In this document: one piece after another, positions 1 to 11,340 of the stretch | Layout: each line of letters begins with the position of its first letter | Numbering within the stretch: position 1 is the stretch's first letter | Virus record (IMG/VR): IMGVR_UViG_3300029647_000018 | Length of the DNA stretch: 11,340 bases | Source: a virus | Lineage: Duplodnaviria; Heunggongvirae; Uroviricota; Caudoviricetes | Reading direction: 5' to 3' (one strand) | Translations under genes and position numbers: made by a program | The notes under the pieces: model-generated | What the model saw: the letters and a program-made list of their open reading frames with translations, nothing else | Database searches by the model: none | What the model was told of the DNA's origin: nothing

Positions 1-77
1 AAAAACGGTTCTGTGAAAGTGACACGAACCGATCTCCATCGATGTTACTCACCGATCTCCTTCACGGTAATACGCAC
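1..77. repeat. Left copy of a perfect inverted repeat (exact reverse complement of 11256..11332); begins at window base 1, so true length may exceed 77 bp
   Basis: Direct comparison: reverse complement of 11256..11332 equals 1..77 base for base; identity breaks at 78 versus 11255. Contains two 10-bp direct repeats ACCGATCTCC (28..37, 51..60) around an ATCGAT palindrome (38..43). Confidence 0.95.
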
Positions 78-319
78 TTATGGCAGTGAATGAAATACGC
101 ATCGCGGATAACAGCGCGTTTTGTCGCTTCCGGCCACTTATCATCCCAGCGGTCAACCGAAAATGACCACGCCAGCCACGGCAGCAGATTTGCCGGACAG
201 GTATCCGGGTTCCACAGCTCACGAATACTGACCGGCGTTTTTTCAATTTCCGCACAGGCTTTTGCGGCGGCGACTTCAAGCGGTGATGAGCCGGTCGGCA
301 GCAGTCGCGAATCACTCAT
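62..319 (-). pseudogene. I: Truncated baseplate protein gpI-like: about 81 native residues then CVLP-stop supplied by the inverted repeat (P2 gpI is about 176 aa)
   Basis: ORF starts MSDSRLLPTGSSPLEV..., matching my recollection of the P2 gpI N-terminus; ATG at 317..319 overlaps J stop (312..314). The last 4 codons and the stop (62..76) lie inside repeat 1..77. Immediately downstream of J as in P2. Confidence 0.8.
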
Positions 320-1220
320 CCGAGCCTCCCGTCACGACGCGGTATTCAGTACAGAAAGACGCCTGCGTATTGTTGAGCACGATGTCGGCCAGTGGTGCGG
401 CCAGCTCGACACGCTGCACGCCTTCCACATGCAAAGCGGCATAAATGGCAGACAGACGGATGTCGCGCCCCAGCCGGTGCTGTGCCGTGATGTACGCTTC
501 CAGTTTTTTCACGGCAGCAGCGCGGATGGGTTCGCTTTCGGGGCCAGGGTAAAGGTAAAGCGTGGCATTTATCTGGTATTCAACAATGGCGGCAGACTGC
601 ACGGTCACGCGGTCGGCCACCGGCCTGACGTCCTCGCCATTAAGGGCGTTACGCACCACAGCCAGCAGGTCTTCGGATGCGACGCCGTTATTTTCACGTG
701 ACAGCACAGAGATAGTAACGCAGGCCGGAGACGGACTGGTGACAGAAATATCGGCGACACGCCCGTCAGCACTGCGACCATGATACTGATAGGCACCCAC
801 CGACCCGGCGACGCTTAAACCTTCAAACGCCTGCTGAATACGCAACCGATAATCGGTGTCAGATTCCATCACTGCCGGTGTCGGCGGGATGGTCGAATCG
901 TCTGCCGGGGTGATAGTCAGGCGCGTGGTGTTGTAATTGGCACCAATCACATCAAGGTCATTACCGGCGGCACAGGCCAGCATCACCGCCCGTGCGGCCT
1001 CATTCACACGCTGACGCCAGATAAGCTCACGATAAGCATTTTCCTCCAGCAGCTTGACGAGAGGCTCGGATTCCAGCGTCAGGGTACGGGCGACCGCCTC
1101 CTGCTGGTCTTCCGGGTAAAGGGAAATCAGTGTCGCCTTGCGTTCGGCGAGAATGGTTTCAAAGTCCAGCTCCTCGACCACATCCGGTGCGGGTAGCTGG
1201 TTCAGGTCGATAATCGGCAT
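312..1220 (-). CDS. J: Baseplate assembly protein gpJ (baseplate wedge), 302 aa
   Basis: 302-aa ORF MPIIDLNQLPAPDVVEELDFE..., same length as P2 gpJ; position between W and I as in P2. Confidence 0.92.
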   Translation of the reverse strand: MPIIDLNQLPAPDVVEELDFETILAERKATLISLYPEDQQEAVARTLTLESEPLVKLLEENAYRELIWRQRVNEAARAVMLACAAGNDLDVIGANYNTTRLTITPADDSTIPPTPAVMESDTDYRLRIQQAFEGLSVAGSVGAYQYHGRSADGRVADISVTSPSPACVTISVLSRENNGVASEDLLAVVRNALNGEDVRPVADRVTVQSAAIVEYQINATLYLYPGPESEPIRAAAVKKLEAYITAQHRLGRDIRLSAIYAALHVEGVQRVELAAPLADIVLNNTQASFCTEYRVVTGGSDE

Positions 1221-1224
1221 GGTT

Positions 1225-1572
1225 TCAACTCACAGGGATGGTTAACGAAAGTGGCTGGCCGGTGTCGTTGTGCTGGCCGGTTAACGTGACCGTCATTCGC
1301 CCGTCAAAACTGCGCGCCGTAGTGACGGATGACAGGGTGACGCGGGGTTCCCATTTCAGCACCGCCATGTAACAGGCGACCTTAATCTGCAACTCAAGCG
1401 CCTGGGTCTGCGGCTGGTCAATCATTGATGCCAGCAACGAGCCGTAATCACGACGCATCACCCGTGAGCCGACCGGTGTGCGCAGGATATCGCCGATACT
1501 CTGGCTGATATGCTCAAGGTCAGTGACAGTCAGGCCATCACTGCGATTCATTCCGAGATAACGTGCTGTCAT
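1225..1572 (-). CDS. W: Baseplate protein gpW (gp25-like), 115 aa
   Basis: 115-aa ORF, same length as P2 gpW; start overlaps V stop as ATGA (1569..1572); flanked by V and J. Confidence 0.9.
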   Translation of the reverse strand: MTARYLGMNRSDGLTVTDLEHISQSIGDILRTPVGSRVMRRDYGSLLASMIDQPQTQALELQIKVACYMAVLKWEPRVTLSSVTTARSFDGRMTVTLTGQHNDTGQPLSLTIPVS

Positions 1573-2204
1573 AGAGGACTCCCGGTTGTGCCGCCGCTGT
1601 CTCCTGGGTGTTTGTGGGTATGCAGTACCTTACCGTTTGATGAGAGTTCACCGCCGGTGTGTTCAATGTTGCCGCGCATCGTCCCGCCCTTCTGCACTTC
1701 CAGCGTGCCGGTAATCAGCCTGTTGGTGCAGACCACCTCCGGTGTGTCCAGGGTGACGCGGGTTGATGCTTTCACCATGACCACCGGCACCGTGGCAGTA
1801 ACAGAATCAGAAGCCGTCACGCTGACCGTTTTAATTCCGCTTACCGTGAGTGCACTGGTTTCGGGTTCATATTCAATCACCGCTCCGTCAGGGAAACGGA
1901 TATGCAGGGCATCCGCCGACGCAGACGGCGCGGGGTTATCGCCGGAATAAATCCCCGGCAGAACGAACGCCGTGTCGAGTTCACCGCCCACGGCCAGAAT
2001 CAGCACCTGCTCCCCCACGGAAGGTGCCCACCATGTGCGCGAACGACCGGCACGATGGGTCAGCCACTGAAGCCAGTCAGTGCACATGCCGCCGGTCTGC
2101 ACACGGCAGCGACCGGCGTTAAGGTCGGTTTCGACGACAAGGCCGGTGCGGATCATGTTGCGCAGTGCGCGCGCGAGTTCCTGAATATTTGCGAGAGTGT
2201 TCAT
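1569..2204 (-). CDS. V: Baseplate spike/hub protein gpV, 211 aa
   Basis: 211-aa ORF MNTLANIQELARALRNMIRTG..., same length as P2 gpV; first gene after the S-V intergenic gap. Confidence 0.92.
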   Translation of the reverse strand: MNTLANIQELARALRNMIRTGLVVETDLNAGRCRVQTGGMCTDWLQWLTHRAGRSRTWWAPSVGEQVLILAVGGELDTAFVLPGIYSGDNPAPSASADALHIRFPDGAVIEYEPETSALTVSGIKTVSVTASDSVTATVPVVMVKASTRVTLDTPEVVCTNRLITGTLEVQKGGTMRGNIEHTGGELSSNGKVLHTHKHPGDSGGTTGSPL

Positions 2205-2270
2205 AACGGGAAGGATGCCGCCGGGTCATACCGGCGGCAATGTGACGATGAGGTGTCGGGAATGGCACAA
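2205..2270 (-). promoter_or_regulatory. S-V intergenic region; expected location of the Ogr-dependent late promoter for the V-W-J-I operon; contains a GC-rich hairpin (2217..2238)
   Basis: P2 has a late promoter upstream of V (established knowledge). In the sequence I see only a 66-bp gap and the dyad GCCGCCGG-gtcata-CCGGCGGC; no exact TGT-N12-ACA element found (nearest is TGT-N10-ACA at 2254..2269). Confidence 0.3.
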
Positions 2271-2723
2271 CTAACGGTCGAGGTGAGCCAGGATAATCTC
2301 TTCAATCATCTGCACATCCTCACCGGTAAAGCCGAGCAGAGGACGCGCCGGATAATCAATTTTCTTACCGTCTTTCCGGGTTTCTTCCGACAGACCGAAC
2401 TGATGCACGCTGGCGATTTTCGGTGACTTCCCGCCGTAAAATTCCATTGATGCCTGTTCAGGGCTGGCGCGGATATGCAAAAAACGACTGGTGATAAGTT
2501 TCGCAAACATTTTTCGCTTAACGCGACCGGTCTTTTTTCTGGCGCTCTGCTGCTGACGTGGCGCGTAGGGTGTGCCGTCCGGGGCTTTCTGAGCCATCAC
2601 CCGGCGCTGCTGACTCTGCCGCAGACGTTTCGCCAGTTCGGCACTCAGTCGCCGACGCCCTGACGGTGACAGCGATTCAGTCAGTCCGGCCAGCCGGTCT
2701 TCAAAACGCTTAAACTCATTCAT
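2271..2723 (-). CDS. S: Tail completion protein gpS, 150 aa
   Basis: 150-aa ORF, same length as P2 gpS; start (2721..2723) overlaps R stop (2716..2718). Confidence 0.9.
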   Translation of the reverse strand: MNEFKRFEDRLAGLTESLSPSGRRRLSAELAKRLRQSQQRRVMAQKAPDGTPYAPRQQQSARKKTGRVKRKMFAKLITSRFLHIRASPEQASMEFYGGKSPKIASVHQFGLSEETRKDGKKIDYPARPLLGFTGEDVQMIEEIILAHLDR

Positions 2724-3186
2724 CCCACTTGCTCACCAGTTCGCCATTGATATAAAGCTCCATCGGGCGGGTGACCGGCTCCGGCGGCGGGGGTTCCGGA
2801 ATATTCTTCACATGCAGTGCGCCGTCAACCTCACTGACCAGCGTGCGCTCGGTCAGCATCAGGCTGATGCTGATATCAAAGCTGCTGTCATTGTTGATGT
2901 CTGCATAAAACGTGAAGCCCTTTTTCTGGCCTTCGTCGGTGGTCATGATGTCGGGCTGATTTTCCCGCAGCCACGCCAGCACCGGCACGATGAGCAGGTC
3001 AAAATCACCGGTAAAGTCGGTCACAATGACATTGAGCGTGTAACGCTTTTCGAATGACAGCGACGCCGCCAGTGTGGAGGCAATACTCCCGTTATCCACG
3101 AATATCCGCAGCATCTCTGGACTGGTTTTCAACACCGTGACGGCATCAGTCAGCGCCCTGCGCAGGCTGTCGGGTTTGAGCATCAT
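2716..3186 (-). CDS. R: Tail completion protein gpR (155-156 aa; start may be the second ATG at 3181..3183)
   Basis: ORF MMLKPDSLRRALTDAV...; P2 gpR is 155 aa; tandem ATG ATG at 3181..3186. Confidence 0.88.
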   Translation of the reverse strand: MMLKPDSLRRALTDAVTVLKTSPEMLRIFVDNGSIASTLAASLSFEKRYTLNVIVTDFTGDFDLLIVPVLAWLRENQPDIMTTDEGQKKGFTFYADINNDSSFDISISLMLTERTLVSEVDGALHVKNIPEPPPPEPVTRPMELYINGELVSKWDE

Positions 3187-3436
3187 TTTCGTCCTGACAG
3201 TGTTTAATCATTTTTACCTGGCTGGCACAGCGTGCCAGCGCGTCCTCAAGCTGCCGGATATCGGCACTTAAATCGCCGTTCTTCTGCGGGTCACTGCCCG
3301 GCATCGGGCAAAGACTCACTTTCGGGCAGGCGTTGTGGACAATCACTGGCGTCGGTGCAGGCGGGGCGCTGGTGCAACCGGCGCACAGCATCAGGCAGGT
3401 CAGCACCGTACCAGCGGCGAAAATCCTCGTTTTCAT
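3146..3436 (-). CDS. lysC: LysC, Rz1-like outer-membrane lipoprotein spanin (o-spanin), 96 aa, nested out of frame in lysB and running into R
   Basis: Internal ATG at 3434..3436 in an alternative frame of lysB gives MKTRIFAAGTVLTCLMLCAGCTSAPPAPTP...: signal-peptide-like segment with Cys-containing lipobox-like motif and a Pro-rich stretch. 96 aa equals the P2 LysC size. Confidence 0.75.
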   Translation of the reverse strand: MKTRIFAAGTVLTCLMLCAGCTSAPPAPTPVIVHNACPKVSLCPMPGSDPQKNGDLSADIRQLEDALARCASQVKMIKHCQDENDAQTRQPAQGAD

Positions 3437-3716
3437 TAAGTAACCTCGTGATGGTTTTCTCGCGCTGTGCTTCACGCTTCGCAGCGTTCTCCAGCTCCTG
3501 ACGCAGAGCCACCTGCGCCAGCTCGTTTTTGTCTGCTCTGGTGAGCGCAACATGAAGCTGATTTTTCAGCATGGTGATGGTCGTCTGCTGTTCACTGGCG
3601 ACGTTGTTCGCCCTGTCCAGCGAGGCGCGCAGGCTGGCATTTTTATGTTTCACCAGAAACAGACCGGCCACCGCCAGCGATAACAACACGACCAGCACAG
3701 TCATCAGCTTTGACAT
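3291..3716 (-). CDS. lysB: LysB, Rz-like inner-membrane spanin (i-spanin), 141 aa
   Basis: 141-aa ORF with N-terminal hydrophobic anchor MSKLMTVLVVLLSLAVAGLFLV followed by a charged, coiled-coil-like region; same size as P2 LysB. Confidence 0.88.
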   Translation of the reverse strand: MSKLMTVLVVLLSLAVAGLFLVKHKNASLRASLDRANNVASEQQTTITMLKNQLHVALTRADKNELAQVALRQELENAAKREAQREKTITRLLNENEDFRRWYGADLPDAVRRLHQRPACTDASDCPQRLPESESLPDAGQ

Positions 3717-4129
3717 GGTTCCCGCCCCTCAAAACGCTGACGGCAGGCCGTACGTATCAGCCGGAAGAACAGCGACGCCACGAGATAAATCAGCGCGGTA
3801 AAAATCCACCCGGCAGCGACCAGCGAGATAAACGTCGTCACCATCACCACCAGAGCCGCCGCCCGTCTGCGCCACGGCACCGGCTGCAAAAACAGCGACG
3901 CGACAATCTTCACGGCCAGCGATTCCGGCGGCAGCTCCCGCCCGTAGCGTTCCAGCACATACTCCGTGGTATACACGCCGACACCACCGGCAACCACACA
4001 GATAACCGTCGCCAGAATCGCCCAGGCGGCGACAAAATTGACGGCCACGCTCTGCGGGTAAATCAGGGACAGTGCCAGCATCAGCGCCAGCGACACGTTC
4101 AGCATCAGTGAAAGGGATAATTTCTTCAT
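3704..4129 (-). CDS. lysA: LysA, multi-pass membrane lysis-timing protein, 141 aa
   Basis: 141-aa ORF with 3-4 hydrophobic helices; position between K and lysB; P2 LysA is 141 aa; GGAG 9 nt upstream of ATG. Confidence 0.85.
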   Translation of the reverse strand: MKKLSLSLMLNVSLALMLALSLIYPQSVAVNFVAAWAILATVICVVAGGVGVYTTEYVLERYGRELPPESLAVKIVASLFLQPVPWRRRAAALVVMVTTFISLVAAGWIFTALIYLVASLFFRLIRTACRQRFEGREPCQS

Positions 4130-4143
4130 GGTGTTTACTCCGT

Positions 4144-4641
4144 TTAAGCCGGTACGCCGCCAGCGGTACGCCAGACGGTGACCAGTTTTTCCAGTGAATG
4201 CTCACGCTGACCGTAACCGGCTCCCGGCAGGGACGCCCAGATATTGCGACAGCGTGAAATGGCGCGCTCAATGCGTCCCGCCCGGATGTCATCCAGTGCA
4301 CCGCGTTCGCGGATCAACTGAATGGCAAGTCTGTCCTGTGACAACGGACTGAAATCCGGCAGGGCAAGCTGTTTGCGGTAATGCGGCCAGAACAGGTAAA
4401 GCTGCTGATAGCGACCGGAGGCCGTGGATTTTTCACCGCGACGGTTAAACACCTTCGCCGGTCGGCCATGCGCGAACGGGTGGTCACTGTAGTCAGTGAA
4501 AATTTCCGGCTTCCCGTCCAGTCCGGTGACTATCACGTCATAGCCCCGGTTTTTCGTCAGCGGATGATTCGCCGTCCCTTCGGACACGGCCAGCATGTCG
4601 AGAAAGGCCGCGATATTCTGATGCGTGTTAATTACCGGCAT
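4144..4641 (-). CDS. K: Endolysin gpK (lysozyme-like), 165 aa
   Basis: 165-aa ORF MPVINTHQNIAAFLDMLAVSEGT... with lysozyme-like E...D...T N-terminal motif; start overlaps Y stop (TAATG at 4639..4643). Confidence 0.9.
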   Translation of the reverse strand: MPVINTHQNIAAFLDMLAVSEGTANHPLTKNRGYDVIVTGLDGKPEIFTDYSDHPFAHGRPAKVFNRRGEKSTASGRYQQLYLFWPHYRKQLALPDFSPLSQDRLAIQLIRERGALDDIRAGRIERAISRCRNIWASLPGAGYGQREHSLEKLVTVWRTAGGVPA

Positions 4642-4922
4642 TACGGTTTCCCCCTGCCCTTAAAACGGCGCTGAATGGCAATCTCAATCACCTGATAACC
4701 GGCGATACCCAGCATGGAGCCGATACCGCACACCGCAGGCAGTGACAGGTCAGGAAACTGCACCAGAACAACACCGGCAACCATCGAGACAAAACCACCG
4801 AGCAACATGCGCCCGATAAACAGACGCGGGGTGATGGGTTCACCACCGGCAAGCACCTTGCCGACAACAATCAGCACCCCAATCATGAAAAGCGACAGGA
4901 CGCTTTTTTCTTCTGCTGTCAT
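4641..4922 (-). CDS. Y: Holin gpY, 93 aa
   Basis: 93-aa ORF with hydrophobic transmembrane segments and charged C-terminus; directly upstream of the endolysin; same size as P2 gpY. Confidence 0.9.
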   Translation of the reverse strand: MTAEEKSVLSLFMIGVLIVVGKVLAGGEPITPRLFIGRMLLGGFVSMVAGVVLVQFPDLSLPAVCGIGSMLGIAGYQVIEIAIQRRFKGRGKP

Positions 4923-4925
4923 GCG

Positions 4926-5129
4926 TTACTCCCACAGATTGACAGTTTCAGCCACGGGCGCGGCCTGAACGTCGGGCAGTTCGACGGCGGTGCCGTGTGG
5001 CAGCACCGCACCCAGTTCAGCCAGTCCCGGATTTGCGGCGAGCACGGTCTCAACCACGCCCTCAGTGCGCCCGTAATACCGGACACAAATGGCGTCGAGC
5101 GTGTCGCCCTGTAGCGCAAAGGTCTTCAT
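4926..5129 (-). CDS. X: Tail protein gpX (small LysM-like protein), 67 aa
   Basis: Internal start MKTFALQGDTLDAICVRYYG... gives 67 aa (P2 gpX size); ATG (5127..5129) overlaps L stop (5129..5131) as ATGA. The track's 90-aa version is an upstream extension. Confidence 0.85.
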   Translation of the reverse strand: MKTFALQGDTLDAICVRYYGRTEGVVETVLAANPGLAELGAVLPHGTAVELPDVQAAPVAETVNLWE

Positions 5130-5638
5130 CAGATTTGACTCACGATGCAGCGCGGCTTGTCCTGGATACGCGCCACCGCCCAGCGCATATCCCGCCACAG
5201 TTCATCAATGGTGCTGTCAATGCTGTCAGCCTTCTTGTCACCTTTCGCACTGGCATCCACGCCGCGATAACGCTCATAAAGCGACGCGGTCGCCATCGCA
5301 CACACGGCGCGCTCGTAGTAAAAAACTTTGATGCTTTCACCGTCGATGTCGTCCGCCGGGACGTCCGCCAGACGCGTAAAACCGGCAGTAATTTTCTGTT
5401 CGCGGTACTCGTACAGCTCCGCATTCGTTTCAGCCATGCCTGACTTGATGGCCTCACGCAGACGGGCGGGGGCGACGGTCTGCTCAAGGCGCATACGTTC
5501 CCGGACGCGCTTCGGGTCGATATCGGGAAAAAAGAACGTGTTTTTAATCACCGGCTCGTCGCCTGCCGGTTGCGGGATGACCACCGTACCCTCACCGGAC
5601 ACGGGAGCCTCCTTTCGCGGAATAATCAGCGTCATCAT
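5129..5638 (-). CDS. L: Head completion/stabilisation protein gpL, 169 aa
   Basis: Start at tandem MM (5633..5638) preceded by GAGGTGG gives 169 aa (P2 gpL size), MMTLIIPRKEAPVSGEG...; the 189-aa track ORF is an upstream extension. Confidence 0.88.
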   Translation of the reverse strand: MMTLIIPRKEAPVSGEGTVVIPQPAGDEPVIKNTFFFPDIDPKRVRERMRLEQTVAPARLREAIKSGMAETNAELYEYREQKITAGFTRLADVPADDIDGESIKVFYYERAVCAMATASLYERYRGVDASAKGDKKADSIDSTIDELWRDMRWAVARIQDKPRCIVSQI

Positions 5639-5737
5639 GACCACCTCTGAAAAGTCGGGCGGTGGACGCCGGTGCAGTGTCAGATGATTCACCCTCACTG
5701 ACCGGCGTGCCGCCCTGGCGCGGGGCGCATTCGGTTG

Positions 5738-6481
5738 TTAACTGGCTTTCTTTTTCGGGCGTCCACGTTTTGCCGGTGTCACGCTCCGGGTCTTACGCGG
5801 GGCGCGGGTGGCCGCTTTGGGTTGTGGCTCCGGCTTCGGTTTCAGCTCCCGCTCCAGTCGTTCAATCTCTTTTTTGACGCCTGCCTGACAGTCGAGCTGT
5901 GTCGCACGTTGCAGGTGCGCCAGTGCACCTGCGGCATCACCAGCGTCACGCAGAAACAGACCGGTGATTTTGTGCAGCTTTGCGCGCACTTCATCAGGCA
6001 TGTCAGCCGTGGCGGTCAGTTCAAGGGTGTCCGTCAGCAGGCGGGTATCCACGGATTCACCGGCAGCGTGAGCGCGCATGGCCGCGAGCGCGACCTCCTC
6101 GGTGAACATGTACGGCGGGGTGCGGCGGTGTTTACCCGGCATGGTCAGACCGTACTTCAGGGCATAACGGGCAATCTCCAGCGCACCGGCAATATCGCCG
6201 GTATCCAGACGCCACAGCATGACCGTCATCAGAATGTCATCCTGTGCACCTTTGCCCTGCTCCAGCACGCCGTTCACCCACGGCAACCAGAACGGCAACA
6301 GTTCGCGTTTTTTCGCGGCCTTAAGCTCTTTTGAATAAATCGCTTTCAGTGTGCGCTGGTCTGCGGCCAGCTTGACCAGCATCTGCTCATAGACAGTTGC
6401 ATGTCGCAGCGGGGCGGCTTCCCGCTGCGCGGTCATCGCTGCCGAGACCCGCATCATGTGGCGCTGTGCGGGACTCGTCAT
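5738..6481 (-). CDS. M: Terminase endonuclease (small) subunit gpM, 247 aa
   Basis: 247-aa ORF (P2 gpM size) with a very basic C-terminal tail ...TPAKRGRPKKKAS; immediately downstream of N with a 3-nt spacer. Confidence 0.9.
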   Translation of the reverse strand: MTSPAQRHMMRVSAAMTAQREAAPLRHATVYEQMLVKLAADQRTLKAIYSKELKAAKKRELLPFWLPWVNGVLEQGKGAQDDILMTVMLWRLDTGDIAGALEIARYALKYGLTMPGKHRRTPPYMFTEEVALAAMRAHAAGESVDTRLLTDTLELTATADMPDEVRAKLHKITGLFLRDAGDAAGALAHLQRATQLDCQAGVKKEIERLERELKPKPEPQPKAATRAPRKTRSVTPAKRGRPKKKAS

Positions 6482-6484
6482 CGG

Positions 6485-7558
6485 TTACGCTCCCGGCTCT
6501 GCGGTCGCCTTAGCAGGTGTGGAGAAATCACCGACCTTAATTTTTTCCACCAGACAACCGGCTGCGTAGTCTTCCACTACGTAATCAATGTTCATTGACT
6601 CGTAGTTCTCCACGCGGTCGAGTTTCGGGTTTTCCACAATCACGCGGCGATGGCTGTCATCCATGTAGTAGATGGACAGGTTTTCCAGCTTCGTGATGAG
6701 CATCGCATCCGCCGGGAAGTACGGGACGCGTACCGCTGGCAGGTTGCCGATGCGTTTCTGGCTGATGATGACGTCAGCGGCCAGCATCTCGCTGTTGTCC
6801 TGCTCCTTGTTGACGATGGGGAAATACTTGTCCGCCAGTAGCTGACGCCCCACAATCACCACAAGGTCAGGGTCTTCCTGATACCACGGTTCAATCAGGT
6901 TGTTGGTCGCATCCATCACCAGTGCATCAAGGCTGGCATAATCACCGCCCTTACCCACGCGGATAACCTCAGAGGTGGTGCGGCCTTCCTCGTCAGTGAC
7001 CTTGCTCATCACGCGCGCCGGGGCTTCATTGCGGTATTTCTGCAGCCAGCCGACCGCCACATCCTGCAGCATCGGATTGCTGTTGCGGTCAGAGGTTTCG
7101 GCACGCTTCACGCCGTTAAAACCGGCCATGATGAAATCAAGGGACTGGCGTTTGATAATGGCGTTACGGATACGGAGCTGGAAATCCTGATAACGCGCCC
7201 ACAGGTCAAGCGTTTTGTAGCGGATATAAAAATCGAAGTTAATCTGGTCGCATTCGTACTTACTGGACGCCAGCTTCGAGAAGTCCTTCGGCTGACGCTC
7301 GGTGCCACCGGCGGTGTCGGTGGTGCTGGCGATGGAGCCGGTGACACCGATACCAATTTTTTCCCCTTTCATTTCGCTGACCGGCACAATGTTGATGCGG
7401 GTCAGGAAATCAGAGGACTCCTGCATGGTGTTCATCAGGGTCTGGGTGACCGACGGTTCAACGGTGAATTTTTTCGACACATCACCGGCGTCGATGCCGT
7501 TCAGTTCGGCAACACGGGACAGGTAAGCATTAAATTTAAAGCGGGTTTCCTGGCGCAT
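6485..7558 (-). CDS. N: Major capsid protein gpN, 357 aa
   Basis: 357-aa ORF MRQETRFKFNAYLSRVAELNGI..., same length as P2 gpN; AGGA 7 nt upstream of ATG. Confidence 0.95.
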   Translation of the reverse strand: MRQETRFKFNAYLSRVAELNGIDAGDVSKKFTVEPSVTQTLMNTMQESSDFLTRINIVPVSEMKGEKIGIGVTGSIASTTDTAGGTERQPKDFSKLASSKYECDQINFDFYIRYKTLDLWARYQDFQLRIRNAIIKRQSLDFIMAGFNGVKRAETSDRNSNPMLQDVAVGWLQKYRNEAPARVMSKVTDEEGRTTSEVIRVGKGGDYASLDALVMDATNNLIEPWYQEDPDLVVIVGRQLLADKYFPIVNKEQDNSEMLAADVIISQKRIGNLPAVRVPYFPADAMLITKLENLSIYYMDDSHRRVIVENPKLDRVENYESMNIDYVVEDYAAGCLVEKIKVGDFSTPAKATAEPGA

Positions 7559-7616
7559 AGTTTTTCCTGAAATTAAGTGTTAATCGTGAAGGTTTTCCCG
7601 GACTGACTGACGCCGA

Positions 7617-8471
7617 TCAGCAGTTCGTCATCAGGGCGTCACCGCCACCGCCGGTGGCCTTGCTGCGGCGCTGCTGGGTCAGACTTTCGGTGTGGTCGAG
7701 ACTGTTTTTCAGGCGGGTGAATGCCTGGCTGGTTTCATCCGCCCTGTCAGTCACATCCTGCTTAAGTGCGGAAAAGGCGTTTTCCATCTCAGCGAGGCGC
7801 TGCTCAGTGGCGCTCAGTTTTTCCTGCACATGTTCAGCAACAGCGGTCACCGCTTCATGCACGTCATTCAGACGGGCGTCATCGCTGGCCTGTTTGCGGC
7901 CAAAAATGGATTTCACCTTTTCGGTCAGGGCGGTGAACACGGTTTCAGGCAGGTCTTCAAATTCCAGCTCAACGGGCGTTGCCACTGAAATCAGATTTTC
8001 AGGGCTTAATTTGAAGCGGTTCAGAGGGTTGTGTTTTGCCGTGCGGCAGAATTCCAGGTATTCCGTGCCGAGGCTTGCCGGGTCATCGGTGACGGCCAGC
8101 CCCACCAGATAACATTTGCCGGTGTTGGCAAAGTTCGGCTGAATTTCCATTGAGGTGTAGACCTTCTGCGCGGCCTTGTTCATCGCGATAAGGTCATCGG
8201 TCGGGGTGATTTTCGCAAACAGCGCCCATTTGCCTTTCAGCGCCGAATCATCGTCAATCTTTTCAGCCTTCAGTTCGACCACATCGCCATAACGCTTAAA
8301 AATACCGTCAGGCAGGATGCCGCGCAGATGTTCCAGGTTAATGCGGCAACCATAGACACGCGGGTCAAAGGTTTCGGCCATTTCCTGAATATCCTGCGCA
8401 CTGATGACACGCCCGTCACAGGTGTCACCCTCAACGCCGATACGAAAGAATTTTGAGACTTTTTTTGCCAT
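7617..8471 (-). CDS. O: Capsid scaffolding protein gpO with N-terminal serine protease domain, 284 aa
   Basis: Start at MAKKVSKFFRIGVEGDT... (ATG 8469..8471) gives 284 aa (P2 gpO size). Residues D19, H48 and S107 are present at the positions I recall as the P2 gpO catalytic triad. Confidence 0.9.
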   Translation of the reverse strand: MAKKVSKFFRIGVEGDTCDGRVISAQDIQEMAETFDPRVYGCRINLEHLRGILPDGIFKRYGDVVELKAEKIDDDSALKGKWALFAKITPTDDLIAMNKAAQKVYTSMEIQPNFANTGKCYLVGLAVTDDPASLGTEYLEFCRTAKHNPLNRFKLSPENLISVATPVELEFEDLPETVFTALTEKVKSIFGRKQASDDARLNDVHEAVTAVAEHVQEKLSATEQRLAEMENAFSALKQDVTDRADETSQAFTRLKNSLDHTESLTQQRRSKATGGGGDALMTNC

Positions 8472-8644
8472 TGTCAGGAGTCCTGAATAGTGATTAGAGG
8501 AGTCACATGTCGGCATCAGTTTCCCGACGATGCGCATCCTCCGCCATCAGTCCCGGATGGCTTATCACTGACACAACAGCACCTTAGCGAATCGCGGGGC
8601 GCGACTCAGTAGCCTTGCCGTGTATTCATCACGGCGAGGTATTC
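8472..8644. promoter_or_regulatory. Divergent O/P intergenic region; expected site of the two divergent Ogr-dependent late promoters
   Basis: 173-bp non-coding gap between divergent operons, as in P2. Seen in sequence: imperfect dyad TGG-N12-ACA (8558..8575), direct repeat CATCAGT (8514..8520, 8545..8551), small hairpin 8509..8528. Exact promoter elements not verified. Confidence 0.5.
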
Positions 8645-10417
8645 ATGACCATCACCACAGACACCACTCTTTTGCACGACCCGCGTCGTCAGGCGGCGCT
8701 GCTGTACTGGCAGGGGTTTTCCGTGCCGCAGATTGCCGCCATGTTGCAGATGAAACGCCCGACGGTGCAGAGCTGGAAACAGCGCGACGGCTGGGACAGC
8801 GTTGCCCCCATCAGCCGTGTCGAAATGAGTCTGGAAGCGCGGCTGACCCAGCTCATTATCAAACCGCAGAAAACCGGCGGTGACTTCAAGGAAATTGACC
8901 TGCTCGGACGCCAGATTGAACGACTGGCACGGGTAAACCGCTACAGCCAGACCGGCAACGAGGCAGACCTTAATCCGAACGTCGCTAACCGCAACAAAGG
9001 CGGGCGTCGCAAACCGAAAAAGAATTTTTTCAGTGACGAGGCTATCGAAAAGCTGGAGCAGATTTTCTTTGAGCAGTCTTTCGACTATCAGTTGCACTGG
9101 TATCGCGCCGGGCTTGAGCACCGCATCCGCGATATCCTGAAATCCCGCCAGATTGGCGCGACGTTTTATTTTTCCCGCGAGGCGCTGCTGCGCGCCCTGA
9201 AAACAGGTCATAACCAGATTTTTCTGTCGGCCAGTAAAACGCAGGCGTATGTATTCCGTGAATACATCATCGCCTTTGCCCGTCTGGTTGACGTTGACCT
9301 GACCGGTGACCCGATTGTCCTGGGCAATAACGGCGCAAAACTGATTTTTCTCGGCACCAACTCCAACACCGCGCAGAGCCATAACGGCGACCTGTACGTC
9401 GATGAGATTTTCTGGATCCCGAATTTTCAGGTACTGCGTAAGGTGGCATCAGGTATGGCCTCACAGAGTCACCTGCGCTCGACCTATTTCTCCACCCCGT
9501 CCACGCTGGCGCACGACGCCTATCCGTTCTGGTCCGGTGAACTGTTTAACCGGGGACGCGCCAGCGCCGCCGAACGCGTGGAAATCGACGTCAGTCATAA
9601 CGCCCTTGCCGGTGGGCTTCTCTGTGCGGACGGCCAGTGGCGGCAGATTGTCACCATTGAGGACGCCCTGAAAGGTGGCTGCACGCTGTTCGACATTGAG
9701 CAGCTCAAACGCGAAAACAGCGCCGACGATTTTAAAAACCTGTTCATGTGTGAATTTGTTGACGACAAGGCGTCGGTGTTCCCGTTCGAGGAGCTGCAAC
9801 GCTGCATGGTCGACACGCTGGAAGAATGGGAAGACTATGCGCCGTTTGCCACCAATCCGTTCGGCTCACGTCCGGTATGGATTGGTTACGACCCGTCACA
9901 CCGTGGCGACAGCGCCGGATGCGTGGTACTGGCACCGCCGGTGGTGGCCGGTGGCAAATTCAGAATACTTGAGCGTCACCAGTGGAAAGGCATGGACTTT
10001 GCCACCCAGGCGGAATCCATCCGCAAACTCACCGAAAAATATAACGTTGAATACATCGGGATTGATGCCACCGGCCTCGGTGTCGGCGTGTTCCAGCTCG
10101 TGCGCTCGTTCTATCCCGCCGCGCGCGATATCCGCTACACGCCGGAAATGAAAACCGCAATGGTGCTCAAGGCAAAAGACGTCATCCGCCGTGGCTGTCT
10201 GGAATATGACGTCAGCGCCACCGACATCACCAGCTCGTTTATGGCTATCCGCAAGACCATGACCAGCAGCGGACGCAGCGCCACCTATGAGGCCAGCCGC
10301 AGCGAGGAAGCCAGCCACGCCGACCTCGCCTGGGCGACCATGCACGCCCTGTTAAATGAGCCACTCACCGCCGGTATCAGCACTCCGCTGACATCCACCA
10401 TTCTGGAGTTTTACTGA
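8645..10417 (+). CDS. P: Terminase ATPase (large) subunit gpP, 590 aa
   Basis: Start MTITTDTTLLHDPRRQAALLYWQGF... (ATG 8645, GAGGT upstream) gives 590 aa (P2 gpP size); candidate Walker A-like FLSASKT and Walker B-like LYVDE motifs; stop overlaps Q start (TGATG 10415..10419). Confidence 0.93.
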   Translation: MTITTDTTLLHDPRRQAALLYWQGFSVPQIAAMLQMKRPTVQSWKQRDGWDSVAPISRVEMSLEARLTQLIIKPQKTGGDFKEIDLLGRQIERLARVNRYSQTGNEADLNPNVANRNKGGRRKPKKNFFSDEAIEKLEQIFFEQSFDYQLHWYRAGLEHRIRDILKSRQIGATFYFSREALLRALKTGHNQIFLSASKTQAYVFREYIIAFARLVDVDLTGDPIVLGNNGAKLIFLGTNSNTAQSHNGDLYVDEIFWIPNFQVLRKVASGMASQSHLRSTYFSTPSTLAHDAYPFWSGELFNRGRASAAERVEIDVSHNALAGGLLCADGQWRQIVTIEDALKGGCTLFDIEQLKRENSADDFKNLFMCEFVDDKASVFPFEELQRCMVDTLEEWEDYAPFATNPFGSRPVWIGYDPSHRGDSAGCVVLAPPVVAGGKFRILERHQWKGMDFATQAESIRKLTEKYNVEYIGIDATGLGVGVFQLVRSFYPAARDIRYTPEMKTAMVLKAKDVIRRGCLEYDVSATDITSSFMAIRKTMTSSGRSATYEASRSEEASHADLAWATMHALLNEPLTAGISTPLTSTILEFY

Positions 10418-11271
10418 TGAGCAAGAAAAAAGGGAAAACACCGCAACCTGCGGCAAAAACAATCACCGCCAGCGCCCCGAAAATGGAGGCATTCACCTTT
10501 GGTGAGCCGGTGCCGGTACTCGACCGCCGTGACATTCTGGATTACGTCGAGTGCATCAGTAACGGCAGATGGTATGAGCCACCGGTCAGCTTTACCGGTC
10601 TGGCAAAAAGCCTGCGTGCTGCCGTACATCACAGCTCACCGATTTACGTCAAACGTAATATTCTGGCTTCAACGTTTATTCCGCACCCGTGGCTTTCCCA
10701 GCAGGATTTCAGCCGCTTTGTGCTGGATTTTCTGGTGTTCGGTAATGCGTTTCTGGAAAAGCGCTACAGCACCACCGGTAAGGTCATCAGACTGGAAACC
10801 TCACCGGCAAAATATACCCGCCGTGGTGTTGAGGAGGATGTTTACTGGTGGGTGCCGTCCTTCAACGAGCCGACACCTTTCGCGCCCGGCTCCGTGTTTC
10901 ACCTGCTGGAGCCGGATATTAATCAGGAGCTGTACGGCCTGCCGGAATATCTCAGCGCCCTTAATTCTGCCTGGCTGAATGAATCAGCTACGCTGTTCCG
11001 CCGCAAGTATTACGAAAATGGCGCACATGCCGGATACATCATGTACGTCACCGATGCCGTGCAGGATCGCAACGATATCGAAATGCTTCGCGAAAACATG
11101 GTTAAGTCGAAAGGCCGCAACAACTTTAAAAACCTGTTTCTCTATGCCCCGCAGGGGAAAGCTGACGGCATTAAAATTATCCCACTCAGTGAAGTGGCAA
11201 CGAAGGACGATTTTTTTAATATCAAAAAAGCCAGCGCCGCTGACCTGCTGGACGCGTGCGTATTACCGTGA
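10417..11271 (+). pseudogene. Q: Truncated portal protein gpQ-like: about 280 native residues then CVLP-stop from the inverted repeat (P2 gpQ is about 344 aa)
   Basis: ORF MSKKKGKTPQPAAKTITASAPKMEAF... matches my recollection of the P2 portal N-terminus; the reading frame enters repeat 11256..11332 and stops at 11269..11271. Confidence 0.8.
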
Positions 11272-11332
11272 AGGAGATCGGTGAGTAACATCGATGGAGA
11301 TCGGTTCGTGTCACTTTCACAGAACCGTTTTT
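11256..11332. repeat. Right copy of the perfect inverted repeat (reverse complement of 1..77)
   Basis: Exact 77/77 reverse-complement identity with 1..77; 8 further bases (11333..11340, aaattacc) have no counterpart inside the window because the left copy starts at base 1. Confidence 0.95.
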
Positions 11333-11340
11333 AAATTACC

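Follow-up and report, generated by a model that had tools for sequence, protein, structure and literature searches.

Two copies of ISEc12 very probably bound the late-gene segment of a P2-like prophage

The late-gene block and the repeat at its ends

The window, that is, the whole stretch of viral DNA analysed here (11,340 nt), consists almost entirely of a P2-like late-gene block that extends from position 78 to position 11255 and uses both strands. Truncated gene I (I'), J, W, V, S, R, lysC, lysB, lysA, K, Y, X, L, M, N, and O are encoded on the minus strand, while P and truncated gene Q (Q') are encoded on the plus strand. Pfam families were assigned gene by gene on a 100 % identical contig. 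Peduovirus phages, including S164, pro483, and L-413C, match 99 % of the block's length at 97.5-97.8 % identity. Both of its outermost genes are incomplete. The truncated gene I (baseplate/tail protein I; 62..319, minus strand) comprises 81 P2-like codons followed by four codons supplied by the IS (CVLP) and a stop codon, and the truncated portal gene Q (10417..11271, plus strand) comprises 280 P2-like codons, again followed by CVLP and a stop. These translations agree with the preliminary description of the window, which had placed the breakpoints at about codon 81 of I and about codon 280 of Q.

The same description had reported an exact 77-bp inverted repeat with a sharp inner boundary, and direct comparison confirmed both features: positions 1-77 are 100 % reverse-complementary to positions 11256-11332, and the match breaks at 78 and 11255. 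The chance expectation for such an inverted pair is approximately 3e-39, and the runner-up inverted repeat within the window covers 37 nt at 70 %. It is therefore correct, as had been claimed, that the phage block has one foreign sequence at both of its ends, in opposite orientations.

Identity of the repeat and extent of its two arms

The repeat is the end of the insertion sequence ISEc12 that lies next to istB (right inverted repeat, IRR); ISEc12 is a 2,581-bp element of the IS21 family. Both arms of the window are 100 % identical to annotated ISEc12 copies. Positions 1-76 (minus strand, read inward from the terminus) match the first 76 nt of complete 2,581-bp copies, and the second copy, inverted with respect to the first, contributes the 84 nt of its IRR end at 11257..11340 (plus strand). 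Together with the flanking G, the right arm is 100 % identical to 1,924 complete-E. coli-genome records. In annotated copies, this terminus lies directly beside the istB and istA genes of "IS21-like element ISEc12", and RefSeq names the products at other copies ISEc12 IstA and ISEc12 IstB. Comparison of the 77-mer extended by the adjoining aaattacc with host genomes, a check proposed at the outset, returned ISEc12 copies in E. coli. This 85-mer is present in 1,798 of 5,426 complete E. coli genomes (median 3 copies, maximum 14), on chromosomes as well as plasmids and within unrelated genes.

The element itself can be followed beyond the window. In the Logan contig L007 and in the finished chromosome GCA_054792675.1 (L047), the same junction in gene I runs on into a 248-aa IstB_IS21 protein and then a 513-aa rve/Mu-transpos_C_2 protein, so that the sequence past the left junction encodes istB and then istA. 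The gene pair of the IS21 family, with istA specifying a DDE transposase (rve domain) and istB an AAA+ helper (IstB_IS21), is thus found outside the window. The copy at the I junction differs from the copy in ypfH at 1 of 2,581 nt. Complete copies elsewhere place the start of the element at TGCGTATTACC, and its termini read TGCGTATT...AATACGCA, i.e. they have 5'-TG...CA-3' ends. A group II intron was also considered, as the initial GTGCG of the arm resembles an intron 5' end; it was ruled out by the istA/istB pair and by the terminus lying at TGCG.

A sequence scan of the right end located two copies of the 10-nt motif GGAGATCGGT within 28..60 on the minus strand (28-37 and 51-60) and, correspondingly, at 11273-11282 and 11296-11305. 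These are probably multipartite IstA-binding repeats (R1/R2) of the type seen at IS21-family ends, by analogy with the terminal repeats of the family, which consist of multiple repeats of such kind (PMC10122671). The target duplication is 5 bp both for ISEc12 (PMC10711316) and for the IS21 family (PMC10122671), and a 5-bp duplication was found at 15 of 17 reconstructed ISEc12 sites.

Knowledge of the element refines the extent of the repeat. The 77 matching bases stand, but the IS itself spans positions 1-76 at the left end (76 nt) and positions 11257-11340 at the right end (84 nt). The G at 77 and 11256 is the last base of the target site at each insertion and does not belong to the IS. It matches on both sides because ISEc12 targets mostly end in G, as is the case at 11 of the 17 sites. 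The additional aaattacc of the right arm continues the same IS by eight bases. The repeat length had been called a lower bound, and the rest of the left IS does lie beyond window base 1. The unequal IS share at the two ends, 76 versus 84 nt, was weighed against the reading of two insertions. A 114-bp mini-ISEc12, tried as a graph branch behind the eight extra bases, was rejected, since it diverges at IS nucleotide 99 and not at 84.

Two insertion events, in I and then in Q

The copy in gene I arose by simple insertion, which duplicated the 5 bp ATAAG (target-site copy at 77..81, minus strand). In the finished chromosome GCA_054792675.1, which is 99.991 % identical to window positions 1-11256 (one mismatch), the I junction is identical to that of the window, and the 2,581-bp IS has ATAAG on either side. 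Excision of the IS together with one ATAAG copy restores a gene I of 203 aa. Beyond the IS, the prophage continues with the rest of I, followed by H, G, an invertase, and FI. The reciprocal product 'I (MKIRNK...), predicted beforehand, was found exactly. The exact 85-aa I' fusion product (Pfam Tail_P2_I) occurs on at least 24 contigs (27 index blocks). A 44-mer from the left junction had no match in the contig collections for genomes, metagenomes, and viruses.

In the case of gene Q, the exact 284-aa Q' fusion product (Pfam Phage_portal) occurs on only 5 contigs, all of 10-20 kb. The reciprocal 'Q product of 70 aa (MKIRNAHRIPF...) was predicted from the IRL end, ACGCG, and the rest of Q. A homology search with this prediction did not find it among the cluster representatives returned, but an exact look-up did match a sequence in a public protein collection. 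Its three sources and its contig count (3) are the same as those of the Q' fusion. This exact product, along with analogous insertions in the finished genomes BCE-1 and STE15, indicates that the Q copy is likewise a simple insertion, with the 5-bp duplication ACGCG (11252..11256, plus strand). Thus, ATAAG is observed at I, while ACGCG at Q is read from the reciprocal product. The Q insertion is a separate and later event, because the finished sister chromosome carries the I junction together with an intact Q of 344 aa.

The reading that best accounts for these data, with a probability of roughly 0.9, is a P2-like prophage late segment bounded by two separately inserted ISEc12 copies, one in I and one in Q. 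ISEc12, with its IstA transposase and IstB helper ATPase, would first have entered the baseplate/tail gene I, duplicating 5 bp. Afterwards, in a sublineage, a second ISEc12 would have entered the portal gene Q by ordinary transposition, again with a 5-bp duplication. The ist genes lie antisense to the interrupted gene at both sites. I and Q occupy opposite strands, so that, with ist antisense in both, the two copies are mutually inverted and their istB-proximal ends face the block. The prophage is defective, since both insertions inactivate essential virion genes. The option of two inverted IS copies, named in the preliminary description, is therefore the right one, and the element is ISEc12.

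The window most likely represents a complete short-read contig that runs out inside a multi-copy repeat. It would hold no more than 76 and 84 nt of the IS because the assembler failed to place this multi-copy element, and the block looks bracketed for no other reason than that the contig stops at both repeats. A MEGAHIT k127 contig of the same block measures 11,432 bp, i.e. 11,178 + 2 × 127. Contigs with perfect inverted repeats at their ends are classically suspected of being foldback or chimeric assembly artefacts, and an engineered construct had also been proposed. The repeat is, however, a known terminus of a natural multi-copy IS. Furthermore, assemblies from ENA, Logan, JGI, and NCBI, produced by differing assemblers, show the junctions again: the I junction is found on at least 24 contigs and in a 5.15-Mb NCBI chromosome contig, and the Q junction on 5 contigs. 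The chance of an artefact or a construct is consequently negligible.

It is also very unlikely that two strains of a mixed sample, one with I::ISEc12 and the other with Q::ISEc12, were merged by the assembler. Carrier samples include ERR912060, human gut metagenomes are represented among them at least once, and strains with the I insertion alone do exist. However, intact I or Q alleles at appreciable coverage would branch the assembly graph, and the contig would halt before the IS, whereas the window reaches 76 and 84 nt into it and the 100 % identical k127 contig reaches 126 nt at each end. Given the ancestral status of the I junction and the 100 % identity of the block, carriers of the Q insertion are expected to have this junction too. 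Both copies thus appear to lie on one chromosome in the source sample.

RecA-dependent inversion can act on two inverted 2.6-kb repeats spaced 11.2 kb apart. ISEc12 copies could therefore have undergone homologous recombination, either as an 11.2-kb inversion or as an exchange with a third copy, leaving one or both junctions out of their native context. A further point in favor of this comes from L007, where I'-IS is followed by chromosomal yciE rather than by the remainder of I; this could reflect IS-IS recombination in that sample, ERR13961122. In the finished sister genome, however, the I copy sits in its native context. The yciE sequence in L007 has a length of exactly 30 nt (k-1 in a k=31 graph), and a search of 5,426 complete genomes found this junction in none of them; a real rearrangement is consequently no more likely than a graph artefact or a minor subpopulation. 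An inversion would also leave all four junction sequences unchanged and would be invisible in short-read contigs. On balance, recombination is an unlikely origin of the arrangement.

Another option raised earlier was a composite transposon in which two ISEc12 copies move the P2 late block as a unit. One IS does occur twice and flanks a passenger segment. Such a unit should be enclosed by one duplication and appear in varied genomic contexts, but each IS has its own 5-bp target duplication, the prophage continues past the IS, and the block is seen only in its native P2-like prophage context. This makes a composite transposon extremely improbable, and the same evidence speaks against a dedicated invertible cassette.

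Some observations concern target choice. Three independent ISEc12 insertions in the portal gene Q lie at nt 840, 841, and 852, within 12 bp and in the same orientation. Across P2-like prophage genes, ist is antisense to the target gene in all eight of the ISEc12 insertions seen. A general orientation bias of the element was rejected, as six further sites comprise three sense and three antisense insertions. An IR-like target motif was also discarded: TGCGTATTTCAT is present 25 nt away from the insertion in I, yet the association is not general, with 3 occurrences against 1.25 expected, a level reached in 64 of 500 shuffles. A regional target preference of IstB/IstA, e.g. for local DNA structure, might make insertion non-random and repeatedly disable P2-type prophages; this suggestion is tentative and rather doubtful.

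Comparison with known systems and significance

IS insertion is an ordinary route of prophage decay. As in IS-riddled cryptic or defective prophages, essential morphogenesis genes of a resident prophage (portal, baseplate) are knocked out here, and no substantive difference from IS-mediated prophage decay is apparent. The decay is recent, because the remaining late region is 97-98 % identical to viable P2-like phages.

The closest parallel for the element is tssM::ISEc12, a marker insertion of E. coli ST131 clade C (PMC10711316). It shares with the present case the identical terminus, the 5-bp duplication, the interruption of a gene, and inheritance as a lineage marker. As with ISEc12 elsewhere, a full copy of 2,581 bp with istA and istB is found at the same junction. 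Unlike tssM::ISEc12, the insertions described here target the P2 genes I and Q, two copies reside in one prophage, and only 76 and 84 nt of them fall within the window.

The invertible segments of phages (Mu G, P1 C, and the tail-fibre shufflons of P2-like phages) resemble the window in that a phage segment is bracketed by inverted repeats. The prophage family also has an invertase beside its tail-fibre genes, as in Hin/Gin/Cin-type systems. In contrast to such segments, the repeats here are IS ends within I and Q rather than short crossover sites in tail-fibre genes. The only prophage invertase locus (L047 17802-18395) lies outside the window and is unrelated to the repeats.

For annotation, the repeat should be labeled as ISEc12 termini, while I and Q should be marked as pseudogenes, disrupted by an IS, in a defective P2-like prophage. 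When a short-read contig carries a perfect inverted repeat at its ends, it usually terminates in two inverted copies of a repeat. Outside annotation, the importance of the finding is small. Both junction sequences serve as lineage markers, with the I insertion being older than the Q insertion, and the apparent hotspot in gene Q could interest students of target choice in the IS21 family.

Identity of the repeated sequence

Self-comparison of the window confirmed the repeat reported in the preliminary description: bases 1-77 and 11256-11332 are exact reverse complements of each other, with an abrupt end to the identity at 78 versus 11255. For 11.3 kb, the expectation of a perfect 77-nt inverted repeat by chance is about 3e-39, and the second-best inverted repeat within the window is 37 nt long with 70 % identity. 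Across 99 % of its length, the interior (78-11255) aligns with P2-like (Peduovirus) phages at 97.5-97.8 % identity. The minus strand encodes I', J, W, V, S, R, lysC, lysB, lysA, K, Y, X, L, M, N and O, and the plus strand encodes P and Q', where I' and Q' denote the 5' parts of interrupted genes. The inner edges of the repeat lie inside genes I and Q, as had been described: translation gives 81 P2-like codons of I and 280 of Q, each followed by CVLP-stop. Elsewhere in the interior, an additional ORF of 246-357 aa, on the reverse strand and without a Pfam match, lies between S and V in many close relatives (e.g., L033 10988-11773 and L035 11019-12092). This ORF is absent from the window's phage (at about 2204-2271), so that the S-V gap is a variable moron slot.

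The right arm with its 8 trailing bases (85 nt) is matched, practically without mismatches, in 1,798 of 5,426 complete E. coli genomes, at a median of 3 and a maximum of 14 copies. The copies lie on chromosomes and plasmids, within such unrelated genes as psiA, cbtA, ypfH, traX and an integrase gene. Annotation, where present, places istB (helper ATPase) and istA (transposase) of "IS21-like element ISEc12" immediately adjacent to the 85-mer. The foreign sequence bordering the block on both sides in opposite orientation is consequently identified as the istB-proximal end of this element. Complete copies are 2,581 bp long, start with TGCGTATTACC..., end with ...GAAAATACGCA and are flanked by a 5-bp target duplication, as published for ISEc12 in tssM of ST131 (PMC10711316) and for the IS21 family generally (PMC10122671). 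The motif GGAGATCGGT, present twice in the window arms, fits the multipartite terminal repeats of that family (PMC10122671). Every testable family-defining feature of IS21/ISEc12 was found, the ist genes and far ends in full copies at the same junction, outside the window.

The element ends seen in complete copies set the limits of ISEc12 proper at 1-76 and 11257-11340. The G at 77/11256 is therefore a target base outside the IS; its presence on both sides reflects the usual final G of ISEc12 target duplications. Among 17 target sites reconstructed from the comparison loci (L001-L059), the last base is G in 11 and the penultimate in 12, with C/A at the first two positions, giving a weak consensus of MCNGG. 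Two of these sites are CCAGG (Dcm). All duplications are 5 bp long, except one of 6 and one of 8.

A 114-bp miniature ISEc12 also occurs inside psiA of F-type plasmids (L002 4002-4115, plasmid pM217_FII). Its right-end portion (99 nt) meets a left-end portion (25 nt) across a 10-nt microhomology (TGATCTCCTT). The miniature element is flanked by the 5-bp duplication ACCGG and probably accounts for many of the plasmid matches to the 85-mer.

Insertions in genes I and Q

At the left junction, the insertion is simple. It yields an 85-aa I' fusion protein specific to this junction, and at least 24 contigs encode that protein, in assemblies of independent origin (ENA, Logan, JGI and NCBI). The I junction recurs unchanged in GCA_054792675.1, a 5.15-Mb NCBI chromosome contig that differs from window 1-11256 by a single mismatch, at 8265 (99.991 % identity). 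Its IS at this point is complete (2,581 bp) with ATAAG on each flank, and a 203-aa gene I is regained when the IS is removed together with one ATAAG. Beyond the IS follow the rest of I, H, G, the tail-fibre invertase and FI. The predicted product of the 3' remainder of I (MKIRNKGTIGA...) is also present in a public protein collection.

Gene Q is uninterrupted (344 aa) in GCA_054792675.1, and the Q' fusion protein was found on only 5 contigs, all of 10-20 kb, compared with at least 24 for I'. Under an assumed 5-bp duplication ACGCG, joining the left end of the IS, ACGCG and the remaining part of Q at the reciprocal junction gives a predicted product of 70 aa, MKIRNAHRIPFQLMG..., and this exact protein is present in a public collection. 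Its sources (JGI/IMG, Logan and ENA) and contig count (3) coincide with those of the Q' fusion. The insertion in Q is therefore a later, separate event; its predicted reciprocal junction is strongly inferred from the exact protein.

The insertions in I and Q have the same codon phase, which is why I' and Q' both end in the IS-encoded CVLP-stop. An ATG (CATGAAAATACGCA) at the left end of ISEc12 lies in frame with the remainders of both genes (L047 14696-14720 for I; predicted for Q), and gene callers consequently predict MKIRN-fused ORFs for the 3' fragments.

The recurrence of the junctions across assemblers and in a finished chromosome excludes a foldback artefact or an engineered construct, both proposed earlier. 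Mobilization of the block as a composite transposon, a further earlier proposal, is not supported, as the two IS copies are flanked by separate duplications and the block remains in prophage context. Alternatively, the I and Q junctions could derive from different strains in a mixture. This is unlikely, because the window and a 100 % identical k127 contig enter the IS at both ends, and intact alleles at appreciable coverage would keep contigs from doing so.

Two finished genomes carry simple ISEc12 insertions in the portal gene Q, oriented as in the window: BCE-1 at nt 841 (L003 7313-7318, duplication CGCGC) and STE15 at nt 852 (L058 3524-3529, duplication TCCCC). Together with the window's insertion at nt 840 (11252-11257, ACGCG), these are three independent events within 12 bp, on different phage backbones, and the cluster looks like a local insertion hotspot. 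About 14 codons downstream, three short proteins retrieved with the 3' product of Q (P0017, P0018 and P0022) have unrelated N-termini fused to one point of the Q C-terminus (before KPENVGSL), which suggests that other elements may also insert or recombine there.

Orientation of the copies and contig ends

The 5' part of the interrupted gene adjoins the istB-proximal end in either insertion, which makes the ist genes antisense to that gene. Because I lies on the minus and Q on the plus strand, the copies are inverted and both face the block with the same end. An inverted arrangement is expected for half of all pairs of independent insertions and thus requires no special mechanism. ISEc12 insertions are frequent in P2-like prophages, where they interrupt I, Q, O, H and the gene for a moron ATPase, and the ist genes are antisense in 8 of 8 cases (L003, L004, L024, L029, L030, L047, L053 and L058). 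There is no general orientation bias, as six other sites (L052-L057) split into 3 sense and 3 antisense.

The window stops 76 nt (left) and 84 nt (right) into the IS. A MEGAHIT k127 contig of the same block measures 11,432 bp (11,178 + 2x127), and Logan (k=31) contigs stop after 29 nt of the IS. Read most simply, the window is probably a whole short-read contig that breaks off at an unresolvable multi-copy repeat, although a search for the source contig gave no match. The 8-nt asymmetry matches neither one k-mer size nor the branch point of the miniature element.

The 11.2-kb block could be reversed by recombination between its inverted 2.6-kb flanking copies. Since this would leave the four junction sequences unchanged, short-read contigs neither show nor exclude such an inversion. 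In one Logan contig (ERR13961122_43425; L007 2938-2967), J'-I'-ISEc12 is followed by 30 nt of chromosomal yciE with no rest of gene I. Since this flank is exactly k-1 nt long and the join occurs in none of the complete E. coli genomes, the contig reflects either a de Bruijn graph effect or a minor IS-IS recombinant in that sample.

Significance for the prophage

The preliminary interpretation was correct in its most mundane option, inverted IS copies, and not in the artefact, engineered or composite-transposon options. The finding is of low interest and already known in kind: a known element of the IS21 family, acting in a known way (gene interruption that duplicates 5 bp of target) in the known setting of prophage decay. 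The cluster in Q is the sole mildly interesting by-product. On the basis of established P2 biology, this prophage, having lost the portal protein and baseplate protein I, is predicted to be unable to make virions.

Follow-up and report, generated by a model that had tools for sequence, protein, structure and literature searches.

The terminal arms of the analysed stretch (the window; 11,340 nt of the virus record IMGVR_UViG_3300029647_000018) are very probably the outermost part of the right, istB-proximal end of ISEc12, an insertion sequence of the IS21 family, and carry its R1 and R2 repeats. The paired 10-mers reported inside each arm by the initial annotation are a real and functional feature that is already known, namely the multiple terminal repeats of the IS21 family. 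The window itself holds ends only, and the assignment to istA and istB rests on identical reference copies. The features of the window are listed below by position.

1-76, minus strand: left copy of the ISEc12 right end, outermost 76 nt, 100% identical to positions 15094-15019 of the reference locus L001 (E. coli BCE-1)
77-319, minus strand: tail gene I of P2 type, truncated by the left ISEc12 copy (TIGR01634 tail_P2_I, profile positions 1-76 of 139)
77-11256, no single strand: P2-like prophage late region between the IS ends, with 97.7% identity to P2-like prophages annotated in complete E. coli genomes
10417-11256, plus strand: portal gene of P2 type, truncated by the right ISEc12 copy (TIGR01540 portal_PBSX, 204.8 bits, profile positions 1-270 of 320)
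11257-11340, plus strand: right copy of the ISEc12 right end, outermost 84 nt with the tip at 11257, 100% identical over these 84 nt to the istB-proximal end in BCE-1 and matched in E. coli genomes and phage PhiR12

The two arms (1-77 and 11256-11332) are 100% complementary and form an inverted repeat. The ISEc12 tip TGCGTATT starts at 11257 in the right arm and, on the minus strand, ends at position 76 in the left arm; base 77/11256 belongs to the target flank and matches by chance. The 77-nt length of the repeat is fixed by the left edge of the window. On the right, the arm extends within ISEc12 as far as 11340 (IS position 84), the left arm ends at IS position 76, and in reference copies the repeat is the entire 2,581-bp element.

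When 5,426 complete E. coli genomes were searched with a 101-nt query spanning the right junction, 1,798 of them contained the ISEc12 right end, with 5,440 matching places in total. The same query matched 887 places on 770 plasmids as well as four phage records. The phage matches begin exactly at window base 11256, and the right arm was 100% identical to phage PhiR12 over 85 nt. In annotated records the arm sequence lies directly outside istB of the "IS21-like element ISEc12", for which istA is annotated too. The DDE transposase IstA of the BCE-1 reference copy scored 310.5 bits on NF033546 (cut-off 160) and contained rve and Mu-transpos_C_2 domains; the AAA+ helper IstB scored 270 bits on NF038214 (cut-off 200) and also matched PF01695. 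The suggestion that the repeat is a functional site and not a random duplication is borne out by the 100% identity of the arm to the istB-proximal end of annotated ISEc12 copies.

Comparison of both ends of a full copy gave a length of 2,581 bp with tips TGCGTATT...AATACGCA. The tips are of the TG...CA type and the two ends form an imperfect inverted repeat, the right end beginning with TGCGTATTACCGTGAAGG and the left end with TGCGTATTTTCATGAAAGG. The BCE-1 reference copy is flanked by the 5-bp target duplication CGCGC, and 5-bp duplications were also found in related elements (TTGGC in a Psychromonadaceae copy, TGAGG in Psychrobium). The first 44 nt of ISEc12 were invariant at 15 distinct insertion sites; invariance among E. 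coli copies is weak evidence, as ISEc12 is near-identical everywhere and its copies are not independent. The repeat in ISEc12 and that in the window arms are identical, and only the context is particular, with two right ends facing each other across 11.2 kb of P2-like prophage.

Outside E. coli, a stand-alone contig assigned to Moraxella osloensis (CAXORL010000029.1, locus L003, 2,511 nt) has an IstA that shares 100% identity with the E. coli ISEc12 protein. This copy represents either contamination or very recent transfer.

The segment between the arms has the gene order of a P2-like late region: I' (truncated), J, W, V, S, R, the lysis genes, X, L, M, N and O on the minus strand, and P and Q' (truncated) on the plus strand. 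At the right junction, the portal ORF extends into the IS by 15 nt, up to a stop at 11271, and a partial portal gene is annotated at the same site in BCE-1. At the left junction, about 81 of the 176 codons of tail gene I are left; the ORF enters the IS and stops at 62, and the intact gene I of other genomes aligns from window base 74 onward only.

These truncated genes bear on the possibility, raised as a refuting condition in the initial annotation, that the 77-mer is coding sequence from a duplicated gene. On this reading, the internal repeats would reflect a repeated peptide motif. ORFs do cross both arms (49-315 and 62-319 on the minus strand; 10417-11271 and 10979-11284 on the plus strand). 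However, they are phage genes that enter the IS by a few codons and then stop, and the same sequence adjoins 15 unrelated insertion sites. The istB gene of the intact element reaches only to IS position 86, which leaves positions 1-85 non-coding. Duplication of a coding sequence was therefore rejected, and its probability is negligible.

Both junctions (76/77 and 11256/11257) show the right, istB-proximal ISEc12 end towards the phage segment. This arrangement arose either from two ISEc12 copies inserted independently in inverted orientation or from an inversion between copies. The gene I junction was present in none of the 5,426 complete E. coli genomes, the one apparent full-length match consisting of two joined pieces 600 bp apart. 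The portal junction has a close counterpart in BCE-1: the window reads GACGCG followed by TGCGT (11251-11260), and BCE-1 reads GACGCGC followed by TGCGT (L001 15010-15023), so that the two insertion points lie 1 nt apart in the same orientation. The phage flanks of the window and BCE-1 are 2.3% diverged up to the junction, with differences as near as 11184, which makes independent insertions likelier than shared descent. The near-identical insertion points in the portal gene hint at a possible target hot spot.

When the insertion flanks of 15 distinct sites were aligned, the base before the tip was G at 11 of 16 junctions, and several of the flanks resembled CTGCTGGAC. This sample is biased, consisting mostly of BLAST picks similar to the window's own flank, and no conclusion on a target-site consensus beside the tip was drawn from it.

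Within gene I, the minus strand of window positions 87-101 reads TGCGTATTTCATTCA, close to the ISEc12 left tip (TGCGTATTTTCATGAA), at a distance of 11-25 nt from the site of insertion. BCE-1 carries AATAGGCA at the place of the window's AATACGCA. The left-tip-like sequence in gene I could be due to chance, or it could be an end-like sequence that attracts insertion.

We also considered whether the inverted arrangement of the arms is an artefact of assembly, in which a short-read contig ends in a collapsed multi-copy IS while the arm sequence itself is real. The contig ends would then carry pieces of the repeat of k-mer length, and the segment would not necessarily adjoin two separate IS copies. 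The left arm starts at window base 1, and the shared arm length is 77, a common de Bruijn (assembly) k value. In addition, draft assemblies contain relatives of the same IS as separate contigs about 2.5 kb long (L003, L004, L016, L017 and L026). Against this, the right arm is 8 nt longer than the left (11333-11340), and each junction of a phage gene with an IS tip must exist in the reads even then, so the two inward-facing right ends would be real. An artefact is unlikely, and it would have no bearing on the internal architecture of the arm.

Inside the arms, the repeat coordinates given by the initial annotation proved exact: ACCGATCTCC occupies 28-37 and 51-60, and GGAGATCGGT occupies 11273-11282 and 11296-11305. 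The ATCGAT hexamers were likewise correctly placed at 38-43 and 11290-11295, and the full palindrome around them spans 8 bp, CATCGATG (37-44 and 11289-11296). No further copies of the 10-mer were found elsewhere within the window. An exact direct repeat of at least 10 nt arose in 28 of 20,000 mononucleotide shuffles of the 76-nt arm (p ~ 0.0014), and about 0.5% of the overlapping 76-mers of the window interior contained a repeat of at least 10 nt. The 10-mer repeat by itself is thus only moderately unusual; its non-randomness follows from its 23-bp phasing and its conservation in relatives.

Read from the tip inward, the right end consists of TGCGT, unit R1 ATTACCGTGAAGGAGATCGGTGA, unit R2 GTAACATCGATGGAGATCGGTTC and a degenerate third unit GTGTCACTTTCACAGAACCGTTT, located as follows.

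11262-11284 (mirror 49-71), plus strand: unit R1, ATTACCGTGAAGGAGATCGGTGA, IS positions 6-28, assigned from the direct-repeat family and unit tables, core motif 20 nt from the tip
11285-11307 (mirror 26-48), plus strand: unit R2, GTAACATCGATGGAGATCGGTTC, IS positions 29-51, starting 23 bp after R1
11308-11330 (mirror 3-25), plus strand: degenerate third unit, GTGTCACTTTCACAGAACCGTTT, IS positions 52-74, in the 23-bp register

Each 23-bp unit is made up of block 1 (approximately ATAACAT), a variable spacer of 4-5 nt and block 2 (GGAGATCGGT), and the two conserved blocks lie about one helical turn apart. Block 2 of R1 is the 10-mer at 11273-11282, and R2 holds both ATCGAT (11290-11295) and the 10-mer at 11296-11305. 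Counted from the unit table, R1 and R2 match at 15 of 23 positions. The third unit has GAAC in place of the GATC of the other units and is kept in the Enterobacter, Erwinia and Arsenophonus elements. It also resembles the unit of distant Francisellaceae-type relatives (TTTCACTTTGACCCGAAC).

The ATCGAT hexamer is formed by the last two bases of R2 block 1 (ATAACAT) together with the variable spacer, and its aligned counterpart in R1 is CCGTGA; it is no separate core. It is changed to ATTGAT in the relatives from Enterobacter and Erwinia, whose IstA identity is 93%, with the 10-mers intact. The proposal that the subsites flank a palindromic core in the manner of a recombinase site consequently did not hold, the 10-mers being direct and not inverted, ATCGAT lying inside R2, and the hexamer being altered in these relatives.

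A wider form of that proposal would make the arms crossover sites of a site-specific recombinase, with ATCGAT as the core and the 10-mers flanking it, and the 11-kb segment a programmed invertible element. Such a system would share with the window two inverted arms enclosing a discrete segment and a short palindrome between two repeated 10-mers. However, besides the direct orientation of the 10-mers and the unconserved palindrome, the arms run on into istB and istA in every reference copy, and they cut the portal and tail genes, unlike a programmed switch. The annotated BCE-1 equivalent of the window interior comprises P2-type late genes only, without a recombinase. With direct subsites, an unconserved palindrome and arms that are IS ends, an invertible segment was rejected as highly improbable.

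The ISEc12 end remains the preferred reading of the arms, and the opposite end of the element has a related structure. The ISEc12 left end has four units in direct phase and an inverted one upstream of istA. The core motif lies 20 and 43 nt from the tip at the right end, and 21, 44, 67 and 90 nt from it at the left end. In the BCE-1 reference copy, outside the window (L001 17462-17525), L4 pairs with the inverted fifth unit as a 22-nt inverted repeat upstream of istA, with 95% complementarity and the halves 20 nt apart; this inverted repeat may be an operator. Another inverted unit, also outside the window (L001 15104-15126, IS positions 86-108), lies over the last istB codons and the stop codon.

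This architecture corresponds to that of characterized IS21-family elements, whose ends carry direct repeats L1/L2 and R1/R2 at 23-bp spacing and whose insertions generate 5-bp duplications (PMC10122671). For IS5376, it was demonstrated that integration by IstA requires two complete repeats; HTH-1 and HTH-2 contact the two conserved blocks of each repeat, which are separated by one DNA turn, and the IstA tetramer places a catalytic pair on R1 and a structural pair on R2 (PMC10122671). ISEc12 resembles IS5376/IS21 (PDB 8B4H; PMC10122671) in its TG...CA tips, its 5-bp duplication and ends that each have two or more direct repeats spaced by 23 bp. The units are bipartite in both, their blocks being separated by about one helical turn, and tandem copies with a junction of a few bp are also shared. 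The unit sequences, however, are unrelated. The conserved blocks of IS5376 are described as GC-rich with about 10 variable bp between them (PMC10122671), whereas block 1 of ISEc12 is AT-rich and its spacer is just 4-5 nt. The prototype left end has two units, while that of ISEc12 has four direct and one inverted.

By homology with IS5376, the tandem 23-bp units that follow the 5-nt tip TGCGT (which gives a 3'-CA end) are predicted to bind IstA. The catalytic IstA subunits would occupy R1, beside the cleaved CA tip, and the structural subunits would occupy R2; a tetramer would then synapse two ISEc12 ends, aided by the 23-bp spacing. We infer by this analogy both the binding, with the 10-mers of the window as part of the IstA sites R1 and R2, and the division of labour between the two units. 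The IstA proteins of ISEc12 and IS5376 match over the catalytic region only (E = 3e-13), and their N-terminal regions, which include the HTH region, do not align by sequence. This precludes a mapping of the ISEc12 blocks onto the HTH-1 and HTH-2 contacts of IS5376.

Several copies of a transposase site per end, in unequal numbers at left and right, are likewise found in phage Mu and Tn7, a comparison drawn previously (PMC10122671). These systems also share a tetrameric DDE transposase with tandem HTH domains (PMC10122671). They belong to other families with other site sequences and spacing, and MuA engages splayed ends, not negatively supercoiled ones (PMC10122671).

Head-to-tail ISEc12 pairs were found in two complete genomes, in which a right tip, 2 nt (AC) and a left tip lie between full copies.

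E. coli 4/1-1, NZ_CP023844.1 (L068 3038-3066): ISEc12 tandem with the junction ...AATACGCA AC TGCGTATT...
H86, NZ_OZ501570.1: ISEc12 tandem with a 2-nt junction

Tandems of IS21 itself have a 2-bp junction. The abutted right and left tips of ISEc12 give TTCACG-N16/17-TATTTT (N16 in the L068 tandem), hexamers that resemble the promoter of the IS21 tandem (PMC10122671). A consensus scan did not call a promoter at a real ISEc12 tandem junction, where the hexamers match 8 of 12 positions, below the threshold. A junction promoter is accordingly unsupported by the consensus scan, and promoter activity at the ISEc12 junction is at most weakly suggested by the sequence.

A scan for loci encoding IstA relatives yielded 53, at 47-100% IstA identity. 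In total, 23 ends were aligned, taken from ISEc12 and from eleven further loci (47-93% IstA identity). The distance from the tip to the first core motif is 19-21 nt in all 23, and the motif returns at intervals of 22-24 nt, mostly of 23. The number of units varies from 2 to 4 at right ends and from 3 to 5 at left ends. The unit sequence varies by clade, with identity averaging 62% within an element versus 45% between clades, and the consensus units are as follows.

ISEc12 group: ATAACATnnAnGGAGATCGnTnA
Psychromonadaceae / Psychrobium: TTCTCATnGAnGCTGATCAC
Aeromonas / Rheinheimera: ATAACATnCATGCCGATCnC
Nitrosomonas: TTCCAnnnnAAAGCTGCCACC
Francisellaceae-like: TTTCACnnnAAATCGAACnC

This pattern suggests that the sites co-evolve with their own transposase. 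Fixed geometry combined with a sequence that tracks the transposase is the behaviour expected of protein-binding sites. The initial annotation had likened the subsites to those of transposon ends and proposed that their conservation be checked in other copies and homologues. Both points stand: the subsites are invariant at the 15 distinct insertion sites, and their position and 23-bp phase are kept down to 47% IstA identity, with the geometry preserved across the 23 ends. The 10-mers can likewise be retained as parts of repeated, predicted protein-binding subsites, the plan of which is conserved among IstA relatives.

One element of the units is shared across clades. In ISEc12, R1, R2 and L1-L4 all contain GATC, at the centre of the unit, and so do all units at all the ends examined from the four GATC-bearing clades, with two or three GATC-bearing units at right ends and three or four at left ends. 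The surrounding bases differ between these clades (GAGATCGG, CTGATCAC, TTGATCAC and CCGATCAC). The two most distant clades, a single Nitrosomonas element and a pair of Francisellaceae-like ones, have TGCC or GAAC in its place. ISEc12 contains 9 GATC in its terminal 320 nt and 23 in its 2,581 nt.

As a separate observation, the phage part of the window (77-11255) contains 5 GATC in 11,178 nt (2151, 4312, 7615, 9415 and 11065) versus about 44 expected at 1 per 256. GATC is strongly depleted in these P2-like phage genes.

On top of the preferred assignment to ISEc12, we tentatively consider that GATC in block 2 might make IstA binding sensitive to Dam methylation. Methylation would then gate IstA binding at all sites at once and tie ISEc12 transposition to the replication fork, through the hemimethylated state behind it. 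Three observations are in line with this doubtful but possible layer of control: GATC is invariant in all units of four clades although neighbouring bases have changed, it is lacking in the Nitrosomonas and Francisellaceae relatives, and nine copies lie in the terminal 320 nt of ISEc12. The hosts of the GATC-bearing elements (Enterobacterales, Aeromonas, Rheinheimera and Alteromonadales) belong to orders with Dam, and those of the GATC-lacking clades to orders not known to carry it. However, the elements without GATC are also the most divergent ones, and the difference may reflect just one or two changes in transposase recognition.

Coupling of transposition to the passage of the replication fork by Dam is known for IS10, IS50 and IS903, in which, as in ISEc12, GATC lies within the transposase-binding site. 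In those elements GATC occurs only once or twice, either at one end or within the promoter, whereas ISEc12 has GATC in every R1/R2 and L1-L4 unit at both ends. In the library searched, no paper linked IS21-family elements with Dam methylation; the one paper that contained the terms of both topics had an unrelated title and abstract, and no such control was found described for this family.

Overall, the result re-identifies the multiple terminal repeats that are well described for IS21-family elements, here in an insertion sequence very common in E. coli, and it amounts to little as a discovery. It does explain the terminal inverted repeat of the window as an ISEc12 end. With both the portal gene and tail gene I disrupted, the P2-like prophage is very likely defective, and the 11-kb segment, lying between inverted IS copies, may be inverted or mis-joined in assemblies. 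The relatives show that the plan of 23-bp units is kept while the unit sequence changes with the transposase. Their comparison also raises the modest idea of Dam methylation, which, if true, would mean replication-linked control of an IS21-family element.

Follow-up and report, generated by a model that had tools for sequence, protein, structure and literature searches.

A P2-like Escherichia coli prophage with ISEc12 insertions in baseplate gene I and portal gene Q

The stretch of viral DNA analysed here (11,340 nucleotides, hereafter the window) opens with a reading frame that resembles the N-terminus of the P2 baseplate protein gpI, stops at about half the length of that protein, and runs at its end into an inverted repeat shared by both termini of the DNA. 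A sequence-only reading had proposed that gene I is cut at about residue 81 and fused to four repeat-encoded residues and a stop (CVLP-stop). The locus thus raises the question of whether this is a short but genuine baseplate gene or a broken one and, if broken, what the repeat is and where the remainder of I and the neighbouring tail genes H and G are to be found.

The short baseplate gene and the inverted repeat

The reading frame encodes 85 amino acids. Residues 1–81 are identical (81/81) to the intact 203-amino-acid gpI of E. coli CFSAN064036, and pairwise alignment with the 176-amino-acid gpI of P2 gave 79 identities over the same 81 residues, which bears out the proposed P2 gpI-like N-terminus. 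The break falls exactly after codon 81, as had been estimated: where intact gpI proteins continue from Lys81 into GTIGAIRRV..., the window reads CVLP-stop. The proposed fragment length of 85 residues holds, whereas the expected full length of about 176 does not, as the intact allele of this lineage has 203 residues, with a C-terminal extension that differs from that of P2. The 85-residue product therefore lacks 122 C-terminal residues. It matches the Pfam profile PF09684 (Tail_P2_I; E = 4.3e-30, 104.8 bits, cut-off 20.6), with residues 7–81 aligned to profile positions 1–75 of 139; the match ends there, so the domain is incomplete and cut mid-way. The C-terminal fibre-binding region of gpI is missing from the fragment, and residues 82–203 lie across an insertion sequence (IS). 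The gene follows V, W and J contiguously, the position of I in P2; unlike P2 gpI, only the N-terminal 81 residues are present in one piece.

The last 15 bases of the reading frame (four codons and the stop, window 62–76) lie within the inverted repeat, again as read from the letters alone. Its arms (1–77 and 11256–11332) are 77 nt long and 100% complementary, a match that chance would not produce. The repeat consists of the tips of two copies of ISEc12. The istB-proximal (IRR) tip of this element, TGCGTATTACCGTGA, translates as CVLP-stop (codons TGC GTA TTA CCG TGA), and the same tip borders the istB genes annotated by RefSeq as 'IS21-like element ISEc12' in four other loci (L001–L004). The element boundary was set by aligning six junctions, which are common from TGCGTATTACCGTGAAGG... 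inward and divergent outward; ISEc12 therefore starts at that TG. By this alignment, 76 of the 77 nt of the repeat derive from the IS; the match at the 77th base is due to chance. The reference complete copy, in genome GCA_054792675.1 (L038), is a 2581-bp istA–istB element of the IS21 family, and in the two loci L007 and L038, which share the window's I junction, the tip is followed by a 248-amino-acid IstB_IS21 protein and a 513-amino-acid rve transposase. IS21-family elements carry several repeated transposase-binding motifs in their terminal regions; two copies of a candidate motif, GGAGATC(G/A), lie within the first 50 nt of IRR, and IRL has several. Both window ends are insertions of ISEc12, and hence of the IS21 family (Table 1); the remainder of the copy in gene I lies beyond the left edge of the window.

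A repeat placed exactly at the contig ends, with a length that varies by assembly (77 and 85 nt in the window, 127 nt in the metagenomic k127 assembly), might also be expected of a chimeric or hairpin contig. The retained length is, however, an assembler effect, and the junctions themselves are real: independent assemblies contain both of them, and a 5.15-Mb contig has the I junction in its interior. An assembly artefact was rejected on this independent recurrence, and we regard its probability as negligible.

We also considered whether a gpI of about 85 residues could be a genuine variant, functional in some P2-like phages. The exact 85-amino-acid protein recurs in 27 blocks of the public assembly collection, and one NCBI record labels it 'phage tail protein I'. 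Yet in every fetched locus with a readable junction it adjoins the ISEc12 tip at the same base, its Pfam domain is broken, and CVLP-stop is IS sequence that also terminates the unrelated gene Q. Among phage records, all 472 matches run past residue 81 as normal gpI, and the CVLP ending occurs in none. A genuine short gpI was rejected on these junction data and has next to no chance of being correct. Across 5,426 complete E. coli genomes, the exact I junction was not found in one piece (0 genomes); matches came only in two pieces, with ISEc12 in H instead. The short baseplate ORF is real, and it is gene I of a P2-like prophage split by ISEc12.

Table 1 Features of the window and of the insertion sites compared with it
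Feature	Position	Strand	Remarks
ISEc12 outer 76 nt, istB-proximal (IRR) end, copy in I	1..76	-	100% identical to ISEc12 positions 1-76 of L038
Truncated gene I ORF	62..319	-	81 native codons, then CVLP-stop supplied by the IS tip
Target site of the I insertion, duplication ATAAG	77..81	-	Other IS end, then ATAAG and the rest of I (L038, L045-L051)
P2-type late genes J, W, V, S, R, lysC/B/A, K, Y, X, L, M, N, O	312..10417 (block)	-	Intact
Terminase P	8645..10417	+	Intact, part of late block 312..10417
Truncated portal gene Q ORF	10417..11271	+	280 of 344 native codons plus CVLP-stop
Target site of the Q insertion, duplication ACGCG	11252..11256	+	L044: 126 nt IS left end, ACGCG, rest of Q
ISEc12 outer 84 nt, IRR end, second copy in Q, opposite orientation	11257..11340	+	100% identical to ISEc12 positions 1-84
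ISEc12 insertions in Q	window 11240-11270; L003 14559; L004 14570	same orientation	Duplications ACGCG, CGCGC, TCCCC

The late-gene block and portal gene Q

The best DNA matches of the window were E. coli chromosomes with P2-family annotation. Between the two truncated genes, the ORFs of the late block have the lengths found in intact relatives, and the 17 window proteins compared (all but lysC) have identical sequences in GCA_054792675.1 (L021), which is 99.991% identical to window positions 1–11256 with a single mismatch (L021/L038). The window represents the late-gene block of a P2-like E. coli prophage. Its J protein is widespread (2949 blocks of the assembly collection); its S protein is rarer.

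Portal gene Q is cut after codon 280 by the second ISEc12 copy, which is inverted relative to the copy in I. Intact Q encodes 344 amino acids in L021/L038, and the portal protein of the window is without its last 64 residues. Because both insertions fall on a codon boundary, I and Q both end in CVLP-stop. The block between the two IS copies measures 11.18 kb, and the istB-proximal ends of both copies face inward.

Outer junctions and the missing gene halves

The window holds the inner IS tips only, and the outer junctions were read by proxy from an identical metagenome contig and a 99.99% identical genome. In the latter (L038), the order is ...CACTGCCATAAG, the complete ISEc12, then ATAAGGGCACTATAGG..., with the 5-bp duplication ATAAG and the intact remainder of I (residues 81–203) on the ATAAGGGCACTATAGG side; beyond I lie H (378 amino acids), G, an invertible fibre segment with its invertase, FI and FII. 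In the gut metagenome ERZ918399, contig k127_14615 is 100% identical to the window. In a second contig from this sample, k127_49585 (L045), an initial 126 nt of the IS left end is followed by ATAAG and the remainder of I, then H, G ... T, U, D and ogr, and a third, k127_12368 (L044), joins 126 nt of the IS left end through ACGCG to the rest of Q, an AAA ATPase, an S8 peptidase, A ... and cox. As the sequence-only reading had remarked, the window contains neither H nor G. The search it had suggested for the missing 3' half of I and for H and G located all three immediately past the IS, both in the closest genome (L038) and in the metagenome with the window-identical contig (L045). The 3' half of I, H and G are retained; the window lacks them only through a contig break, since short-read assembly breaks inside the repeated IS.

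The invertible tail-fibre segment of this lineage, beyond H and G (L038 15599–18914; L045 497–3812), has on the opposite strand genes for an alternative fibre C-terminus and for assembly, and it also carries a resolvase-type invertase. Downstream of Q, the cargo differs from relative to relative (L021 13255–16661; L044 774–4180; L015–L024): an AAA ATPase and an S8 peptidase in the lineage of the window, and a reverse transcriptase, OLD-like/AAA_15 ATPases or restriction-modification genes in others. This stretch seems to be a site at which P2-like prophages carry variable cargo, perhaps including defence genes.

The left end of ISEc12 contains an ATG (MKIRN) that is in frame with the downstream fragment if the right-end junction encodes CVLP-stop and the duplication measures 5 bp. 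Two left-end fusion ORFs were predicted before look-up, a 128-amino-acid 'I and a 70-amino-acid 'Q (the latter assuming the duplication ACGCG), and both were found exactly in public assemblies (L038 15213–15602, L045 114–500 and L044 114–326), where they are called as genes (P0001, P0016). Inspection of the sequence upstream of these fusion ORFs gave no evident ribosome-binding site, so complementation between the gene halves is not expected.

An IS-mediated deletion or rearrangement would offer another account, in which recombination with a further ISEc12 copy, or a deletion adjacent to the IS, removed or moved the 3' part of I, H and G, so that the genome would truly be without them beside this block. 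One contig speaks for it: in L007 (Logan ERR13961122; 2938–2967), a full ISEc12 leading out of I(1–81) joins the chromosomal gene yciE from codon 17 onward, without a 5-bp target duplication. However, L007 runs only 30 nt (k-1, with k = 31) past the IS and may reflect a path through the assembly graph. Two predicted yciE fusion proteins were both missing from the assembly collection, and the I–IS–yciE junction was absent from all complete genomes searched. In that sample, the IS copy in I may have recombined with a copy in yciE, or the contig may be chimeric. L007 was set aside as a recombinant or chimeric outlier, and the reading of the window is unaffected by it. Also against rearrangement, the sample with the window-identical contig holds the complementary junctions with the correct duplications, the 99.99% identical genome has the IS followed by ATAAG and the rest of I, and three more samples (ERZ27297083, ERR3256387 and ERZ28621537) each contain both the I' contig and the contig that joins the IS left end to 'I. 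We therefore consider a deletion or rearrangement very unlikely. Complementary junctions with correct duplications mark both events as simple transpositions.

The geometry of the locus would also permit the 11.2-kb block and its two inverted ISEc12 copies to move as a composite transposon or to flip as an invertible cassette, as identical inverted IS copies bracket the block and could invert it by homologous recombination. However, the native prophage position was the only one at which the block was found, and each IS has its own target duplication, which indicates two insertions rather than movement as a unit; in a composite transposon the outer ends would both be left ends, and no second location was seen. 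A composite transposon was rejected on the native position and the separate duplications, and movement as a unit appears extremely improbable.

Target sites of ISEc12 and consequences for the prophage

We are highly confident that a P2-like E. coli prophage and two simple ISEc12 transpositions, into I and Q, account for the window. One copy interrupts the baseplate wedge gene I between codons 81 and 82, with the duplication ATAAG, and another, in the opposite orientation, interrupts the portal gene Q between codons 280 and 281, with the duplication ACGCG. Short-read assemblers are unable to cross the repeated IS, and the block between the copies emerges as a contig of its own that retains a few dozen bases of IS at either end; these make up the terminal inverted repeat. 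Past one IS copy come the remaining portion of I, then H, G and the other tail genes; past the other come the remaining portion of Q and the early genes.

Because GCA_054792675.1 has the I insertion with an intact Q, I was hit first among the relatives and the copy in Q was acquired second; the same order is probable for the lineage of the window. The exact 284-amino-acid Q fragment was found in only 5 contigs, against the 27 blocks with the 85-amino-acid protein, which fits this order. With the late block undamaged and one base different from the relative, both insertions would be recent.

ISEc12 is strikingly frequent in P2-like prophages; in unrelated E. coli strains it lies in H (L001, L031), in O (L030), in the O region (L025) and downstream of Q (L002). 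Seven other complete copies were compared, of which six have a 5-bp duplication and one an 8-bp duplication. Gene Q has received three independent insertions no more than 12 bp apart, in one orientation and each with its own 5-bp duplication; relative to the window (...GGACGCG, then the IS), the insertion point is shifted by 1 base in BCE-1 and by 12 bases in STE15. Complete genomes add at least seven distinct insertion positions in the 400 bp or so downstream of Q. The Q region is possibly a hot spot for insertion. A comparison of nine ISEc12 insertion sites showed no shared target motif. Gene I has, starting 25 nt upstream from the insertion point, the sequence TGCGTATTTCAT (window 82–105, minus strand), which is almost identical with the left-end tip of ISEc12, TGCGTATTTTCAT; the likeness may be due to chance or may be a targeting cue. 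It is conceivable, though we think it rather doubtful, that ISEc12 prefers P2-like prophages as targets, above all the 3' end of Q and the DNA immediately after it: a rough estimate placed its occurrence in these prophages far above random, a figure biased by clonality, by relaxed selection on prophages and by the sampling of loci.

A close parallel is the tssM::ISEc12 insertion of E. coli EC958 and ST131 clade C, which has a 5-bp duplication (PMC10711316). There, too, this element with a duplication of this length splits a structural gene of a contractile machine, is inherited clonally and leaves junction sequences recognisable in short-read assemblies. Here, by contrast, the genes hit are I and Q of a P2-like prophage, not a type VI secretion system (T6SS) gene, and two inverted copies bracket 11.2 kb. 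As in other cryptic or defective P2-like E. coli prophages with IS, an otherwise intact late block is, by all appearance, disabled by mobile-element insertions; there is no difference in kind from other IS-bearing P2-like prophages, only a particular pair of sites (elsewhere ISEc12 lies in O, H, Q or downstream of Q). The element, its family, the target duplication and the IS-split prophage structural gene are all already known, and the case is real but ordinary.

The P2 baseplate wedge consists of two gpJ and one gpI, whose C-terminus connects to the fibre protein gpH (bioRxiv 10.64898/2026.09.14.750843), and gpI is the counterpart of TssG in the T6SS (PMC4604203). A gpI without its C-terminal 122 residues would lack the part that holds gpH, and the IS, which interrupts the V-W-J-I-H-G operon in antisense orientation, probably has a polar effect on H and G; both points suggest a tail defect. 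A portal protein without 64 residues suggests a head defect as well. The prophage most likely makes neither functional tails nor functional heads.

Beyond correct annotation, the importance of these findings is small. The 85-amino-acid 'phage tail protein I' and the 284-amino-acid 'portal protein' are halves of IS-split pseudogenes, and a prophage that carries them should be scored as defective. The two junction sequences could possibly serve as clonal markers for this E. coli lineage. More generally, when the two ends of a short-read contig form a perfect inverted repeat, the usual cause is a pair of IS copies and not a property of the intervening DNA. If the target preference of ISEc12 were to hold true, this element would recurrently disable the P2-like family rather than land in its members by chance.

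Follow-up and report, generated by a model that had tools for sequence, protein, structure and literature searches.

A P2-like late-gene block flanked by two inverted ISEc12 ends in the baseplate gene I and the portal gene Q

We analyzed a stretch of viral DNA of 11,340 nucleotides (the window). It carries P2-sized genes in the collinear order Q-P / O-N-M-L-X-Y-K-lysA-lysB(lysC)-R-S-V-W-J-I, which is that of a P2-like late-gene module, and at each end a piece of the insertion sequence ISEc12. The features are as follows.

1-76, plus strand: left ISEc12 end, IstB-proximal (IRR), last 76 nt; reverse complement of 11257-11332; the junction runs on into istB and istA in the sister genome
62-319, minus strand: truncated baseplate gene I' (81 of 203 gpI codons, 4 IS-encoded codons (CVLP) and a stop)
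77-81, minus strand: target-site duplication copy of the I insertion (ATAAG on the minus strand); second ATAAG at the IRL end (sister genome, k127_49585)
312-1220, minus strand: J, baseplate, intact; length as in P2 and L-413C
1225-1572, minus strand: W, baseplate, intact; length as in P2 and L-413C
1569-2204, minus strand: V, baseplate, intact; length as in P2 and L-413C
2271-2723, minus strand: S, tail completion, intact
2716-3183, minus strand: R, tail completion, intact
3146-3436, minus strand: lysC, intact; open throughout, 96 aa
3291-3716, minus strand: lysB, intact; 96.5% identity to P2
3704-4129, minus strand: lysA, intact; 94.4% identity to P2
4144-4641, minus strand: endolysin K, intact; 100% identity to P2
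4641-4922, minus strand: holin Y, intact; 98.9% identity to P2
4926-5129, minus strand: X, head/packaging group, intact
5129-5638, minus strand: L, head/packaging group, intact
5738-6481, minus strand: M, head/packaging group, intact
6485-7558, minus strand: N, head/packaging group, intact
7617-8471, minus strand: O, head/packaging group, intact
8472-8644, no strand assigned: divergent late promoter region PP/PO with Ogr activator binding site; 173 of 173 nt identical to P2 2994-3166
8645-10417, plus strand: P, large terminase, 590 aa, intact; 99.8% aa identity to P2
10417-11271, plus strand: truncated portal gene Q' (280 of 344 codons, then CVLP and a stop from the IS end)
11252-11256, plus strand: target-site duplication copy of the Q insertion (ACGCG); second ACGCG after the IRL end in k127_12368
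11257-11340, minus strand: right ISEc12 end, last 84 nt (IRR), inverted relative to the left copy; 84 of 84 nt identical to annotated ISEc12

Positions 77 to 11256 match P2-like phages at approximately 97.8% without gaps (11.18 kb, Peduovirus genomes), and the homology to P2 breaks off exactly at the IS junction at each end. The 15 genes J, W, V, S, R, lysB, lysA, K, Y, X, L, M, N, O and P are each exactly as long as their counterparts in P2 and L-413C. They contain no internal stops or frameshifts, and their products are 94.4-100% identical to those of P2 (97-99% for J, W and V, again with no internal stops). An earlier interpretation made from the sequence alone (the sequence-only reading) had described every gene from J through P as P2-like in length and free of frameshifts and internal stops, and this was borne out for the 15 genes and lysC (94-100% aa identity). 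The dN/dS comparison that it had proposed gave 0.07 for the internal genes relative to P2 and 0.08 relative to L-413C; a value of about 0.07 indicates purifying selection relative to live phages. The Pfam families Baseplate_J, GPW_gp25 and Phage_base_V, and the expected families for every other product, match the products of a contig that is 100% identical to this block. The exact P protein was found in 914 index blocks of a public assembly collection, and the exact J protein in 2,949.

The gene order I-J-W-V-S-R-lysC/B/A-K-Y-X-L-M-N-O / P-Q is common to P2, L-413C, pro483, S164, fiAA91-ss and the prophage analyzed here, and these Peduovirus relatives share with it identical gene lengths, approximately 97.6-97.8% DNA identity and an identical PP/PO control region. 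The O-P intergenic region, with 100% identity to P2, spans the annotated activator site (3057-3087 in P2 coordinates). Judged by this identity, PP and PO are probably Ogr/Delta-dependent divergent late promoters, and an Ogr_Delta gene is present on an adjoining contig. Like L-413C, the prophage lacks an orf30-type gene in the S-V interval, and its I gene is of the 203-aa type. It differs from P2 in that I and Q are each cut by ISEc12.

The sequence-only reading was also correct that the window holds no intact portal gene or baseplate end gene (Q has 280 of 344 codons and I has 81 of 203, both ending in CVLP and a stop), and no sheath, tube, tape-measure, fibre, int or ogr gene. The cause of the truncations is evident from the window ends. 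Bases 1-76 and 11257-11340 match the IstB-proximal end of annotated ISEc12, an element of the IS21 family, at 100% identity; the 84 of 84 matching nucleotides are those of copies labelled 'IS21-like element ISEc12 family', of which the window contains only the last 76 and 84 nt. The body of the left copy (istA, istB) extends leftward out of the window, and the istB stop codon of the right copy starts 2 nt beyond the window end. The window has a 77-nt perfect terminal inverted repeat because both of its ends are the same end of inverted ISEc12 copies. Crossover sites of a Hin/Gin-type invertible segment were considered for this repeat and dropped, given that it is an IS end. The two ends differ neither from each other nor from the common ISEc12 sequence. 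Among 5,426 complete E. coli genomes, 1,748 carry ISEc12, and its end was counted 4,908 times in the set.

What lies beyond the two IS ends could be read from two sources. The first, a sister genome (GCA_054792675.1), came up in a look-up of the exact V protein, and differs from window positions 1-11256 by a single mismatch. Its I junction is identical to that of the window and continues into a full-length ISEc12 of 2,581 bp (istB, 248 aa; istA, 513 aa) with a perfect ATAAG duplication. Removal of the IS gives back a 203-aa I, and H, G, the invertase gene, FI, FII and E follow directly beyond it. This genome has only the one IS, with Q intact and the prophage in its native order.

The second source is the gut metagenome sample ERZ918399, in which contig k127_14615 is the one with 100% identity to the window block. 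Two further contigs of this sample carry the far junctions: k127_49585 has the IRL end, ATAAG, the remainder of I ('I), H, G, FI, FII, E, T, U, D and ogr, and k127_12368 has the IRL end, ACGCG, the remainder of Q ('Q), IetAS, A, B and cox. Excising the IS with one copy of the duplication yields a 203-aa I that equals the uninterrupted I of locus L037, and joining Q' to its far-side remnant yields a 344-aa Q identical to that of the sister genome. All three contigs stop exactly 126 nt (k-1) inside the IS. The window ends where it does because short-read assemblies break at IS elements that are present in several identical copies. The 1,964 bases past cox on k127_12368 leave room for C and int as in relatives, and these two genes presumably follow. 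Fusion ORFs predicted at the far junctions from the 5-bp duplication, MKIRN joined to 'Q (70 aa) or to 'I (128 aa), were found exactly in public data. In scans of IMG/VR viral contigs, no predicted far junctions (IRL end with the rest of I or Q) were recovered, and a look-up of IetS matched relatives and not the prophage's own lineage.

Each insertion is thus flanked by its own 5-bp direct duplication, as in a simple insertion: ATAAG/ATAAG in I (sister genome and k127_49585) and ACGCG/ACGCG in Q (window and k127_12368). Target duplication of 5 bp by ISEc12 is on record (PMC10711316). In that case, ISEc12 in tssM of E. coli ST131 clade C, the insertion likewise made a 5-bp duplication and knocked out one gene of a contractile-tail-like machine whose other genes are intact, and it was likewise recognised via junction sequences in short-read assemblies (PMC10711316). 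The present case differs from the tssM case in that the target is a prophage and that there are two insertions, in inverted orientation (PMC10711316).

The window is very probably the central 11.18 kb (the middle third) of a full-length E. coli P2-like (Peduovirus) prophage, lying between two recent, independent and inverted 2,581-bp ISEc12 insertions in I and Q, with the rest of the prophage beyond each; the context comes from the 100%-identical contig, its sample-mates and the sister genome. One ISEc12 would have entered I after codon 81 and the other Q after codon 280, each producing its own 5-bp target duplication. Beyond the left IS would lie the rest of I, H, G, an invertible fibre segment with its invertase, FI, FII, E, T, U, D and ogr, and beyond the right IS the rest of Q, IetAS as defence cargo, A, B and cox, with C and int presumed next. 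P2 has neither the invertible fibre segment and invertase nor IetAS, which takes the old/tin position in this prophage. The prophage is neither a remnant nor artificial; it is an ordinary case. The block appears incomplete because of where the window stops. The premise of the sequence-only reading that the block is incomplete is thereby overturned: the repeat is native sequence, the end of an IS, and the missing genes are contiguous just beyond both IS copies (sister genome; sample with the identical block). Of the P2-like genes for which it had suggested a genome-wide search, H, G, FI, FII, E, T, U, D, ogr, A, B and cox were found, and C and int are presumed. Its suggestion that the disruption is recent, with no decay yet, is correct, as judged by the identical IS ends, the perfect duplications and the sister genome, in which Q is intact and 1 of 11,256 bases differs. 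The internal genes are probably pristine because nothing has befallen them; the prophage would have been functional until very recently.

In the public assembly collection, 27 index blocks list the I junction, and a 5.15-Mb NCBI contig is among its carriers. The Q junction (Q') is on 5 contigs, and the 'Q remnant likewise on 5 contigs. Among complete E. coli genomes in RefSeq, none has the I junction in one piece, and only BCE-1 and STE15 have an IS end joined directly to this part of Q; the source lineage is therefore absent from this set. BCE-1 is an independent genome, with a simple insertion of ISEc12 in Q 1 bp away and the remainder of Q after it. The identical I junction was also seen in a prophage whose background has diverged by 2.5%. 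In complete genomes, ISEc12 occupies at least 9 different positions within or close to the portal gene, and other insertions are in H and O. Together with the independent Q insertion 1 bp off, these observations hint at a regional preference of ISEc12.

The native order of the segments may have been altered since the insertions. Two identical 2.6-kb inverted copies 11 kb apart are a classical substrate for homologous recombination, which could have flipped the 11.2-kb block so that I' faces the Q remnant and Q' the I remnant, and because every short-read contig ends k-1 bases into the IS, the two orders look alike. We consider such a flip unlikely: there is no positive evidence for it, and the sister genome with one IS is in native order. 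It would also leave the gene content and the conclusion on the finding unchanged.

It is very improbable that the block is truly isolated in the source of the window, either as a relocated composite transposon (ISEc12-block-ISEc12) or as a leftover after IS-mediated deletion of its flanks. A DNA segment enclosed by an inverted IS pair is built like a composite transposon, and transposons of the Tn10/Tn5 type are likewise bracketed by inverted copies of one IS. In addition, one Logan contig (L007) passes from I' across the IS and ends in 30 nt of unrelated sequence. However, unlike in Tn10/Tn5, each IS here sits inside a prophage gene between two matching copies of its own 5-bp duplication, which shows two separate insertions in situ rather than movement as a unit, and genes I and Q of this prophage carry on outside the IS pair. 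The block was therefore neither assembled nor moved as a transposon. The far junctions and the remaining prophage genes were found in the identical block's own sample, Q' and 'Q were recovered on equal numbers of contigs, and the 30-nt tail of L007 equals k-1 at k = 31, so that its simplest explanation is an assembly path across a repeat with many copies.

Assembly artefacts can give a sequence of contig size perfect terminal inverted repeats such as these of 77 nt, and the sequence-only reading had raised the option of an artificial block, but a construct or chimera is hardly credible for a repeat that is a real and common IS end, with the expected duplication partners present for both junctions and the junctions recurring in many independent public assemblies. 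Deletion-type cryptic P2 remnants and other decayed prophages resemble the present one in that it, too, is P2-like and probably no longer able to make virions. We also rejected a decayed or deleted remnant of this kind: tail, regulatory and replication genes lie across the IS copies and, in contrast to decayed remnants, nothing is deleted or decayed, the genes seen are full length and the defect consists of two clean insertions.

A regional preference of ISEc12 for P2-like late regions, with repeated hits that disarm virions and spare the lysis cassette and IetAS as a recurrent route of domestication, is a doubtful proposition. Among 60 ISEc12 ends sampled across complete genomes, none of the listed places was in a P2-like gene, and the sampled sites include lom, psiA, hok, traX and ypfH. 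Exclusive targeting of P2 genes is not borne out by this sample, and no target consensus was found among the collected insertion sites.

The result is mainly a clean-up, in that an odd and possibly artificial half-prophage becomes a normal P2-like prophage with two IS insertions, seen via contig breaks. IS-fusion ORFs of this kind (those ending in CVLP and those starting with MKIRN) are already in public databases as fragments of "phage tail protein I" and "portal protein". Where genes are truncated at both ends of a contig that share a common inverted repeat, the ends should be compared with IS ends before a biological reading is made.

For the host, if the prophage were derepressed, it could still switch on the Ogr-dependent late operons. 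The cell would then be expected to lyse, because the O operon, with the holin, endolysin and spanin genes, is intact. Infectious virions would not be expected to form, because both the portal and gpI are absent and the IS probably exerts polarity on H and G. The proposal that the lysis cassette could be relevant to the host holds as an inference: the cassette, the PO promoter region and ogr are intact. The prophage of this strain probably makes no particles, and keeps an intact Ogr-controlled lysis cassette and the IetAS defence system.

The window covers the central part of an otherwise complete ~34-kb prophage that has been hit twice by ISEc12, an IS21-family element carrying istA and istB. 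The genes in the window are listed below; I' and Q' are the truncated baseplate gene I and portal gene Q at its two ends.

Minus strand, window gene run: I', J, W, V, S, R, lysC/lysB/lysA, K, Y, X, L, M, N, O
Plus strand, adjoining the minus-strand run: P, Q'

Positions 77-11256 gave one gap-free match, at 97.5-97.8% identity, to P2-like phages (S164, pro483, L-413C, fiAA91-ss and others). The sequence-only reading had described the internal genes as intact, and this was borne out when they were compared gene by gene with those of annotated P2 and L-413C. From J to P, each of the 15 genes matches its reference counterpart exactly in length and has no internal stop, and their products are 94.4-100% identical in amino acid sequence to those of P2. 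lysC is open throughout (96 aa), and the 173-nt O-P intergenic region, which contains an Ogr binding site, is identical to that of P2. Over 9.6 kb of concatenated coding sequence there were 192.5 synonymous versus 44.5 non-synonymous differences, and the dN/dS comparison that the earlier reading had proposed gave 0.07 against P2 and 0.08 against L-413C. The gap between V and S (2205-2270) is a 66-nt spacer with a GC-rich hairpin (GCCGCCGG...CCGGCGGC) and no orf30-type gene. L-413C has the same spacer, likewise without such a gene, whereas four relatives (loci L015, L016, L021 and L023) carry various genes of 246-261 aa at this spot.

Homology to P2 breaks off at 76/77 and 11256/11257. At the two ends of the window lies a perfect inverted repeat of 77 nt (1-77 and 11256-11332), made up of 76 nt of ISEc12 end and one base that matches by chance. 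In all, the window holds 76 nt of the left IS copy and 84 nt of the right copy, and its right end falls 1 nt short of the istB stop codon. These outer stretches of 76 and 84 nt match with 100% identity a sequence that 1,748 of 5,426 complete E. coli genomes carry, in 4,908 copies altogether, and that is found on plasmids too. Because this sequence, in annotated records, is the span from the IS end to the istB stop codon of an "IS21-like element ISEc12", both window ends are the IstB-proximal end of ISEc12, facing inward, and the two copies are mutually inverted.

Gene I is interrupted after codon 81 and gene Q after codon 280. Because the two insertions share a codon phase, I' and Q' have a common ending, each running into IS-encoded CVLP and then a stop (62-76 and 11257-11271). 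We predicted the far junctions by assuming a 5-bp duplication. At both, the ATG of the opposite IS end is in frame with the gene remnant, giving fusions of MKIRN with the rest of Q (70 aa) and with the rest of I (128 aa). The exact sequences of both fusions were found in public collections, including the following contigs.

k127_12368, 114-326: fusion ORF, MKIRN + rest of Q
k127_49585, 114-500: fusion ORF, MKIRN + rest of I

Look-up of the fusion proteins led to a k=127 assembly of a human gut metagenome (ENA ERZ918399), in which contig k127_14615 is 100% identical to the window block. Another two contigs of this assembly make up the rest of the prophage, as follows.

k127_49585 (10,713 bp): 126 nt of the opposite IS end, ATAAG, rest of I, H, G, invertible segment, FI, FII, E, T, U, D, ogr
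k127_12368 (12,290 bp): 126 nt of the opposite IS end, ACGCG, rest of Q, two-gene cargo, A (replication), B region, cox

The four junction-proximal contig ends each lie exactly k-1 = 126 nt inside the IS, which is the signature of de Bruijn assembly breaking at a repeat, and joining the pieces restored full-length Q and I. The 1,964 unread bases beyond cox are the right room for C and int, judged from relatives, and both are presumed to follow there in this lineage. On the terms that the earlier reading had itself set, the premise of an incomplete block fails, since the missing genes are contiguous, immediately beyond the window ends, and the terminal repeat is native sequence. A remnant, a composite transposon and an artificial block were all rejected; genes for the tail, regulation and replication were found beyond the two IS copies.

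A sister genome (GCA_054792675.1, a 5.15-Mb contig) has one mismatch to window 1-11256, at position 8265. Its I junction is identical to that of the window, and its Q is intact (344 aa). The ISEc12 in I is 2,581 bp long, with a perfect ATAAG duplication on both sides, and deleting it together with one duplication copy gives a 203-aa I that is the same as the intact I in a relative. Immediately past the IS come H and a fibre assembly gene, then an inverted alternative fibre segment with its Hin/Gin-type invertase, the sheath and tube genes, and E. In the independent genome of strain BCE-1 (L003, 20150-22800), ISEc12 lies in Q in the same orientation, only 1 bp away from where it sits in the window. 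This simple insertion has the duplication CGCGC (ACGCG in the window) and is followed by the remainder of Q. Both insertions in the window are recent, because neither duplication contains a mismatch and the visible parts of the two IS copies differ neither from one another nor from the common sequence. Homologous recombination between the two inverted copies could have flipped the block, to whose orientation short reads are blind.

The invertible tail-fibre segment beyond the left IS (L044 1635-3812 in k127_49585; L038 16218-18395 in the sister genome) comprises, on the opposite strand, an alternative fibre C-terminus and an assembly gene, together with a 197-aa resolvase/invertase. Unlike this prophage, P2 has no such segment. 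Beyond the right IS, the two-gene cargo occupies the old/tin position of P2; it is an intact anti-phage defence pair, IetA/IetS (IetAS) (L043 774-4180 in k127_12368; also L020 13255-16661 in the sister genome; PADLOC E-values 9e-132 and 1e-273).

The I insertion is more widespread than the Q insertion, since 27 index blocks of a public assembly collection list its fusion protein and it is present, with Q uninterrupted, in the sister genome, while the Q insertion was found in 5 contigs only. IS-fusion ORFs have been deposited publicly as 'phage tail protein I' (e.g. CAM2755047.1) and as portal fragments. An identical I::ISEc12 junction is present in another P2-like prophage (ENA ERZ10551857 k141_2741, 1-2075), which has 50 differences from window 1-2033 (2,033 bases), starting 120 nt from the junction. 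This could be either an independent insertion at the same base, as at a preferred site, or recombination after insertion. In a Logan contig (ERR13961122), I' is followed by a whole ISEc12 and 30 nt of unrelated sequence (2938-2967), with the matching duplication absent. Since this tail is k-1 long for k=31, it most probably reflects the assembly graph running on into another copy of the IS, not a rearrangement.

This prophage family has been hit by ISEc12 repeatedly, with insertions in H (S7, L030) and O (L029) and a disrupted O-P region (L024), and complete genomes have at least nine different ISEc12 positions in or near the portal gene. Any preference for P2-like genes is unproven and is not exclusive, because none of a spread sample of 60 ISEc12 ends lay in P2-like genes. 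A miniature (MITE-like) derivative of 114 bp, comprising the two ends only, lies in psiA on plasmid pM217_FII (NZ_AP018147.1; about 3501-3614 of L002) with its own 5-bp duplication, ACCGG. ISEc12 has also knocked out tssM in ST131 clade C, with a 5-bp duplication (PMC10711316); there, likewise, one gene is hit and the contractile machine is otherwise intact. Prophages interrupted by IS elements are commonplace.

The O operon runs from O to S and includes holin Y, endolysin K, lysA, lysB and lysC. Because this operon and its promoter are intact and ogr is present, late gene expression and lysis are predicted to be still possible. The insertion in Q costs the portal its last 64 residues, and DNA-filled heads are accordingly not expected. 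The IS in I removes 122 of 203 residues and is predicted to be polar on H and G (V operon), so a complete baseplate or fibres are not expected. The prophage should be lethal on induction yet non-infectious; its IetAS pair is intact, and it probably produces no virions.

Follow-up and report, generated by a model that had tools for sequence, protein, structure and literature searches.

Elements of the IS21 family carry two direct repeats in their terminal inverted repeats (L1/L2 and R1/R2), within ~55 bp of the terminal CA (PMC10122671). In IS5376, a member of this family with a terminal CA and 5-bp target duplications, IstA needs both repeats for integration, and the right terminal inverted repeat (TIR) of IS21 is reported to contain an outward-facing -35 box, the partner of a -10 box in the left TIR when two copies lie in tandem (PMC10122671). 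ISEc12 has been reported in tssM of ST131, where it is accompanied by a 5-bp duplication (PMC10711316). The window studied here, that is, the whole stretch of 11,340 nucleotides that was analysed (IMG/VR virus record IMGVR_UViG_3300029647_000018, Caudoviricetes), opens and closes with the right end of ISEc12, and a P2-like late-gene block lies between these two ends. Its features are as follows.

1 to 76, minus strand: second ISEc12 right terminal inverted repeat (R-TIR), inverted, IS positions 1-76, tip at 76
39 to 1, minus strand: mirror of the small frame, a reverse-complement copy
28 to 40, minus strand: mirror of the second direct repeat
51 to 63, minus strand: mirror of the first direct repeat
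62 to 319, minus strand: P2-type tail gene I, cut by ISEc12 (Pfam Tail_P2_I)
77 to 11256, no strand assigned: P2-like late-gene block (ORF list; Pfam labels on an identical contig)
10417 to 11271, plus strand: P2-type portal gene Q, cut by ISEc12 (Pfam Phage_portal)
11257 to 11340, plus strand: ISEc12 R-TIR, istB-proximal, with its tip 5'-TG at 11257
11270 to 11282, plus strand: first direct repeat, core GAAGGAGATCGGT
11293 to 11305, plus strand: second direct repeat, core GATGGAGATCGGT
11294 to 11340, plus strand: small frame, first 15 of 30 codons (MEIGSCHFHRTVFKLPSLISFGQRRLYFPH, then a stop), antisense to the 3' end of istB

Window 1-77 and 11256-11332 are reverse complements of each other without a mismatch, and an earlier note on this DNA had taken the terminal repeat for the end of an IS. 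This was correct, and the element can be named: window 11257-11340 is identical to IS positions 1-84 of the PGAP-annotated ISEc12 of NZ_CP188314 (L001; 84/84), and the reverse complement of window 1-76 to IS positions 1-76 (76/76), which amounts to 100% identity over all 84 + 76 IS nucleotides of the window, with the same TG tip. Only 1-76 and 11257-11340 are repeat-derived; comparison with intact copies of gene I and of the portal gene shows that the pairing of bases 77 and 11256, both native to the phage, is a coincidence. ISEc12 is 2581 bp long, with the tips TGCGTATT... and ...AATACGCA (from L001), and annotated records assign the sequence to the “IS21-like element ISEc12”, as its end just downstream of istB. 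A megablast search with window 11200-11340 as query located 6742 occurrences of this end, spread over 2583 of 5426 complete E. coli genomes (ISEc12 is present in about half of them), on chromosomes as well as plasmids and inside many unrelated genes. The tips are TG...CA, and 5-bp target duplications flank the copies in L001 (CGCGC), L002 (ACCAG), and L016 (TCCCC). Full copies, including the one at the window's left junction, have the same istB and istA neighbours. The window's copies do not differ from ISEc12 in sequence and only their insertion sites are particular; the element is already known, and the end sequence of the window is nothing novel. Two other origins of the repeat were considered and rejected: the 5' end of a group II intron (GTGCG at 11256), because the first G belongs to the phage and the element itself shows istAB, TG...CA tips, and 5-bp duplications, and a sequencing adapter or fold-back, because the repeat is a genomic multicopy element with junctions that recur in independent samples.

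The only long ORFs of ISEc12 are istA (513 aa; Pfam rve and Mu-transpos_C_2) and istB (248 aa; Pfam IstB_IS21, E=2e-67), both encoded on the strand opposite to the small frame. PGAP annotates istB and istA adjoining this end in L001, L002, L013, L014, L015, and L016, and in every annotated copy inspected the istB stop occupies IS positions 86-88, that is, 86-88 nt from the tip. The right edge of the window falls one base short of this stop, which would be at 11342-11344 on the minus strand, and the window edges reach neither istB itself nor the stop of the small frame. On the right side, a human-gut metagenome contig of the same genotype (L003) reaches 43 nt beyond this edge and includes the istB stop together with the last 12 codons, read by hand as ...RKIQSPLTEGDQ-stop of IstB and oriented toward the block. 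On the left side, a Logan contig (ERR13961122_43425; L006) has the left junction exactly as in the window and, beyond it, a complete ISEc12 whose istB and istA are directed at the truncated gene I'. The IS21-family arrangement of istA followed by istB was thus found in the full copies, L006 included, with the genes lying beyond the window. Since both junctions expose the same right tip, the block is bracketed by two inverted ISEc12 copies with istAB operons converging on it. From its left end, the one far from the block, each copy reads istA and then istB toward the phage genes; the istB-proximal tips of both copies abut the 11.2-kb block. The earlier note had tentatively placed the block between two outward-reading copies of one gene: the two inverted IS copies are indeed there, but the outward-reading gene is not, as the real istA and istB are encoded on the other strand and face the block rather than pointing away from it. 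In IS21-family ends the genes point toward the right tip, a matter of importance mainly for correct annotation.

Within the R-TIR, two 13-bp direct repeats with the sequence GA[A/T]GGAGATCGGT are placed 23 bp apart. This motif has four matches in the window, two per end, versus 0.00 expected, and a GGAGATC core clusters at both ends of ISEc12. The TG...CA tips and multiple direct repeats of an IS21-type TIR are therefore all present, and the resemblance to the right TIRs of IS21 and IS5376 extends to the placement of the two repeats within ~55 bp of the tip, the terminal CA-3', and the istB stop nearby. By contrast, the repeat sequence is specific to ISEc12, and IstA binding and the outward -35 box have candidate status here. 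By analogy with IS21 and IS5376, we infer that the 13-bp repeats of ISEc12 correspond to the R1/R2 repeats bound by IstA. As in IS21 elements, IstA bound at these repeats would assemble a synaptic complex for cleavage at the terminal CA. A candidate -35 box, TTCACG, is found at IS positions 16-11 (window 61-66; mirror region 11257-11272) and reads toward the block; by eye, it would sit 17 nt from a TATTTT in the left end across a 3-bp junction.

The sequence elements that had suggested a gene start in the repeat are as the earlier note described them: GGTGAG at 11280-11285, an ATG 8 nt downstream at 11294-11296, a frame from this ATG (MEIGSCHFHRTVFKL) that is stop-free up to base 11340, and a mirror ATG at 39-37 on the minus strand. 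The ATG comprises bases 2-4 of the second direct repeat, and GGTGAG, a poor Shine-Dalgarno match, has three bases in common with the end of the first. The two motifs would accordingly be placed in and beside IstA-type repeats, with an accidental frame that ends antisense to istB. An open frame, or “ORF start”, of this kind is statistically unremarkable, with a prior of ~0.5 for 15 stop-free codons and ~0.24 for 30 codons, calculated as (61/64)^n; the terminal repeat is, by comparison, far beyond chance. In L001 the frame reads MEIGSCHFHRTVFKLPSLISFGQRRLYFPH and then stops, which makes 30 codons (IS positions 38-130, stop at 128-130), and the same 30-codon stop is found on L006, where the IS follows a left junction identical to the window's. 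For the right copy in this exact genotype, sequence is available up to 127 nt (L003), 3 nt short of the frame stop, and the verdict on that copy follows from the near-identity of ISEc12 copies and from the full copy of L001, inserted 1 nt away.

Three explanations of the frame can be set side by side. That ATG 11294 starts a genuine transposase or recombinase gene reading outward into the IS agrees with the frame being open to the window edge and with the ATG being kept in related IS21-family elements. However, the long ORF and the match to a transposase or recombinase family that the earlier note anticipated did not materialize: every full ISEc12 copy read ends the frame after 30 codons, an early stop that the note itself had named as grounds for refutation, the 30-residue peptide matches 0 Pfam families at E<=0.01, and the only long ORFs of the element are on the other strand. 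We give next to no credence to such a gene. Another explanation is that the 30-codon frame, or an antisense transcript that begins within the R-TIR, is a small gene or regulatory RNA acting on the 3' end of istB, to whose last 14 codons the frame is antisense. Antisense control has precedents in other IS families, for example RNA-OUT of IS10. We aligned the right ends of elements from Hafnia, Enterobacter, Erwinia, Kosakonia, Arsenophonus, and Photorhabdus with IstB 70-91% identical; these relatives were taken from other genera because the apparently diverged copies of the E. coli search (92-97% matches) are identical IS ends with chance flank similarity, useless for an analysis of conservation. 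The TIR is strongly conserved across them, including the ATG and much of the frame, and the first 23 codons are mostly kept along with the start codon, which speaks for a small gene or RNA. Nevertheless, the length of the frame varies by element (23, 30, or 53 codons), the elements of Arsenophonus and Photorhabdus have another sequence in place of the SD-like GGTGAG, and the 48 nt outside istB contain 13 variable columns, split 4:5:4 over codon positions 1, 2, and 3. In addition, a promoter scan around the IS end detected no sigma-70-like promoter able to drive the frame, and an Rfam scan of the window detected no family. Judging from these alignments, the frame shows no coding signature and its conservation appears to follow a protein-binding site at first and istB further in; the ATG and the frame are conserved because of the TIR repeats and the coding constraints on istB, which accounts for what had favoured a small gene or RNA, and we regard either as very unlikely. 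The 30-codon frame is a chance frame, not a gene. Taken as a whole, the explanation that the window ends in right TIRs of ISEc12, with a chance frame, genes reading toward the block, and direct repeats that would serve as IstA sites, has in our estimation a very high probability, close to certainty. An apparent gene start at the edge of a contig or window can thus be a by-product of transposase-binding repeats.

The terminal inverted repeat might instead be an assembly artefact, with fold-back or chimeric ends in place of two IS copies. The window does stop within the repeat on both sides, and the same block occurs in the human-gut metagenome contig ERZ918399 k127_14615 (11432 nt; L003/L004) flanked on both sides by exactly 127 nt of IS, a pattern characteristic of short-read assemblies (k=127) that break off in a multicopy repeat. 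Yet breaks inside a multicopy IS are expected from real copies too, and the junctions lie in two different phage genes, in each of which the TG tip is clean and precisely placed. The portal junction is present on five contigs, all of 10-20 kb (the one inspected, L003/L004, ends inside the IS on both sides), and the gene I junction in 27 blocks of the collection (24 contigs read), some on contigs of 20-50 kb, while L006 spans the left junction and the whole IS; an artefact is extremely improbable. The insertion in gene I is probably the older or more widespread one, because it is found in more blocks, some of them on longer contigs. Two further readings, one a conserved regulatory micro-gene or antisense transcript in ISEc12-like IS21 elements, the other a mobilisable composite unit with the portal gene as preferred ISEc12 target, have in our view only a very small chance of being right; on the second, the two inverted ISEc12 copies would make the P2 late-gene block mobilisable. 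As in the composite transposons Tn10 and Tn5, two inverted copies of one IS bracket a segment, here of 11.2 kb. Unlike in these transposons, the cargo is a prophage fragment disrupted by the IS copies and not an accessory gene cassette, and the outer ends of the unit would both be left TIRs. Moreover, no such unit turned up at a second locus, nor did an outer target duplication, the outer flanks lying beyond the available contigs, and the left IS copy on L006 runs into yciE sequence.

A P2-like prophage has been interrupted by two inverted copies of ISEc12, which lie in portal gene Q and in tail gene I. On the minus strand, in window order from left to right, the block contains I', J, W, V, S, R, lysC, lysB, lysA, endolysin, holin, X, L, M, N, and O; its right part, on the plus strand, contains P/terL and then Q', and all internal ORFs are intact. 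The portal gene is native up to 11256 and is cut after codon 280 of 344 (an intact 344-codon gene is found in L013), so that ~60 C-terminal codons are lost; the IS contributes the final 5 codons along with the stop. Gene I is native from 319 down to 77, again with its last codons and stop supplied by the IS; it encodes 85 aa versus 203 in intact homologues, the cut falling after ~81 of 203 codons (intact in L012). Loss of the portal C-terminus and of most of tail protein I inactivates the prophage, a case of routine prophage decay. The full length of the internal late genes despite two IS insertions suggests that this inactivation was recent.

The window's exact junctions (portal ...GGACGCG; gene I CTTAT...) are absent from the 5426 complete E. 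coli genomes, among which L001, offset by 1 nt, comes nearest to the portal junction. The right junction had 0 matches in IMG/VR viral contigs, and the expected far-side portal junction (IRL tip + ACGCG + portal) had 0 matches in JGI metagenomes, an uninformative result. L006 (357-2967) is the only public contig that crosses the whole left IS copy, after which it continues with 30 nt of yciE and not with gene I. The far flanks of the window's own copies are outside the window; on L006 the flanks are ATAAG and CAATG (the latter in yciE), which do not match and do not represent a target duplication. The yciE-ISEc12 junction was found neither in complete E. coli genomes nor in JGI metagenomes (0 matches), and the join points to a deletion or inversion mediated by the IS, or to contig ends wrongly connected through the repeat.

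Three independent ISEc12 insertions are located inside the P2-type portal gene, no more than 12 bp apart. The window's own follows GGACGCG (window 11245-11256), that of NZ_CP188314 (L001 6050-6060) is 1 nt further, with CGCGC duplicated, and that of NZ_CP095823 (L016 3560-3572) is 12 nt further, with TCCCC duplicated. Many other ISEc12 copies of E. coli reside in genes of P2-like or other prophages, among them terL and genes for tape measure, scaffold, and tail fibre assembly proteins. The clustering in the portal gene could reflect a target hot spot or the survivorship of insertions in dispensable prophage DNA. As to the distribution of the element, an Enterobacter asburiae assembly includes a stand-alone contig (NODE_64; L019) of 2581 nt, the exact length of ISEc12, that encodes an IstB 90% identical, and a contig labelled Moraxella osloensis (L017) encodes an IstB 100% identical to that of ISEc12, which could be due to horizontal spread or to contamination.
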